A DNA stretch of 64,000 nucleotides from Halorussus marinus. GTDB taxonomy: Archaea > Halobacteriota > Halobacteria > Halobacteriales > Haladaptataceae. The stretch is taken from positions 62,001-126,000 of the forward strand of contig NZ_SBIV01000002.1 of NCBI RefSeq assembly GCF_004765795.1. Reading direction: 5' to 3'. The notes under the pieces were generated by a model. That model did not search any database, was not told where the DNA came from, and saw only the letters and a program-made list of their open reading frames with translations. Both the position numbers and the translations under genes were made by a program. Shown here in pieces: positions 1-64,000 of this stretch. Each line of letters opens with the position of its first letter. The stretch's first letter is position 1.

Positions 1-1972
1 CCGAACAGACCGATTCGAGTTCGGCGTGGTAGTCCCGGAGCGTCTCGCGGCGTTCGGGCGTGGCCGACGGCGAAACCGGGTAGAGCAGTTCGATCTCCGC
101 GCCCACTTGCGCCGCGAGCGCGTTCGCGACTTCGACCTTCAGCGGGTCGTAGGGGCCCCGATCGGTGACGATGCCGAGCACGCCGACGGCGTCGAACCCC
201 CGGTCGTCGACCGCGAGCACGTCGCAGGGCGCGTGGTCGAGGACCCACTCGAAGTCGTTGCGCAACAGACCGAACCGGCGCGGCGTCGAGTCGCGTTCGA
301 GCACGATCACGTCGGTGTCGTGGTGGTCGGCGAAGTTGACGACCGCGTGCTTGGTGTCGTGGCTCACGATCTCGCCGTACTCGACGGGCACGTCGACGTC
401 GGCCGCGAGCCGGTCGGTCCGTTCTTCGAACCGGATGTCGGCCGGCGACTGGGTCGCCGAGGCCTGTTCGAGGGGCGTCTGGTCGGGCACCTCGTCGAAC
501 TGGACCACCCGGACCGTCCCCGAGCCCTGCCTGACGAGGTCGGCCGCGACGCCGAGGAGCGCGGCCTCGCGCTCCTCTGAGGTGTCCTCGGTGACGGGGA
601 CGAGCACCTCGTAGCCGCCGGCGCCGTCGACCGCCGAGCGGGTCCGTTCGACGACGCGCCGGCCCATCGACCGCCTGACGGCGTCTCTGGCGACGCCCTC
701 GCGGTCGATGCGGTCGCGGACGTAGACGACGTACCACACCGCCGATCCCGCGATGATAGCCGCCGACCCGAGCAGCGCCACGGTCCCCATCTGGGTGAGG
801 AGCGCGAGGCCGCCGACCGCGCCGAACGCCTGCGTCCACGGGTAGAGCGGCGACTCGAACGCCGGGTCGTAGTCCTCGACGTCGCCCTCGCGGAACGCCA
901 CGACGGCGACGTTGATGAGCACGAACACGAGGATCTGGAACGCGCTCGCGAGCTTCGCGATGTCGAGGATCGGGACGAACGCGATCAGCGCGAGCATCAC
1001 CACGCCGGTGAGCGAGATGGCGCGCGTCGGCGTGTTGAACCGATCGCTGACGGTGCTGAGCGAGTCGGGCATCAGCTTGTCGCGGCTCATCGCGAGGGGG
1101 TACCGCGACGACGAGAGGATGCCGGCGTTGGCGGTGCTCACGAGCGCCAGCACCGCCGCGACGACGACGATGACGACCCCGGGCTGGGCGAGCGCGACTT
1201 CCGCGGCGTCGGCCATCGGCGTCAGCGACCCGGACAGCACCTCGCCGGGCACGATCCCGACGACGACGAACACGATGAGAACGTACAGCAACGTCGTGAA
1301 GCCAAGCGAGCCGAGGATCCCGAGCGGGATGTTCCGGTCGGGGTTCTCGACTTCCTCGGCGACGCTGGCGATCTTCGTCACACCCGCGTAGGAGACGAAC
1401 ACGAGTCCGGTCGCGGCGAACAGTCCGCCGGCGCCCTTCGCGAAAAAGCCCTCGTACTGGGCGGCCTCGATCGACCCGGCCCCGCCGCCGACGAACCAGA
1501 CGAGCGCGGCGAGCATCGCGGCGACGATGCCGACCTGGAGCCGGCCGGTCTGCTTGGCGCCGAGCATGTTCACCGCGACGAGGAAGGCGGCGAGTCCGAG
1601 CGCCACCGGCTTCACCGGGAGGTCGAACAGTACGACGAGGTACGGAACCCCACCGACGAGCGCGAGCGCGCCCTTGAACGACAGCGAAAACCAGGTTCCG
1701 AGCCCGGCGATGGTGCCCAGTAGCGGGCCCATCCCGCGTTCGATGAAGATGTAGGTCCCGCCGGCTTCGGGCATCGCGGTCGCCATCTCGGCCTTGCTCA
1801 ACGCCGCGGGGAGCACGAGGAGGCCCGCCGCCAGATACGCGAGGATGACCGCCGGACCCGCCATCTTGAGCGCGAGCGCGGGGAGGATGAAGATACCGCT
1901 GCCGATCATCGCGCCGATGCTGATAGCGATCACCGCGAACAGTCCGAGGTCTCGTTCGAGTTCCTTTCCCAT
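1..1972 (-). CDS. APC-family amino acid permease with C-terminal universal-stress-type domain(s); 3' end runs off the window
   Basis: Not in the ORF track. Manual translation from ATG at 1972 gives MGKELERDLGLFAVIAISIGAMIGSGIFILP, the APC TM1 motif. Many hydrophobic segments follow, then a soluble YEVLVPV... USP-like region. Confidence 0.85.
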   Translation of the reverse strand, partial: MGKELERDLGLFAVIAISIGAMIGSGIFILPALALKMAGPAVILAYLAAGLLVLPAALSKAEMATAMPEAGGTYIFIERGMGPLLGTIAGLGTWFSLSFKGALALVGGVPYLVVLFDLPVKPVALGLAAFLVAVNMLGAKQTGRLQVGIVAAMLAALVWFVGGGAGSIEAAQYEGFFAKGAGGLFAATGLVFVSYAGVTKIASVAEEVENPDRNIPLGILGSLGFTTLLYVLIVFVVVGIVPGEVLSGSLTPMADAAEVALAQPGVVIVVVAAVLALVSTANAGILSSSRYPLAMSRDKLMPDSLSTVSDRFNTPTRAISLTGVVMLALIAFVPILDIAKLASAFQILVFVLINVAVVAFREGDVEDYDPAFESPLYPWTQAFGAVGGLALLTQMGTVALLGSAAIIAGSAVWYVVYVRDRIDREGVARDAVRRSMGRRVVERTRSAVDGAGGYEVLVPVTEDTSEEREAALLGVAADLVRQGSGTVRVVQFDEVPDQTPLEQASATQSPADIRFEERTDRLAADVDVPVEYGEIVSHDTKHAVVNFADHHDTDVIVLERDSTPRRFGLLRNDFEWVLDHAPCDVLAVDDRGFDAVGVLGIVTDRGPYDPLKVEVANALAAQVGAEIELLYPVSPSATPERRETLRDYHAELESVCS

Positions 1973-1974
1973 GG

Positions 1975-2457
1975 TCAGCTCTCCCCGGAAGAGCGTTTGA
2001 GGCGGTCGTTGACACCCGACGCGACCAGATCGGAAGCACACACCGCGTCGACGTCGAGGGTTTCGAGCGAGTCGACGCGGTCGGGGTCGTTGACCAGCAT
2101 GAGGATCCTGTCGACGCCGAACCGGGTCCGGAGCAACTGCGCGGCGAGGAGGTTACTGCCGTCGGTCCGCGACGCGACGACCGCGAGCGACGCCTCCCCG
2201 GCGCCGATCCGATCGAGCGTTTCTGCGCTGATCTCTTCGACGTGTCTGGCGGTCACGGTCGATTCGTCGGCTCGTTGGGCCGCCTCCGGCGCCGTGGCGA
2301 GAAACGTCACCTCGTAGTCGGTTGCGAGACGCTCGGCGAGCAGGCGCCCGACGTGACCGCCCCCGACGACGAGGGCACGACGCCGACGGGCGGACCCGGC
2401 GGCGGTCCCCGATCCGACGGCCGACATCAGCCCGGCGGTCGGTCCGTTTCGGGACAT
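1975..2457 (-). CDS. TrkA-N (RCK, NAD-binding) domain protein
   Basis: ALVVGGGHVGRLLA Rossmann motif and D-x-x-NLL motif. Lies directly upstream of the permease. Start could be the downstream MSAVG. Confidence 0.75.
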   Translation of the reverse strand: MSRNGPTAGLMSAVGSGTAAGSARRRRALVVGGGHVGRLLAERLATDYEVTFLATAPEAAQRADESTVTARHVEEISAETLDRIGAGEASLAVVASRTDGSNLLAAQLLRTRFGVDRILMLVNDPDRVDSLETLDVDAVCASDLVASGVNDRLKRSSGES

Positions 2458-2722
2458 TCGAACTCACCTCCTCCGAAGGAAACGGCAGGGATTCTCGGCC
2501 GTGAGTCTAACGTGGTCGGTCCGCGGGCGTCTCTCGACGAACGGTCGAGTCGTAACGATTGCATGGTTCCGTCACCCGACCGTAGACCACGGATAGCAAT
2601 AAATGGATCGGATTAATGCCCGGTCCGTGAATATATTTAGAATATATTGTCGTTTCGGGGATGAGGAATGAGATCGCGACGGCCGTGGCTACCGCGGCTG
2701 GGAATCCGGGGAGAAACGCTCC

Positions 2723-3202
2723 TCAGGCGTCGTCGGCTTCGAACGTCCGGAAGCCCTCGTAGGGGTTCTCGTACTCGTTGCGGATCAGATCCTCGTCCTC
2801 GATTTCGAGCCCGAGCTCGTCGAGCTCCTGGCCGATCCGGCTCAGATCGTCGCCGTCGGTGCCGACGACCTCGATGTGGATGTTCTCGTGGCCGGTCATC
2901 ACCTCGCGGACCGCCACCACGCCCTCGACCTCTTTGGCCCTCTGGGCGAGCGCCTCGCGGTCGGGTATCGGGGCCGAACAGACGATGAGCGTCCGGAGCT
3001 GGAGCCCGGCCGCCTCGTAGTCGACCGCCGGATGGTAGCCGGTGATGATACCGTCGTCCTCGAGCTGGCGGATCCGGTGGCGGACGGTGCTGGCCGACAC
3101 GTCGGCGTGTTCGGCGATGGTGCTCGTCGACGCCTTCCGGGCGTCGCGCTGGAGCATGTGGATGATGTACTTGTCGAGGTCGTCGAGGCGTTCGTCGCTC
3201 AT
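2723..3202 (-). CDS. Lrp/AsnC family transcriptional regulator
   Basis: [22 protein letters not shown]...[22 protein letters not shown], a typical Lrp HTH plus ligand-binding domain. Confidence 0.9.
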
Positions 3203-3357
3203 ACGTTCGGTGTCGTAGGGCGGCCTCAAAAGAACTGTTCCGTTTTCGCTACCCGGGGATACAGCGACGCCGGTGGCGGCCGGCACGCGGCGGTTCCGGT
3301 GTCGGGACGCCGCGCCCACCGCGAGCGCGGCGACCGGTCGCGCGGAAAATGACCGCG

Positions 3358-3363
3358 TTTAAG
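3358..3363 (+). promoter_or_regulatory. TATA-box candidate for a leaderless aspS transcript
   Basis: TTTAAG 25-30 bp upstream of the ATG at 3388, the usual haloarchaeal spacing. Confidence 0.55.
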
Positions 3364-3387
3364 ACCGGGCCGCGTGAATCGAGAGGT

Positions 3388-4689
3388 ATGCAAGACCGAA
3401 CGTACACCGCGGACGCCGAACCCGGCGACACGGTCACCGTGGCCGGGTGGGCACACGAGATCCGCGACCTCGGCGGCATCGCCTTTCTCATCGTCCGGGA
3501 CACCACCGGCAAGATTCAGGTCAAGTTCGAGAAAGACGAGATGGACGACGACCTGGTCGAGACCGGGACGGACGTCAACCGCGAGAGCGTGGTGAAAGTC
3601 TCGGGCGACGTCGAGGAAGAGCCCCGGGCTCCGACCGACGTCGAGATCGTGCCCGACTCGGTCGAGGTCATCGCCGCCGCCGAGCCCGAGCTCCCGCTCG
3701 ACCCCTCGGGCAAGGTCGACGCCGACCTCTCGACCCGACTCGACAACCGGACCCTCGACCTCCGCAAGGACGAGCAGAAGGCCATCTTCGAGATCCGCGC
3801 GGAGATCCTGCGGTCGGTCCGCGAGGCGTTCCGCGAGCTGGGTTCGACCGAGATCAACACGCCGAAAATCGTCGCGACCGGCACCGAGGGCGGCACCGAG
3901 CTGTTCCCGATCACCTACTTCGGCCAAGAGGCGTTCATGAACCAGTCGCCCCAGCTGTTCAAGCAGCTGATGGTCGGCTCCGGGCTCGAACGCGTCTTCG
4001 AGATCGGGCCGATCTTCCGGGCCGAAGAGCACAACACGCCCCGCCACCTCAACGAGGCGACCTCGATCGACTTCGAGAGCGCCTTCTTCGACTACGAGGA
4101 CGCGATGGACGCCTGCGAGACGGTCGTGAAGGCCGCCTACGAGGGCGTCGCCGAGAACTGTCAGGCCGAGCTCGAAGCGCTGGGCTACGAGGAGTTCGAG
4201 GCGCCGTCGGGCGAGTTCCCCCGGCTGACCTACGAGGAGGCCATCGAGCGCATCAACGCCACGGGCGCGCTCGACGACCAGCTCGTGTGGGGCGACGACC
4301 TGCCGACCGAGGGCGAGACCGCGCTCGGCGACGACGTCGGCTCGCACTACTTCATCACCGACTGGCCCAGCGAGATCAAGCCGTTCTACATCAAAGACCA
4401 CGACGACGATCCGGAGCTGTCGACCGGCTTCGACCTGATGCACCCCTCGATGGAGCTGGTCTCTGGCGGCCAGCGTGAGCACCGCTACGACCGGCTCGTG
4501 GAGGGCTTCGAACAGCAGGGTCTCGACCCCGAGGCGTTCGACTACTACACCAAGATGTTCAAGTACGGCATGCCGCCCCACGCCGGCTGGGGGCTCGGCG
4601 GCGAACGGCTCGTCATGACGATGCTCGGGCTGGAGAACATCCGGGAGGCCGTCCTCTTCCCGCGCGATCGCCAACGGCTGAGCCCGTAG
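3388..4689 (+). CDS. aspS: Aspartate--tRNA(Asp/Asn) ligase, archaeal type
   Basis: OB-fold IRDLGGIAF; class II motifs [17 protein letters not shown] and [15 protein letters not shown]. Confidence 0.97.
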
Positions 4690-4830
4690 GACTCGTTCTG
4701 AGCTGACGTCCGTTTCTGTGGCGTCGCGCCGGAGTCTGCGCTCGGTCGGGGGTCCGCGGTCCGGCTCGAAACGGGCCACCGCGGCCCGAGATTGTAACCG
4801 TTAAACGTGACCGCTCCCGAGATGCGGGCG

Positions 4831-5670
4831 ATGACTGACGACCGAGAGTCGGCGCGGGCGTTCGTGCCGGGCCACGTCACGGGCTTTTTCAGCGTCCACG
4901 ACGCCGACGACCCCGAGCAGGCCGGGTCGCGCGGCGCGGGGGTGACCCTCTCGGAGGGCGTGACCGTCGACGTCGAGCCCGCCGCGGAGACCGCGATGCA
5001 ACTGAACGACGAGCCCGCCGCGATCGAGGCGGTGACGCGAGTGCTCGACGCGCTCGACGCCGAGGCGCGCGTGACCGCCCGGACCGACCTGCCCGTCGGC
5101 GCCGGCTTCGGCGTCTCGGGGGCGACCGCGCTCGGGACCGCGCTCGCCGCGAACCGGGCGTTCGACTGCGAGCGCTCGGCGAACGAACTGATCGCGCTCG
5201 CCCACGCCGCCGAAGTCGAGTCGGGCACCGGGCTCGGCGACGTGGTCGCGCAGGCCCGCGGGGGCGTCCCGATCCGACTCGACCCCGGCGCGCCCGAGTA
5301 CAACCGGCTCGACGGCGTGCCCGCCGCGGGTCGGATCGAGTATCTCACCCTCGGCGAACGCTCAACCGAGGCGGTGCTGTCGGGCAACACCCAACGGCTC
5401 TCGTCGGTCGGGGTCGACATGCTGGTCCGACTGGTCGAGACGCCGACCCTGCCGATGCTGATGGACGCCTCCCGGGAGTTCGCCGAATCGGCCGACCTCC
5501 TCACGCCGGAGGTCGAGGGCGTTCTGGCCGACGTGACCGCCGCCGGCGGCGAGGCCGCGATGGCGATGCTCGGCGAGACCGTGTTCGCGCTCGGGACCGG
5601 CCTGACCGACGCGGGCTACGACGCCGACGCCTGCGAGGTCCATCCCGCGGGCGCGACGCTCCGAAAGTAG
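4831..5670 (+). CDS. Pantoate kinase (GHMP family)
   Basis: AFVPGHVTGFFS, GSRGAG, PVGAGFGVSGA and GTGLGDV motifs; close to the PPS gene. Confidence 0.92.
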   Translation: MTDDRESARAFVPGHVTGFFSVHDADDPEQAGSRGAGVTLSEGVTVDVEPAAETAMQLNDEPAAIEAVTRVLDALDAEARVTARTDLPVGAGFGVSGATALGTALAANRAFDCERSANELIALAHAAEVESGTGLGDVVAQARGGVPIRLDPGAPEYNRLDGVPAAGRIEYLTLGERSTEAVLSGNTQRLSSVGVDMLVRLVETPTLPMLMDASREFAESADLLTPEVEGVLADVTAAGGEAAMAMLGETVFALGTGLTDAGYDADACEVHPAGATLRK

Positions 5671-5707
5671 CGATAGCTTTTCGGTGATCGCGGGCGCGAA
5701 ATCGCGT

Positions 5708-6127
5708 ATGGGCGACCGCAGTCCCGACACCCGCTCCGGGTACGGCGAGGACCCCGACGGCGCGCTCGAAACCATCGCCGTCGGCGCGAGCATGGTACTC
5801 ATGGGGGTGCTTGCGGTCGCGTTGCTCGCCGCGGGCGTCTCGTGGTGGTGGATGGCGTTCCCGATCGGCGGCGGACTGATCCCGCTGGCGGTCGGTCTCG
5901 CCCAGTGGTACCGCGACCGCGGGGTCGACGAGAGCGACGAGCAGGACGCGCTCGACGCGCTTCGGGCGCGGTACGCCCGCGGCGAACTCACCGAGGCGGA
6001 GTTCGAGAGCCGGCTCGAACGCCTGCTCGAAACCGAGACCCCCGAGAGCGCCCGGGCGTCGCTCGACCGCGAGCCCGCGGCCGACGAGCGCGACCGGACG
6101 CCCGAACGCGACCCCGAAATCGAGTGA
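5708..6127 (+). CDS. SHOCT-domain membrane protein
   Basis: Two hydrophobic helices followed by ALDALRARYARGELTEAEFESRLERLL. Confidence 0.85.
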   Translation: MGDRSPDTRSGYGEDPDGALETIAVGASMVLMGVLAVALLAAGVSWWWMAFPIGGGLIPLAVGLAQWYRDRGVDESDEQDALDALRARYARGELTEAEFESRLERLLETETPESARASLDREPAADERDRTPERDPEIE

Positions 6128-6194
6128 CGGCGATCGTCCGCCCCGCGGTCGGACGTAACGACGCCTTTTCGGTGATATGGGGCAAGCCACGAGT

Positions 6195-6938
6195 ATGACC
6201 GAGATTCCCGAGGACCACCCCCGACAGGAGTCGTTGCTCACCCGCCACCGCATCGAGGAGGGCGTCGAGAAGGGCATCACCAGCAGACAGGGGCTCATCG
6301 CGGAGGGTCGCGGCGAGGCGTTCGACTACCTGCTGGGCGAGCGCACTCTGCCCAGCGCCGACGACGCCGCGCGGGCGGCCGCGGCCCACCTCCTGCTGGC
6401 CGACCGGCCGGTGCTGTCGGTCAACGGCAACGTCGCGGCGCTCGTCCCGGGAGAGATCGTCGAACTCGCCGAGGCGGTCGAGGCGGACATCGAGGTCAAT
6501 CTGTTCAACCGGACCGACGAACGGATGCGAGCCATCGCCGACCACCTCCGCGAGCACGGCGCCGAGTCGGTGAAGGGACTGGCGGCCGACGCCCGGATTC
6601 CGGGGCTCGACCACGAGCGCGCGAAGGTCGACGCCGACGGCATCCACGCCGCCGACGTGGTCGTCGTGCCGCTCGAAGACGGCGACCGGGCCGAGGCGCT
6701 CGCCGAGATGGGCAAGACCGAGATCGTGATCGATCTAAATCCCCTCTCGCGGTCGGCGCGGTCGGCCGCGGTCCCGATCGTGGACAACATCCTGCGGGCG
6801 GTGCCGAACGTGACCGAGCACGCCCGCGACCTGCGGGACGCAGACGAGGCCGCCTTAGAGCGAATCGTCGCCGAGTTCGACCCCGAGGACGCGCTCCGGG
6901 AGGCCGAGCGCGCGATTCGGCAGGGCGACCTCGAGTGA
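6195..6938 (+). CDS. 4-phosphopantoate--beta-alanine ligase (phosphopantothenate synthetase)
   Basis: GLIAEGRGEAFDYLLGE, SVNGN, VPLEDGDR and IDLNPLSRS motifs. Confidence 0.93.
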   Translation: MTEIPEDHPRQESLLTRHRIEEGVEKGITSRQGLIAEGRGEAFDYLLGERTLPSADDAARAAAAHLLLADRPVLSVNGNVAALVPGEIVELAEAVEADIEVNLFNRTDERMRAIADHLREHGAESVKGLAADARIPGLDHERAKVDADGIHAADVVVVPLEDGDRAEALAEMGKTEIVIDLNPLSRSARSAAVPIVDNILRAVPNVTEHARDLRDADEAALERIVAEFDPEDALREAERAIRQGDLE

Positions 6939-7014
6939 CGGCGGCGTCGCTTTCGGCCGGAGCGGTCCGTAAAAATCGCTATATCGCGTCCCGTGCGGGA
7001 CGTTGTGTTCCGAC

Positions 7015-7212
7015 TTACGCGCGGACGACGTTCGTCGCGCGCGGGCCCTTGGGGGCCTGTTCGATGTCGAATTCGATGTCCGTTCCCTCTTCGAGGTCGG
7101 GGCCGCCAACGTCCTCCATGTGGAAGAATACGTCGTCGCCGTCCGCGTCGTCCGTCGAGATGAAACCGTAGCCGCCAGTGTCGTTGAAGAAATCAACAGT
7201 TCCGTTTGCCAT
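7015..7212 (-). CDS. cspA: Cold-shock protein
   Basis: [18 protein letters not shown]...DVFFH...KGPRATNV (RNP1/RNP2). Confidence 0.95.
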
Positions 7213-7363
7213 TGCAAGTATAGGGAGGCGCCAGCCACGCATAACTGTTCCGAGAGTCGAGGTATCACGGTTTTCGGCGCCTCAAAGCGGTGATTTGCTC
7301 GTCCGGGCGGGCCCGAAGCCGCACCGCAACGACTTTCACCACGCAATAATACTACTAGGTTGT

Positions 7364-8293
7364 ATGCGCGAATTCGACCAGTTCAGCGACGTCGGCGAGG
7401 CGGAAGTGACCCGCGCGATCGGACAGGAGTGGACCGAGGAGTTCATGGACTTCACCGACTCGGACGTGATCATCGTCGGCGGCGGCCCGTCGGGGCTGAT
7501 GGCCGCGAAGGAACTCTCAGACCGGGGCGTCCAGGCGATGGTCGTCGAGAAGAACAACTACCTCGGCGGCGGGTTCTGGCTCGGCGGCTTCCTGATGAAC
7601 AAGGTGACCGTCCGGGACCCGGCCCAGCAGATCCTCGACGAACTCGAGGTCGACTACAAGCCCGCCCAAGACAGCGAGGGGCTGTTCGTCGCGAACGGTC
7701 CCGAGGCGTGTTCCGGCCTCATCAAGGCGGCCTGCGACGCGGGCGCGAAGATGCAGAACATGACCGAGTTCACCGACATCGTGATCCGAGAGGACCACCG
7801 GGTGGGCGGCATCGTGATGAACTGGACGCCGGTCCACGCCCTGCCCCGGGAGATCACCTGCGTCGACCCGATCGCCGTCGAGTCCGACCTCGTCATCGAC
7901 GCGACCGGCCACGACGCGATGGCGGTCTCGAAGCTCGACGAACGGGGCGTACTCGACGCGCCCGGCATCGGCGACGCGAAGGAAAACGCCACCGGGATGG
8001 ACCAGACCGGCGACGACTCGTACGGCGCGCCCGGCCACGACTCACCCGGCCACGACTCGATGTGGGTCGGCGAGAGCGAGGACGCGGTCGTCGACCACAC
8101 GGGGGTCGTCCACGACGGCCTGATCGCGACCGGGATGGCGACCGCGACGACCTACGGCCTCCCGCGGATGGGCCCGACCTTCGGCGCGATGCTGGTGTCG
8201 GGCAAGCGTGCGGCTCAGTGTGCCCTCGACGAACTCGGCGTCGACGCCGACCCCGTCGAGATGTCCCCGCCGACCGCGCCCGCCGACGACTGA
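7364..8293 (+). CDS. thi4: Thiazole synthase Thi4
   Basis: [20 protein letters not shown]...TCVDP, DATGHDA and [14 protein letters not shown] motifs. Confidence 0.95.
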
Positions 8294-8416
8294 GCCCCGA
8301 CCTCGACGGCCCAGAACCGACCCCGCTGACGACCGACCCCCGACCGGCCGACCGCGCGATCGCCCCGCGTTCGCCGCAAGCCCTACCGTTTTTGCCCCGC
8401 GGTCCGAGCCGAGACT

Positions 8417-9301
8417 ATGGACGTACTCGTCACCGGCGCGACCGGCGCCATCGGGAGTTGGATCGTCGAGCGCCTCGCCGCGGACGGCCACGACGTGGTC
8501 GGCGTCGACCTCGAACGCCCGCCCGGCGACCGGGAGAACGCCCGCTTTTACGCGGCGGATCTGACCGACCAGGGGCAGGCGTGGGAGCTGATCCAGAGCG
8601 AGGACCCCGATCAGGTCGTCCACTGCGCGTCGATCCCGGTCGCGGGCACCCACCCGGGCACCGAGACGTTCCGCAACAACGTCGAGTGTACGTACAACGT
8701 GCTCGTCGCCGCCGGGACGGTCGGCGCCGACGTGGTCTGGACCTCCAGCGAGAGCCTCTACGGGATGCCGTTCGCCCGCGAGCCGTCGCTGCCCGACTAC
8801 CTGCCGATCGACGAGGCCCACCCCAAGCGCCCCGAGGACCCCTACGGCACCTCGAAGCTCGTCGGCGAGGAGGTCGCCGAGATGGTCGTCCGGCGGTACG
8901 GGATCGCGGTCACCTCCCTGCGCCCGTCGTGGGTGAACTACCCCGGCCGCTACGAGGTGTCCGAGGTTCGGGAGGACTTCGACCCCGAGACCGCCGATCG
9001 ATCGGGCAACTTCTGGTCGTACGTCGACGTCCGGGACGTGGTCTCGCTTGTCGCGGCGGCGCTGGCGGCCGATCGGTCCGGCCACGAGGCGTACCTCGCG
9101 GTCGCCGACGACAACTACCTCGGTCGGCCCACCGCCGAGACCGTCGCGGCGGTGTTCGGCGGCCTGCCCGACGACTGCGATCTCGACGGCGAGCAGTCGG
9201 CGTTCTCGACCGCGAAGGCCCGCGAGCGGTTCGGCTGGACCCCCGACCACTCCTGGCGGACGGCCGAAGACGAGTCGGTTCCGGGGCCATCGTTTCGCTG
9301 A
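8417..9301 (+). CDS. NAD-dependent epimerase/dehydratase (extended SDR)
   Basis: TGATGAIG Rossmann motif, SS, and YGTSK catalytic motif. Confidence 0.9.
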   Translation: MDVLVTGATGAIGSWIVERLAADGHDVVGVDLERPPGDRENARFYAADLTDQGQAWELIQSEDPDQVVHCASIPVAGTHPGTETFRNNVECTYNVLVAAGTVGADVVWTSSESLYGMPFAREPSLPDYLPIDEAHPKRPEDPYGTSKLVGEEVAEMVVRRYGIAVTSLRPSWVNYPGRYEVSEVREDFDPETADRSGNFWSYVDVRDVVSLVAAALAADRSGHEAYLAVADDNYLGRPTAETVAAVFGGLPDDCDLDGEQSAFSTAKARERFGWTPDHSWRTAEDESVPGPSFR

Positions 9302-9516
9302 GACCCGGACGCGGAAGTTGGGTCCGTCACCGAAACGAGCGACCGGTTCCGGACTGGTTCCGCATATCTGTCCGATAGTTAGTTTTATTGTTCATTGACC
9401 CCTGTGACCGATTGACAGACACGGAACACGCCTGTCAAGGAGTGTCTGTCATCCCGGGCTGACACCCCGAAACCACTGTTTCGATCCCTCCGGATCCGAC
9501 AGCCCCCGAGCGACTG

Positions 9517-10188
9517 CTACGGGATCCGTCCGCCGGTCACCCGAACCACGCCCAGCGCGTGTTCGGTGTGGGTCGTCTCGTCTGCGCGCGCCCGGAGCGC
9601 TCGCCGGGCGGCGTCGACGCGGTTGTCGAGTACCGTCCACGGCGCGCGCTCGTAGCCGTCCGTGCCGGTCGGCGACGACGCGACGACCAGCCCCCGGAAC
9701 GCCCGGTTGACGGGCCAGCCGAACCACCGCGCGGTCTGGGCGGCGTCGAGCAACGCGATCCGGCCGCCGGGCGCCAGCAGGTCCGCCCACCGGTCGACGG
9801 CCGCGCCGGGGTCCGCGAGCATCCCGACGACGAACGTGGCGAGGACGGCGTCGACCGCCTCGCGAAACTCGACCTCGGCGGCGTCGGCCCGCACGAGGTG
9901 GACGTTCGCCCACCCCTCGCGCTCGATCCGGTCGCGGGCCCGGGCCAACATCCCCCGCGTGAAGTCCACGCCCACGACTCGCCCCTCGGGACCGACCCGC
10001 TCGCGGAGGTGCGGGAGGTTCGCGCCCGTGCCACAGCCCATCTCGACCACGGTGTCGCCGGGTTCGAGCGCCAGCGCGTCGGCCGCCCGCCCGCGGAGCC
10101 GTCCGAGGCCGGGCGTCGAGCGCGCCAGCACGTCGTAGAGATCCGCCCATCTGGCGTAGAACTGCTGGGCCGCCGCCTCGCGTGACAT
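9517..10188 (-). CDS. Class I SAM-dependent methyltransferase
   Basis: VVEMGCGTG motif I, VVGVD and LAPGGRIALLD. Confidence 0.9.
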   Translation of the reverse strand: MSREAAAQQFYARWADLYDVLARSTPGLGRLRGRAADALALEPGDTVVEMGCGTGANLPHLRERVGPEGRVVGVDFTRGMLARARDRIEREGWANVHLVRADAAEVEFREAVDAVLATFVVGMLADPGAAVDRWADLLAPGGRIALLDAAQTARWFGWPVNRAFRGLVVASSPTGTDGYERAPWTVLDNRVDAARRALRARADETTHTEHALGVVRVTGGRIP

Positions 10189-10340
10189 GGAGAGTCATAC
10201 GGCGCCCGACAGGTAAATCGTACGGGCCAAACGGGACGCGAGCGGTCCCGCCTTCGGGCGGCGAAAGGGGAGAAATATATTCCCGTACATTACCTATATA
10301 TTCTTAGGTTTTATACGGTCGTGAAATCGAGGTCCGCGCG

Positions 10341-12830
10341 ATGACGGACTCCGACAGGCGGTTCCGGCAGGTCGACGCGTCGTCGCTCGTTCCCGATGCG
10401 ATTCGGCGTCGATACGCTCGCAAGTTCTTCGTGGGCGTTCTGGTGGTGATACTCGTGACCGGGACCGTCGGTGCGTTCAGTTACGCGAACACCCAAGAGC
10501 GGTTGGAGTCGCAGGTCCGGAATCAGCTCACCTCGACCGCGGAACTGCAGGCCGACGGCCTGAACGGGTGGATCGAGGGGCGCTCGCGCCAGACTGAGAC
10601 CCTCTCGCAGGCCAAGCAGTTCCAGAACGGGAACGTCGAGGAGATCGGCCTCTATCTGCTGGACCGACAGCGGTCGCTCGACGGGAGCCTCGTCGCGGTC
10701 CACTACGTCAGAGTGCGTTCGGGCGAGATACTCGCCAGTACCTCGCGGGAAACGGTCGGCGGGAATCTGTCCGAACTCGCCGGCTGGGACACCGCCACCA
10801 TCGACAACAGAACGAACCAGCCGTCGTACGTCCACGTCACCGGCGATCCGTACGAGAGCCCGGTCTCCGGGAATCGGTCCATCGCGTTCGTGAGCGCGCC
10901 GCCGAAAAACACCGAGCACGCCGTGGTCGCGGTCGCCAGTCTGGGCGCGCGAGCGAGCGACTTCCATCAGACCGTCGACGCCGGCGAGACGATGGTCGTG
11001 GACGGCGGGGGCGAGACGGTGCTCGACACCGACGACACCGAGGCCGAGTCGTTCGACGCGGCGGCGCTGGCCCGGCGGACAGAGGGGAACGCCGATGGGT
11101 CGGCGACGCGGAACGCGACCGGATTCGCCGCGACGGAGTCGTCGGTCGTCGGATACGCGCCCGTGACGGGGACCGACTGGATCGTGTTGACCCACGCGCC
11201 GAAGGCCAGCGCCTACGCGATGCGCGACAGCGTCGGGACGAGCCTCGCGGCGATGGTCGTCGCGACCATCGCCATCCTGGGCGTCGCGGCGATCTGGTTC
11301 GGTCGGCGACAGACCGAGACGCTCGAATCGCTCACGGAGTCGGCGGCGGAGATAGAACGCGGGAACCTCGACGTTCCGCTGGAAACCGGGCGTATCGACG
11401 AGTTCGGCCGGCTCTACGACGGCTTCGACGCGATGCGCGACTCGTTGCGCGACGAGATCCGAGCCGCCGAGTCCGCCGAGTCCGAAGCCGAGCGCGCCCG
11501 CGAGGAGGTCGAGCGAGAGCGCCGGGAGGCCGAGCGCGCCCGCGCCGAGGCCGAGCGCCTCAGCGATCGACTCGAGGCGACTGCCGCCGATTTCGGCGAC
11601 GCGATGGCGGACTGCGCCGACGGCGACCTGACGCGTCGGCTCGACGAGGACGTCGACAGCGAGGCGATGGCGGCGGTCGCGCGCGCCTTCAACGAGATGC
11701 TCGACGAGTGGGACCAGACCCTGCGGTCGGTTCGCGCGTTCGGCGAGGCGGTCGCCGACGAGAGCGACCTCGTGAACGAGACGGTCTCGCAGGTGACCGA
11801 GACCAGCGCCGAGGTGAGCGACTCCGTCCGGCAGATCTCCGACGGCGCGGCCGAACAGAGCGACCACCTCGAGACGGCCGTCGCCGACATAAACGACTTT
11901 TCGACGACCGTCGAGGAGGTGTCGGCCGCCGCCGACGAGGCCGCCGAACGGGCCGAGCGCGTCGCCGAACGCGGCGAGGACGGGCGCGAGTCGGCGGCCT
12001 CCGCGGTCCGGGACCTCGACGCCATCGAGGCCCGGACCCAAGACACCGTCGAGGCGATCGAGGAACTGCGCGATCTGGTCGCGGACATCGAAGACGTGAC
12101 GGAGTTCATCACCGAAATCGCCGAGCAGACCAACTTGCTCGCGCTCAACGCCTCCATCGAGGCGGCCCGCGCGGGCGACGCCGGAGACGGGTTCGGCGTC
12201 GTCGCCGAGGAGATACAGGAATTGGCCGACCAGACCCGCGACGCGACCGAGGACATCGCGGCCTCTATCGACCGGGTCCGCGAACAGACCGACGACGCGG
12301 CGGCGGGAATTCACGAGACCCGGCGGGCGGTCTCGGACGGCGCCGAGACGGTCACCGAGGCGGTCGAGGCCTTCGAGGCGGTCGTCGACGGGGTCGCGGA
12401 GACGAACCGGGACATCCAAGCGATGAGCGACGCGACCGAGCGACAGGCCGAGTCGGCTCGCGAGGTCGTCGAGACGGTCGAAGCGGTCTCGGCGATCAGC
12501 GAGGAGACCGCCGCCGAAGCCCAGACCGTCGCGGCGGCGGCGACCGAGCAGACGACCGCGCTGGACGACGCCGCCGACGGCGTGGCCGCGCTGGCCGATC
12601 GGGCCGAGGACCTGAACGCCCTGCTCGAATCCTTCGAGACGGCCGGGGACCGAGAGATCGATCGAATCCCGGACGCCGCGAGCGCCGAGCGTTCGGACGA
12701 CCGGGACGCGAACGGCCGCGGGGCGAGCGACGGCCGCGATCACGGGAACGACGAGGCCCGGAACGGCGACGAGGACGGTACGGGATCGCGACGGAACGAC
12801 GAAAGCGGCGAAGCCGTGACGCCGCCGTAG
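10341..12830 (+). CDS. Methyl-accepting chemotaxis transducer (Htr) with extracellular Cache-like domain and HAMP domains
   Basis: Two TM helices flank the sensor region; DEFGRL HAMP; signalling hairpin [20 protein letters not shown]...GFGVVAEEI. Confidence 0.95.
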
Positions 12831-12920
12831 GGGCGACCGACTGCGTCCGCGGTCGGGCGCCGTAGCTGTCGACCGGCGTGCGGTCGTCCCGCCGACGCCG
12901 TCACGGCGCCCGGCCGCGTC

Positions 12921-13820
12921 TCACAGCAGGTCGCGGGCGGTCTCGGCCACCGATTCGGCGTCGTCGCCGAGGACGTACGTGATCGGCTCGATCCCGTAGC
13001 CGCCGGTGTGATAGAGGACGGTCGCGCCGGGCGTCTCGCGCAGGGCGGCGCCGACCGCGGCGTCGAGGTCGTCGTACTCGGCGTCGAACGCCGCGGTCTC
13101 GCGGCCGAGGTCGCGCAGGGCCGCGACCAGATCGGGGTCGTAGCGGAGGTTCATCGCCGCTCGCGCGTCGCTACCGTTGGCCCGGGCCGCCAGCAGGACG
13201 GAGGCGACGTGCTCGCTCACGCCGAACTCCGGTTCGGAGGGGATCGTCGCCCGACCCTTCACGTCGAAGATCCGGCCCGGGACGCCGGCCACGTCGTCGA
13301 TTCCGTCGGCGTCGGGCGTACACTCACAGAGGTTCGACCCGACCGCCGGGATGAGCGACGCGAACCCGCTGGCGCTCTCGACGATGGTCAGCCCGCGCCT
13401 CAGAGACGACCGGACGCGTTCGGTCACCCGGAGGTCGCCCTCCGGATCGTGGACGTTGAAGTCGCCGCCGTAGCCCGACAGTTCGGGCATCTGGAGCTCG
13501 TGGATCTCCGCGAGCAGGTCGCGGTCTTCGAGCCGACGGACCAGCACCTCGATCTCGACCAGCGCCTCGACTCGGCTCATCGTCCCCTCGGCGAGCCCTT
13601 CGCCGACCCGGGCGACGAGGGACTCGACCCGGTCGTCCCGGAGCACCCGGTCGTTGCGTTCGACCTCGCCGTTGGCGTACTTCGAGACCGCGCTCTGGGA
13701 GATGCCGAGCAGGTCCGCGACCTCGCTCTGGGTGAGCCCGCGCTCGCGGAGGTCCTCGGCCAGCATCGACCGCACCGTCGGAAGCAACTCCTCGACGACG
13801 ATCTCCTCGACGAACCTCAT
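12921..13820 (-). CDS. thiR: ThiR-type regulator (N-terminal HTH plus ThiN thiamine-phosphate-binding domain)
   Basis: [42 protein letters not shown] and GGYGIEP ThiN motifs; near thi4. Confidence 0.85.
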
Positions 13821-14434
13821 CGGGAGTCACCCGACCCGTCGGGGGCCTTCTGGTCGCCGCCGAACTCGTGGTCGCCGCCGATCCGAGAGGCCTGCGGCCC
13901 CGACTGGTCCTGATACTTCGAGCCCCGCTCCTCGCCGTAGGGGCGGTCGGCGGCGGTCCGGAGCTCGGTGAAGATGAGCTGGGAGATGCGAGTGCCCGGT
14001 TTGAGCGCCACGGGCGCGGTGCCGAGGTTCGAGAGTTCGAGGGTGATCTGACCGCAGTAGCCCGGGTCGACGACCCCGGCGGTGGCGTGGATGACGACCG
14101 CGAGCCGGCCGAACGACGACCGGCCCTCGACGTGGGCGATGAGGTCGGCCGGGATCTCGACGCGTTCTTTGGTGGTGCCGAGCACGAAGTCCCCGGGGTG
14201 GAGGATGAACTCTTCGCCCTCCTCGACGACCGTCTCGGAGACGTACTCGGAGATCTCCTGCTCGCTGTCGGGGTGGATACAGGAGATGTTAGTACGTTGG
14301 AACTCCAGGAACTCCCGACCCAGTCGGAGGTCGACGCTGGCGGGCTGGATCTGGAGGTCCGGGTCGTCGAGGGGGTCGACGACGAGATCGCCGGCCTCCA
14401 TCCGGTCGAGGATGTCCGCGTCCGAGAGTATCAT
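13817..14434 (-). CDS. dcd: dCTP deaminase
   Basis: [30 protein letters not shown] and ITLELSN. Confidence 0.96.
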
Positions 14435-14475
14435 ACCCGGCAGTTAGTGCGAGGGTGCCTAAATAATCCGGTCTC

Positions 14476-14577
14476 TCAGGCGAGCGAGACGAGCAGGCCG
14501 GCGAGCGCGACGGTCCCCCCGGCGAACGCCGCCGGGCGCGTCGGGAGGTCGCGGGCGTGTTTCAGCCCGAACGCCAC
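14476..14577 (-). pseudogene. Possible C-terminal remnant of a membrane-protein (Yip1-like) gene
   Basis: The frame reads [33 protein letters not shown] with an in-frame TGA five codons upstream. The family resemblance is from recall only. Confidence 0.35.
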
Positions 14578-14627
14578 CGCCGGTTCGAGTAGTCACCGAT
14601 TTAACGGCCGACCGCGTTCGAGCGGAC

Positions 14628-14966
14628 ATGAAACAGGCCATCGTCGCCCGAACGGACGTCGGCATGGGACAGGGAAAGCTCGCCGCGCAGGTCGCCCACG
14701 CCTCGCTGTCGGCCTACGAGGAGACCGGAACCAAGGCCCGCAAAGAGTGGAAAGGCGGCGGCCAGAAGAAGATCGTCCTGCAGGCCGACGGCGAAGACCG
14801 GATCTTCGAGCTCGCCGAGAAAGCGCGAGCCGAAGGGCTCGCCCACGCCGTGGTCCGGGACGCGGGCCACACCCAACTCGACCCGGGCACCGTCACCGCG
14901 CTCGCGGTCGGTCCCGCCGACGAGGAGCTCGTCGACAAGGTGACGGGCGACCTCTCGCTGTACTAA
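14628..14966 (+). CDS. pth2: Peptidyl-tRNA hydrolase Pth2
   Basis: [16 protein letters not shown] and [19 protein letters not shown]. Confidence 0.96.
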
Positions 14967-15340
14967 TCCGGGCAGTCGGACTCGTCGACGAGCACGTCCA
15001 GAAGCTCGTCGAGCGGATCGGTCCCGCGATAGCGGACGACGTCGGTTCGGGGGTCGAAATCGACGACGCCCTCGTCGGCCAGCCGCGGTAGGGTGCTGTG
15101 GTGGAGCCCGACCAGCGCGCGCTCCCGATCGGAGCCGTCGGGACCGCGGGCGAGGACACCGGCGAGGTCCTCGATCGAGCGGGCCGGCTCGTCGGCCGCG
15201 TACAGCGTTTCGAGGACCGCGCGCCGGCGCCGATCACCGAGCACGTCGAACGCCTGGTTCAGCGCGGCGTCGTCGGCCGTCTCAGTGGTTCGAAGCCCGT
15301 TCTCGGCGTCGGTCGCTCCGAGTCGGTTTGTATCGGACAT
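14963..15340 (-). CDS. Small haloarchaeal ArsR-like winged-helix protein (DUF7344-like)
   Basis: [13 protein letters not shown]...[18 protein letters not shown]. Confidence 0.8.
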
Positions 15341-15533
15341 CAGCTCTATTTGTGACTCGAAACGGAAACCCTTGCGAGCTTTTCACGATCGAGCGGGTAT
15401 TGATTAACCGAGTGAACGCGATCGCGGTCGAACACCGACGCGGCGACGCGTTCGCCGACCCGCGACTCGGAGCGGGACCGTCGGCCGTCGGCGGAAGCCA
15501 GATACAAGCGGTTCCTCGACCAAGGGCCGACGA

Positions 15534-16877
15534 ATGCGCGAGGCGTACCCAGTCGAGCGGGCGGTCGGGATCGAGCACTTCGTCAGCGACGCCGACGGCG
15601 TCGGCGGCCACATCCGCGAAGAGGACGCCGACTTCCGGGTCCGGGAGGTCGAACGGTTCGACGCCGAACCGGTCGGCGCCGACCCGGGCGCCTACCCCTA
15701 CCTCGTGGTCCGGGCGACTCTCCGTGGGTGGGACACCAACGACTTCGCGAGACGGCTCTCGGACGCGCTGGGGATCAGCCGCGAGCGCGTCTCGTGGGCC
15801 GGCACCAAGGACAAGCACGCGGTGACGACCCAGCTGTTCAGCCTCCGGAAGGTCGACGCGGAGGACCTCGACGGCCTCGACGTCCGGGACGTCGACCTCG
15901 ACGTCGTCGGGCGCGCGGGCCGCGGGCTGGAGTTCGGCGACCTCGCGGGCAACGCCTTCGAGATCACCGTCCGGGACGCCGATCGCCCCGCCAACGCCCC
16001 GGCAGTCCGCGAGCAACTCGAAGCGTTCGGCGGGGGCGACCCCGGGACCGTCGGCGTCCCGGACTTCTTCGGCCAACAGCGGTTCGGGAGCCACCGGCCG
16101 GTCACCCACGAGGTCGGGCTCGCCGTCGTCCGCGGCGAGTGGGAGGCGGCGGTCCGGGCGTACGTCGTCGAACCCTACGAGACCGAGCCCGAAGACACCC
16201 GGCGGGCGCGCCGGGAGGCCGCAGACGCCTTCGCGGCCCGCGACTGGCGGGGCGTGGTCGAGGCGCTCCCGCGGCGGCTCGGCTTCGAGCGCGCGATGGC
16301 GAACCGGCTGGCCGAGCGCGGCGGCGACGCCCCCGAGGACTTCCGGGCGGCGCTCGAAGCGGTGCCATCGAACCTCCAGCGGCTGTTCGTCAACGCCGCC
16401 CAGTCGTACGCGTTCAACCGCATCCTGAGCGAGCGCCTCGAACGCGGGCTCCCGTTCGACCGGCCGGTCGCCGGCGACGTGGTCTGCTTCTCGGAGACCG
16501 TCTCGGGGCTGACGGTGCCCGACACCGACCGCGAACAGCGCGTGACCGAGAGCCGGGTCGAGACGGTCGCGCGCCACTGCGAGCGCGGCCGGGCGTTCGT
16601 GACCGCGCCGCTGGTCGGGACCGCGACCGAACTCGGGGCGGGCGAGCCCGGCGAGATCGAGCGCGAGGTGCTCGATGATCTCGATCTGAGTCCCGGGGAC
16701 TTCGACCTGCCGGGGGAGTTCGACTCGACCGGGACCCGTCGGCCCGTCCTCGTGCGGACCGACCTCGACGTCGCGATCGAAGACGAGGCGGTGACCTTCG
16801 AGTTCTCGCTCCCGAAGGGCTCGTACGCGACCGTCGTGCTCCGGGAGTTTCTGAAGACCGATCCCGCCGACGAGTGA
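15534..16877 (+). CDS. truD: tRNA pseudouridine(13) synthase TruD
   Basis: [34 protein letters not shown] and [13 protein letters not shown]. Confidence 0.96.
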
Positions 16878-16990
16878 GCGACCGCCGGCTGGGTCGCCGA
16901 GGCGAGCCGCGCGTCGGGGCGCCCGGCGGGAGTCGATCGGCGCGACGCGAAACACCGGGGTTAAATCCCGCCCGCGGCTAGGACCCGACT

Positions 16991-17710
16991 ATGGAGTGTC
17001 GGCAGTGTGCGTCCCCGCTGGAACGACCGGGCGACTACTGTCTGGTCTGTCGGACGCCCAACGCCGACGCCGTGGTGCTGGACCTCGACCGCGACCGGGC
17101 GACGCTCACGATGCTCGACGGCGAGGAAGTAGTCGGCGAGACCATCGTCACGACCACCCCCGAGGACGGCGGCGAGGAGGGGGTCGTCGAACTCCGGAAC
17201 TTCGCCGGGCGGGTCGCCGACGAGGTCCGGCGAAAGCGCCCCGAGGAGGTGTACGCCGCGGGCGACCGCGACGTGCTCCGGGCGACCCGCGGGCAGTTGC
17301 GCTACTCGTTCTACCGGGTCGAGGACGACGACCCCGTGGCGGCGGTCCAGTCCCGGCGAGGCGACCGCGCGCTGGAGGTGGTCGAGACCCCGCCGGCCGA
17401 GAAGATCGGCGGGAGCCACTCGACGCTGATCGGGGGCCGCACCGGCCGGAAGGTCGTCCACACGGTCGCGGGCCACCCGCACGTCAAGAAGGTGATCCCG
17501 GGACCGATCGAGGCCGGCGGTTCGGGGAGCCGGACCGGCATCCGCGCGAAGGCGACCCGGGCCGGCGAGAACGGCAACGTACGACTCTTGCTCCGGGACG
17601 GCTCCAGCGTGCAGGAAAACCGGATCGTCACGACCGCGAAAGACCGCGAGACCGGCGAGCGCGTCAGGGCCGACCTCAACGACGTGTTGACCGAGGCGGA
17701 GTTGCAGTAG
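16991..17710 (+). CDS. DUF2103-domain protein with N-terminal zinc ribbon
   Basis: CRQC...CLVC at the N-terminus; KIGGSHSTLIGG and HPHVKKVIPGPI at the C-terminus. Confidence 0.8.
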   Translation: MECRQCASPLERPGDYCLVCRTPNADAVVLDLDRDRATLTMLDGEEVVGETIVTTTPEDGGEEGVVELRNFAGRVADEVRRKRPEEVYAAGDRDVLRATRGQLRYSFYRVEDDDPVAAVQSRRGDRALEVVETPPAEKIGGSHSTLIGGRTGRKVVHTVAGHPHVKKVIPGPIEAGGSGSRTGIRAKATRAGENGNVRLLLRDGSSVQENRIVTTAKDRETGERVRADLNDVLTEAELQ

Positions 17711-17837
17711 GCGGTCCCGGGTCGAGTTCTCCGTTCGAAAAACGGGTTCCGAAGGCGTTCAGCGCACGCTACGTCGGCGGCGGTCCGCATCGAGCGCCGC
17801 AAGCTTCTTGTGGGAAGTAATTATATCTAATTACGCG

Positions 17838-18002
17838 ATGGTCAGCTACTACGACGCGGTCCTCGCGGCGATACCGCTACTCTCCGGGGGCGGGTATCTG
17901 GTGGGACAGCTCACGGGGCTTCCGGGCGCGATCGCGGGGCTGGTGGCGTCGCTCGCGGTCATCGGTCACGAACTGTTCGATCCGCCGGGCGCGGGCGACT
18001 GA
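17838..18002 (+). CDS. Small membrane protein (54 aa)
   Basis: [13 protein letters not shown]...IGHELFDPP; two hydrophobic segments; AT-rich promoter-like sequence upstream. Confidence 0.7.
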
Positions 18003-18056
18003 GCGCCGCCTCGACTCAAAGGCTTTATGAGCGCGCCCGGATAAATTCGCAGTACT

Positions 18057-18344
18057 ATGGCCGAAGACACTCAGAGCCGCACCGGCAGCGCCGGGCGGTT
18101 CGGAGCGCGATACGGGCGCGTCGCTCGCAGGCGCGTCGCCGACATCGAGAGCGACATGAACGACGACCACGCCTGCCCCGAGTGCGGCTCGGACGCCGTC
18201 GACCGGAAGGGCACCGGCATCTGGCAGTGTGGCAAGTGCGACTACAAGTTCGCCGGCGGCACCTACCGCCCCGAGACGCCCGCCGGTCGCACCGTCACCC
18301 GATCCATCCGGGCCGCGCTCGGCGACGACGAAAGCGACGAATGA
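18057..18344 (+). CDS. rpl37ae: 50S ribosomal protein L37Ae (eL43)
   Basis: GRFGARYG and CPEC...GIWQCGKC...GGTY. Confidence 0.97.
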
Positions 18345-18475
18345 GCTACAAGTGTTCGCGGTGCAAGCGCGACGTCGAACTCGACGAGTACGGCGGCGTC
18401 CGCTGTCCGTACTGTGGCCACCGCGTGCTACTGAAAGAGCGGAGCCGCGACGTCAAGGAAGTCAGCGTCAACTGA
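18341..18475 (+). CDS. rpoP: RNA polymerase subunit P (Rpo12)
   Basis: MSYKCSRC...[19 protein letters not shown] overlap with rpl37ae. Confidence 0.96.
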
Positions 18476-18491
18476 GCGTCCGCGCCCCCGC

Positions 18492-18743
18492 ATGAGCGAC
18501 CGCCCGCACGACGCCGTTCTCCGCTTTTCGTACGAATCGACCAGCCGCGCCCGGACCGTCGCCCGCGCGGTCTCCCGGGAGGTCGGCGAGATCGACGGCG
18601 ACCGGTCGGCCGCGAGCGTCTCCCGAGAGGGCGCGACCGTCGCGGTCCGCGTGGTCGCCGACGACCTCGTGGCGCTCCGAGCGGGGCTGAACTCGTGGGG
18701 GTCGCTGGTCGAGGTGGCCGAGCGGACGACCGCGGCCGCGTGA
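18492..18743 (+). CDS. pcc1: KEOPS complex subunit Pcc1
   Basis: ADDLVALRAGLNSW motif; conserved position after rpoP. Confidence 0.9.
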   Translation: MSDRPHDAVLRFSYESTSRARTVARAVSREVGEIDGDRSAASVSREGATVAVRVVADDLVALRAGLNSWGSLVEVAERTTAAA

Positions 18744-18881
18744 GTTCGGGCTCGATCGGCGGCCACTCCCGACGGCGTACGAGCGCCCGCGCGCCGGGTC
18801 GCCGAGTCCGGGACGACCGCCGGTCAGCGCCGCCGGACCCGAAAGCGGGGGTTTTTCAGTCCGGGGAGCATCCATCGACGT

Positions 18882-19283
18882 ATGCAGGGTAATCTGCCAC
18901 CGGAAGCACAAGAGAAACTCGAAGATCTGCAGGACCTTCAGGAGACGGCCCAGCAGGTCGCCGCCCAGAAGAACCAGGCCGAGACCCAGCTCACCGAGGC
19001 CCAGACCGCCCTCGACGAGCTCGAGGACATCGACGAGGAGACGACGATGTACCGCGAGGTCGGCGAACTGCTCGTCAAGACCGGCTACGACGAGGCCCAG
19101 GACGACCTCGAAGAGAAGGTCGACAGCCTCGAAATCCGCGTCGAGACCCTCCAGAAACAGGAAGAGCGCGTTCAAGAGCAGTTCGAGAGCCTCCAGCAGG
19201 AGCTCCAGCAGATGCTGGGCGGCGGTGGCGGCCCCGGCGGCCCGCAGGGCCCCGGCATGGGCGGCGGCGCCGGCGGCGCATAG
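18882..19283 (+). CDS. pfdB: Prefoldin beta subunit
   Basis: LPPEAQ coiled coil, [11 protein letters not shown] hairpin and Gly-rich tail. Confidence 0.95.
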
Positions 19284-19529
19284 ATGCCCAGCGACGACGA
19301 GGTCGTCCAGACCGCCGCCGAGGCCGCCGAAGGCGTCATCTTCGCCCGGTTCAAGCAGTCGGCGGTGAAAGACTTCGACGTGACGGTCACGTTCGAAGAC
19401 GGGATCCTCGACGTGGACGTGTATCTCAACGTTCCTGACGCCCGCGACGAGGAAGACCAGGTCGCCGAGGACGCCGCCCTCGCGGCGCGTTCGGCGGTCG
19501 ACGACCTATTCGCCGAGACTGACGGCTGA
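19284..19529 (+). CDS. DUF3194 family protein
   Basis: AAEAAEGVIF...LDVDVYL...AVDDLF; directly follows pfdB. Confidence 0.85.
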   Translation: MPSDDEVVQTAAEAAEGVIFARFKQSAVKDFDVTVTFEDGILDVDVYLNVPDARDEEDQVAEDAALAARSAVDDLFAETDG

Positions 19530-19737
19530 GGTCCCGATCCGGCCGTCATTTTCTCACCCCGAGCGTAGACTGTGACGCGCCCGCGAACCGCGTGACACCA
19601 CAAAGTATATTTCGTTCGCCTGGGCTCAGTCCGAACACCGCGGGTAGGGGTACTTCGCGGTGTTCTTTCGTGACCGCGCCGAACGGCGGCGGTTCAATAT
19701 GAGAAATCTAATTTATTAGTGTCTCGTAGTCGCCTCG

Positions 19738-20385
19738 ATGAGTATCCTGACCGAGTTCTCGGTTCCGGCCGACGATTTCCTGCTGAACTGGTCGCTGCAG
19801 AGCGTCCCCGAAATGCACGTCGAGATCGAGCGCGTCGTCGTCGAGAGCCGCGACGTGACGCCGTTCTTCTGGGCGAGCGGGAGCGACTTCGAGACGTTCG
19901 AGGACGCCCTCGCGGAGGATCCGTCGGTCGAGGACGTTCGGATGCTCGACGACCATGACGACGGACGACTCTATCAAGCGAACTGGCGCCAGAACTACCA
20001 GCACGTCACCTACGCGGTTTCGGACACCGACGCGACGATTCTCGACGCCGAGGGCGGGGCCGACGGGTGGTCGGTCCAGATTCTGTTCCCCGAAGAGGAC
20101 GCCCTGCAGTCGTTCCAGGAGTACGCGGCGGCTAACGACGTCTCGTTCGTCCTCGAACGCCTGCGACGCTCGGAGTACCCCGAGATGCTCGGCAAGTACG
20201 ACGTGACCGACGAACAGTACGAGGCGCTGGTCGCCGCGTACAAGCGGGGCTACTTCGAGGTGCCGGGCGAGATCAGTCTCGCGGACCTGGCCGAGGCGCT
20301 CGACATATCGAAGAACGCCGCCTCGGCCCGGCTCCGGCGGGGGTACGGCAACCTGGTCGAGAACACGCTCGTACACGATTTCTGA
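19738..20385 (+). CDS. HTH-10 (bacterio-opsin activator type) transcriptional regulator
   Basis: C-terminal TDEQYEALVAAYKRGYFEVP...LAEALDISKNAASARLRRG. Confidence 0.9.
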   Translation: MSILTEFSVPADDFLLNWSLQSVPEMHVEIERVVVESRDVTPFFWASGSDFETFEDALAEDPSVEDVRMLDDHDDGRLYQANWRQNYQHVTYAVSDTDATILDAEGGADGWSVQILFPEEDALQSFQEYAAANDVSFVLERLRRSEYPEMLGKYDVTDEQYEALVAAYKRGYFEVPGEISLADLAEALDISKNAASARLRRGYGNLVENTLVHDF

Positions 20386-20399
20386 CCCCATATGAACGA

Positions 20400-20413
20400 T
20401 GTGACGCGTCACA
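20400..20413. promoter_or_regulatory. Perfect 14-bp palindrome TGTGACGCGTCACA, candidate operator
   Basis: Read directly from the sequence; lies between the HTH-10 stop codon and the next ATG at 20451. Confidence 0.5.
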
Positions 20414-20450
20414 CGACACCGGGAGGGAGCCATGTGACCACCACTACAGT

Positions 20451-20798
20451 ATGGCAGAAACTCTCCCCGACAGCGAGCGACCCCCGTCGATCGACTCGCT
20501 GTTCGACGCGCTGTCGGATCGCCGGCGCCGCGTCGTCGTCCGGTATCTGATCGACCGCACCGACCGAACCGCCCACGTCGGGACGCTGGCCGCCGAACTG
20601 TGTCGAGCAGCGAGCGCCGACCCCGGCGCGTTCGAAGCGACGCTCCGGCACGTTCACTTGCCGAAGCTGGCCGACGTCGGTCTCGTCGCCTACGACGAGG
20701 CCGACGAGACGGTCCGCTACCGGGAGCACCCTGCGGTCGAGTCGCTGCTCGAAACTGCGGCTCCGACAGAACGCGAGCCGGTCGCGGCGGGGAACTGA
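20451..20798 (+). CDS. Small ArsR-like winged-helix protein (DUF7344-like)
   Basis: LFDALSDRRRRVVVRYL...LRHVHLPKLADVGLVAYD. Confidence 0.85.
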   Translation: MAETLPDSERPPSIDSLFDALSDRRRRVVVRYLIDRTDRTAHVGTLAAELCRAASADPGAFEATLRHVHLPKLADVGLVAYDEADETVRYREHPAVESLLETAAPTEREPVAAGN

Positions 20799-20820
20799 CC
20801 GAACCCGTCGGCGGTAGTGC

Positions 20821-22698
20821 TCACGTCAGGAAGAAGATCACGAGGCTGATCGCCATCGCGGCGACGATGACGGCGCCCGCCAGCGCCCCGCCCATCGAGA
20901 CGACGGCGTTGGCGTGGCTCGCCAGCGTCTCGGTTCGGTCGTTGCCAAACACCGTGACCGCGGCACGCTCGGTCGCCATCCCGGCCTCGACGGGCTCGCA
21001 GTCCGCGCGGGCCTCCGCGACGAGGTCGGCGATCAGCGCCACCAGTTCGTCCTGGGAGATCGACGATCCGACCTGATTCTCGGCCTCGACCGTGTTGACG
21101 ACGTGGTTGTCTGTGGTCAACACCTCCGCGTCGTCGACGCCCTCGATGGCGGCGATGATGCGATCGCGAAGCCCCGGCTCCATGTTGTTGCCGTCGACCA
21201 GCACGTAGGCGGCGGTCCGGTCGCCGATCTCGAACACCGCGACCCGGACCCCGAGCGGTCCGACCCCCTCGCGGGGCTCCCACTCGGTGGGGTCCCACGC
21301 GGTGCCGAGTCGGATCGGGCGCTGGGTCGTCTCGTCGAGTTCGGTCGCGGCCTCGCGGGCGGCCGCCATCAGGTCGAACGATCGCTCGCTCCCGGGGTAG
21401 ACGTGGCCGAGGTCCTCCACGTCGCTGAGCCCGTCGTTGGAGTTGTGTGCGTCCGCCAACAGCACGTCGTCGAAGCCGCTCGATCGGGCCTCCGCGGCGG
21501 CCGAGAGGCCGACCGCGTACATGATGTCGTCGGCGAACCCCGGGGCGTAGGTCGCGGTCAACAGGAGGTCGTCGCCGAACGCCTGTCCGAACACCTTCGC
21601 ATCCCCGACCTGCGATCGGACCGGCGGCGTCGCCGTCTCGCCGTACTCGATGTCGTCGTAGGCCGATTCGGCGGTCTCGATCACCGATTCGAGCTCGCGC
21701 TGGGTGACGAGGTTGAAGTCGTGGCCGGCGGTCGCGTGGGGCGGGAACCCGAGCCCGTCCGCGGTCTCGGCCACTCGTTTGGGGAGGTTGCCGCCCCCGA
21801 TCTCGCCCATCGGCCCCGGGTGGATCATCGGTAACACGAACCGGGCCTTCTCGGTGTGGTCTCGTCGGCGGAACGCCAGCACCGTGACCGGCACGACCGC
21901 CTCCTCGCCGATCTGTTCGAAGAAGTCCTCGAGCTCGTCGGTCCCCTCCGCGAGGTGGCCGACGAACCCGCGGAGGAAATCGAGCATGCTCACCCCGAGA
22001 CTGCGCTCCCACGGCCGGTCGATGAACCGGACGAACGCCCAGACCGCCACCCCGTAGAGCAGACAGAGCAGACCCAACAGCACGAAGTCGACCGCGACGA
22101 TGGCGCCGAGCTCCGGCGGCGCCTCGGCGGCCCGTGTCATCGTGATGTCGATGAACGTCTCGACCAGCGGGCCGCCGCCGACGTAGAGGTACTGCATGGT
22201 GCCGCTGTAGATGAACACGAGCACCGCGGCCGCGGCGGTCTGGACGCTCGCCGGGATCGCGGCGACGACGACCGACGTCCCGGAGATGGCGAGGACGACC
22301 AGCAGTCGGAGCGCGAACACCGACGCGAGCGCGACGATGAGCGCGTCGAAGACGAACCCCTGATCGAGCCCCTCGAACAGGACCGTGGCCGCGCCCGCGG
22401 CCGCCATCACCGCGACGACGACGCCCTCGCAGGTCAGCGCGAGCAACGACGATCGGTTGTAGGTGAGTTGGCCGCCGAGTCGTCGGTCGACCGGCGTGGT
22501 GAGCAGGCTGGCGACCACGGTCGGAACGCCGATGAAGAACACGCCCTGCCAGGCGTCCTCCAGCACGTAGCCGGCGTCGAACGCGCCGACGCCCGCGACC
22601 GCGGCGACGAGGAGCGCGAAGCCCACGCTGGCGTACCAGCGAGGCGCGCGGAAGATGTACCGCGACAGGCTCGCCAGATCGCCCTGCGTCGCTGACAT
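20821..22698 (-). CDS. DUF2070 family membrane protein
   Basis: Multi-TM N-terminal half; IHPGPMG, HATAGHDFN, DAHN, DGNN and TTDNH motifs. Confidence 0.88.
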   Translation of the reverse strand: MSATQGDLASLSRYIFRAPRWYASVGFALLVAAVAGVGAFDAGYVLEDAWQGVFFIGVPTVVASLLTTPVDRRLGGQLTYNRSSLLALTCEGVVVAVMAAAGAATVLFEGLDQGFVFDALIVALASVFALRLLVVLAISGTSVVVAAIPASVQTAAAAVLVFIYSGTMQYLYVGGGPLVETFIDITMTRAAEAPPELGAIVAVDFVLLGLLCLLYGVAVWAFVRFIDRPWERSLGVSMLDFLRGFVGHLAEGTDELEDFFEQIGEEAVVPVTVLAFRRRDHTEKARFVLPMIHPGPMGEIGGGNLPKRVAETADGLGFPPHATAGHDFNLVTQRELESVIETAESAYDDIEYGETATPPVRSQVGDAKVFGQAFGDDLLLTATYAPGFADDIMYAVGLSAAAEARSSGFDDVLLADAHNSNDGLSDVEDLGHVYPGSERSFDLMAAAREAATELDETTQRPIRLGTAWDPTEWEPREGVGPLGVRVAVFEIGDRTAAYVLVDGNNMEPGLRDRIIAAIEGVDDAEVLTTDNHVVNTVEAENQVGSSISQDELVALIADLVAEARADCEPVEAGMATERAAVTVFGNDRTETLASHANAVVSMGGALAGAVIVAAMAISLVIFFLT

Positions 22699-22733
22699 AC
22701 GCGGAGGATACGCGACCGAACGGTTAAAAGATG

Positions 22734-23282
22734 CTACTCGCAGATCGCTTCGAAGTTTTCGAACACTTCCTCGCCCTCGGCGGTGTGGGCGACCTCCGGA
22801 TGCCACTGGACGCCGTAGAGGTCCCGCTCGGGGTCGCTCATCGCCTCGACGCCGCAGACGTCGCTCTCGGCGGTCCGGGCGAAGCCGTCGGGGACCGCTT
22901 TGACCTCGTCGGCGTGGCTGGCCCAGACCCGGGTCTCGGGCGCGAGCGAGCCGACCAGCGGATCGTCGTCGTCCAGAACGTCGACGGTCACGTCGGCGTA
23001 GCCGCCGTAGTCGCCCTCGCCGACCGCGCCGCCGAGCGCGTCGGCGATGAGTTGCATCCCGAGACAGATGCCCAGCACGGGCACGTCGAGTTCGAGGTAG
23101 TCGGCGCAGTTGCCGGCGTCGTCGATGTCGGGACCGCCCGAGAGGACAAGCCCGTCGGCGTCGATCTCCTCCGGGGGCGTGGTGTTGTCGATTATCTCGG
23201 TGTCGACCCCCATGTCGCGAAGCGTCCGGTGTTCGAGGTGGGTGAACTGCCCGTGGTTGTCGACCACGACGATACGCGTCAT
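22734..23282 (-). CDS. guaAA: GMP synthase glutamine amidotransferase subunit A
   Basis: DNHGQF, LSGGP, GICLG and QWHPEV catalytic-triad motifs. Confidence 0.94.
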   Translation of the reverse strand: MTRIVVVDNHGQFTHLEHRTLRDMGVDTEIIDNTTPPEEIDADGLVLSGGPDIDDAGNCADYLELDVPVLGICLGMQLIADALGGAVGEGDYGGYADVTVDVLDDDDPLVGSLAPETRVWASHADEVKAVPDGFARTAESDVCGVEAMSDPERDLYGVQWHPEVAHTAEGEEVFENFEAICE

Positions 23283-23361
23283 TGGAGAGAGGTAGTGAGG
23301 CGGCCTACAAAAGCGGTTCGAAGACCACAGCCGGCGAACCGCGGTCGCCGAGTCGGAGCGA

Positions 23362-24147
23362 TCACCGCGCCTTCGCGCGGTCGATCCACGTCACGATTCG
23401 CTTCTCGGAGACGCCGGTCTCGGCCGCGAGCTGTTCGGGGTCGGCCCTCGCGAGCTCGGCGATGTCGCCGACGCCGGCGTCGTTGAGCCGCTCGGCGTAC
23501 GCCGAGCCGATCCCCTTGATGTCGTCGAGGGGTTCGCCCTCGCCGAGCTGTTCGTCGGAGGCGGCCGGCTCGTCGTCGGCTTCCGCCTCGTCGTCCGTTT
23601 TTTCGTCGGCGGGCGCCTGTTCGTCGGCTGTTTCTTCGTGGTCGTCTGGTTCCTCGCCGGCCCCGTCGATCGTTTCGTCCTCGTCGTCGGCGACTTCCTC
23701 GTCTTCGGTGTCGTCGGTCGTTTCTTCGTCGAGCCCGTCGTCGGTCGCTTCGTCCTCGTCGTCGCCGTCGACGTCCGACTCCGGCGTCGGCTCGGGCTCG
23801 GTCCCCGCCGTCTGTGTCGGCTGTGCGGCCTCCGTGGACGGCTGGACCGCTTCGGCCGGCTCGGCGGCGTCGTCGGTCTGGCTCTCCGTGCTCTGGGCCG
23901 CCGGCGCCGTGGTCACGTCCTCGGTCGAGATGCCGGTCTCCGCGCTGTCCGCGTCGGTCTCGGACTCGTCGGTCGCCTCGAAGGACTCCTCGGCTCCCGC
24001 GTCGACGCCTTTGACCGCGCTCTCGGTCTCGGTGTCGGGCGACGCCTCCGGTTCGCGCTCGATGGTGACGCCCGAGTCGGTGCGGCGCACCTGCGAGCGG
24101 TCATCGTCGAGTCCGAGCAACGACTTCAGCTTGGTGAGCAGTCCCAT
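23362..24147 (-). CDS. Acidic low-complexity protein with C-terminal helix-hairpin-helix domain
   Basis: N-terminal amphipathic MGLLTKLKSLLGL, a long D/E-rich linker, then IKGIGSAYAERLNDAGV. Confidence 0.8.
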   Translation of the reverse strand: MGLLTKLKSLLGLDDDRSQVRRTDSGVTIEREPEASPDTETESAVKGVDAGAEESFEATDESETDADSAETGISTEDVTTAPAAQSTESQTDDAAEPAEAVQPSTEAAQPTQTAGTEPEPTPESDVDGDDEDEATDDGLDEETTDDTEDEEVADDEDETIDGAGEEPDDHEETADEQAPADEKTDDEAEADDEPAASDEQLGEGEPLDDIKGIGSAYAERLNDAGVGDIAELARADPEQLAAETGVSEKRIVTWIDRAKAR

Positions 24148-24174
24148 TTGCGTGACAGTAGACGACCGGACTAC

Positions 24175-25011
24175 TTAAAGTCGTGCCCGGAGCGCCGCGT
24201 TCATCGCGTCGACGGGCGCGTCCAGTCCGGTCCAGCGTTCGAAGGCCTCGACGCCCTGATAGAGGAGCATCCACGCCCCGTCGACGGTGGTCGCGCCCCG
24301 CTCGCGGGCCTCCCGGAGCAGTCTGGTGTCGAGCGGCCGGTAGACCGCATCGAGCACCGCCAGATTGGCGTGGAGCGCGTCGGCCGGGATCGGCGATCGG
24401 TCTTCTTCCATCCCGACGCTGGTGGCGTTGACCACCACGTCGGCCGCCGCCACCCGGTCGTCGAGGTCGTCGAGTCCGCCGGCGGTCGGCGCGGTCGACG
24501 CCGAGGGGGTCGCCCGCCCCACGTCTGCCGCGAGCGCCTCGGCGCGGTCGGCGGTCCGATTGGCGACGTGGAGGGTCGCGCCCGCATCGGCGAGCGCGAA
24601 CGCGGTCGCCCGCGCCGCCCCGCCGGCGCCCACGACGACCGCGTGCCGGTCTGCGAGTCGGACGTCGTGGTGGGCGAACGCCCGCCGGACGCCCGCGGCG
24701 TCGGTGTTGTGACCGGTCGGGGGGTCGCCCGGCCCGGCGTCGGAGAAATCGAGGGTGTTGACCGCGCCGATCCGGGCCGCGAGGTCGTCGGGCTCGACCC
24801 GATCGAGGGCCGCCTCCTTGAACGGGATGGTGACGTTGAGTCCCGCGATCCCGAGCGCGCGCGCGCCCTCGATCGCGGCCCCGAGGTCGTCGGGGTCGGG
24901 CTCGAAGGTGACGTAGCGGGCGTCGAGGCCGAGTTCGTCGTAGGCCGCCTCGTGCATCGGCGGCGACAGCGAGTGGCCGACGGGGTTGCCGAGCAGGCCG
25001 AACACGTCCAT
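24175..25011 (-). CDS. aroE: Shikimate dehydrogenase
   Basis: [32 protein letters not shown] and MLLYQG. Confidence 0.96.
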
Positions 25012-25107
25012 GTCTGGGCCGAGCGCGCCGAACCCGATAGTTCCCCCGGTTGGTTCGGTCGCGGCGTTTCGATGAACTTTAACCACCCCCACAGAAAGAA
25101 GCGCTAA

Positions 25108-26079
25108 ATGTCACTGGCTCCACTCGCGATCGCCACCGGCCCGCTACTCGATCTCGGGCTCCTCCTCGGGGGCATCCTGTTTCTGTACCTCGGCGCGGAA
25201 CTGCTGGTCAACAGCGCCTCGAAGCTCGCTGTCGGCTTCGGCATCAACCCCGCGACCGTCGGGGTCACGATCGTCGCGTTCGCCACGACCGCCCCGGAGC
25301 TGTTCGTCAGCACCGTCGGCTCGATCGGCATCGGCGACGACATCGGGCTGGGGAACATCCTCGGGTCGAACATCGCCAACATCGGACTGGTGCTGGGCGC
25401 GTCGGCGCTCGTCCGGCCGATGAACGTCAACAGGGACGTGCTGATGAAACACGGGCCGTTCATGTTCGCCGCCGCGGCGCTGCTCGTGGTGCTCGGGCTC
25501 GACGGCTCGCTCGGCGCGCTCGACGGCGCGCTGTTGCTGGCGCTTCTGGCGGGGTTCACCGGCTACCTGTTTTACACTTCCCAGCAGGGCGAGGTCGCGG
25601 TCACCGAGGAGGTCGAGATCGACGACAGCGCCTCGGCTACCGTGCGGGACGGCGTGGTCCTGCTCGGCGCGGGCGTGTGCCTGCTCGGGGGGTCGATGGG
25701 ACTGCTCGAAGGCTCGACGAACCTCCTGCGTGCCTACGGGTTCAGCAACCTCTTCATCGGCCTGACCGTCATCGCGTTCGGCACGTCGCTCCCGGAGCTC
25801 GCCACCTCGGTCGTGAGCGCGTTCCGGGGCGAGGCCGAGTTCAGCATCGGCAACGTCATCGGGAGCAACATCTACAACGTGCTCGCGGTTATCGGCGTCC
25901 TCGCGGTCGTCGACCCCCTCAGAGTCGCCCCGAGCGTCCAGTCGTTTCACTTCCCGGTCCTGATCGGGTTCACCGTCGGCGCGATCGGGCTGATGGCCGC
26001 CAGCCGGCGGATCTCCCGACCGAACGGCGTCGCGTTGCTCGGCGGCTACGCGGTGTTCGTCTACTTCCTGCTCCCCTGA
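25108..26079 (+). CDS. Ca2+/Na+ antiporter (CaCA, YrbG-like)
   Basis: Alpha repeats ATTAPEL...GNILGSN and GTSLPEL...GNVIGSN. Confidence 0.93.
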
Positions 26080-26160
26080 GCCGGCCGGGACGAGCGCGCA
26101 CCGTCGTCGGTTCGGAGCGCAAAACCTACCTTTCCGCCCGGTCTATCCACGCGGAACGCT

Positions 26161-27504
26161 ATGTCTGCTCGACTCCGCCATCCGCTGACCGCAGTCGCGG
26201 CCACGGTTCTACTGACGGTGCCGTGGCTGGGGATCTACGCCACGGGCTCGGCCGAGGCGGTCGGCACGCTCGGCACGGTCGCGATCTCGGGCGTGGCGGT
26301 GCTCGGCGCCTCGTTTCTGCTCGCGTGGGGCGCCGAGACCGCGGAGAAAGACGTCCCGCGGGCGTTCGCGATCGCTATCCTCGCCGTGCTGGCGGTCGCC
26401 CCGGAGTACGCGGTCGACGCCCTCTACGCGTGGACCGCCGGGGCCAACGTCGGCACCGAGCGCGGGATCGAGGCCGCCAACCTCGCGGTCGCGAACATGA
26501 CCGGCGCGAACCGGATCCTCATCGGCCTCGGCTGGTCGGGGATCGCGCTGTTCACCGTCTACCGCACGCTGAGCTCGGCGGACCCCGCGGTCGTCCGCAA
26601 GCCCGGCTTCCTGCGGAGCACGGTCCAGCTCGACCGCAACCTCGCGACCGAGATCGCCTTCCTGCTGGCCGCGACCGCCTACGCCTTCGTGGTTCCGTTC
26701 GGCGCGGGCATCGGCATCGTCGACACGATCGTTCTCGTCGGCATCTACGCGGTCTACATCGGCATCATCATCCGGGGTGACGTCGAGGACCACGACGAGC
26801 AGGTCGGCATCCCGGCGTACCTCCAGTCGTTCCCCAAGGGGCGCCGGATCGCGAGCGTCCTCCTGCTGTTTGGCTACTCGGGCGCGATGATCTACACCGC
26901 GGTCCACCCGTTCGCCCACGGGCTGGAGGAGATCGGACTGGCGCTCGGGATCCCGCCGTTCTTCATGATCCAGTGGATCGCGCCGCTGGCGTCTGAGTCG
27001 CCCGAGCTCATCGTCGTCGCCTACCTCGTCAACAAGGCCCGGTCGACCGCGGGGTTCAACGCGCTCATCTCCTCGAAGCTCAACCAGTGGACCCTGCTCA
27101 TCGGGACCTTGGCGGTCGTCTACAGCATCGCGGCGGGGTCGGTCGGCGCGCTCCCGTTCGACGAGAAACAGCAGGCCGAGATCTGGATCACGGCGGCCCA
27201 GAGCTTCTTCGCGCTCGGCGTGCTCGCCAACTTCGAGATCAGCGTCCGGGAGGCGCTGGTGGTGCTCGTGCTGTTCGCCTCGCAGGTGCTCGCGGAGTTC
27301 TACGTGATCCGGACTACGGCCGAGCCGGCGGCCACCGAGCTCAGTATCCTCATTCTCTACGCGTACACCGCGGTGTACCTCGCGATCGGTGCGGCGCTGT
27401 TCGTCGTGCGTCGCGACGAGGTCCGTGGAATCTTCGGTCGCACCGCCGCGAACGCCCGGAGCGCCCTGCCGGGTCGCTCGAAATCGCCCGAGCACGCCGA
27501 CTGA
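26161..27504 (+). CDS. Second, divergent Na+/Ca2+ exchanger family protein
   Basis: AVAPEYAVD...ANMTGANR and APLASESPE...SSKLNQWTLL repeats; multi-TM. Confidence 0.88.
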   Translation: MSARLRHPLTAVAATVLLTVPWLGIYATGSAEAVGTLGTVAISGVAVLGASFLLAWGAETAEKDVPRAFAIAILAVLAVAPEYAVDALYAWTAGANVGTERGIEAANLAVANMTGANRILIGLGWSGIALFTVYRTLSSADPAVVRKPGFLRSTVQLDRNLATEIAFLLAATAYAFVVPFGAGIGIVDTIVLVGIYAVYIGIIIRGDVEDHDEQVGIPAYLQSFPKGRRIASVLLLFGYSGAMIYTAVHPFAHGLEEIGLALGIPPFFMIQWIAPLASESPELIVVAYLVNKARSTAGFNALISSKLNQWTLLIGTLAVVYSIAAGSVGALPFDEKQQAEIWITAAQSFFALGVLANFEISVREALVVLVLFASQVLAEFYVIRTTAEPAATELSILILYAYTAVYLAIGAALFVVRRDEVRGIFGRTAANARSALPGRSKSPEHAD

Positions 27505-27572
27505 GCCGGTCGTTCGCGAGCCCGTGGCGCCTTCCGACGCGCTTTTCCCCGGTTCGGACCCTACGTGTGGCC

Positions 27573-28925
27573 GTGATAGCCATCGTCGTCAGCAGAGCCG
27601 ACTCGGCGTCCGAGCACATCGGCGGCCGCCTGCTCGAACTCGCCGACTGGGAGCCCCGGGAGGACGACGCCCGGCCCGACGGCGCGGGCGGCGGGACCTA
27701 CTACCGACGCGACGGGTTCGAACTCCGGACGTTCGACGACCTCCACCTCGAAATCGAGGACGTCGCCGACGCCTTCGGCGAGCCGGCGGGCTCGCGAGCG
27801 ACCCCGGATCTGCTGGTGTTCGTCTCCCGACACTCGGGGGAGACCGGCCCGCTTCTCACCGCTCACTTCACGGGGAACTTCGGACCGGCGGAGTTCGGGG
27901 GCACCGCGGGCGGACTCGCCGAGGCGTGCCCGAACGCCCACGCCGAACTGCTCGCGGCGTTCGACGAGCACGCGCCCGGCGGCTACGAGGTCGGCACCGA
28001 GTGCACCCACCACGGCCCGTCGTCGGTCGGCGTCCCCTCGATGTTCGTCGAGTTGGGTAGCGACGAGCCCCAGTGGGACGACCCCGAGGGCGCGCGAGCG
28101 GTCGCCCGTGCGGTGCTGGACCTGGAGGGAGTCGAGCCCCACCGCGACCGACAGGTCGTCGCGTTCGGCGGCGGCCACTACGCACCCCGGGTCGAGCGGA
28201 TCGTCCGGGAGACCGACTGGGCGGTCGGCCACGTCGCGGCCGACTGGGTGCTCGACGCGATGGGCGCGCCCGACGCGAACCGCGACGTGCTCGGGCGGGC
28301 CTTCGCGGCGAGCGGGGCCGACCGGGCGGTGGTCGACGGCGACCGCCCGGAACTGGCGGCCGCGATCGCGGATCTGGGCTACGACGTGGTGAGCGAGACG
28401 TGGCTCCGCGAGACGACCGGCGTCGCCCTCGGGCTGGTCGAGGCCCTCGAAGCCGACCTCGCGTCGGTCGCCGAGGGGCTTCGGTTCGGCGACCCGGCGA
28501 CCGGGGCGGGCCCGGACGCCGACTACGAGGTGGTCGGGCTCCCCGGGAAACTGCTCGCGGAGGCCCAGGGGATCGACCCCGACGCGGTCCGGGAGGCGGT
28601 CGCGTCCCGGGCGCTCGCGTTCGAGACCGAGCAGGGCGCCAGCCGCGCGGCGGGCCGGGTCGCGGTCCGGGCGACCGCCGACCGCGACGCGATCGTCGAC
28701 GCGCTGGCCGACGTGCTGGCCCGGAAGTACGACTCGATCGAACGATCGGACGGGGCGATCCTCGCGCGCGAGGTCGCCTTCGATCCCGAGAAGGCCGAGA
28801 CGCTGGGCGTCCCCGAGGGTCCCGCGTTCGGGAAACTGTCCACCGGCGAGACGGTGACGCTCGGCGGCCGGGAGATCGACCCCGAGGCGGTCCGGACCGA
28901 GCGCGTTCACGAATTCCCGGTTTGA
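27573..28925 (+). CDS. dtdA: D-aminoacyl-tRNA deacylase (DTD2)
   Basis: GTG start, [39 protein letters not shown] and GGGHYAP motifs; upstream of ftsZ. Confidence 0.92.
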
Positions 28926-29019
28926 CCTCCCGGCGGGCCGGAAATATCAGAAATCGTCAGACATTCGTCCGACGAAGAGGGGAAAGATAATTAAGCTCCG
29001 TTCTCAAGCCAACTTCAGC

Positions 29020-30162
29020 ATGGACTCGCTAGTCGAAGACGCCATCGAGGAAGCCGAGGAGGACGAGGAGCCCTCCCGGCAGCCCACTTCGGGGGGAGCC
29101 GCCCAAGACGTGACCCCGTCGGGAACGATGACCGACGAGGAGCTGAAAGACGTTCTGCAGGACCTCCAGACCGACATCACGGTGGTCGGCTGTGGCGGCG
29201 CCGGCGGCAACACGGTCAACCGCATGGCCGAGGAGGGCATCCACGGCGCGAAGCTCGTGGCCGCAAACACCGACGTACAGCACCTCGTCGAGATCGAGGC
29301 CGACACCAAGATCCTGATGGGCGAACAGAAGACCCAGGGCCGGGGCGCCGGATCGCTCCCGCAGGTCGGCGAGGAGGCCGCCCTCGAGAGCCAAGACGAG
29401 GTCTACGACGCCATCGACGGCTCGGACATGGTGTTCGTCACCGCGGGTCTGGGCGGAGGGACCGGTACGGGGTCGGCCCCGGTCGTCGCGAAGGCCGCCC
29501 GCGAGTCGGGCGCGCTCACCATCTCCATCGTGACGACGCCGTTCACCGCCGAGGGGGAGGTCAGACGGACCAACGCCGAGGCCGGCCTCGAACGGCTCCG
29601 GGACGTCTCTGACACCGTCATCGTCGTCCCCAACGACCGACTGCTCGACTCGGTGGGCAAGCTCCCCGTCCGCCAAGCGTTCAAGGTCGCCGACGAGGTG
29701 CTGATGCGGTCGGTCAAGGGCATCACCGAACTCATCACCAAGCCCGGACTCGTCAACCTCGACTTCGCCGACGTCCGGACCGTCATGGAGAAAGGCGGCG
29801 TCGCGATGATCGGGCTCGGAGAGAGCGACTCGGACGCCAAGGCCCAGGACTCGGTGAAGTCGGCGCTCCGCTCTCCCCTGCTCGACGTCGACATCTCCGG
29901 GGCGAACTCCGCGCTGGTGAACGTCACGGGCGGCAACGACATGTCGATCGAGGAGGCCGAGGGCGTCGTCGAGGAGATCTACGACCGGATCGACCCCGAC
30001 GCCCGCATCATCTGGGGGACCTCCATCGACGAGGAACTCGACGGCGAGATGCGCACGATGATCGTCGTCACGGGCGTCGAGTCGCCCCAGATCTACGGCC
30101 GCAACGAGGCCCAGCAGGCCAAGGCCGACCAGAAGCTCCAGGACATCGACTACGTCGAGTAG
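29020..30162 (+). CDS. ftsZ: Cell division protein FtsZ (FtsZ1 type)
   Basis: GGAGGN, GGGTGTG tubulin signature and NLDFADV; ftsZ-secE-spt5 order. Confidence 0.98.
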
Positions 30163-30266
30163 CGCTCCCCCCGATCGCCCTGCCCCGCGTCTCTCCCGTT
30201 CTGTCGATCGCCGCCCCCGCCCCAGAACAATAGATAGAAAACCCTCGCTCTCTAACCCCCGATAAC

Positions 30267-30434
30267 ATGGATGTCAAGCTAGACCTCTCGTCGTACGTCC
30301 GCGTGCTGAAGCTCGCCAGCACGCCGTCGTGGGAGGAGTTCTCGAAGATCTCGAAGATCGCCGGCGCCGGAATCGTGCTGGTCGGCCTGCTCGGATTCCT
30401 CATCTTCGCGGTCATGAGCTTCCTCCCCTCGTAG
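30267..30434 (+). CDS. secE: Protein translocase subunit SecE (Sec61 gamma)
   Basis: Not in the ORF track. Manual translation: MDVKLDLSSYVRVLKLASTPSWEEFSKISKIAGAGIVLVGLLGFLIFAVMSFLPS*. Confidence 0.95.
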   Translation: MDVKLDLSSYVRVLKLASTPSWEEFSKISKIAGAGIVLVGLLGFLIFAVMSFLPS

Positions 30435-30444
30435 GTGATCTCGG

Positions 30445-30882
30445 ATGCCAATGTACGCCGTCAAGACGACCGCGAGCCAGGAACGCACCGTCGCAGATAT
30501 GATCATCAACCGCGAGGAGCCCGAGATCCACGCCGCGCTCGCGCCCGACTCGCTCACGAGCTACGTGATGGTCGAGGCCGACGACGACGCCGCCATCAGC
30601 CGGGTCCTCGAAGAGATCCCCCACGCCCAGAGCATCGTGCCGGGCAAGAGCGACATCTCGGAGGTCGAACACTTCCTGTCGCCGACCCCGGACGTCGAGG
30701 GGATCGCCGAGAGCGACATCGTCGAACTCATCGCCGGCCCGTTCAAGGGCGAGAAGGCCCAGGTCCAGCGCATCGACGAGGGCAAAGACCAGGTGACCGT
30801 CGAACTGTACGAGGCCACGGTCCCGATTCCGGTGACGGTCCGGGGCGACCAGATCCGGGTGCTGGACTCCGAAGAGCGGTAG
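30445..30882 (+). CDS. spt5: Transcription elongation factor Spt5
   Basis: NGN domain plus KOW motif IVELIAGPFKGEKA. Confidence 0.96.
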   Translation: MPMYAVKTTASQERTVADMIINREEPEIHAALAPDSLTSYVMVEADDDAAISRVLEEIPHAQSIVPGKSDISEVEHFLSPTPDVEGIAESDIVELIAGPFKGEKAQVQRIDEGKDQVTVELYEATVPIPVTVRGDQIRVLDSEER

Positions 30883-30916
30883 TCGCCGGCGTACGCCGAA
30901 CGGAGTGTGGCGTTTC

Positions 30917-30944
30917 ACCGACCGCGTTCGCGGTCGGTCTTTTT
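30917..30944 (+). terminator. Hairpin plus T-tract downstream of spt5
   Basis: ACCGACCGC-GTTC-GCGGTCGGT (9-bp stem) followed by CTTTTT. Confidence 0.55.
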
Positions 30945-31014
30945 GGTCCAGATTTTTGCGCCGAGCGGTGCCCACAGCGAACGGCGTGAGCGAGGACACC
31001 CGAGGCCCAAAAAG
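30939..31014. repeat. Small inverted-repeat-bounded intergenic element (MITE/REP-like)
   Basis: CTTTTTGG at 30939-30946 and its reverse complement CCAAAAAG at 31007-31014. It resembles a repeat style recalled from haloarchaeal intergenic DNA, but only one copy is in this window. Confidence 0.45.
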
Positions 31015-31019
31015 GTGTC

Positions 31020-31490
31020 TTACAGCCCCTCCAGCGACCGGAGCTTCTGCTCGACGCTCGGGGGCGCGGCGCTCGGCCCGTCGCGCACCCGGTGGTCCGG
31101 GATCACCAGCGGCGCGGGGTTCTCGGCGAGCGCGGTCCGGACCGCGTCGAGGTCCGCCTCGTCGGTGTGGTCGACGCCGCTGGTCATCCGCGCCAGCGTC
31201 TCGACGGTGATCTGGTCGCCGTACGGGACCCGGCGGACGCGCTCTAGCACGGCCCGCTGGGTCGTCGGCACGGTCAGCGCGACCTCCGCGTCCGAGAAGT
31301 CGTCCTCGACGCCCCCGAGATAGTCGGTGATCCGGTCGAGCAGGTCGTGGTCCTCGATCGCCTCCTTGTCGGGCGAGTCGGGAAACGAGACGCTGAGCAC
31401 CCGCCCGCTCGCGATGCCGAGTTGGACGTATCGGTCGAGGTACGACGATTCTCGCGCGTAGATGCCGGCGACGTCGTCCATCTCGTCCAT
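31020..31490 (-). CDS. MGMT/alkyltransferase-like protein lacking the catalytic Cys
   Basis: [13 protein letters not shown] and [12 protein letters not shown] (canonical motif is PCHRV). Confidence 0.85.
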
Positions 31491-31582
31491 GCCCGCCGCT
31501 TCGAGCGGTTCGGACTTGAAGATTCCGCGGGCGGGCCCGGACAGACGCAAGCCTTATGTACAATTCCGTCCGTTAATGCACA

Positions 31583-32371
31583 ATGATGGACGAAAACGAC
31601 GCGCTCGCGCCCGCGGTCAGATCGATCCTGCGGGCCGCGGAGGACCGGGGCGACCCCGACGCCGACCGACTGTCTGTCGACGCTCGATCGTTCCCGGACG
31701 CGGTCGCGTCGGCGGAGGCCGACGGCCGCCTCCCGGTCGTCGCGGAGATCAAGCCGACGAGCCCGACCACGGCGGGCACCCGCGAGGCCGACCCCGTGGC
31801 GCTCGCCGAGCGGATGATCGACGGCGGTGCGGCCGCGCTCTCGGTGCTGACCGAGCCCGAACACTTCGGCGGCTCGCCCGAGACCCTCCGGCGGGTCCGA
31901 GCGGCGGTCGACGTGCCCGTGCTCCGGAAGGACTTTCTGCTCGAAGCGGCCCAACTCGACACCGTCGAAGCGGATCTGGTCTTGCTCATCGCGCGGTTCG
32001 TCGACGACCTCGACGGGCTGGTCGCCGCCGCGAAGGCCCGTGGCTTTCAGGTGCTCGTCGAGGTCCACGACCGCGCGGAGCTCAGACGGGCGATCGAGGC
32101 GGGCGCCGAGATCGTCGGCGTGAACAACCGCGATCTGGCGAAGCTCGCGGTCGACCTCGAAACGTTCGAGTCGGTCGCGCCCCACGTCCCGGACGACGTG
32201 ACGCTGGTCGCCGAGAGCGGGATCGCGACCCCCGACGACGCCCGGCGGATGCGAGCGGCCGGCGCCGACGCGCTGCTGGTCGGCTCGGCGATCATGGACG
32301 GCGTCGCGGACGGCGAAGGCGACGCCCTCGAAACGGTGACCGAGAACACACAGAGGCTGACACACGCATGA
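31583..32371 (+). CDS. trpC: Indole-3-glycerol phosphate synthase
   Basis: [32 protein letters not shown] and AESGI. Confidence 0.96.
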
Positions 32372-33663
32372 GTAGCGAACCCAAGTTCGGCGATTACGGC
32401 GGCCAGTACGTCCCCGAGGCGCTGATGCCCGCCGTCGAGGAACTGACCGACGCGTACGAGCGGTACGTGTTGAAAAACGAGGACGGCTTCGTCGACGAGT
32501 TCCGGCGCCGGCTGGCCGACTTCGGCGGCCGGCCCACGCCGCTCCAGCGCGCCGACGCCCTCTCCGAGCGGTACGATCGAGAGATCTACCTCAAGCGCGA
32601 GGACCTGCTCCACGGGGGCGCCCACAAGCTCAACAACGCGCTCGGGCAGGTCCTGCTCGCGAAGTACATGGGCAAAGACCGCATCGTGGCCGAGACCGGC
32701 GCCGGCCAGCACGGCACCGCGACCGCGATGGCGGCGGCCCACCTCGACATCGACTGCGAGATCTACATGGGCCGGACCGACATCAACCGCCAGCGCCCCA
32801 ACGTCTTCCGGATGCGCATCCACGACGCGGCGGTCAACCCCGTCGAGATGGGGTCGGGCACGCTCAAGGAGGCGATCAACGAGACGATGCGCGACTGGGC
32901 GACCAACGTCGAGGACACCCACTACGTGATCGGCTCGATCGTCGGCCCGCACCCGTTCCCCCAGATGGTCCGGGACTTCCAGTCGGTCATCTCCGAGGAG
33001 GCCCGCGAGCAGATCCGCGAGAAAGCGGGCCGGCTCCCCGACAGCGTGGTCGCGTGCGCCGGCGGCGGCTCGAACACGATGGGCGCGTTCCACGAGTTCG
33101 TCGACGACGAGGCGGTCGACCTCTACGCGGTCGAGGCCGGCGGCTCGGGGCTGACAATCGACGAGGAGAACGACCTCGCGCCCCACTCGGCGTCGCTGTC
33201 GGCGGGCGAGGAGGGCGTCCTCCACGGCGCGCGCACCAAGCTCCTCCAGAACCCCGACGGCCAGATCCTCGAGTCCCACAGCGTGAGCGCGGGGCTCGAC
33301 TACTCGGGGGTCGGCCCGGAGCTCGCACATCTGGTCGACGACGACCGGGTGACGCCGGTCAACGTCGGCGACGACGCCGCCCTCGAAGCGTTCCACCGGC
33401 TCTCGAAGTTAGAGGGGATCATCCCGGCGCTCGAATCGAGCCACGCGCTGGCCTATCTGGAGCGCGCGGCGCGTAGCGTCGCCGACGGGTCGAGCGGCGA
33501 GCAAAGCGAGCCCGGAGACGACAGCGCCGACGAACTGGGCGACCTCGTGGTCGTCAACGTCTCGGGGCGGGGCGACAAGGACCTCGATACGGTCATCGAG
33601 GAGAGCGACGCCCGCGACATCGACGCCGCGCCGAGCATGGAGGTGTTCAACGGTGGCGAGTGA
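32368..33663 (+). CDS. trpB: Tryptophan synthase beta chain
   Basis: [35 protein letters not shown] and SGRGDKD; ATG at 32368 overlaps the trpC stop. Confidence 0.98.
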
Positions 33664-34468
33664 GATAGAAGCCGCCTTCGACGACGACCCCGCGCTCATC
33701 TCGTACGTCGCGGCGGGCGACCCCGACGCCGAGAGTACGAAGGAGTACGTCCGGGCGCTGGTCCGGGGCGGGGCCGACATCGTCGAGTTGGGCCTGCCGT
33801 TCTCCGAGCCGATCGCGGAGGGCTCGACGATTCAGGGCGCGATCCGGCGCGCGCTCGAGGCGGGCATGACGCCCCAGACGTATCTCGACCTCGTCGCGGA
33901 CCTCGACGTCGACGTGCCGCTTGTCTGTATGACCTACTACAATCTGATCTACCAGTACGGCGACGACCGGGGCGTCGAGCCCTTCGTCGCGGCCGCCGCC
34001 GAGGCGGGCATCGCGGGGCTGATCGTCCCCGACCTCCCGGTCGACGAGAGCGACCCGCTAAAGGAGGCCTGCGACGCCCACGGCCTCGATCTGATCTTCA
34101 TGGTCGCGCCGACCACGACCGACGACCGGCTCGACCGGATGCTCGCGCGGGCCTCCGGGTTCGTCTACGTGCAGGGACGGCTCGGGACGACGGGCGCGCG
34201 TTCGGACGTGAGCGACGAGACCCACGTCAGCCTCGACCGGCTGGACGCCGCCGACCTGCCGAAGGCGGTCGGGTTCGGGATCAGCGAGCGCGAGCACGCC
34301 CGCGAGATCGTCGCGGGTGGCGCCGACGGCGTGATCGTCGGGAGCGCGTTCGTGGACATCGTGGCCTCCCAGGAAAACGTGGCCGACCGCCTCGAAGCCA
34401 AGGCCCGCGAACTCAAGGCGGGCGCGGTCGAGGGCGCGGAGAAAGTACCGGAACCAGAACGAACTTAA
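33653..34468 (+). CDS. trpA: Tryptophan synthase alpha chain
   Basis: [22 protein letters not shown] and VGFGI. Confidence 0.97.
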
Positions 34469-34495
34469 CGGCCGCTTGCCACAGACTCACATACT

Positions 34496-35290
34496 ATGGA
34501 CGCCGGAACTGCGGCACGACTCGACCGGATCGGTACAGACGGAAACTACGTAATGGTCCCGATGGACCACGGCATCACGCTCGGAGCCGTCGACGGCCTC
34601 GTCGACATCGAATCGACCGTCGACGCGGTGACCCGCGGCGGCGCGGACTCGGTGCTCACCCAGAAGGGCATCGCGCCCCGCGTCCACCCGAACAAAAACG
34701 GGAAAGGCTACGTCGTCCACCTCAACGCCTCGACGACGATCGGTCCCCACAACAACGACAAGCGGCTCACCGGGAGCGTCAAGGAAGCGGTCCGGGCGGG
34801 CGCGGACGCGGTCTCGTTTCACATCAACGTCGGGAGCGACTACGAGCGCGACCAGCTCGAAGCGCTCTCCCGGATCACCGACACCGCCGACGAGTACGGG
34901 ATGCCCGTGCTCGCGATGGCCTACGCTCGCGGGCCGGGGGTCGACGAACACGACGCGGAGAGTCTGGGCCACGCGGTCCGACTCGCCGAGGAGGTCGGCG
35001 CGGACCTCGTGAAGACCGCCTACAGCGGCGACGCCGAGAGCTTCGAGCGGGTCACCGAGTCGACCGCCAAGCCGGTCATCATCGCGGGCGGCGAGCCCGA
35101 GGGCGACCGCGCGACGCTCCGAAACGTTCGGGGCGCGATGGACGCCGGAGCCTCGGGGGTGTCGATGGGCAGGACCATGTTCCAGCACGGCGACCCCGAG
35201 GCGCTCTCGAACGCCGTCGCGCTCGTGGTCCACGAGGGCTACTCGGCCGACGAGGCGCTCGGCGAGGCCGGGCTGGCGGTCGAGGCCTGA
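34496..35290 (+). CDS. 2-amino-3,7-dideoxy-D-threo-hept-6-ulosonate synthase (class I aldolase, AroA')
   Basis: PMDHG, HINVGS, MAYARG, ADLVKT and AGG motifs; follows trpCBA. Confidence 0.88.
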
Positions 35291-35441
35291 CGCGGTTCCG
35301 GCAGACGCCGTTCTCGCGGTCTTCACGAGTGCAGTCGCGTTCTACGCCGGATCGCTCCGAATCGAAGGCCCAACGCCGGACCGAGCCCCGAGGCCGGTCG
35401 GGAACGGAACCGATAAACGAATCCCGGCAATTTTTACTCGC

Positions 35442-36491
35442 ATGGAGCGCGAACCGCAGGACTTCGGGCGGGTCCTCTCGTCGATGTGTACCAAGCCCCA
35501 CCCCGACGCCCGCGCGGCCGCCGACCGCTTCCTCGCGAGCAACCCCGGCGACCCAACCACCTACCCCGCGGTCGCCGACCTGGAACGGGAGGTGGTCGCG
35601 ACGCTGGGAGAGATCACCGGCCTCTCGGACCCCCACGGCTACGTCGCCAGCGGGGGCACCGAGGCGAACCTCCAGGCGGTGCGGGCCGCCCGGAATCGCT
35701 CGGACGCCGACGCCCCGAACGTCGTGGCCCCCGAGAGCGTCCACTTCAGCTTCCGGAAAGCCGCGGACGTACTCGGCGTCGAACTGCGGCTCGCTCCGGT
35801 CGACGCCGACCGCCGGGCCGACCCCGCCGCGGTCCGGCGGCTCGCCGACCCCGACACCGCGCTCGTGGTCGGCGTCGCGGGGACCACCGAGTACGGGCGC
35901 GTGGACCCGATTCCCGACCTCGCCGCGGTCGCCGAGGAGGTCGGGGCGCTGGTGCACGTCGACGCGGCGTGGGGCGGGTTCGCCCTCCCGTTTACCGACC
36001 GCGATTGGAACTTCGCCGACGCCCCGGTCGACACGATGACGATAGACCCCCACAAGCTGGGCCGGGCGCCGGTTCCGGCGGGCGGGTTCCTCGCTCGCGA
36101 GCAGGCGGTCGTCGACGGGCTCGCGGTCGACACGCCCTACCTCGATTCGGCCTCCCAGGCCAGCCTGACCGGCACCCGGAGCGGCGCGGGGGTCGCGGGC
36201 GCCCGCGCGGCGCTCGACGCGCTGTGGCCCGACGGCTACCGCCGCAACTACGAGCGTGGGCTCGCGAACGCCGAGTGGCTCGCCGACGCCCTCGAATCGC
36301 GGGGGTACGACGTGATCGAGCCGGTGCTCCCGCTCGTCGCGGCCGACGTGCCGGCGGCGACCGTCGAGTCGCTACGGGCCGAGGGGTGGCGGGTCTCGCC
36401 GACGGGCGCGGGCGAGCTCCGGGTGGTCTGTATGCCCCACGTCACCCGCGAGATGCTCGAAGCGTTCGTGGCCGACCTCGACGCGGCGTGA
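35442..36491 (+). CDS. mfnA: PLP-dependent tyrosine/aspartate decarboxylase MfnA
   Basis: [29 protein letters not shown] and DPHK (PLP lysine). Confidence 0.92.
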
Positions 36492-36624
36492 CCGCCGGGA
36501 CGATCTGGGGACCGCGCTCACGGCGTTTCTCGCGAACGCCGTCACCGCCTCGGCCGGCGCCGGCCCGTCGCGCTCGCCACCGGGAGACACAACAACTAAG
36601 ACCGCGGTTTCCCATCTACGAGCC

Positions 36625-37185
36625 GTGTTTAGTCTGGGTCTGCCGCTGCTGCTCGACGTCCCCGCGCTCGGATCGTTCGAGTGGGTCCAACACGCCGTCG
36701 AGACCGCGACAGGGTGGGTCGGATTGGTCATCATCTTCGTCTACTCGTTTCTCATCGCCTTCGCGCTCCCCGGCGTGAGCGAGGTGGTGCTCGCGGCGCC
36801 GCTCGACCTCGGGCTCTCGCGGCCGGCCAAGCTCGCGGTCATCATCGTCATCAGCGGGCTCGGCAAGGCCGCCGGGAGCATGCTCGCGTTCCACATCGGA
36901 CAGGAGGCCAAAGAGTCGGGGCCGATCATCTCCGCGCTCAGGCGATCGCGGTTCGACATCATCGAGTGGTCGGAGAAAAACACCGTCAAGCTCGCCCGCA
37001 AGTGGGGATACCTCGGGATGGCGCTGGCGCTCTCGGTGCCGTTCTTCCCGGACACCATCTCCATCTACGCGTTCGCGGTGCTCGAAGAGGACTACGGCAA
37101 GTTCGCGCTGGCGACGTTCGCGGGGAGCGTCGGCCGCCTGCTGGTGACGCTGTTTCTCGTCGGCTCGACGGTGCTCGTGTTCTGA
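36625..37185 (+). CDS. YqaA/DedA (VTT-domain) membrane protein
   Basis: YSFLIAFALPGVSE, GKAAGS, PFFPD and F...GR motifs. Confidence 0.8.
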   Translation: MFSLGLPLLLDVPALGSFEWVQHAVETATGWVGLVIIFVYSFLIAFALPGVSEVVLAAPLDLGLSRPAKLAVIIVISGLGKAAGSMLAFHIGQEAKESGPIISALRRSRFDIIEWSEKNTVKLARKWGYLGMALALSVPFFPDTISIYAFAVLEEDYGKFALATFAGSVGRLLVTLFLVGSTVLVF

Positions 37186-37191
37186 GGCGGG

Positions 37192-38571
37192 CTACAGGTA
37201 GTCGAACTCGCGGTCGGTCCCGGTCTCGAACCCCTGTCGCTCGTGGGCCCACTCGAACGGGCGCTCGTCGGTTCGGTCGGCGAGGAACTCCACGATCCGG
37301 TCGCCGACGTCGCTCCCGTAGAGGGCCGGCCCCGCCGCCATGCGCTCGCGGGTCCGATCGTCGTCGTAGACGTGCTCGATCATCTCGCGGACGAACTCGC
37401 CCGAGACGGGCGGGACGAGCAGGTTGGTGTTCGCGTCGAACACCGTCTCGGGGCGGTCGGTGTTGAACCGCGCGGTCAGACACAGCGCCTCGTCGATGTG
37501 GTTGAGCTCTTCCTGCATGCTCCCCGAGTCGGTGAACGCCGCGAAACACTGGCCCGATTCGAGGAACTCGTAGACGTGGGCGTGTTTCTTCCACAGACCG
37601 GTGAACAGGAAGTTGTCGCGCTCGTCGGCGAGCCCGACCAGCTTCTCGCGGAGCCCGTACTCGCGCAGGGCGCGTTCGGTCGCGGTGAGCTCGACGAAGT
37701 TGACGTTGTGGCCGTCCTCGACCAGTCCGATCACGGCGTCGACGACGCTCTCGAAGCGCTCGGGGAGCAGATTCGCGCGGCGGTGGATGTCGACCCGGAT
37801 CCAGTCGTCGCGGTCTTCTAAGACCGGGTAAACGTCGAAGACGCTCTCGTCGAGGTCGGCGTCTTTCTTCGCCTCGATCGCGTCGACCACGGAGTTTCCG
37901 ACCACCGGGATGCGCTCGCGACCGTCGACCGCGCCGGGATAGCCCTCCTCGCGGAGGTGGCGGCGGTTCAGGTCGGTCGGCGCGAAGTGATAGAGCGCGG
38001 CCGCCGAGCCGACGAAGGTGTCGTACTGCTCGGGGAACGGCTCGGTCCGGTTGCGCTCCCACTCGCCGTCCCACTGGGCGGCGACGACCTCGGCGGGGTC
38101 GGCCGACGGCTCCAGTTCGACCGGCGCCATCCCGCGGAGCCCGGCCTCGTTGTGCGCGACCAGCTGGTTCGTCGCGAACAGCCACGCCTGCGGGACGATC
38201 CCCGCCGCGAGGGTGTCGCCGTGGACGATCGGCAACACCGTCGTGTCGGGGTACCGCTCGTCGAGCGTCTCGGCGAACCGCTCGACCTTCCGCATCAGCT
38301 GGGCGGTCTTCTCCGAGAGGTCGCCCCGGACCCGGAGGTCGGCCCCGACCCGGTCTTCGATGCCGTACTCGGTCAGTCCGTGGCCGAGCACGTCGTCGTA
38401 GTGCTGGCCGGTGTGGAGCACGAAACACGGGACGCCGCGCCGGTCGGCCGCGGTCACCAGCGGCGCCTGCTTGTAGAAGTCGGGCTTCGTCGCGGTCACG
38501 ACCGCGAGTGCGCGGTCGGCTCGGTCCAACTGGGCCGCGAGTCGGTCGTGGTAGATCTCCATCTCGGGCAT
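37192..38571 (-). CDS. UDP-N-acetylglucosamine 2-epimerase family protein
   Basis: TKPDFYK, HTGQHYD, VHGDT, HNEAGLR, HRRAN, TDSGSMQEE and TDRPE. Start is 38571 or 38562. Confidence 0.9.
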   Translation of the reverse strand: MPEMEIYHDRLAAQLDRADRALAVVTATKPDFYKQAPLVTAADRRGVPCFVLHTGQHYDDVLGHGLTEYGIEDRVGADLRVRGDLSEKTAQLMRKVERFAETLDERYPDTTVLPIVHGDTLAAGIVPQAWLFATNQLVAHNEAGLRGMAPVELEPSADPAEVVAAQWDGEWERNRTEPFPEQYDTFVGSAAALYHFAPTDLNRRHLREEGYPGAVDGRERIPVVGNSVVDAIEAKKDADLDESVFDVYPVLEDRDDWIRVDIHRRANLLPERFESVVDAVIGLVEDGHNVNFVELTATERALREYGLREKLVGLADERDNFLFTGLWKKHAHVYEFLESGQCFAAFTDSGSMQEELNHIDEALCLTARFNTDRPETVFDANTNLLVPPVSGEFVREMIEHVYDDDRTRERMAAGPALYGSDVGDRIVEFLADRTDERPFEWAHERQGFETGTDREFDYL

Positions 38572-38660
38572 TCGGTACGGAACCAGTGTGGCGAGCGACG
38601 AGTAGGTTCCCATTCGCGAACGGAAGCGTTCAAACCGGGCGGGCGACAACCGACGAGCCG

Positions 38661-39071
38661 ATGGACGACGAGAGCCGGATCGCCGACCTCGACGCGGTAC
38701 CCGCAGACTCGACGCTACTGTTCACGGTCCGGGACGGCTTCGACGAGCGCGAGGCCGTCCTGACCCGGACCGACGACGGCGACGCGGTCGCCTACGAGAA
38801 CTACTGCCAGCACTGGACCGACGTGCGCCTCGACAAGGGGAGCGGCGCGGCCAGACGCGACGGCGAACTCGTCTGTGGCAAGCACGGCGCGCTGTTCGCC
38901 GTCGACACCGGGACCTGTACCCACGGTCCCTGCGAGGGCGCGACCCTCCAGTCGGTCGAGGTGACGGTCGACGGCGACGGGGTGTATCTCACCGACGACG
39001 ACTACGAGTTCGTCCAGACGGGGTCGGCGATGGAGTACGACCTCTCGTCGGACCGATCGCTCGGGTTCTGA
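38661..39071 (+). CDS. Rieske [2Fe-2S] protein
   Basis: CQH...CGKHGALF...TG.C..GPC. Confidence 0.9.
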   Translation: MDDESRIADLDAVPADSTLLFTVRDGFDEREAVLTRTDDGDAVAYENYCQHWTDVRLDKGSGAARRDGELVCGKHGALFAVDTGTCTHGPCEGATLQSVEVTVDGDGVYLTDDDYEFVQTGSAMEYDLSSDRSLGF

Positions 39072-39094
39072 GGCCCCGGGAGATCAACTCGGAG

Positions 39095-39394
39095 TCAGGA
39101 CTCCTCGGCGATCCGGAACTCGGGCTCGGCGACCGACTCGCTCTTGCACTCCGGGCACCGTGACGGGCGGTTCGCTCGGTCGTCGAACCGGTCGAAGCCA
39201 CAGTCCCGACACTCCGGGGGCGCGACCAGCAACTCCTCGTCGCGGTCGGACAGCGACCGGGCGACGTGCCGGACGTGCTCGACCGCGACGTTCGCGGTCA
39301 CGTCGAACTCGGCCGCGAGCGAACTCGGCGACGCGGCGGTCTCGCGGAGGTGGGTAGTGATGCGCTCGCGGGTGGTTGCGTCGGCTTCGCGCAT
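39095..39394 (-). CDS. HTH plus Zn-ribbon transcriptional regulator (COG3357-like)
   Basis: TTRERI...HVRHVARS...PPECRDCGF...PSRCPECKS. Confidence 0.88.
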   Translation of the reverse strand: MREADATTRERITTHLRETAASPSSLAAEFDVTANVAVEHVRHVARSLSDRDEELLVAPPECRDCGFDRFDDRANRPSRCPECKSESVAEPEFRIAEES

Positions 39395-39484
39395 GCCCGG
39401 TGGTCGCCCCCGCACGGACATAACCCTTCTCCCGGCGGGGGAGTTAAATACCGGACGTGCGACGTACCGCGGAACGACCGAGAG

Positions 39485-41116
39485 ATGACCGAGACCCAAC
39501 GCGACCTCGACGACCTCCGACGGCGCGTCCACCGGCTCGAGGCCGTCGTCGAGACCACCCCCGACCCGATGGTCCTCAAAGACGACGCGGGCCGATACCG
39601 ATTCGTCAACGCCGCGACCGCCGAGTACCTCGACCGCGAGCCCAGCGACGTCGTCGGCGCGACCGACGTCGACCTGTTCGGCGCGGAGACCGGCCGCCGG
39701 ATCCGCCGACAGGAACGGGCCGTCCGCGAGACCGAACGCACCCAGACGTTCGAGGAGACGCTGAGGGTCGGCGGACGCGAGCGGGTGTTCGAGACCACTC
39801 GCTCGCCCTACTACGACCCGACCGGCGACCTCGCGGGGACGGTCACGGTCTGTCGGGACGTGACCGATCGGATCGCGCGCGAGCGGACCTTAGAGACCCA
39901 GCGCGACCAGTTGGCGACGCTGAACCGGATCAACGACGTGACCCGAGGCGTGATCCGGCGACTCATCGGCGAGCCGAGCCGCGAGGACATCGAGCGGTCG
40001 GTCTGCGAGCGGCTGCTCGAGTCGACGCTCTATCAGTTCGCGTGGATCGGCGCGCCCGAGCCCGCCGGCGAGCGCGTGACCGGCGTCGCCGGAGCGGGCC
40101 TCGACGACGACCTCCGGGAGATTATCGCCGACGCCGACGCGAGCGAGGACAGCGATCAACCGCTCGCGCTCGCCTACTACGACGCCGAACCGCAGGTCGT
40201 CGAGAACGTCTCGGACCACGAGTCGCTCGACGCCGACCGCCGGGAGGCGTTCGTCGAGCGCGGCGTCGAGTCGGGGATCGCAGTGCCGATCCGGTACGGC
40301 GACGCCACCTACGGCGTCCTCGCGGTCGGCTCGGAGCGGCCCGCGGCGTTCAGCCAGCCCGAGACCGACGCCTTCGAGCTACTGGGCGAGGTGGTCGGGT
40401 TCGCGATCGACGCGGTCAACCACCGGCGGCTGGCGCTGTCGCCGACGGTGACCGAGGTGGAGTTCCGGCTGACCGACGCCGACTCGTTTTACCTCTCGCT
40501 CACCGAGGCGTTCGACTGCACCCTCGAGCTCGAAGGGATGACCCCGGGGCCGGACGGATCGCTGTTGTTCTACGACTCGGTGACCGACGTCGACCCCGAC
40601 GCCGTGCTGGCGTTCGCGGCCGACTGGGACGGGATCGAGGACGCGAGGATCGTCAGCGACGGTCCCGAGCGCACGCTGTTCGAGTTCACCGCCACGGGCG
40701 CGTCGGTGGTGCTCGCACTCTCCGAGCACGGAGCACACACCACCGAGGCCGTGGCCGACCGCGGGGAGGGTCGGATCGTCGCCGAGCTCCCGGCCGACGC
40801 CGACCTCCGGGCGGTGATCGAGCGCGTCCGGGCCGCGTTCCCGGACGTAGAGTTGGTCGCCAAGCGCGACCGCGAGCGCGAGGTGCGAAGCGCACGGGAG
40901 TTCAGGCGAGAGCTGAGCGGCCGGCTGACCGAGGCCCAGCGGAGCGCGCTCCGGGCGACGTACTTCGCGGGCTACTACAACTGGCCCCGCGACAGCACCG
41001 CCGAGGAGGTCGCCGACTCGCTGGGGATCGCCTCGCCGACGCTCCACCAGCACCTCCGGAAGGCCGAACGCGAACTGCTCGGGGCGTTCTTCGACGACGA
41101 GCTGGGCGGACCCTAG
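39485..41116 (+). CDS. PAS-GAF-HTH10 (Bat-like) sensor regulator
   Basis: PAS (YRFVN...RDVTDR), GAF (AWIG, AVPIRY..YGVL) and C-terminal LTEAQ...GYYNWPR...SPTLHQHLRKAE. Confidence 0.92.
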   Translation: MTETQRDLDDLRRRVHRLEAVVETTPDPMVLKDDAGRYRFVNAATAEYLDREPSDVVGATDVDLFGAETGRRIRRQERAVRETERTQTFEETLRVGGRERVFETTRSPYYDPTGDLAGTVTVCRDVTDRIARERTLETQRDQLATLNRINDVTRGVIRRLIGEPSREDIERSVCERLLESTLYQFAWIGAPEPAGERVTGVAGAGLDDDLREIIADADASEDSDQPLALAYYDAEPQVVENVSDHESLDADRREAFVERGVESGIAVPIRYGDATYGVLAVGSERPAAFSQPETDAFELLGEVVGFAIDAVNHRRLALSPTVTEVEFRLTDADSFYLSLTEAFDCTLELEGMTPGPDGSLLFYDSVTDVDPDAVLAFAADWDGIEDARIVSDGPERTLFEFTATGASVVLALSEHGAHTTEAVADRGEGRIVAELPADADLRAVIERVRAAFPDVELVAKRDREREVRSAREFRRELSGRLTEAQRSALRATYFAGYYNWPRDSTAEEVADSLGIASPTLHQHLRKAERELLGAFFDDELGGP

Positions 41117-41176
41117 ACAGTTAGGCCGACCGTTCTTAACCGTCTGTACGAAACACCGTAGCGACGGGGATACATC

Positions 41177-41554
41177 ATGAGCAAAGACGGGTTTCCGGAC
41201 GGCGGCGGAGCGAACGGGCCGACCACTCCGCGAGAGGCGGTCTCGCAGTTCGCCCACGAACAGTCGATCGCGACGGCGAAACTCGACTCGCTGTTCGGGA
41301 TTCTCGCGAACGGACAGCGTCGGCAGATACTCGCATATCTAGTCGAGACCGACGACGGCGTCGCGACGCTCCCCGAGCTCGCCGACCGGATCGCCGACGG
41401 CGAGGATCCCGAGCGCGCGACCCTCCGGCTCCACCACAATCACCTACCGAAACTCGAAGACGAGGGCTTCGTCGAGTACGACGCCCGGAGCGAGACGGTC
41501 CGCTATCGCGGGTCACAAGCGGTGACGGCGTGGGTCGAGTTCGCCCGCCGGTAG
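41177..41554 (+). CDS. Small ArsR-like winged-helix protein (DUF7344-like)
   Basis: LFGILANGQRRQILAYL...LHHNHLPKLEDEGFVEYD. Confidence 0.85.
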   Translation: MSKDGFPDGGGANGPTTPREAVSQFAHEQSIATAKLDSLFGILANGQRRQILAYLVETDDGVATLPELADRIADGEDPERATLRLHHNHLPKLEDEGFVEYDARSETVRYRGSQAVTAWVEFARR

Positions 41555-41644
41555 CGACGGCGACGAGAGCGACCGCCCGAGGGGGTCGGCGGCCCGACTT
41601 GCGAAATGAAAAAGGACTTATCGCGCCGAGTCGACTCTCGGGGC

Positions 41645-42613
41645 ATGAAAGCCGTCGTTCTTGCGGGCGGGTACGCGACGCGACTGTGGCCCATAACCAA
41701 ACATCGACCGAAGATGTTCCTCCCGGTCGGCGACTCGACCGTCATCGACCAGATATTCGGCGAGCTCGAGGCCGACGATCGGATCGACGAGGTGTTCGTC
41801 TCGACCAACGAGCGGTTCGCCGAGGACTTTCGCGACCACCTCGACGACAGCGAGTTCGACAAGCCGACGCTCACCATCGAGGACACCACCGAGGAAGACG
41901 AGAAGTTCGGGGTCGTGGGCGCGCTGGCCCAGCTTTTCGACCGCGAGAACGTGACCGACGACACCCTCGTCATCGCGGGGGACAACCTCATCAGCTTCGG
42001 GGTCAGCGACTTCGTCGACTTCTTCGAGGCGAAAGAGTCGCCGACGCTCGCGGCCTACGACGTCGGCTCCCGGGAGCGCGCGAAGTCCTACGGGCTGGTC
42101 GAACTCGACGACGACGAGGTCGTCGACTTCCAGGAGAAGCCAGACGACCCCAAGAGCACGCTGGTCTCGATCGCCTGCTATGCCTTCACCGCCGAGACGA
42201 TCCCGATGTTAGAGGAGTACCTCGAGGGCGGAAACAACCCCGACGAGCCCGGGTGGTTCCTCCAGTGGCTCCAGGCCCGCGAGTCGGTGTACGCCTACAC
42301 CTTCGACGAGGCGTGGTTCGACATCGGTACCCCCGAGAGCTACCTCGACGCGGTCGCGTGGGAGCTAGACGGCGAGAACCGGATCGCCGACGACGCCACG
42401 GTCGAAAACACCACGTTCGGCGAGAACGTTCACGTCATGGCGGGCGCCGAACTGATAAACTCCAGCGTCAACAACTCCATCGTGTTCCCCTCGGCGACGA
42501 TCCGGGACTGCGACATCCGCGACTCCATCATCGACGAGAAGACCCGGGTCGAGAACATGGACCTCGCCGGTGCCCTGATCGGCGCCCACACCCAGATCCT
42601 GAACGGCGAGTAG
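41645..42613 (+). CDS. Sugar-phosphate nucleotidyltransferase (NDP-sugar synthase)
   Basis: LAGGYATRLWPIT..RPK, EKP and WFDIGT; C-terminal hexapeptide repeats. Confidence 0.93.
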   Translation: MKAVVLAGGYATRLWPITKHRPKMFLPVGDSTVIDQIFGELEADDRIDEVFVSTNERFAEDFRDHLDDSEFDKPTLTIEDTTEEDEKFGVVGALAQLFDRENVTDDTLVIAGDNLISFGVSDFVDFFEAKESPTLAAYDVGSRERAKSYGLVELDDDEVVDFQEKPDDPKSTLVSIACYAFTAETIPMLEEYLEGGNNPDEPGWFLQWLQARESVYAYTFDEAWFDIGTPESYLDAVAWELDGENRIADDATVENTTFGENVHVMAGAELINSSVNNSIVFPSATIRDCDIRDSIIDEKTRVENMDLAGALIGAHTQILNGE

Positions 42614-42622
42614 CCCCGAGGG

Positions 42623-43426
42623 TTACGGCTCTCGGGGGTCTTCTGGGGTGAACCACGTCGCGACGCCGCCGAGGTCGGGCTCGCGGCGGGCCCAGAACCG
42701 GGACCACTCGACGACGAGCATGGCGGCAGTCACGACGAGCGCGTAACAGACCGCGATGACCCGCCCGGTCAGCACGGTCTCGAACACCGCCGGGCCGAGC
42801 GCTTCTTGGATCCCGATCAGCAGGAGGATGCCCCCGACGTGCAGGACCAACAGCACCGAGCCCATGAACGCGATGATCCGAATCGGAATCTCGAGCACCA
42901 TGTGGACCGACAGCTCCTCGTAGCGGCGCTTTCCGAAGAACTCGCGGCGAAGCTCGACGAGCTGGGAGACGAGGATGCCGACGGCGGCCGCGAGGACCGC
43001 CGGCGACACCGCCGACGCGACGTCGACGTACGGGAAGTCCCCCCAGAGGGGAACGGCGATCCAGAAGACGCCGAAGACGAGCGACATGAACACCAGAAAC
43101 GCGTTCCGGCGGTACACCGGCGGGAGCGGCCCCGGCAGGCCAACGGGATCGGGCTCCTCGCGCCACTTGGGGTCGAGTTCGGTGTTCTTGCCGACGCCGG
43201 GGAGGTAGACGCTCCGCCCTTCGAGTCGAATCGGTCGCTCGGCGAAGAGCGCCGCCACGCTGTAGGCGCCAAGCATGGCGGCCATCTCGATCCAGTAGGT
43301 CGCAAGCACCTGCACCACCGCCCAGTCGAGGACGACCACGCCCGCGAGCGGCAGGAGGTTCGAGAGGGCAACCGGGACGAACGCCCGGTAGTCGCCCGCT
43401 CCGTCGGTCTCTCGGTCGGGGGCCAT
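42623..43426 (-). CDS. DUF6498-like membrane protein
   Basis: SNLLPLAGVVVLDW...YWIE; several TM segments. Confidence 0.7.
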   Translation of the reverse strand: MAPDRETDGAGDYRAFVPVALSNLLPLAGVVVLDWAVVQVLATYWIEMAAMLGAYSVAALFAERPIRLEGRSVYLPGVGKNTELDPKWREEPDPVGLPGPLPPVYRRNAFLVFMSLVFGVFWIAVPLWGDFPYVDVASAVSPAVLAAAVGILVSQLVELRREFFGKRRYEELSVHMVLEIPIRIIAFMGSVLLVLHVGGILLLIGIQEALGPAVFETVLTGRVIAVCYALVVTAAMLVVEWSRFWARREPDLGGVATWFTPEDPREP

Positions 43427-43483
43427 ACGGCGAGCATGGTGGCCCCGAGTCGATAAGCCCAACGCTCCGGCGACGCTCGGCGG

Positions 43484-44203
43484 TCAGTCGGCGAGCCGAG
43501 CGTCCGTGATCCGAAGCGTCCCCCGGGTCCCGTCCCACTCTGTCTCGGACTCCAATTCGATAGCGCGGTCCATGTGTGGCCCGTCGGTTACGAGCGTCTC
43601 GAACTCGCCGCCCTCGCCGAGTATGTGGACGCCCCGGCGCTCGTTGAGCGCTTCGAGTTCGTCGAGAGCCGCCGCATCGAGCCTGCGCCCGAGCCACGAC
43701 TCGTCGAGCCCGTCGGCCGCCACTCGGATGATGGTGATCTCGAAGCCGGCGTCGAGCATCGCGTCGGCGAGCTCGCGGGGGTCTTCCTGCCAGAGGGGCG
43801 CGAACAGGTCGGCGTCGAGCCGGTCGCACATCGCCTCGATGCGGGAGGTCTGATACTCGCTCTCGACCGCGCCGGCGGTCACGCCCGCGACGCCGCCCTC
43901 GAGGTCGGCGTCGAGTTCCCCGAGCGCGGCTTCGAGGGGCCGGAGTTCGGCGTCGCCCTGCGCGCCCGACTCGGTCGCGGCCTCGGCCTCGAAGTCGTCG
44001 GGCGCGACCTCGACCAGTGGGATCCCGACGCTCTCGGCCGCGAGAGTCGCCAGCTCGGTCGCCGGGACGTGGTACATGTACGAGTCGCCCTCGGGGTGGA
44101 CGGTGACCAGCCGGGCGACGTCCAGTCCCTCCTCGAGGGCCCGATACAGCGCCCACGAGGAGTCTTTGCCGCCCGAAAAGAGGCTCACCCAGTTGTCGGT
44201 CAT
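43484..44203 (-). CDS. dph6: Diphthine--ammonia ligase
   Basis: SLFSGGKDS PP-loop, SYMYH, SEYQ and GEGGEFET. Confidence 0.93.
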   Translation of the reverse strand: MTDNWVSLFSGGKDSSWALYRALEEGLDVARLVTVHPEGDSYMYHVPATELATLAAESVGIPLVEVAPDDFEAEAATESGAQGDAELRPLEAALGELDADLEGGVAGVTAGAVESEYQTSRIEAMCDRLDADLFAPLWQEDPRELADAMLDAGFEITIIRVAADGLDESWLGRRLDAAALDELEALNERRGVHILGEGGEFETLVTDGPHMDRAIELESETEWDGTRGTLRITDARLAD

Positions 44204-44271
44204 GGTCGTCGATTCGGGCGCGAGCGAGTAAAGACCCCCCGGTCTCGGTCGCTTTGGTTCGGCGCCCCCGT

Positions 44272-44415
44272 CTAGAATCCGATGAGGTCGTCGAGTTCGA
44301 CCTCGGCCACGCGGCCGCCACAGGCCGCACACTCGTCGACGTACTCGGGACCGGCGCCGCCCTGGAGGTGAAGGTTACCACAGTCGGTGCACACCTGCGG
44401 GTCTGCGTCGAGCAT
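44272..44415 (-). CDS. 47-aa zinc-finger micro-protein
   Basis: Not in the ORF track. Manual translation: MLDADPQVCTDCGNLHLQGGAGPEYVDECAACGGRVAEVELDDLIGF*. Confidence 0.75.
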   Translation of the reverse strand: MLDADPQVCTDCGNLHLQGGAGPEYVDECAACGGRVAEVELDDLIGF

Positions 44416-44453
44416 GCCCGGACGTTCAGACGCGAGTCAAATGTACCTTGTGC

Positions 44454-45596
44454 CTACTCGGCCAGTTCCTCGTCGAGGGTCGTCCCGGTGACGTACGACG
44501 AGAGCTGGACGCCGACCAGACTCACCACGACGCCGGCGACGACGAACACCGCGAGTCGGGTGCCCGGCGGGACCTGCATGCTCTCGATCACGAGGTTGCC
44601 GACTTCGATCCGGGGGACGACGATGGGCGCGACCAGCCCCGCGGGCTGGAGGAAGTACGCCGAGAACCCCCGGACGACCAGCCCGACCGCGAGCACGCCG
44701 AACGGGAGGTTGAGGTAGGCGTTTCGGACCCGGTCGTTACGGATGGCCTCGTCGAGCAGTCGGCCGGTCGAGGCCGCCATCGCGGCGCTCGCGAGCCACG
44801 GCACGCTCGCGAACGCGAACGCCATCGCGGGCATCAACACCCCCTCGTTCGAGATCGTCATATCCGAGACCCGGAGCGCGCCGGCGAACACCCCGACCAG
44901 CGACAGCCCCGCGGCGACGACGTAGGTGACGATCGAGACCCGCCCGGAGTAAAGGGCGTCCCGGACCTCCGCGGGGAGGTCTGCCACGTAGTCGTCGACG
45001 CCGAGCCCCTTGTAGAGGACGAAAAGCCCCATCACGGCGGTGATAGTCGAGACCGCGATCGCCTGCCCGAACCCCATCAGCAGGATGGGAAACGCGATCA
45101 GCGCGACCCCGACCGGGACCAGCACGGTCTGGCGGAGCTCCTCGTCGGCGAGAAACTGCTTGAGCAGGTAGTAGGTGGACTCGATGTCCCTGGCCTGCCG
45201 GACGACCACCCGGTCGACCGCGTCGACCTGCACCCGGCTCTCGATGATCGGGACCAGCCGCTCGTCTTGGGCGCTGTCGATGACGACGATCGCCGAGTCG
45301 GGGTCGTACTCCGCGATGAGGTCGTCGGTCTGGGCCGCGACCGCGCGGTCGCGACCCACCATGGTGTCGGCCGCCCCCGAGATGACCGCGACGGTGACCT
45401 CCTCGTCGCCGTCCCTGAGATCGCGGGCGACCCGGAGCGATTCGAGCAAGCAGTTGACGCCGGCGTCCTCGGGGTCCGCGATCCCGACCTCGGTGACCAG
45501 CGACCGGACCGCCTCCCATCCGACGACCGGGGTTTCCAGCCCGGTCTTGGCACCGATGTCGTCGTCGCGGTCGACACAGACCACCAGCGTGCTCAT
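44454..45596 (-). CDS. DUF373 family membrane protein
   Basis: LVVCVDRDDDIG, DPEDAGVN and VVVRQARDIESTYY; TM C-terminal half. Confidence 0.9.
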   Translation of the reverse strand: MSTLVVCVDRDDDIGAKTGLETPVVGWEAVRSLVTEVGIADPEDAGVNCLLESLRVARDLRDGDEEVTVAVISGAADTMVGRDRAVAAQTDDLIAEYDPDSAIVVIDSAQDERLVPIIESRVQVDAVDRVVVRQARDIESTYYLLKQFLADEELRQTVLVPVGVALIAFPILLMGFGQAIAVSTITAVMGLFVLYKGLGVDDYVADLPAEVRDALYSGRVSIVTYVVAAGLSLVGVFAGALRVSDMTISNEGVLMPAMAFAFASVPWLASAAMAASTGRLLDEAIRNDRVRNAYLNLPFGVLAVGLVVRGFSAYFLQPAGLVAPIVVPRIEVGNLVIESMQVPPGTRLAVFVVAGVVVSLVGVQLSSYVTGTTLDEELAE

Positions 45597-45667
45597 GTCG
45601 TTCGACTGGGCCCAGACGCGCGAGGGATAAAAAGGCTCGCGTCGGGGCGGCCGACTCCGCGATCAGT

Positions 45668-45696
45668 CGGCGTCGGCGGGATCGACGACCTCGCCG
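45668..45696. repeat. Left 29-bp direct repeat (att-like; displaced copy of the nth 3' end)
   Basis: CGGCGTCGGCGGGATCGACGACCTCGCCG, identical to 48151-48179. With 45663-45667 it reads GEVVDPADAD* on the minus strand. Confidence 0.93.
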
Positions 45697-45706
45697 AGTC
45701 GACCGA

Positions 45707-46573
45707 TCAGAGAGTCGTCTGATTCCGAACCGCCGAGAGCGCTTCGTCGTCTTTGTATCGTGAGTACGGATTTAGCTCGGGATCGAGATACACGCAGTCG
45801 AACCCCCAGAGCGCGTCGGCCGAGAACGTCGCCGTCTTGCCCGAGTCGCCCTCGGTATCGCTCTTGTTGAACTGGTCGGGGTCCATCTCGCCCATTCGGA
45901 CTTCCCAGATCCACGCGGTGTCTTTCCGCGTTCCTCGCTCGTAGTTTCGGTCTCGATCCGCCAGAACGTACCGAAGCGTGACGTACAGGCCCGGTTTCGG
46001 GAGGTGTCCTTTCGGCATGTTGTTCTCCATCGCGACTTTGATCTCGATCCCCGGAACGCCACTCCGAGCGCCGGTGCTGATCAGATCGGGGAAATTCCCC
46101 GCGTTCACTTCGTAGAGCCCCTCAGACGCCTCGGCGACACCGGAGGCGAAAAACTCCCCGATCACGGTCGAGAGCGCAGAGTACTCGTCGAACTGTTCGG
46201 CGAGCGGTTCGACACCCCGCCGTTCGAACGCGAAGTCGATCGTATCCAGGTTCTCGTACGCTCTCTCGATCCCCATCAGAATCGCCGAGTTGTCGAAGGG
46301 AACGTCGTCGTAGATATCTGCGTCCTCGATCACGTACTCTTCTTTCGGTGTTCTGAACGATTCGGGGTTCACCAGTTCGGTGATGGTGACGTCTAATGCG
46401 TCTGCGATCCGCATCACGATCGAAATACCGGGCTCTCGTTCGCCCCGTTCGATCTTCCCGAGCGTGGTTCGGTGTATGTCAGCGGTCTCGGCGATCTCTT
46501 CGAGGGAGTTCCCGTGTAGCTCGCGGAGTTCCTTGATTCGCCGACCGAGATCCGATCTGAACTCGTCGCTCAT
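45707..46573 (-). CDS. XRE/C-protein HTH fused to a putative PD-(D/E)XK restriction endonuclease
   Basis: N-terminal LGRRIKELRE...SLEEIAETADIHRTTLGKIERGEREPGISIVMRIADALDV. The C-terminal domain has an E...FPDL...GIEIK catalytic-like motif. Divergent from a C5 MTase. Confidence 0.8.
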   Translation of the reverse strand: MSDEFRSDLGRRIKELRELHGNSLEEIAETADIHRTTLGKIERGEREPGISIVMRIADALDVTITELVNPESFRTPKEEYVIEDADIYDDVPFDNSAILMGIERAYENLDTIDFAFERRGVEPLAEQFDEYSALSTVIGEFFASGVAEASEGLYEVNAGNFPDLISTGARSGVPGIEIKVAMENNMPKGHLPKPGLYVTLRYVLADRDRNYERGTRKDTAWIWEVRMGEMDPDQFNKSDTEGDSGKTATFSADALWGFDCVYLDPELNPYSRYKDDEALSAVRNQTTL

Positions 46574-46610
46574 GCGTTGGGACCAGACACCGTCGCTCGT
46601 TAAACATAAT

Positions 46611-46626
46611 TGAGACAATTGTCTCA
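46611..46626. promoter_or_regulatory. Perfect 16-bp palindrome TGAGACAATTGTCTCA, candidate operator (C-box analogue)
   Basis: Read directly from the sequence. It lies just upstream of a minus-strand TTTAA (46604-46600), which is 27-31 bp before the ATG at 46573. Confidence 0.7.
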
Positions 46627-46793
46627 TCGTTGGCGATCGATTAACTCTGCGCCGATCTGACAACGGTTCGATCGAATTCGAGGCTCCTACGAAGGGTATT
46701 AAGGCGGTGCGAAGATAGCTACGGATAATGCATCGCCCCAGTCAGACCGAGACGGCCGTAACTGGCGACGAAGCGATCGTCTCACCGTAATCT

Positions 46794-48053
46794 ATGGTAG
46801 GTGTCATCGACCTGTTCTGTGGCACGGGCGGCTTCACGTACGGCTTCGAGACCCACCCCTCCGACCAGTTCGAAGTCCTGTTGGGACTCGATAAAAAGGA
46901 CGTCGCCGCCGAGACGTTCGAACGAAACCATCCGGACGCGGAGGTCGTGAACGCGGACATTCGAGAGTGGCCCCCCGAGAAAACGGCCCGACAGACGGAC
47001 GTCACTCCCGACGACGTCGACGTGATCGTGGGCGGTCCGCCCTGTCAAGGCTTCTCTTCGATTCGTCCGGACCGCGGCGACGACGTTCTGGACGAACGGA
47101 ACGGGCTGTACTCCGACTTCATAGAGTACGTCGCCTACTACGAGCCCGACTTCTTCGTGATGGAGAACGTGGTCGGACTGGCCACCCACGAAGACGGCGA
47201 GACGATCGGCCAGATTTTGGACGATACGCGACACATCGGGTACACCGCCGACTGGCGGATCCTGAACGCCGCCAATTTCGGCCTGCCACAGCGCCGAGAG
47301 CGACTGATTATGATCGGTGCGGCCGACGAGCGGGAGATCGAATTCCCGGATCCGACACACGAGGCGGACGGTCGAACGATCGGGTACCGGGACAAGTCGA
47401 AGGTCGTGACGACACAGCCCACGCTGGACAGTTTCCGGGACGCCAAAGCCCTCCGAGAGGCGAGAACGATAGTCGACGCCATCGGCGATCTCCCGGAACT
47501 GGAGGCCGGAGAACGCGCAGTCGAGTACACACAGCCGCCACAAAACCGCTATCAGGCGTCGCTACGCGACGGATCGGCGGAGCTCACGCTACACGAGGCG
47601 ACCGATCACGGGGAGAAGATGCTGACGATAATCAGACACAGCGGCCCGAACAAGCAGACGACCATCGAGAATCTGGAGCGGTCGCCGGAAGTGGACGACG
47701 TCGACGACTACATCACTACGGGGTACAGTTCGAGCTACTCCCGCCTCGACCCGGACCTCCCCTCGGTGACGATGACGGTCAACTTCATCCATCCCGCCTC
47801 CAACAAGTGCATCCATCCGACCCAAGACAGAGCGCTCACGCCGCGGGAGGGTGCTCGGATACAGAGTTTCCCCGACAGCTTCGAGTTCGTCGGAAACCGG
47901 AGCGACGTCGTAGAGCAGATAGGAAACGCCGTCCCGCCACTACTCGGGCGCGTGCTGGCAGAACACGTCGTCGGGATGTACGACGAGTCGTATCGGGCTG
48001 ATTACGCCGCGTGTGTCATCGATGACGGACCCGAGCGCACGGCCGAAATCTAA
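46794..48053 (+). CDS. DNA (cytosine-5)-methyltransferase
   Basis: Motif I DLFCGTGG, IV GGPPCQGFS, VI MENV, VIII PQRRER, IX/X RALTPREGARIQSFP...QIGNAVPP. Confidence 0.97.
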   Translation: MVGVIDLFCGTGGFTYGFETHPSDQFEVLLGLDKKDVAAETFERNHPDAEVVNADIREWPPEKTARQTDVTPDDVDVIVGGPPCQGFSSIRPDRGDDVLDERNGLYSDFIEYVAYYEPDFFVMENVVGLATHEDGETIGQILDDTRHIGYTADWRILNAANFGLPQRRERLIMIGAADEREIEFPDPTHEADGRTIGYRDKSKVVTTQPTLDSFRDAKALREARTIVDAIGDLPELEAGERAVEYTQPPQNRYQASLRDGSAELTLHEATDHGEKMLTIIRHSGPNKQTTIENLERSPEVDDVDDYITTGYSSSYSRLDPDLPSVTMTVNFIHPASNKCIHPTQDRALTPREGARIQSFPDSFEFVGNRSDVVEQIGNAVPPLLGRVLAEHVVGMYDESYRADYAACVIDDGPERTAEI

Positions 48054-48136
48054 GCGACCGCGTTCTCCAGAGGCCCGCCACTCCGCCCGGTAGCAGTGCT
48101 GTGGCCGCCTGAGCCGGAAGCGGATCTCGAACGGCG

Positions 48137-48970
48137 CTACTCGTTTGTGACGGCGTCGGCGGGATCGACGACCTCGCCGGTCGCGGGTTCGACGCCCACC
48201 CGATCGCAGAGGTCGGACAGCGGACACGCCTCGGGACCGTCGAGACACGCCGGTTTGCGGGCGGTACAGTGCTCGCGGCCGAACTGAATCGTCGCGGTGT
48301 GGCCGAAGCCGCACTTCTCGGCGGGCACCTCGCGTTCTAGGACCGCCCGGACGGTCTCGTGATCGGCGTCGGGCGCCGCGACCCCGAGCCGCCGGTAGAT
48401 GCGATGGACGTGGGTGTCGACGGGGAACACGCCCGACTGCCCGCCCGCGAACAGCAACACGCAGTCGGCGGTCTTCGGTCCGACGCCGTTCAGATCGAGG
48501 AGCGCCGACCGGACCTCGCCGGGATCGCCCTCCCGGACGAACTCGTCGAAGGCGGCCGCGCTCCCGTGGTCGTCGAGGACGCGGTCGGCGACGGTCGTGA
48601 TGACGTCGGTCTTCTGGTTGTAGAGGCCCGCCGGTCGGATAGTGTCGGCGAGTTCGTCGGGATCGGCGCCCGCGAGCGCGACCGCGAGGTCGGTGTCGTC
48701 GGACCCGTCCGCGCCCCCGGTGGCGTACCGCTCCATCAGCGCGTCGTGGGCCGGCTGGCTCGCCTTGTCGCTGGTGTTTTGACTCAGGATCGTCCGGACC
48801 AGACACTCGAAGGCCGGCCGACCGCCGTAGGTCTTCGTCCAGTACAACCGGCCGAGTTCGTCGACGACCGCCTCGGCGCGGGTGTCGGGGTCGCCGTCCC
48901 GGAAGCTCGCGAACGAGCTCCCCGCGGGGTCGCCGCCGCTGATGTTCTCGGCGGGTTCGGGATCGTCCAT
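48137..48970 (-). CDS. nth: Endonuclease III family (HhH-GPD) DNA glycosylase with 4Fe-4S cluster
   Basis: TILSQNTSD, GVGPKTADC, FPVDTHVHR and C-TARKPA-C...CPLSDLC. Probable start MDDPEP at 48970. Confidence 0.92.
   Translation of the reverse strand: MDDPEPAENISGGDPAGSSFASFRDGDPDTRAEAVVDELGRLYWTKTYGGRPAFECLVRTILSQNTSDKASQPAHDALMERYATGGADGSDDTDLAVALAGADPDELADTIRPAGLYNQKTDVITTVADRVLDDHGSAAAFDEFVREGDPGEVRSALLDLNGVGPKTADCVLLFAGGQSGVFPVDTHVHRIYRRLGVAAPDADHETVRAVLEREVPAEKCGFGHTATIQFGREHCTARKPACLDGPEACPLSDLCDRVGVEPATGEVVDPADAVTNE
48151..48179. repeat. Right 29-bp direct repeat, inside the nth 3' end
   Basis: Identical to 45668-45696; encodes GEVVDPADA of the current Nth C-terminus. Confidence 0.93.
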
Positions 48971-49002
48971 ACCGGGCGTTCGGGACGCCAGCGGATTAAA
49001 AC

Positions 49003-49416
49003 CTACACGACCGAGAGGGTCACCGTCAGGTCCGCCCCCGCCGCGAGCGCCGCCGCGAGGTCGCGGTCGAACGCCTCGGCGGCGAACTCGGCGCCCACCA
49101 TCACGGTGCGGTCGTCGACGTAATCGCTGGTCCGGCCGACCGCGCTCCGGTCGCTCTCGAAGGTGAGGTCGGGGTCGCCCCGACCGGTCACGGTCTCGCG
49201 GTGACCGTCGGCCTCGAACGTCGCGGTGACGGTCGCCTCGGCGTCCCGACACGCCGCGACGAACTCCGGGTCGAAGTCGGCGGGCGCCCGGTCGGCCTCG
49301 ATGCCGAGGATGCAGTCGCCCGCCGGCGTGAGGAAGTCGTCGGTCGTGACCTCGAAGGTGCTCGCGTGGGCGGCCGAGACGTGCTCGTGGCCCGTCGCGT
49401 GGATGACTTCGTCCAT
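49003..49416 (-). CDS. DUF371 family protein
   Basis: GHEHVSAAHASTFEVT, LTPAGDCI and RTSDYVDDRT. Confidence 0.9.
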   Translation of the reverse strand: MDEVIHATGHEHVSAAHASTFEVTTDDFLTPAGDCILGIEADRAPADFDPEFVAACRDAEATVTATFEADGHRETVTGRGDPDLTFESDRSAVGRTSDYVDDRTVMVGAEFAAEAFDRDLAAALAAGADLTVTLSVV

Positions 49417-49512
49417 CGTGTCCGGGAGGGTTCGCGGCGGGGGTACTTGAGCGCGGCCTTCCGATCACGGTGTTCGGGCGCCGTCGGGCGACTCGGCGGG
49501 TCCCCGCGGGAC

Positions 49513-49665
49513 TCAGCGCACCACGGTCACCGTGACCGCGCCGCAGGCACACTCGTAGGCCCGGCGCTCGCCGGCGGCGGTCACCATGCGGACCAGCAGT
49601 TGGTCGTCGCCGAGCGCGCGGTCACAGCCCGGAGCGTCGCAAGCGCACCGAAGATCGTCGAGCAT
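49513..49665 (-). CDS. 50-aa Cys-rich (zinc-finger-like) micro-protein
   Basis: MLDDLRCACDAPGCDRAL...RRAYECACGAVTVTVVR*; TTTAAG on the minus strand about 30 bp upstream. Confidence 0.65.
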   Translation of the reverse strand: MLDDLRCACDAPGCDRALGDDQLLVRMVTAAGERRAYECACGAVTVTVVR

Positions 49666-49777
49666 GTCGGGGAGTCGTCGCGCCGGCCCCCTTAAATTGA
49701 GCCATGGGTGCGGTGAAAGTGAAAGTGAAGCTCCGCGGGACGTAAAACATATCACGCCGGGGTTTAGTTGCCTCAGT

Positions 49778-51643
49778 ATGTCTCTGCCCGACTGGACGGG
49801 CGCGGTCGTCGAACCGTCCGCTGGGGACGACCCTCCATCCCCCGACGAGTGGCGCGCCGTCGAGGTCCCCGGCCGCCCCGCCGAGTTCGCCGGCGCCGAC
49901 GCAGTCGCCTACCGCACCCGGTTTCCCGACCCCCGGGACGGCGACGAGCGCGCGACCCTCGAACTCCGCGGACTGTTCGCCCGCGCCCGGATCTGGCTCA
50001 ACGGCGACCTCCTCGGCGAGCACGGCGCCTACTTCCGGCCCGCCCGGTACGAACCCGATCTCGACGCCGAGAACGAACTCGTCGTGGAGTGTCGCGCGCC
50101 CGACCGGTTCGGCGGCGTCTACGCGACCGATCGGGTCCCCGACGAGCGGGCGGTCCCCGGCATCTGGTGGGGCGCCACGCTCGAAACGCACCCGGAGACG
50201 TACCTCGACTCGGTGTCGCTCGCGCCCCGAACGACCGACGACGGGGCGGCCATCGACGCCGAGATCGCGGTCGAGGCGGGCGAGGACCTCGACGACCGGA
50301 TCTCGCTGTCGGTCCGTCCGCAGGGGTTTCGCGGGGGCGGCGTGATGGAGCGGGCCCGCGTCGAGGCCGACGCCGGCGAGCGGGCCCTCGTGGAGAAGAC
50401 CCTCGAACTCAGAGACCCCGCGTACTGGTGGCCCGCGGGCCACGGCCCCCAGCACAAGTACGCGGTCAGGGCGAAGCTCGGCGGCTCCGAGCGGGTGGTC
50501 GAGACCGGGCTCTCGACGGTCCGGGCGACCGACGGCGGACTGGTCGTAAACGGCCAGCGCGTCCCCGCCCGGGGGTTCTCGTTGCTCCCGACCGGCGACC
50601 CGACGTGGGACGTCGAGCGGGCGGCCAACGCCAACGCCAACCTCGTGCGGGCGTACGGTCACGTCCCGCCGCCGGCCTTCTACGAGGCCGCCGCCGACGC
50701 CGGAGTGCTGGTGTGGCAGGACCTCCCGCTGGCGGGGCCGGGCGAGTACGACGCCGACCGCGCGACCGACCTCGCCGGCCGGCTCGCGGACGCGGTCGAG
50801 CGCCACCCCGGCGTCGCCGCGTTCGGGGTCCACGCCGACCCGACCGACCACCTCTCGGGGGTCGGCCCCGGCCGGCTCGCACGCTACAAGGTGCGGTGGC
50901 GGGCCTGGCGGGCGTCCTACGACCCGACCGTCGACCGCGAGGTCGCCGAGGCGCTTCCCGACGACGCCGCGGTCTACCCCGTCTCGGGCGCGCCCGGAAT
51001 CGACCCCGACGCCGCCCACCTCTATCCGGGGTGGGAGTACGGCGACGCCGCCGACGCGGCGTGGCTCGCCGAGAAGTACGACTGCGACGGCGCGGTCGGG
51101 GGCTTCGGTGCGGGCGCGCTCGCGACTCCGGACGGCGCCGACGACCCCGACGGCGTGGCGGACTTCGACGCCGCGGCCCACGACGCCCACGTCTCGGGCG
51201 GCGTCGACGAGTCCCAGGCCTATCAGGCCCGCCTGCTCAAGACGGTGACCGAGACGCTCCGGAGGCGGGGGATCGACCTGCTCGCGGCCGACGCGCTCCG
51301 GGACGCCGACGCGGGCGCCGGGATGGGCGTCTTGGCGGCCGACGGGACCGAAAAATCGGGGTACGCCGCCGTCGCGGCGTCGCTCGAACCCGTCCAGGTC
51401 GTCCTCGACGCCTACCCGCGGGCGGGCCAGAGCCGGGAGCTGACGGTGCTCAACGACACCCCCGAGGCGGTCTCGGGGAGCGTCTCGTGGACCGCCGGCG
51501 ACCGGAGCGGCGGCGCGGACGTGAGCGTCGAGGCGTACGGCCGGGAGACCGCCGGGCGCCTCCGGGTGCCCGACGGCGCCGAGGCGGTCGAACTCGCGCT
51601 CGACCGCGGCGAGGCCGCGGTGACCAACGAGTATCGTTTATAA
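49778..51643 (+). CDS. Glycoside hydrolase family 2-like protein (beta-mannosidase-like architecture, degenerate active site)
   Basis: IWLNG, GIWW, YWWPAGHGPQ, VNG, NLVRAYGH and GVLVWQDLP motifs. Confidence 0.8.
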   Translation: MSLPDWTGAVVEPSAGDDPPSPDEWRAVEVPGRPAEFAGADAVAYRTRFPDPRDGDERATLELRGLFARARIWLNGDLLGEHGAYFRPARYEPDLDAENELVVECRAPDRFGGVYATDRVPDERAVPGIWWGATLETHPETYLDSVSLAPRTTDDGAAIDAEIAVEAGEDLDDRISLSVRPQGFRGGGVMERARVEADAGERALVEKTLELRDPAYWWPAGHGPQHKYAVRAKLGGSERVVETGLSTVRATDGGLVVNGQRVPARGFSLLPTGDPTWDVERAANANANLVRAYGHVPPPAFYEAAADAGVLVWQDLPLAGPGEYDADRATDLAGRLADAVERHPGVAAFGVHADPTDHLSGVGPGRLARYKVRWRAWRASYDPTVDREVAEALPDDAAVYPVSGAPGIDPDAAHLYPGWEYGDAADAAWLAEKYDCDGAVGGFGAGALATPDGADDPDGVADFDAAAHDAHVSGGVDESQAYQARLLKTVTETLRRRGIDLLAADALRDADAGAGMGVLAADGTEKSGYAAVAASLEPVQVVLDAYPRAGQSRELTVLNDTPEAVSGSVSWTAGDRSGGADVSVEAYGRETAGRLRVPDGAEAVELALDRGEAAVTNEYRL

Positions 51644-51895
51644 CCCTGCCGGAAGTGTGGGAACGGCTTACACGGCGGGTAGCGGCCGTGTGAACCGGTT
51701 CCACCGTTCTAAACAGCACAACATTTAAATATCCATGGCGAATACGTAAGGATACCAGAACGCCACCGGCGTTCGGCGGGCATCGTGCGACAAATGACAA
51801 GGGACTATTGTCACCGAACGGTTGCTACCGGTCGCCAGCGCTCGCTGTCGATCGCCGAACCCCGGGGCGGGCATGGAATCGAGGTTTAACTAAGC

Positions 51896-52759
51896 ATGGT
51901 AAGTGTAACGGAAGAAGAACTTCAGAACAAGTCGAAGGGCGAACTAATCAAACTCGCGGGTCAGCTTCGAGACCGACGAAACGAGCTGAACCAGAAGGCC
52001 AGCAAGCGCGCGTCGAAGCGCGACGACCTGAACGCCAAGACGCGCGAGAAGGTCGACGAGGCCCAGGAGCACCGCGAGAAGCGCGACGAGCTCAACGAGA
52101 AGGTCCAAGAGCACAAAGAAAAGCGCAACGAGCTCAACGCGGAGGCCAACGAGCTGTTCGACGAGGTCGAGCAAAAGAAGTCCGACCTCGAACTTGACGA
52201 GGGAAAGGACCTCGAAGAGCTCGAGAGTGAGATCGAAGACCTCGAGTTCAAACAGCAGACAGAGGTCCTCTCGACCGACGAAGAGCGCGAACTCATCGAG
52301 AAGATCGAGGCCAAGCGCGAGGAGTACCAGCAGCGCAAGGAGAAGCTCGACGGCACCGAGGACCTCGACGAACTCGTCGAGGAAGCCGAGGAGGTCCGCG
52401 CCGAGGCGTCGCGTCACCACGAGAAGGTGACGGAGCTCGCGGACAAGGCCCAAGAGCACCACAACCAGATGATCGAGGCCTATCGGGAGGCCGACGACAT
52501 CCGCGACGAGGCCGACGAGATGCACGAGAGCTTCGTCGAAGCTCAGGAGTCGGCCGACCAGCACCACGAGGACTTCGTGCGCGTCCAAAAGCGCCTGCGC
52601 GAACTCGACAAGCAGGAAGAAGAAGAGCGCAAGTCCGAGAAAGAAAAGGAGCGCGAGGAGGCCAAAGAGGAGGCCGAGGAGATCTACCAGCAGTTCAAGG
52701 AAGGCGAGACCCTCGACACCGAGGACCTCATGAAGCTCCAGAAGACGGGCCTGCTGTAA
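51896..52759 (+). CDS. Archaeal coiled-coil protein (COG1340-like)
   Basis: Repeated KRDELN heptads, LEFKQQT, EERELIEKI and FKEGETLDTEDL. Confidence 0.88.
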   Translation: MVSVTEEELQNKSKGELIKLAGQLRDRRNELNQKASKRASKRDDLNAKTREKVDEAQEHREKRDELNEKVQEHKEKRNELNAEANELFDEVEQKKSDLELDEGKDLEELESEIEDLEFKQQTEVLSTDEERELIEKIEAKREEYQQRKEKLDGTEDLDELVEEAEEVRAEASRHHEKVTELADKAQEHHNQMIEAYREADDIRDEADEMHESFVEAQESADQHHEDFVRVQKRLRELDKQEEEERKSEKEKEREEAKEEAEEIYQQFKEGETLDTEDLMKLQKTGLL

Positions 52760-53085
52760 TCTACGTTCGTCGCTAACTGCGATCTGCTGTTTCTCGACCC
52801 GAACCGGCTCGAACAGCGACGTCTCTCGTCGAACGCGTCGGACCGGGCTGTGTCTGGGCGCCGAGAGGTGTGGCGGACGACCTGACCTTTTGCCCGAGTC
52901 GAATCAACAGATTACAGCGTTGAGCGCGTTTGCGTCCGTTTTTTAAGGGAGTGGTCTCTACCCTCGGTAGAGATGACTGCGGACGAATATACCGTTCTCA
53001 CCGGGGGCGACGCGATGAGCCGCGGGCGTCCCCGCGCGGCTTCTGGCGCGGTTGTCGGCGTCTCCACACACGGAGGCGACCGTCC

Positions 53086-54318
53086 ATGACCGACCGCTTC
53101 GACGTGATCGTCGCCGGCGCCGGCCCCGCCGGCGGGCAGTGCGCCCGCGATCTGGCGCGGCGCGGCTACGACGTGGTCGTCCTCGAAGCCGAACCCGAGG
53201 ACGGGTTCCCGCGCCAGAGCAACAAGTCGACCGCGGGAACGTTCCCGTCGATGATGTCGGCGTTCGGGATCCCCGACGACGTGGTGATGCAGTACACCGA
53301 CGACGTGGTGCTCGAATCGCCGAACGACCACTACGTCCGCCACCAGCCGGGCGCGGTCCTCGAGTTCGCCGACTTCAAGCGCTACCTCGTCCGGGACGGC
53401 CGCGAGAAGGGCGCCGAGTACCGCTTCGACGCCCGGGTCTCGAAGCCGGTGATGGAGGGCGGCGACATCGTCGGGGTACGGTACGACGGCGACCGGGAGG
53501 TGTACGCCGACGTCGTGATCGACGCGACCGGTCCGGCCGCGCCGCTCGCGAAGGCGCTCGGCGTCAGCGATCTCAAGCGCAAGAATCAGGCGATCGGGAT
53601 CGAGTACGAGATGGAAGGCGTCGAGATGGACGCCGAGGGGTACGCCGACCTCAGCGACACGATGATGCTCCGGCTCGACCACGACCTCGCGCCGGGCGGT
53701 TACTCGTGGATCTTCCACACCGGCGGGGACACCGCGAAGGTCGGGCTCTGTTACATCCAGAATCAGGCCCACCGCGAGAACGCCCGCGAGGGGATGGGGA
53801 TCGACGACTACCTCCAGTACTGGCTCGACGAGGACCCCCGGTTCGCGGACGCCGAGCGGATCGAGGGCAAACAACACCGCGGCTCGGCCCACATCCAGAT
53901 GCCGACCGGGCTGAGCACGGACAACTTCATGGCCATCGGCGACACGGTGCCGACGATCGACCCCCTCTGGGGCGAGGGAATCCACACCTGCATGAAGTCC
54001 GGGCGGGCCGCCGCGATGACGGCCGACCGGTGTTTCATGACCAACGACCGCGACACGTCGGCCGAACGGCTCTCGATCTACGACGAGCTGTGGCACAACG
54101 ACGTCGCCCCCCACATGCGACAGCGACTCCTGATGACCCAACTGCTGTACCTCGCGTCGAACGAACGGTACGACACCCTGATGGCCGATCTGCGCCGCGC
54201 CGACGAGGAGGTCCTGAGCGCGGCGAACGGCGGCAACTGGCGGAGCCTCGCGAAGCTGTTCCACCTCGACGACCTGCCGCTTTTGACCCGGTTCGCCCGC
54301 GAACGGCTGACCGAGTGA
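53086..54318 (+). CDS. Geranylgeranyl reductase family flavoprotein (digeranylgeranylglycerophospholipid reductase-like)
   Basis: VAGAGPAG, IDATG, APGGYSWIF and GD...PLWGEGI. Confidence 0.9.
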   Translation: MTDRFDVIVAGAGPAGGQCARDLARRGYDVVVLEAEPEDGFPRQSNKSTAGTFPSMMSAFGIPDDVVMQYTDDVVLESPNDHYVRHQPGAVLEFADFKRYLVRDGREKGAEYRFDARVSKPVMEGGDIVGVRYDGDREVYADVVIDATGPAAPLAKALGVSDLKRKNQAIGIEYEMEGVEMDAEGYADLSDTMMLRLDHDLAPGGYSWIFHTGGDTAKVGLCYIQNQAHRENAREGMGIDDYLQYWLDEDPRFADAERIEGKQHRGSAHIQMPTGLSTDNFMAIGDTVPTIDPLWGEGIHTCMKSGRAAAMTADRCFMTNDRDTSAERLSIYDELWHNDVAPHMRQRLLMTQLLYLASNERYDTLMADLRRADEEVLSAANGGNWRSLAKLFHLDDLPLLTRFARERLTE

Positions 54319-54371
54319 CTCGGCGCGAAGCGAGAGACTTATGACTCCGGGGTCGCTTCGAATCGAGGGGT

Positions 54372-55454
54372 ATGAACGACATCCGAACCGGACTGAGCTA
54401 CGGCGACGTGCTGTTGGTTCCCCAGCGCTCGCCGGTGGATAGCCGCGCCGACGTCGACCTCTCGACGTCGCTCACGCCGAATCTCGAACTCGACGCACCG
54501 CTGGTGTCGGCCGCGATGGACACCGTGACCGAGGCCGACCTCGCCGTCGCGCTCGACGAGAGCGGCGGGCTCGGCGTCGTCCACCGCTTTTACACGGTCG
54601 ACGAGCAGGCCGCGGAGGTCGCGGCCGCGAGCGACGCCGGCGCGCGCGTAGCCGCGGCGGTCGGGATCGACGAGGACTACGCCGCCCGGACCGAGGCGGT
54701 GCTGGAGGCGGGCGCGGACGCCGTGGTCGTCGACGTGGCCCACGGCCACCTCGAGCGCACGCTGACCGCGGTCGAACGCCTCCGCGAGCAGTTCCCGGAC
54801 GCCGACCTGATCGCGGGCAACGTCGCGACCGCGGCGGGCGTCGCGGACCTCGCGGCCGCCGGCGCCGACTGCGTGAAGGTCGGCATCGGCCCCGGCTCTC
54901 ACTGCACCACCCGGAAGGTCGCGGGCGCGGGCGTCCCCCAACTCACCGCGGTCGACGACTGCGCCGAGCGTGCACGCGAACTCGGGGTCACCGTGATCGC
55001 GGACGGCGGCATCCGCACCTCCGGCGACGCGGTGAAGGCGCTGATGGCGGGCGCGGACGCCGTGATGATGGGGAGCCTGTTCGCCGGGACCGAGGAGGCG
55101 CCCGGCGAGGTGATCGAGCGCGACGGCGTCCGGTACAAGCGCTCGCGCGGGATGGCGACGACCGCGGCCGCCGAGGAGCGCTCGGACAAGGCCGAGAACG
55201 TCAGCGCCGACGAGGGCGTCGAGGGGCTGACTCCCTACAAGGGCCCGGTCGGCGACGTCTGCGAGGAGTTCTGCGCGGGGCTCCGATCCGGGCTGTCGTA
55301 CTCCGGCGGCCACACGATCCCGGCGGCCCGCGAGAACGCGGAGTTCGTCCGGGTCGCGGCCAGCGCGAAGGAGCGAGAGGGCGCCCACGGCGACCGCGAG
55401 TGGGAGACGATCGGGGTCGACAGCACCGAGAAGGCCCACGCCGACGACGACTGA
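54372..55454 (+). CDS. IMPDH/GMP reductase family enzyme without CBS domains (probably GMP reductase)
   Basis: [35 protein letters not shown] and EGVEG. Confidence 0.85.
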
Positions 55455-55469
55455 GCCCCCGAGGAGGGC

Positions 55470-57044
55470 TCACCGCTCGCCGAACGCCCGCTCGACGGCT
55501 TCGCGGTCGATCTTCGAGGGCCCCGAGGTGGGCATCTCGTCGACGAACGCGAGGTGGCGCGGGCGCTTGAACCGCGCGAGCCGCCCGTCCAGAAACGCGG
55601 TGAGTTCGTCGAGGGTCAGCGACTCCTCGCCCTGCACGACCGCCTTCCCGACCTGCCCCCACCGGTCGTCGGGGACGGGGACCACGACGACCTCCTCGAC
55701 TTTGGGGTGGTCGGCGATGCGGTCTTCGACCGCCGGCGGGTAGACGTTCTCGCCGCCCGAGACGTACATGTTCTTCTTGCGCCCCTCGACGTAGTAGTAG
55801 CCCGCCTCGTCCCTGCGGGCGAGGTCGCCGGTCGAGACCCACCGGCCGAACGTCTCGGCGGTCTCGGCCTCGTCGCGCCAGTACCGGTCGGCGGCGTGGG
55901 GGCTTGCCAGTTCCAGTTCGCCGATCTCGCCCGGCCCGAGCGGGTCGCCGTCCTCGGAGACGATCCGGGCGTCGACGTGCATCGCGGGCACGCCCACGCT
56001 GTCGGCCGCCTCCTTGGGCCACCCCTCGGGCATCGTGAAGTTGTTCGGGCCACACTCGGTCAGGCCGTACCCCTGCGAGAGGTCGACGCCCCGGGACCAC
56101 CACGCCTCCATCACCGACTCCCGGCACGGCCCGCCGCCCGACTTGGCGAACCGGAGCGTCGAGAGGTCGGTGTCGGCCCACCGGTCGTGGCCGGCCATCG
56201 TCCGGAGCACCGCCGGCACCGCGACCAGCACGGTCGCGCGCTCGGACTCGATGCGGTCTAGCACCGTCGCGGGCTCGAACTCCCGGGCGATCACCACCGT
56301 CCCGCCGAGGTGAAACAGGGGGACCGTGATGACGTTCCACCCGCCGGTGTGGAACATCGGGAACACCATCGGGGTCGCGTCGTCGGGCCGGAGCCCCCAC
56401 GAGGTGATGGTGTTGAACGAGTTCCACAGGATCGACTCGTGGGTCAGGACGGTCTCTTTTGGCACCCCGGTCGACCCGCCGGTGTGGAGAAAGAGGTGCG
56501 GGTCGTCCATCGACGCGGCGCCGGCCTCGACGGGCGAGTCGTCGGCCGGGAGGCGTTGGGGCCACGACTCCCAGCGCGGATCGCCGGTCCCGTTCGCGCG
56601 CGCGTCGTCGCCGTCGGCCGAAAGCGTCAGGACCCGAGGGTCGAAGTCGGCGTCCTCGTGGTCGAGGACGTCGGCGGCGAGGTCGGCGAACGGCGCCTCG
56701 ACCACGAGCAACGCGGGGTCGACGTCGCCGAGCATTTCGACCAGTTCGGCGGCCGCGAGCCGGTGAGACAGCGGCGCGAGCACCCCGCCGGTCTTGGCGG
56801 TCGCGAAGAACAGATCGACCAGCTCCGGGCGGTTTCGCGAGATGACCGCGATCCGCTCGCCGTCCGCGACCCCCTGCTCGTCCAGCAGGCGGGCGGTCCG
56901 GTTCGCCCGCCGGTCGAGCGCCGCGTAGGTGTAGCGCTCGTCGGTCGTCGCGTCGACCAGCCCCACCGCGTCGGGCGAGAGCTCGGCGCGCTTGCGGCTC
57001 CACGCGCCCACCCAGTCGTACGGGCGCTCGCCGCCGCTAAACAT
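55470..57044 (-). CDS. AMP-binding acyl-CoA synthetase
   Basis: HTGGSTGVPK, GYGLTE, TGDLA, GRKK..YVSGGENVYP. Confidence 0.93.
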   Translation of the reverse strand: MFSGGERPYDWVGAWSRKRAELSPDAVGLVDATTDERYTYAALDRRANRTARLLDEQGVADGERIAVISRNRPELVDLFFATAKTGGVLAPLSHRLAAAELVEMLGDVDPALLVVEAPFADLAADVLDHEDADFDPRVLTLSADGDDARANGTGDPRWESWPQRLPADDSPVEAGAASMDDPHLFLHTGGSTGVPKETVLTHESILWNSFNTITSWGLRPDDATPMVFPMFHTGGWNVITVPLFHLGGTVVIAREFEPATVLDRIESERATVLVAVPAVLRTMAGHDRWADTDLSTLRFAKSGGGPCRESVMEAWWSRGVDLSQGYGLTECGPNNFTMPEGWPKEAADSVGVPAMHVDARIVSEDGDPLGPGEIGELELASPHAADRYWRDEAETAETFGRWVSTGDLARRDEAGYYYVEGRKKNMYVSGGENVYPPAVEDRIADHPKVEEVVVVPVPDDRWGQVGKAVVQGEESLTLDELTAFLDGRLARFKRPRHLAFVDEMPTSGPSKIDREAVERAFGER

Positions 57045-57855
57045 CGGCGAGAAACGCCGCCAGCCGGTCGTTCACCTCGTCGGCGCGCTCGATGAAGAAG
57101 AGGTGCGAGCCGTCCTCGAACAGCGCGAGCCGACTGTCGGGGAGGTCCCGATGGAGCAGGTCGGCGTTCTCGATCGGGATGACGCGGTCGGCGGTGCCGT
57201 GGGCGACGAGCGCGGGGAGTTCGACCTCGCCGAGGCGGTCGCTCGCGTCGAACGCGGCGACCGCGGCGCCCTGCGCCTCGCGGGCGTGGTCGGGCGCGTC
57301 GCTCTCGAGTCGCCAGTCGACGATGTCCGAGATCAGGTCGTCGTTGTCGGCCCGGAACTCGTCGGTCATCGCGGGCGCCATCTTGTACCGGATCGCCTCG
57401 CGCTCGTCGGCGTCGTCGGGGACCTCGAACATCCGGCGCTGGGTTTCGGGCGGCGTCGAGACCGCCTCGTCGCCGCCGGGCGAGGTGCAAAACAGCGCGA
57501 GGCTCTCGGCGCGGTCGTAGTCGAGGGCGTATCGCTGAGCGATCATCCCGCCCATGCTCGCGCCGACGACGTGGGCGCGCTCGACGCCGGCGTCCGCGAG
57601 GACGGCGTCGAGGTCGCCGGCCATCTGTTCGATCGTGTAGGGGCCCGACGGCGCGTCCGAGTCGCCGCTCCCGCGGTTGTCGGGCAGGACGACCCGGTAC
57701 CCCTCCGCGAGGAGTCGCTCGCGCTGCCAGCGCCACATCCACCGGCCGTAGCCAAGCCCCTCCACGAGGACGACCGTCTCTCGGTCGGCGCGTCCGTCCT
57801 CGGGCGCGTCGAGTTCATAGTGGAGCGAGACGCCGGCGTTGTCCGCGTAAGGCAT
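57037..57855 (-). CDS. Alpha/beta-fold hydrolase
   Basis: DNRGSG, GASMGG nucleophile elbow, HGTAD and GSH. Confidence 0.93.
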   Translation of the reverse strand: MPYADNAGVSLHYELDAPEDGRADRETVVLVEGLGYGRWMWRWQRERLLAEGYRVVLPDNRGSGDSDAPSGPYTIEQMAGDLDAVLADAGVERAHVVGASMGGMIAQRYALDYDRAESLALFCTSPGGDEAVSTPPETQRRMFEVPDDADEREAIRYKMAPAMTDEFRADNDDLISDIVDWRLESDAPDHAREAQGAAVAAFDASDRLGEVELPALVAHGTADRVIPIENADLLHRDLPDSRLALFEDGSHLFFIERADEVNDRLAAFLADV

Positions 57856-57943
57856 GGAGGTATCCACGCACGACCGCGCCTTCAAAACCCTGTTTCACAT
57901 GTTAACCCGCGGATTGATTCGACGCCCGGGGCCACGTACGGGC

Positions 57944-58360
57944 ATGCCAGTCGCATCCGTCGGCGACGCCGCCGAGGCGAGCCTCGCGGTCGGCGAACAG
58001 ACCATCGACGACTACGCCGTGCTCGTCGGCGACGACAATCCGATCCACCTCGACGGCGACTACGCCGCCGACACCATGTTCGGCGGCCGGGTCGCCCACG
58101 GGATGCTGTCGGCCGGCGTCGTCAGCGCCGCCCTCGCGGATCTGCCGGGCGACATCGTCTACGTAGAACAGGAACTCGACTTCGAGCGCCCGGTCCGGCC
58201 GGGGCAGACCGTCACCGCGACCGCGACCGTCGTCGAGGCGATGGGCGGGGACCGCGTTCGGGTCGAGACCGCCGCCGACGTGGGCGCCGACGGGGACGAA
58301 GACCGCCAACGGGTGCTGTCGGGCGAGGCGGTGGTGCTGTCTGTCCCCCACGCTGAATAA
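57944..58360 (+). CDS. MaoC-family dehydratase
   Basis: GDDNPIHLD...FGGRVAHGML and FERPVRPG. Confidence 0.93.
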   Translation: MPVASVGDAAEASLAVGEQTIDDYAVLVGDDNPIHLDGDYAADTMFGGRVAHGMLSAGVVSAALADLPGDIVYVEQELDFERPVRPGQTVTATATVVEAMGGDRVRVETAADVGADGDEDRQRVLSGEAVVLSVPHAE

Positions 58361-58378
58361 AAAGCCGAAAACGGACGC

Positions 58379-59836
58379 TCAGTAGGACTTCGCGAAGTAG
58401 GCGGTCTCGTCGGCGTCGTCGCCACAGACGCCACATTCCTCGCCGATCGGCTCCTCGTCGCGGTCCATCGGGACCATCACGATCTCGGCGGCGATCTCCT
58501 CTTTGATGACCTGCTCGCAGGCCTCGTCGCCACACCACGGCGTCTTGACGTAGCCGCCGTACCGGCCGATGGTGCCGAGGATCTCGCTGGTCTCGTAAGC
58601 CTCCCGGACGTTCGCTTCGAGGTTCTGCTCGGCGGCGTCGTAGAGTTTGTCGTAGACCGCATCGAAGTGGTCCTCGACCGCGTCGGCGATGTCCTCGCGG
58701 TCCTCGACCGCGTCCTCGCCGTCGGGGCGGTGGACGACGGTGATCTCGTCGTCCTCGACCTCGTTGGGGCCGATCTCGAACCGGACGGGGACGCCTTTCA
58801 GCTCCCACTCGTTGAACTTGAACCCGGGGTTGCGCTCGTCGCGGTCGTCGAGTTCGACCCGGACGTCCGCGGCGTCGAGGTCGTCGGCCACCGCCTCGGC
58901 GTAGTCGAGGACCTCCTCGCGGTTGTCCTCGTTCCAGATCGGGACGATCACGACCTGCTCGGGCGCGATCGTCGGCGGCAGGACCAGCCCCTGATCGTCG
59001 GAGTGGGTCATGATGAGCGCGCCCAAGGCCCGCCACGACAGCCCCCACGAGGTGGTGTGGGCGACCTTCTCTTCCTCGTCGGCGTCGGTGAAGGTGAGGT
59101 CGTAGGCCTCGGCGAACCCCTGACCGAGGTAGTGGGAGGTGCCCCCCTGGACGGACTTGCCGTCGGGCATCAGCGCCTCGACCGTGGTCGTGGTGTGGGC
59201 GCCCGGGAACTTGTCGTGGGGCGGCTTGCGCCCGCGCAACACCGGGATCGCGAGCACGTCCTCGTAGAGGCGCTCGTACTGATCGAGTCGGAGCATCGTC
59301 TCGTCCCACGCCTCGTCTTCGGTCTCGTGGGCGGTGTGGCCCTCCTGCCAGAGGAACTCCTTGGTCCGGAAGAACGGCTTGGTCTCGGTCGCCTCCCACC
59401 GGATGACGCTACACCACTGGTTCAGTCGGAGCGGGAGATCGCGATGGCTCCGGACCCACTGGCTCATGAACGGCGTGATGATCGACTCGCTTGTGGGCCG
59501 GAACGCGAGCCGTTCTTCGAGTTCGTCGTGGCCGCCGTGGGTCACCCACGCGACCTCGGGGTCGAACCCCTCGACGATGTCGCTCTCGCGTTCGAGGTAG
59601 CTCTCGGGGATGAGCGCCGGGAAGTAGGCGTTCTGCGAGCCGGTCTGTTTGAACCACGAGTCGAGGTGGTCCTGCAGGCCCTCCCAGAGGGCGTACCCGC
59701 GGGGTCGGGTGACGATGAACCCGCCCATCGGGGCGTAGTCGGCGAGCTTGGCCTTGGTGACGACCTCGGCGTACCAGTCGCCGGGGCTGTGTTCTTTGGA
59801 CTCGGTGATGCCGAGTTCCTGTTCGTCGTCGCTCAT
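58379..59836 (-). CDS. proS: Proline--tRNA ligase (archaeal/eukaryal type)
   Basis: RPTSE, RWEATETKPFFRTKEFLWQEGHT, SWGLS and terminal FAKSY. Confidence 0.97.
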   Translation of the reverse strand: MSDDEQELGITESKEHSPGDWYAEVVTKAKLADYAPMGGFIVTRPRGYALWEGLQDHLDSWFKQTGSQNAYFPALIPESYLERESDIVEGFDPEVAWVTHGGHDELEERLAFRPTSESIITPFMSQWVRSHRDLPLRLNQWCSVIRWEATETKPFFRTKEFLWQEGHTAHETEDEAWDETMLRLDQYERLYEDVLAIPVLRGRKPPHDKFPGAHTTTTVEALMPDGKSVQGGTSHYLGQGFAEAYDLTFTDADEEEKVAHTTSWGLSWRALGALIMTHSDDQGLVLPPTIAPEQVVIVPIWNEDNREEVLDYAEAVADDLDAADVRVELDDRDERNPGFKFNEWELKGVPVRFEIGPNEVEDDEITVVHRPDGEDAVEDREDIADAVEDHFDAVYDKLYDAAEQNLEANVREAYETSEILGTIGRYGGYVKTPWCGDEACEQVIKEEIAAEIVMVPMDRDEEPIGEECGVCGDDADETAYFAKSY

Positions 59837-59989
59837 AGGTGTAGACCACCAGTGTAGTGGTCTTAAATCCGGTGAAGCGACCGCGTCGGGGGCGGTCTCG
59901 CCGCCCGACGGCTCCCCGGGTCGCCCGATCCCGAGTGAACCCAATCGCTTTTCCGTCCCGCGATCGATTCGGAACGAACAGACACCACC

Positions 59990-62473
59990 ATGAACCGCCA
60001 ATCGCGCTCGGCCGCGCCGCCGGCGAGCGCTCAGCTACGGGCGGTCGCGGACGCGACCTCGGACGGCATCCTGACCGTCGACACCGACGGGGTGGTCCGC
60101 TTTGCCAACCCCGCGATCGAAGACATTCTGGGGTACGCGCCCGACGAACTGGTCGGCTCGCGGCTGACTCGGATCATGGACGACGACCTCGCCGAGCGAC
60201 ACCGCGCCGGCTTCGAGCGCTATCTGGAGACCGGCGAGCGGCGCCTCGACTGGACGGACGTCGAGCTCGCCGGGCGCCACGAGGACGGCACCGAGGTTCC
60301 CCTGAGCGTCTCGTTGAGCGAGTTCACCGCCGACGGCGAGCGGTTCTTCACGGGGATCGTTCGGGACATCACGAGTCGCAACGCCCGCGAACAGGCGCTC
60401 GAACGCTATCGCTCGGCGGTCGAGACGGTCGCGGACGGCGTGTACGCCCTCGACGAGAACGCGCGGTTTCTCACGGTCAACGCGGCGTTCGCCGAGCTGA
60501 CCGGCTACGATCGCGACGAGCTAATCGGTGCGCACGCGAGCGTAGTGACCGGGCCCCGGTCGGTCGCGGAGTTCGACGAGGCGCAGGCGCAACTCGAACG
60601 GGGCGAGGCCGACGTCGACACGATCGAGACGACGATAGAGACCGCCGACGGCGAGCAGTTCCCGGGCGAGATCCGGATGTCGCTGTTCCCGCTCGGCGAC
60701 GGGGAGTACGGCCGGGCGGGCGTGCTCCGGGACGTCTCGGACCGCAAGCGCCGCGAGCGCCAGCTGTCGGGTCTACACACGTTCGCCCAGTCGCTCACGG
60801 CCGCCGAGACCGCCGAGGGCGTCTACCACCTCGCGATGGCGACCGCGAGCGACCTCCTGCCGAACCTGCTCGCGACCGCCTACCGGTACGACGAGGACGC
60901 GGGGCGACTCGACCCCGCCTCCCACACGCCCGCGGTGCCGAACGTCGGCGCGCCGAACGGCGAACTGCTCGGCGCCGACCGGTCGCTGGCGTGGACCGCG
61001 TTCCAGCGACAGGAGCGATACGTCTGTCCCGACACCCGGACCGACGACGCGGTCGACGACTCGGCGACGCCGCTCCGGAGCGTCGCGGCGGTTCCGTTCG
61101 GATCGTACGGCGTGCTGGTCAGCGGCGCGACCGCGACCGCGGCCTTCGACCGGGAGGCGGTCAAGATCCTCGACCTGCTGGCCGCCGACGTCGAGACCGC
61201 CCTCGAACGCGTCGAGCGCGAGCAGACGCTCCGCGAGCGCGCCGACCAGTTAGAAGAGCGGGCCGCGGCTATGGAGCGGGCCAACCGGATCAACGACCTG
61301 ATCCGCGAGTCGACGACCGCGCTCGTCCGGGCGGAGTCGCGCGAGGGGATCGAACAGGCGGTCTGTACGAAGCTGGCGAACACCGACGTGTACCGGTTCG
61401 CGTGGATCGGCTCGCCGACCGCGACCGGGCAGGTGCTCACCCCCCGCGCCTCGGCGGGCGTCGAGCGGGGGTATCTGGACGCGATCGCCGCCACCGACGG
61501 CGAGGACGCCAGCGGGACCGAGCCCGGCCGGCGCGCGGTCGCGACCCGCGACGTGCAGGTCCGCAACGGCCTGTCGGCGAACCCGCCGTTCGAGCCGTGG
61601 CGCGAGGAGGCGCTCCAGCGGGAGTATCGCTCGTGCATCGCGGTGCCGCTTCGGTACGAGGACATGCTCTACGGCGTGTTGCACCTGTACGCCGTCGAGT
61701 CCGACGCCTTCGACGACCTCGCGGTCGACGTGCTGACCGAGCTCGGGGAGGTGGTGGCGTACGCGATCAACGCGGCCGAGCGGAAGAACGCGGTGGTGAG
61801 CGACTCGACCGTCGAACTCAGCTTCGAACTCGACGACCACGAGCTACTGCCCGCCAGGCTGGCGGCCGAGACCGACAGCCGCTTCGAGTTCGAGTCGCTG
61901 GTCGAACAGGCCGACGGATCGCTCCGCGTGTTCTTCTCGATCGAGGGCGCGGACCCGGCGGTGGTTCGGGACTACCACGACCGCGGGCTGGAGGTCGAGA
62001 GCGTCGATCACGTCGCGGACCGCGAGGAGGGTCACCTCTTCGAGGCGACGCTGGGCGCCGAGAGCTTCCTCGCGTCGCTGCTCGATTACGGCGTGCGGCC
62101 CACGGAGCTGATAGCCACCCCGTCGGGGACGGAGCTGACCGTCGAGCTCCCACAGAGCGGCGACGTTCAGGCGTTCCTCCGGATGCTTCTCGACACCTAC
62201 GAGGGCGTCTCGCTCCGGACGCGCCGCGAACTCGATCGGCCGGTCCGGTCGGACGCGGAGTTTCGGGCCCACTACCGCGAGCGGCTGACCGACCGCGAGG
62301 CCGAGGTGCTCCAGACCGCCTACTACGCCGGCTTCTTCGAGTCGCCGCGCCGGAGCTCCGGCAGCGAGGTCGCCGAGATGCTCGGGGTTTCCCAGCCGAC
62401 GGTGAACCGCCACCTGCGCCGGGGCGAGCGCAAGCTCCTCGCGATGGTGTTCGACGAGCGGGCCGACGAGTGA
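59990..62473 (+). CDS. PAS-PAS-GAF-GAF-HTH10 (Bat-like) sensor regulator
   Basis: Two PAS domains (RDIT, RDVS ends; the first is FixL-like, RHRAGFERYLETGE), two GAF domains, and LTDRE...GFFESPR...SQPTVNRHLRRGE. Confidence 0.92.
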   Translation: MNRQSRSAAPPASAQLRAVADATSDGILTVDTDGVVRFANPAIEDILGYAPDELVGSRLTRIMDDDLAERHRAGFERYLETGERRLDWTDVELAGRHEDGTEVPLSVSLSEFTADGERFFTGIVRDITSRNAREQALERYRSAVETVADGVYALDENARFLTVNAAFAELTGYDRDELIGAHASVVTGPRSVAEFDEAQAQLERGEADVDTIETTIETADGEQFPGEIRMSLFPLGDGEYGRAGVLRDVSDRKRRERQLSGLHTFAQSLTAAETAEGVYHLAMATASDLLPNLLATAYRYDEDAGRLDPASHTPAVPNVGAPNGELLGADRSLAWTAFQRQERYVCPDTRTDDAVDDSATPLRSVAAVPFGSYGVLVSGATATAAFDREAVKILDLLAADVETALERVEREQTLRERADQLEERAAAMERANRINDLIRESTTALVRAESREGIEQAVCTKLANTDVYRFAWIGSPTATGQVLTPRASAGVERGYLDAIAATDGEDASGTEPGRRAVATRDVQVRNGLSANPPFEPWREEALQREYRSCIAVPLRYEDMLYGVLHLYAVESDAFDDLAVDVLTELGEVVAYAINAAERKNAVVSDSTVELSFELDDHELLPARLAAETDSRFEFESLVEQADGSLRVFFSIEGADPAVVRDYHDRGLEVESVDHVADREEGHLFEATLGAESFLASLLDYGVRPTELIATPSGTELTVELPQSGDVQAFLRMLLDTYEGVSLRTRRELDRPVRSDAEFRAHYRERLTDREAEVLQTAYYAGFFESPRRSSGSEVAEMLGVSQPTVNRHLRRGERKLLAMVFDERADE

Positions 62474-62562
62474 AGCTGTATTCACGCCGCCACCCCTGCG
62501 GGCGTATACACTGACGCCCCAGAAATAGGGAGGTAGCGCCCCTCGTATCGGATAGAATCACC

Positions 62563-62868
62563 ATGAACGAGCCCATCCACGACACCGCCGCCGACTCGGT
62601 CCCCGTCCGAATCGTGAACGCCGTCGCCGACGCGACCGGCCGCGACCCGAACGCACTGCCGCCGCTCTACGACACGGTCGACCCCGACGCGCTGGCGGCG
62701 ATCGTGGCACGCGCTCCGAACCACGCACGCGGCGGCGACGAGATCGAGGTCTCGTTCGCGTTCGCCGACTGCGACGTAACCGTCTCCCCGACCCGCGGCG
62801 TCGAGGTCGCGGTCGCGGTCGGCGGCGACGCGCGGCGTCCGGACGCCCCGGCGCCGGTCGATGAGTGA
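62563..62868 (+). CDS. HalOD1 output-domain protein
   Basis: IVNAVADATGRDPNALPPLYDTVDPDAL...VSFAFADCDVTV. Confidence 0.88.
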   Translation: MNEPIHDTAADSVPVRIVNAVADATGRDPNALPPLYDTVDPDALAAIVARAPNHARGGDEIEVSFAFADCDVTVSPTRGVEVAVAVGGDARRPDAPAPVDE

Positions 62869-63070
62869 CGAGTCGATCGCGGAGGCCTGTCGCCGCGAGG
62901 CGCCGGCCCCCGACGCCGATCGCGCCCACGTCTGTGCTGTCTGTGACGAGCCGATCGACGACGCCGAGCGCCATCCGGTCGCGACGCGGATCGGCGAGTC
63001 GGGAGCGGTGGTCCTCTACCTCTTCTGCTCGCCCGCCTGCCGGACCCGCTGGGACGAATCGAGCGACTGA
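62861..63070 (+). CDS. Small zinc-binding protein (CxxC...FCSxxC)
   Basis: CAVCDEPI...HP...YLFCSPACRTRW; overlaps the HalOD1 stop codon. Confidence 0.75.
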   Translation: MSDESIAEACRREAPAPDADRAHVCAVCDEPIDDAERHPVATRIGESGAVVLYLFCSPACRTRWDESSD

Positions 63071-63097
63071 CCGTCGAGCGCGCCCTACCGATACTCG

Positions 63098-63283
63098 ATG
63101 AACGACACCACCCAGAAGTACACGACGCCGAACCGCTGGGGTCGCTACAACGACCGCCACGAGACGAACTACACCGCCTACACCGACTACGATCCGGACG
63201 CGGGCCCGGTCTACGTGATCGAGGCCGAGGACGGGGCCGACGCGTGGCTACAGTCGACGCGGCCCGTCGACGTCGAGCCGTGA
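63098..63283 (+). CDS. Small hypothetical protein
   Basis: Acidic 61-aa ORF ending VI...DAWLQS...V; co-oriented with the upstream small genes. Confidence 0.6.
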   Translation: MNDTTQKYTTPNRWGRYNDRHETNYTAYTDYDPDAGPVYVIEAEDGADAWLQSTRPVDVEP

Positions 63284-63373
63284 GCGACGCGCCAGGAGAC
63301 GAGCGGTAGCGACGCCGCGCCGGACGGGACGATAGCGACACCCCACCGGACGTCCTGCGTCGACGCCGCGCGA

Positions 63374-63877
63374 CTACTCGCCGTCGGGACGGTCCGCGAC
63401 GGCGAACGGGCTCTCGGCGGCGGTCCAGTTCCATCCCGGGAGCCGCGTCTGGAACCCCGCCGCGAGGGCGGCGTCGAGGTCGTCGAGGCCGGCGGCTTCC
63501 GCGTCGGGGTCGCGGTGGACGAGCACGTCGGCGACGTGGAACGTCGCCTCGCCGAGCAGGCCGAGCGGCTGGGCCCCGGCGATCGTTCCGGCGAGCCGCC
63601 GGCCGAGAAACTCGTCGACCACGAACCCCGGGTAGTCGCCCTCGACGTCGAGGGCCCGGAGGATCGCGACCAGAGCCGCGACGTTGACCGCGAGGTCGCC
63701 GTCGGCGAAGACGGCGTCGACCTCTCGGCGGTAGGTCCCGGCGGTCACCTCGCCGACGTCGGCGTCGAAGCGGTCGGCGAGGTCGGCCCGCACCTCGTTC
63801 ACCAGCGGGACCACGACGGCGGCCCGCTCGCGCACCCAGCGGTACTCGTCGGCGACGGTCTCCGGAGTGAGTCGCAT
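63374..63877 (-). CDS. Hypothetical protein
   Basis: Acidic ORF with host-like codon usage; DYPGFVVDEFLGR and AGFQTRLPGW segments. Confidence 0.75.
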   Translation of the reverse strand: MRLTPETVADEYRWVRERAAVVVPLVNEVRADLADRFDADVGEVTAGTYRREVDAVFADGDLAVNVAALVAILRALDVEGDYPGFVVDEFLGRRLAGTIAGAQPLGLLGEATFHVADVLVHRDPDAEAAGLDDLDAALAAGFQTRLPGWNWTAAESPFAVADRPDGE

Positions 63878-64000
63878 ACCGGGCGGACGCGCTCGCGGGC
63901 CTTGGGCGTGTGCGTTTTGAGAAGGCTTTTATAACATCGGCGACTAATACCGACTAAGCGGGTTTTCCTGCGTCCCCGAATGAGCGTCCGGTCCGCGGCA

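Follow-up and report, generated by a model that had tools for sequence, protein, structure and literature searches.

The window analysed here is a stretch of 64,000 nucleotides from the haloarchaeon Halorussus marinus. It contains a putative restriction-modification (R-M) islet of two genes, placed at the 3' end of an nth-like gene between two copies of a direct repeat. The features of the locus are as follows:

44454..45596, minus strand: DUF373 gene, the conserved downstream neighbour, given for context (domain and neighbourhood comparison)
45663..45696, minus strand: the nth-like gene's displaced native terminus, an orphan reading GEVVDPADAD*, which lies 66 bp upstream of where DUF373 begins (translation)
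45668..45696, no strand: left member of a pair of exact 29-bp direct repeats (repeat comparison)
45707..46573, minus strand: 288-aa fusion of an XRE helix-turn-helix and a PD-(D/E)XK restriction-endonuclease-like domain (Pfam HTH_3, structure comparison)
46611..46626, no strand: perfect 16-bp palindrome (consensus GAGAC-N4-GTCTC), which the fusion is predicted to bind as operator; it lies just upstream of the fusion gene (motif conservation)
46770..46784, no strand: degenerate second operator half (predicted), just upstream of the methyltransferase start (read from sequence)
46794..48053, plus strand: C5 cytosine DNA methyltransferase, 419 aa (PF00145, TIGR00675, PADLOC)
48054..48136, no strand: 83-bp spacer in which the methyltransferase and nth-like stops converge (host-like GC)
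48137..48150, minus strand: insert-derived tail, giving the resident gene VTNE* (sequence comparison)
48151..48179, no strand: right member of the 29-bp repeat pair, within the nth-like gene (repeat comparison)
48137..48970, minus strand: nth-like HhH-GPD glycosylase with a 4Fe-4S motif, 277 aa (domain search)

The two copies of the 29-mer are identical, and the 3.76-Mb genome holds no further match at up to four mismatches. Exact repeats of at least 25 bp spaced by 0.3-100 kb are not rare as such: the H. marinus genome has 128 such segments, many of them in paralogue-like runs, so the significance of this repeat comes from its position. Only two credible genes lie between the copies, those of the helix-turn-helix (HTH) fusion and of the methyltransferase (MTase), and a search of open reading frames and domains revealed neither a recombinase or other integration gene nor a remnant of an integrase or regulator. 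The first-pass annotation had described just such a two-gene, recombinase-free islet. A 3233-bp contig from run X1 bridges both repeat copies with 12 substitutions and one gap; the islet is therefore not an assembly artefact. Five of the six coding differences from this contig are synonymous. A joint between 45685 and 48153 in the same run was rejected as a precise excision: it skips 2467 positions and not the required 2483, has 20 letters on its short side and was attributed to another organism's contig. Run contigs lose rare variants, and absence of the excised form cannot be read from them. Two further runs, X2 and X3, do not contain this DNA.

The N-terminal part of the fusion (residues 1-72) is an HTH with the fold of controller (C) proteins, matching C.AhdI with Z 14.2 and C.BclI with Z 13.7 in structure comparison; it shares one frame with the C-terminal nuclease domain, whose stop codon is 10 bp from the left repeat. 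In the predicted model, the nuclease domain aligns with NaeI over 152 residues (Z 9.7, rmsd 3.8); its best 11 structural matches are all restriction endonucleases, with Z above 8 for NaeI only. Residues D163, E177 and K179 are invariant across 111 sequences. Judged from the model, the C-terminal domain has a PD-(D/E)XK restriction fold with conserved catalytic residues. Foldseek with the full-length model gave HTH matches alone among the matches listed. The nuclease domain has no Pfam match, with a weak RE_ScaI hit in 2 of 76 members of the protein family (best E 0.015). As a lead only, kinship with ScaI is hinted at by an Atlas cluster (score 0.92) with RE_ScaI on 21% of its members.

The palindrome between the divergent genes is predicted, from its conservation, to be the operator of the fusion protein. 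It has one copy in the H. marinus genome and is kept in all four homologous loci examined, including a bacterial plasmid homologue: three haloarchaeal cassettes contain two copies each and the plasmid one. The degenerate half agrees in position with the second copy of these three homologues. The main text of a control-protein survey (PMC2632904), in which the motif logos are figures, does not contain the motif.

The MTase matches PF00145 (E 1e-65), TIGR00675 (over the cut-off) and PADLOC MTase_II (E 1e-102), and its motifs FxGxG, PC, ENV and GNAV are intact. The divergent pair of fusion and MTase recurs in the loci L051, L072 and L073 and on plasmid NZ_MN657034.1, the two genes thus being inherited together. 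We take them to form a type II R-M module. A word-count test gave no target site. CACGTG shows the strongest depletion of all 6-bp palindromes in the genome (0.11), yet congeners are depleted of it as well (0.23), and 17 palindromes are missing from all five cassettes; none was called as the target.

The GC content of the islet is 0.603, against 0.669 genome-wide, and its two genes have a GC3 of 0.75 and 0.79, against 0.90-0.96 for four neighbour genes. The codon shift is mild: set against 1519 ORFs from crude calling, the two genes rank at the 15th and the 17th percentile. The endonuclease domain was found in none of 34 other genomes of the taxonomic family and in 2 of 400 genomes of the class. 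On this distribution, the cassette is foreign, in line with the AT-richer codon usage first remarked upon. The 29-mer did not turn out to be common, cassette-free relatives do not carry both repeats and the two genes are not vertically conserved here, three outcomes that the first-pass annotation had named as telling.

The resident glycosylase scores 98 bits against TIGR01083 (the endonuclease III equivalog), below the cut-off of 211.7, so nth-like is the safe name. Its GC3 is host-like up to its end, and it contains no in-frame insertion. The gene terminates in GEVVDPADAVTNE*, its last codons covered by the right repeat copy, and the left copy closes with TGA at 45663-45665. The commonest end of this gene among congeners is DPADAD* (8 of 19). 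By this comparison, the orphan copy represents the gene's native end and VTNE* arrived with the insert, which supports the earlier proposal that the insert replaced the last codons and provided a new tail. The gene was indeed kept intact, as also proposed, but this carries little weight because the tail beyond DP(A/S) is hypervariable. The spacer together with the insert tail has a host-like GC of 0.68; a homologue of the spacer was found neither in the fetched loci nor elsewhere in the genome.

The empty site that had been predicted, with nth abutting DUF373, was not seen among congeners of other species: each of the 18 whose interval could be measured holds 597-2970 bp of other DNA there, next to a single homologous copy of the repeat. 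Their versions of the 29-mer match it at just 18-26 of 29 positions, suggesting that both islet copies are the host's own allele.

In haloarchaea, elements made of a small regulator and a tyrosine integrase enter nth at three crossover points, all different from the 29-mer: near residue 214 (G109, a 4.8 kb element with a PF00589 integrase and a 14-bp core), near residue 181 (G196 and G253, both with an integrase) and near residue 116 (G302, an integrase element with both junctions visible). Among other nth loci, G393 has no integrase, although its right junction persists together with a regulator that is broken; in G006, G077 and G415 an in-frame arm is retained and the displaced end is shortened or decayed; G383 and G370 have no arm, and duplications that are nearly exact (42 of 43 bp in G370) flank integrase-less cargo. 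Such cargo is common to G383 and G077, and likewise to G370 and G006. We read these loci as an erosion series; they belong to different genera, and the ordering is ours, not an observed lineage.

The cores of the integrase elements measure 12-15 bp and are accompanied by inverted-repeat arms in 6 of 6 cases tested (four loci with a clear core out of 12 integrase loci extended, plus G109 and G432). Unlike these elements, the islet has no terminal integrase with a small regulator, and no core of this kind with arms: the arm test gave a shuffle fraction of 0.57 for the islet, against at most 0.017 for the six elements, and four other integrase-less islets have no arms either. No repeat comparable to the 29-mer was present in the 80 further nth loci, which are the best-scoring, hence most native-like, matches, with 10 kb downstream covered; six repeat scores of 15-16 among them fell in host-like DNA and were taken as chance. 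Ten genomes had two nth-end matches, and four with only weak matches elsewhere were left out. A search of the nth end against viral contigs gave no match. Of the attL/attR-type integration first proposed, the foreign insert and the use of a protein-coding gene, nth, as attachment site thus stand, the latter for haloarchaeal integrative elements in general; the empty site was not seen, and the 29-mer as att core is not supported, being armless, longer than the cores of those elements and without counterpart in the 80 loci.

The four haloarchaeal cassettes occupy four unrelated loci. The one in L073, with 75% protein identity to the islet, belongs to an integrase-free islet of 4.9 kb, which lies at infB's 3' end and is flanked by 18-bp repeats (17 of 18 identical); of 40 congeneric genomes, 8 show the empty site. 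In G432, a 19.5-kb regulator-integrase element is delimited by a similar core, as are two more islets that lack an integrase, so that three integrase-less islets with different cargo have one precise boundary in common. As the L073 repeat begins at exactly the same base as the other two, site-specific entry is indicated for the infB copy. The search for flanking repeats gave none longer than 13 bp for L051 and L072; at the L051 site, congeners have tRNA-Thr adjoining DUF7114, with the insert absent. A single-protein cassette query gave no match in genome contigs and only an HTH-level match in metagenome contigs, and an alignment-based query gave two full loci and one HTH-only match.

We propose, with a probability of about 0.5, that the islet is an immobile leftover of mobile DNA, an R-M module stranded at a recurrently targeted gene, the 29-bp repeat probably being a scar and not a functional att pair. 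The proposal rests on the three integrase crossover points in nth, the erosion series, the related cassette on an infB core used by an integrase element, the scatter of cassettes over four loci and the predominance of synonymous differences from run X1. The MTase would methylate a cytosine within a short site and the PD-(D/E)XK domain would cleave unmethylated copies of it, while the HTH, bound to the palindrome, would time the expression of both proteins; defence and post-segregational killing may maintain the module. It would have arrived as cargo of haloarchaeal mobile DNA aimed at protein genes, entering at the nth-like gene, with integrase, att arms and other cargo later deleted. The repeat would then consist of two host-allele copies: the resident gene, native as far as DPADA, and, from the displaced end, its final ten codons. 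Of the two options raised at first pass, such a remnant is better supported than a satellite. Several observations speak against the remnant reading. The islet holds no trace of an integrase, regulator or att arm; the 97 bp on its nth side have a GC content like the host's, whereas nth elements end in AT-rich DNA, and they have no match among the fetched loci; no element crosses over at the last nth codons in the 80 further, best-scoring loci; and, apart from five codons, the resident gene bears no trace of an element-borne copy.

A one-step insertion that left a long stretch of the target duplicated, a known route not considered before, is less probable. Without any site-specific recombinase, break repair anchored by homology on one side and illegitimate on the other would have copied 29 bp of the gene end. 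Such R-M insertions were defined by R and M genes, a length below 20 kb, no other mobile element and a duplication above 30 bp, a threshold that is operational (Furuta, Abe and Kobayashi 2010, PMC2853133). Like the cases described there, the islet is small, has R and M alone, unique direct repeats and no mobility gene, and the repeats of some published cases likewise overlap the 3' end of a gene. The host origin of both 29-mers, the missing arms and the endonuclease stop so close to the repeat fit this route as well. Its repeat falls under the threshold, however, and unlike in those cases its target gene is independently used by integrases; the start of the infB homologue's repeat, identical to that of two islets with other cargo, also argues against it. 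No archaeal case survived the repeat screen described in that paper.

It is quite unlikely that the islet is a live satellite, its repeats serving as attL and attR for a tyrosine recombinase encoded elsewhere that moves the 2.5-kb unit in trans. The repeat is perfect, the integrase family uses extreme 3' ends of protein genes (a menB-like gene, infB), the infB boundary is shared by three integrase-less islets, and the genome has 14 PF00589 matches, 12 above the cut-off. Yet no member of that integrase family was found in this genome (best 31% over 172 aa, in a 37-contig draft), arms mark only the integrase elements, and no other cargo bears the 29-mer in 19 congeners or the 80 further loci. 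A chance repeat, an assembly artefact or an ancestral arrangement is most improbable and largely refuted: against the abundance of long exact repeats in this genome, the 29-mer is unique and falls both at the end of a gene and at the two borders of the foreign DNA, the X1 contig bridges the islet, and the 34 family genomes have no such endonuclease domain.

The islet has partial parallels among known systems. Like a CIME (cis-mobilizable element, PMC5704250), it is integrase-less cargo located where a target gene ends, with direct repeats and lost integration genes; a CIME keeps attL and attR, whereas the islet has a repeat without recognisable att arms. Its fusion resembles C-REase fusions such as CR.NsoJS138I (Liang and Blumenthal 2013, PMC3850674) in the N-terminal controller HTH and the candidate operator upstream, but the fusions described there are bacterial PvuII orthologues, and this one is archaeal, closest in fold to NaeI and paired with a C5 MTase. 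A review (PMC8371274) places att sites of archaeal tyrosine integrases in protein genes for HMG-CoA reductase, metal efflux and an AsnC regulator, and describes recombination at such sites as untested; the islet likewise sits at a protein gene and not a tRNA, and the review's section on these sites includes neither nth nor infB, nor the layout with an in-frame arm. Haloarchaeal R-M systems are, like the islet, sporadic and horizontally transferred, and the relevant passages of PMC6471742 give no insertion mechanism or site for them. The R-M systems of pP62BP1 (PMC3346939) differ from it in layout.

The islet exemplifies, in an archaeon, two arrangements already known, an R-M module flanked by repeats and a fusion of controller and endonuclease, the latter from an unnamed family with a testable predicted operator. 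The comparison yields specific att cores, with their arms, for integrases of haloarchaea targeting protein genes. The decay intermediates at one DNA-repair gene suggest how an islet with exact repeats and no integrase can come about even where the repeat is no att site. In a broader and unlikely reading, a haloarchaeal integrase clade works on protein genes (nth, infB, the menB-like gene and others), and integrase-less islets are minimal, helper-mobilised passengers hopping between gene ends. The att arm at nth would be translated in frame (about 35-47 residues) and followed by a re-encoded end, or nth would be split and rebuildable by excision; if so, self-regulated R-M islets would move between gene ends whenever a helper integrase passes. 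The clade of regulator-plus-integrase elements is present in 35 of 401 genomes.

The repeat-bounded islet is a real feature of this genome. As the first-pass annotation reported, an exact 29-mer occurs at two gene ends, and no further match exists genome-wide at up to 4 mismatches.

Repeats in and around the islet
45668-45696: left 29-mer copy, with its own stop
46611-46626: perfect 16-bp palindrome, one copy genome-wide
48151-48179: right 29-mer copy, within the final codons of the nth-like HhH-GPD glycosylase gene

The 29-mers enclose two divergently transcribed genes, one for an HTH protein of 288 aa and one for a C5 methyltransferase of 419 aa. Both copies are spanned by a single contig of sequencing run X1, with 12 substitutions and one gap; in a small sample of coding differences from the window, 5 of 6 are synonymous. 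The claimed AT-richness of the cargo holds locally (GC 0.60 versus 0.67; GC3 0.75 and 0.79 versus 0.90-0.96 in four neighbours), but is modest genome-wide, the GC3 shift of both genes reaching only the 15th-17th percentile among 1519 crudely called ORFs.

We infer that the islet is a putative type II R-M system whose endonuclease fusion would regulate both genes. Residues 1-72 of the HTH protein best match the controller proteins C.AhdI and C.BclI; a Pfam search gave no match beyond them. Folded on its own, the endonuclease domain is modelled with a pLDDT of 90.7, and all eleven top structural matches of the prediction are restriction endonucleases, NaeI being first (Z 9.7, rmsd 3.8, 152 aligned). 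D163, E177 and K179 are invariant across 111 aligned sequences. The family comprises 756 proteins, with the HTH fusion predominant among 120 listed, and C-REase fusions appear in published text (PMC3850674). The divergent pair recurs in three other haloarchaeal loci and one bacterial plasmid. The palindrome, absent from the first-pass annotation, has two copies per homologous haloarchaeal cassette and one in the plasmid. By analogy with the R-M family, addiction may be the force retaining the islet. CACGTG, CTCGAG and ATGCAT are strongly depleted in the genome (0.11, 0.26 and 0.32 of expected), the first two being under-represented in congeners as well.

Among 19 congeners, nth ends in DPADAD*, the orphan ending of the left copy, in 8 and in the insert-supplied VTNE* in none; the orphan is therefore the displaced native end. 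Since congener counterparts of the 29-mer are identical at only 18-26 of 29 positions, both copies represent an allele of H. marinus itself. The endonuclease domain is found in 0/34 other genomes of the family and 2/400 of the class. The predicted empty site, nth abutting the DUF373 gene, was not seen: 597-2970 bp of other DNA separate them in all 18 measurable congeners. A PHP-like gene, located there in many congeners, sits at G000:C6:207163-207832 in H. marinus, so the interval was rearranged beforehand.

The proposal that nth serves as an attachment gene stands in part: haloarchaeal integrase elements do target it, but their crossover points lie elsewhere than the 29-mer. Of 335 genomes with an nth end, 10 gave two matches; in six of these, another incomplete copy lies 0.75-4.7 kb downstream. 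The element of genome G109 (L120, G109:C3:335000-350000; 4.8 kb, low GC) carries a PF00589 integrase, a small regulator and a 14-bp core near residue 214 of nth; its att arm is translated in frame and leads into a re-encoded, AT-rich end of the gene, with the native end displaced. Homologous in-frame inserts occur in G393, G077, G415 and congener G006, where no integrase was found at nth within the stretches examined. In G383 and G370, nth lacks the insert, and near-exact duplications (42/43 bp in G370) flank cargo that G383 has in common with G077, and G370 with G006. In other genomes low-GC inserts split nth at either of two additional cores, around residue 181 and around residue 116; five such loci were extended, and three hold an integrase of the G109-type family. 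Split loci are a candidate for excision-controlled gene integrity. In G349, a second nth-like gene, 37% identical, adjoins the split junction.

Inserts in nth and related elements
L120, L121, L124, L125, L031: in-frame att-arm insert, ~35-47 residues in alignment, conserved NGG-Y motif
L127, L278-L282: split nth (genomes G159, G402, G196, G253, G302, G349)
L136-L165, L266-L277: regulator plus tyrosine-integrase elements, 3-7 kb, adjoining many protein genes

Close members of this integrase family occur in 35/401 genomes, with none found in that of H. marinus. The 30 loci read mostly adjoin protein genes, including menB-like (gene end), flavin oxidoreductase-like and diphthamide synthase-like genes, named by matches or motifs. 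All six integrase elements tested have a 12-15-bp core with inverted-repeat arms (shuffle fraction <=0.017); the window has no such arms, and neither do four further islets that lack an integrase (0.37-0.86). At 80 further nth loci, a sample biased to native-like ends, no comparable repeat was found within 10 kb (score <=16). The suggestion that the 29-mer is an attL/attR core is thus not borne out. Toward nth, the islet holds 97 bp of host-like DNA that match none of the sequences fetched.

The four haloarchaeal cassettes occupy four unrelated loci. L051 adjoins the 5' end of tRNA-Thr, and L072 a putative intron-containing tRNA, read by eye. Genus g8 has another insert at its tRNA-Thr site (G464:C2:49340-53137); its end sequences are shared by the islet of G029, and it contains a second copy of 41 bp of the tRNA. 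L073 lies at the infB 3' end, in an islet of 4.9 kb that has no integrase and is flanked by 18-bp repeats differing by one mismatch. In genus g25, insertions recur at this gene end (L258, L261, L262, L073): 8 of 40 genomes show an empty site with a single repeat copy, two bear different islets, again lacking an integrase, in which the repeat begins at the identical base, and G432 holds a 19.5-kb element that encodes a regulator and an integrase of the G109-type family, the latter frameshifted. In three inserts the infB stop is changed to TGA after the core.

We give about even odds (roughly 0.5) to an R-M module carried in by integrase-type mobile DNA and then pared down. The module would have arrived as a passenger of regulator-plus-integrase DNA, the carrier being subsequently trimmed around it. 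The 29-mer would be a scar where the resident gene, still in its native form as far as DPADA, overlaps the final ten codons of the displaced end, with a parallel in G370. Haloarchaea are polyploid, and gene conversion acts among their chromosome copies; such conversion would render the 29-mers identical. One-step insertion in which a long stretch of the target is duplicated, of the type described in PMC2853133, is a possible though weaker contender: it fits the anatomy of the window equally well, but accounts less well for the infB copy. That the islet is a live satellite seems improbable, given the lack of arms and of a helper; the run contigs yielded no precise excision joint, a result neutral on excision.

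Published text already covers R-M modules flanked by repeats (PMC2853133), CIMEs (PMC5704250) and protein genes that contain att sites in archaea (PMC8371274). Among the entries listed by literature searches and in the relevant section of the review PMC8371274, neither nth nor infB was seen described as an att gene of haloarchaea, and no in-frame att arm was mentioned.

Elsewhere in the H. marinus genome, direct repeats mark probable integrated elements.

Direct repeats that have a PF00589 gene at one end or close to it
G000:C3:370318-375830: 49 bp
G000:C1:503611-551600: 27 bp
G000:C6:209300-246758: 28 bp

A 32-bp exact direct repeat also lies outside the window at G000:C2:41668 and 49129, with a spacing of 7461 bp.

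Follow-up and report, generated by a model that had tools for sequence, protein, structure and literature searches.

A controller-endonuclease fusion in a putative CACGTG-specific restriction-modification cassette of the haloarchaeon Halorussus marinus

Temporal control of restriction-modification (R-M) genes is known from bacteria. The endonuclease Eco72I reads CACGTG and makes a blunt cut. In the Eco72I system both genes are under C control (PMC2632904, PMC2997769), and bacterial C proteins have been described as repressing the methyltransferase promoter while the divergent CR promoter is freed (review PMC12707154). Fusions of the C protein to the restriction endonuclease (C-REase) were reported in five bacterial cases of the PvuII family, one of which was shown to be active in both roles (PMC3850674). 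Neither R-M systems nor C proteins are in themselves new, and the same holds for C-REase fusions. For archaea, Table 1 of a REBASE survey lists zero control-protein genes in 519 complete genomes, a count in which fused genes may have been entered elsewhere (PMC10609329), the available text of PMC6471742 holds no mention of controllers, and our literature search returned no archaeal controller and nothing on the nuclease family described below, whose genes REBASE may already annotate.

The window, a stretch of 64,000 nucleotides from the genome of Halorussus marinus (G000), carries a fused controller-endonuclease gene (CR), the translation of which contains no internal stop, and 220 bp away the start of a divergent C5 methyltransferase (Table 1). 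An earlier note made from the DNA letters had described an uninterrupted 288-aa reading frame with an XRE helix-turn-helix (HTH) that is divergent from a complete C5 methyltransferase and contains the segments FPDL, GIEIK and SDTEGDSGKTA; all of these were recovered, the HTH as Pfam HTH_3 at residues 13-67 (E 1.7e-15) and the first two segments at residues 161-164 and 175-179. The HTH is controller-like, as the note had it: it matches the PADLOC Control_protein profile (E 3e-11) and C.BclI is the top PDB match of the family profile, and the recognition-helix motif HRT..G..ERGER is retained. Three features of C proteins are found here: an HTH of the XRE type that resembles known C proteins, a gene that precedes the endonuclease or is fused to it, and a conserved upstream palindrome. 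A stop codon between the two domains, which would have undone the fusion, did not appear in a public DNA run: a single contig covers all of the stretch and differs from it by 10 substitutions and one deletion between genes, the fused gene shows two substitutions, both silent, and the fusion is kept, which indicates that it is not an assembly error, although the run is possibly related to the source sample. A second C5 methyltransferase of this genome (L173:3572-4978, contig C12) lies among genes that resemble those of a provirus or plasmid, with no adjoining nuclease seen.

Table 1. Positions of the features of the cassette and its surroundings in the window
Feature	Position	Strand	Basis or remark
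Left copy of 29-bp direct repeat	45668..45696	.	Holds displaced original 3' end of nth (GEVVDPADAD-stop)
Fused controller-endonuclease gene (CR)	45707..46573	-	288 aa ORF
Predicted PD-(D/E)XK endonuclease domain, residues 74-288	45710..46354	-	Model and structural search
Family signature S-x-T-x-G-D-S-G-K-T-A, residues 238-248	45830..45862	-	Invariant alignment columns
Predicted catalytic motif P162-D163...E177-x-K179	46037..46090	-	Alignment of 123 homologues
XRE/C-protein-type HTH domain, residues 1-68	46370..46573	-	Pfam HTH_3, PADLOC, family-profile PDB match
TATA-like box of CR gene	46599..46609	-	Ends 25 nt before ATG; spacing shared with three further haloarchaeal loci
Perfect palindrome TGAGACAATTGTCTCA, predicted operator	46611..46626	.	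7 bp upstream of CR TATA-like hexamer
Putative upstream TATA-like box, methyltransferase strand	46694..46703	+	Sequence; inference
20-codon upstream ORF	46728..46790	+	Ends 3 nt before methyltransferase ATG
Degenerate second operator, one half-site intact	46770..46783	+	Intact at that position in G001, L001, L002
C5 cytosine methyltransferase (419 aa) with intact motifs	46794..48053	+	Pfam PF00145, E 1.4e-65
Endonuclease III (nth), insertion site	48137..48970	-	HhH-GPD and EndIII_4Fe-2S; syntenic in congeners
Right copy of 29-bp direct repeat	48151..48179	.	Inside present 3' end of nth

Based on these data and those presented below we propose, with a probability of roughly 70%, that the two genes constitute a Type II R-M cassette in which the methyltransferase marks CACGTG, whereas the fused protein cuts unmarked CACGTG with its C-terminal domain and controls the cassette genes with its HTH. 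The earlier interpretation was largely right in its account of the fold, the controller-like HTH and the linkage to a methyltransferase, is supported further by a conserved palindrome and an acidic composition, and was incomplete with respect to specificity, linker and rarity. Regarding the linker, the model of the full-length protein shows two well-predicted domains with a dip in confidence at residues 61-70, and the acidic stretch that follows the HTH, previously taken for an acidic linker, corresponds in the alignment to the arm with which unfused nucleases begin; R74 is conserved in 118/123 rows. As judged by the alignment, this stretch belongs to the nuclease and the linker between the domains is 6 residues long. 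The same spacing of 6 residues is found in 15 close (haloarchaeal-type) proteins, whereas the median in 108 distant homologues is 20. The close group is also the more acidic one (D+E 0.20 vs 0.13, pI 4.45 vs 5.98), in keeping with the adaptation to high salt that the earlier note had proposed.

The nuclease domain gave 757 matches among 1061 candidates, which fall into 106 clusters at 50%, and 164 GTDB loci, mostly bacterial, carry the family; the following locus counts refer to the best 80 of these 164. The cognate methyltransferase adjoins in 78 of the 80 (69 divergent, 9 convergent) and the other two loci end at contig edges; separate and linked genes for methyltransferase and endonuclease are one hallmark of a Type IIP R-M system. 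The HTH is fused to the nuclease in 70 loci, is encoded by a separate gene just upstream in 7 and is missing from 3, and so the fusion, which had been implied to be uncommon, prevails among these 80, a share biased upward because the query was an alignment of fused proteins. The unfused form also exists on an E. coli chromosome, where C (84 aa) overlaps R (210 aa, 40% identical) and M (49%) is divergent. The 7 loci and that of E. coli, in which the HTH lies directly upstream, argue for the descent of the HTH from a separate controller gene.

Strong matches in Halobacteria are confined to 3/401 genomes (G136, G000 and G001). In a quick, unrooted tree of the nuclease the members from haloarchaea cluster together at the end of a long branch. 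The simplest explanation would be that the family came in from bacteria once and then spread among haloarchaea. A metagenome scan returned one unrelated HTH. The family is also present on a 10-kb Psychrobacter plasmid (L081, NZ_MN657034.1) and in a Streptococcus phage record (MN270268.1), and the operator motif described below is found on three viral contigs (L170-L172). A distant relative of the nuclease, devoid of an HTH and convergent with an amino-methyltransferase (L184:1591-3286 in G209; L091:5184-8001 in G294), occurs in 11/401 Halobacteria, three of which (G294, G066 and G113) have it as a pair of paralogues in tandem, which hints at an enzyme that works as a heterodimer.

Searching with up to one mismatch, we find the palindrome GAGAC-W4-GTCTC upstream of 63/68 fused divergent genes of the best 80 of 164 loci, and in none of the convergent ones (0/2 fused, 0/7 separate), the total being 66 matches across 817 kb of loci. 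Conversely, a tandem C-box pattern of our own making is found in 6/7 convergent loci with a separate C gene vs 2/68 fused divergent loci. The tandem double operator of the PvuII type is not seen at the divergent loci, which have a single palindrome. That the single operator is tied to the fusion was ruled out, as the unfused E. coli locus carries a single palindrome too; what the loci with a single operator have in common is their divergent layout. Read on the methyltransferase strand of the bacterial loci, the core of the palindrome is TATAGT in 41/62, and a -35-like hexamer precedes it by 16-18 nt in 32/62 vs 0-9 at shifted positions, so that the bacterial operator likely covers the methyltransferase -10. 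We propose that a dimer of the fused protein would bind this operator and, as the bacterial site lies over the -10, binding would shut the methyltransferase promoter and favour the divergent CR promoter.

The arrangement in haloarchaea is different. A scan for sigma70 promoters found nothing, as expected in an archaeon. G001, L001 and L002 have the operator twice, 7 bp past the methyltransferase TTTAAA and again 7 bp ahead of the TATA-like hexamer of CR. At the window the CR-side copy is kept at 7 bp, and the methyltransferase-side copy has decayed together with its TATA. The operator would thus have been duplicated in haloarchaea, the copy downstream of the methyltransferase TATA-like box acting as a repression site, whereas for the copy upstream of the CR box activation is slightly favoured over repression. 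Activation of CR would delay the nuclease until the chromosome is methylated. The position of the CR box suggests that the CR transcript is leaderless. Given the decay of the methyltransferase-side elements, the methylase of H. marinus is likely constitutive from an upstream promoter; the decay of the second operator, a point against the proposal, shows that the circuit can lose one of its parts. Upstream boxes in other haloarchaeal copies are hinting at a second methyltransferase promoter: L001:5810-5900, L002:5810-5900 and L089:7174-7260 contain an upstream TATA-like box with a short ORF or an in-frame extension running through the methyltransferase-side operator. The 20-codon ORF of the window was considered as a broken methyltransferase N terminus and this was ruled out, homologous methyltransferases being 419 aa. 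Elsewhere in the genome an almost perfect match to the operator, its core rich in A/T (C21:4127), one of 28 GAGAC-N4-GTCTC sites, may be an off-target or a chance occurrence. Finally, as the linker comprises only 6 residues, the two dimer interfaces of the fused protein would likely compete.

A wider reading, which we hold at somewhat short of even odds, is that haloarchaea took over a controller switch from bacteria and rewired it, the palindrome that in bacteria blocks a sigma70 -10 having been duplicated at a fixed 7 bp from the TATA boxes, such that the HTH activates its own gene via TBP/TFB and represses the methyltransferase. On this reading the R-M system would be the first in archaea under the control of a C protein, built on an unnamed endonuclease family in which fusion is the rule, and self-cleavage would have stripped CACGTG from whole chromosomes. 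It is also conceivable, though unlikely, that the CACGTG system works while the HTH no longer regulates in archaea, being a passenger or only an autorepressor. The decay of the methyltransferase-side operator and TATA in the window is in line with this, as is the view that bacterial C proteins activate through sigma70 (PMC2175313), which is absent from archaea. However, the palindrome on the CR side is without a mismatch, 4/4 haloarchaeal loci keep 7 bp between it and the TATA-like box even though the spacer sequences differ, and the recognition-helix motif is kept, all of which speak for a regulating HTH.

The specificity of the cassette, held in the earlier note to be unreadable from the sequence, is pointed to by site avoidance. 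CACGTG is the most depleted of the 64 six-base palindromes in H. marinus (102 sites, O/E 0.11), the lowest in 78 pooled bacterial loci (60 vs 201 expected, O/E 0.30), and inside 77 cassettes it is seen twice vs 31.8 expected, whereas the one-base neighbours TACGTG and CACGTC are not depleted. Comparing orthologous sites with the congener G176 (290 kb aligned out of 400 kb fetched), 0/44 CACGTG sites are kept, whereas larger control sets of hexamers keep 29-51%. Most of the lost sites changed by transversion (27/44 became CACGTC or CACCTG), a pattern that agrees better with selection against CACGTG than with m5C deamination; the substitution spectrum did not reveal which cytosine is methylated. 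M.PmlI methylates CACGTG to m5C in an arrangement as in GCGC (PMC8112702), pointing to the inner C as the methylated base. The high-GC core contigs of H. marinus have 0-21 CACGTG per Mb, C1 having one in 756 kb; among the larger low-GC contigs, C7 reaches 166 per Mb and C11 252.

Most of 401 Halobacteria have 100-250 CACGTG per Mb, and fewer than 30 are found in G209, G205, G136, G100 and G000. The carriers G136, G000 and G001 rank 3rd, 5th and 7th lowest of the 401, as read from the table; when G000 is set apart, two carriers stand within the lowest 6 of 400, for which the chance would be 15/79800 on an assumption of independence that does not hold. In one family of Acidimicrobiia 11/91 genomes are carriers and the five lowest CACGTG counts all belong to carriers, the medians of carriers and non-carriers being 78 vs 185 per Mb (p 1e-5, or 3.5e-5 without the centre genome, which had been chosen for its low count), whereas the control palindrome GTGCAC gives p 0.07; these p values are overstated because kin are not independent. 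The 95 CACGTG sites of E. coli, a count without control, were set aside. CACGTG is absent from the main text of PMC10609329 and PMC6471742 and from the supplements searched. Based on the avoidance of the site, the target of the cassette is likely CACGTG.

It could be argued that the system recognizes another or a broader site and that CACGTG was lost to a different system, present or past. Indeed, G205, G209 and G100 are as depleted as H. marinus and yet the system was not found there, and among 50 carrier genomes several have ordinary counts (G433, G444 and G463 at 230-280 per Mb). In addition, G176 is nearly purged of GATC-containing hexamers, GCCGGC, GGCGCC, GTCGAC and CTCGAG, CGATCG occurring 3 times in its aligned blocks vs 367 in H. 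marinus; lineage-specific purges of palindromes seem common in the genus, and they could serve to read past R-M systems. We nevertheless regard this explanation as quite improbable, since CACGTG is lowest in three separate data sets, the cassettes included, its depletion tracks carriage in an unrelated bacterial family, and the one-base neighbours are spared. Carriers of the distant nuclease are not depleted in 10/11 cases (129-213 sites per Mb), by which that nuclease and its amino-methyltransferase are unsupported as the cause of the purge in G209; in G294, one of these carriers, CACGTC is not depleted. A shared inherited purge in G000, G205 and G209 was likewise unsupported, as G205 stands apart from G000 in a one-gene tree that took in 19/20 genomes (G403 being left out).

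The preferred reading, that of a CACGTG cassette under its own controller, requires a nuclease at the C terminus of the fused protein, and the fold on which the earlier note had made its case depend was obtained by modelling. An AlphaFold2 model of residues 74-288 built from 150 sequences (pLDDT 94.7) retrieved NaeI at the top of a wide structural search (Z 9.9, rmsd 3.7, 151 aligned), followed by SwaI, NhoI, BglI, SfiI, DpnI and EcoRV. The best structural-search rows are restriction enzymes in 11/11 cases, with an identity to EcoRV/NaeI-class enzymes of 7-12%; with Foldseek the first rows are again all restriction enzymes, yet none at E<=0.001. The domain is therefore predicted to fold as a PD-(D/E)XK restriction enzyme of the EcoRV/NaeI class, the core fold being present in the model and the conserved PD...(D/E)xK residues in the alignment, where D163 and E177 are kept in 122/123 rows, K179 in 123/123 and the conserved helix glutamate, E130, in 122/123. 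E140 of the fused protein is replaced by N in 108/108 distant rows. The signature SDTEGDSGKTA may take part in DNA recognition. Searches of the domain against Pfam, NCBIfam, PADLOC and PDB sequences gave zero matches. Pfam RE_ScaI (PF09569) does not match the nuclease domain of the window and is weakly matched by 3/150 homologues (best 20 bits vs a cut-off of 25), one of which aligns over 160 residues with E 6e-4, below the curated cut-off. The names of the homologues are uninformative, and no match is named PmlI or Eco72I. That the domain is inactive or non-cleaving and the protein a regulator of an orphan-like methyltransferase, as the lack of a Pfam, NCBIfam or PADLOC family and the departure of E140 from the bacterial N might suggest, is the least probable alternative in view of the almost invariant catalytic residues and the mainly transversional loss of sites.

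The cassette likely entered the 3' end of nth with a 29-bp target duplication. The repeat is exact and has only two copies in the genome; the insert between the copies is 2454 bp long with a GC of 0.60 vs about 0.69, and contains the R and M genes alone and no integrase. The left copy holds the ending GEVVDPADAD, which is the nth ending in 7/18 congener loci, whereas the present nth of the window ends in GEVVDPADAVTNE followed by a stop. The flanks were matched in 19/19 congeners, and of the cassette itself there were short pieces at most among the matches listed. A search for flanking repeats at L001, L002 and G001 was negative. The perfect repeat suggests a recent insertion and the complete purge a long stay, which can be reconciled only on the assumption that the cassette has moved or been acquired anew. 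The interval between nth and the DUF373 gene (window 45600-48140; L113-L130) contains different small genes among congeners, making it a variable spot. Insertion of R-M genes with long target duplication was described by Furuta et al. (2010, PMC2853133) with a criterion of 30 bp, and no archaeal case passed their selection; as in their cases, R and M genes alone lie between target direct repeats, but the repeat here, at 29 bp, is just under that criterion.

The cassette offers a direct test of a bacterial regulator on archaeal promoters, with a named operator and target site, and the natural fused and unfused versions allow the idea of competing dimers to be tested. A function is suggested for several hundred proteins annotated only as transcriptional regulator or hypothetical, and a salt-adapted CACGTG cutter is predicted.

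Compared with known systems, the closest in build are the PvuII-family fusions (CR.NsoJS138I; Liang and Blumenthal 2013, PMC3850674), in which a C domain at the N terminus continues in frame into a Type IIP endonuclease; they too are usually divergent from the methyltransferase and raise the same question of competing dimer interfaces. Unlike them, the fused protein belongs to a different endonuclease family, with 70 fusions among the best 80 of 164 loci vs five cases, and orthology to R.PvuII finds no support, as there is no PDB sequence match and PvuII resembles the domain only remotely in fold (Z about 5, 8-10% identity). The predicted fold and the PD...ExK motif are instead shared with EcoRV/NaeI-class enzymes (NaeI, SwaI, NhoI, BglI, SfiI and EcoRV). 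The site inferred and the C5 methyltransferase are shared with PmlI (PMC8112702), compared here by site, and the predicted C control is shared with Eco72I, compared by description. A family member with separate C and R and divergent M is provided by the E. coli locus, which has the GAGAC-W4-GTCTC palindrome. Unlike the PvuII-type double C boxes there is one palindrome here, and there is an archaeal clade in addition. An operator made of one palindrome, which lies between divergent genes and overlaps the promoter of the methyltransferase, is also found with the C proteins reviewed in PMC12707154, and the single-palindrome motifs 7, 8 and 10 of Sorokin et al. (PMC2632904) have a similar layout as far as their description goes; both of these, in contrast to the locus of H. 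marinus, are bacterial.
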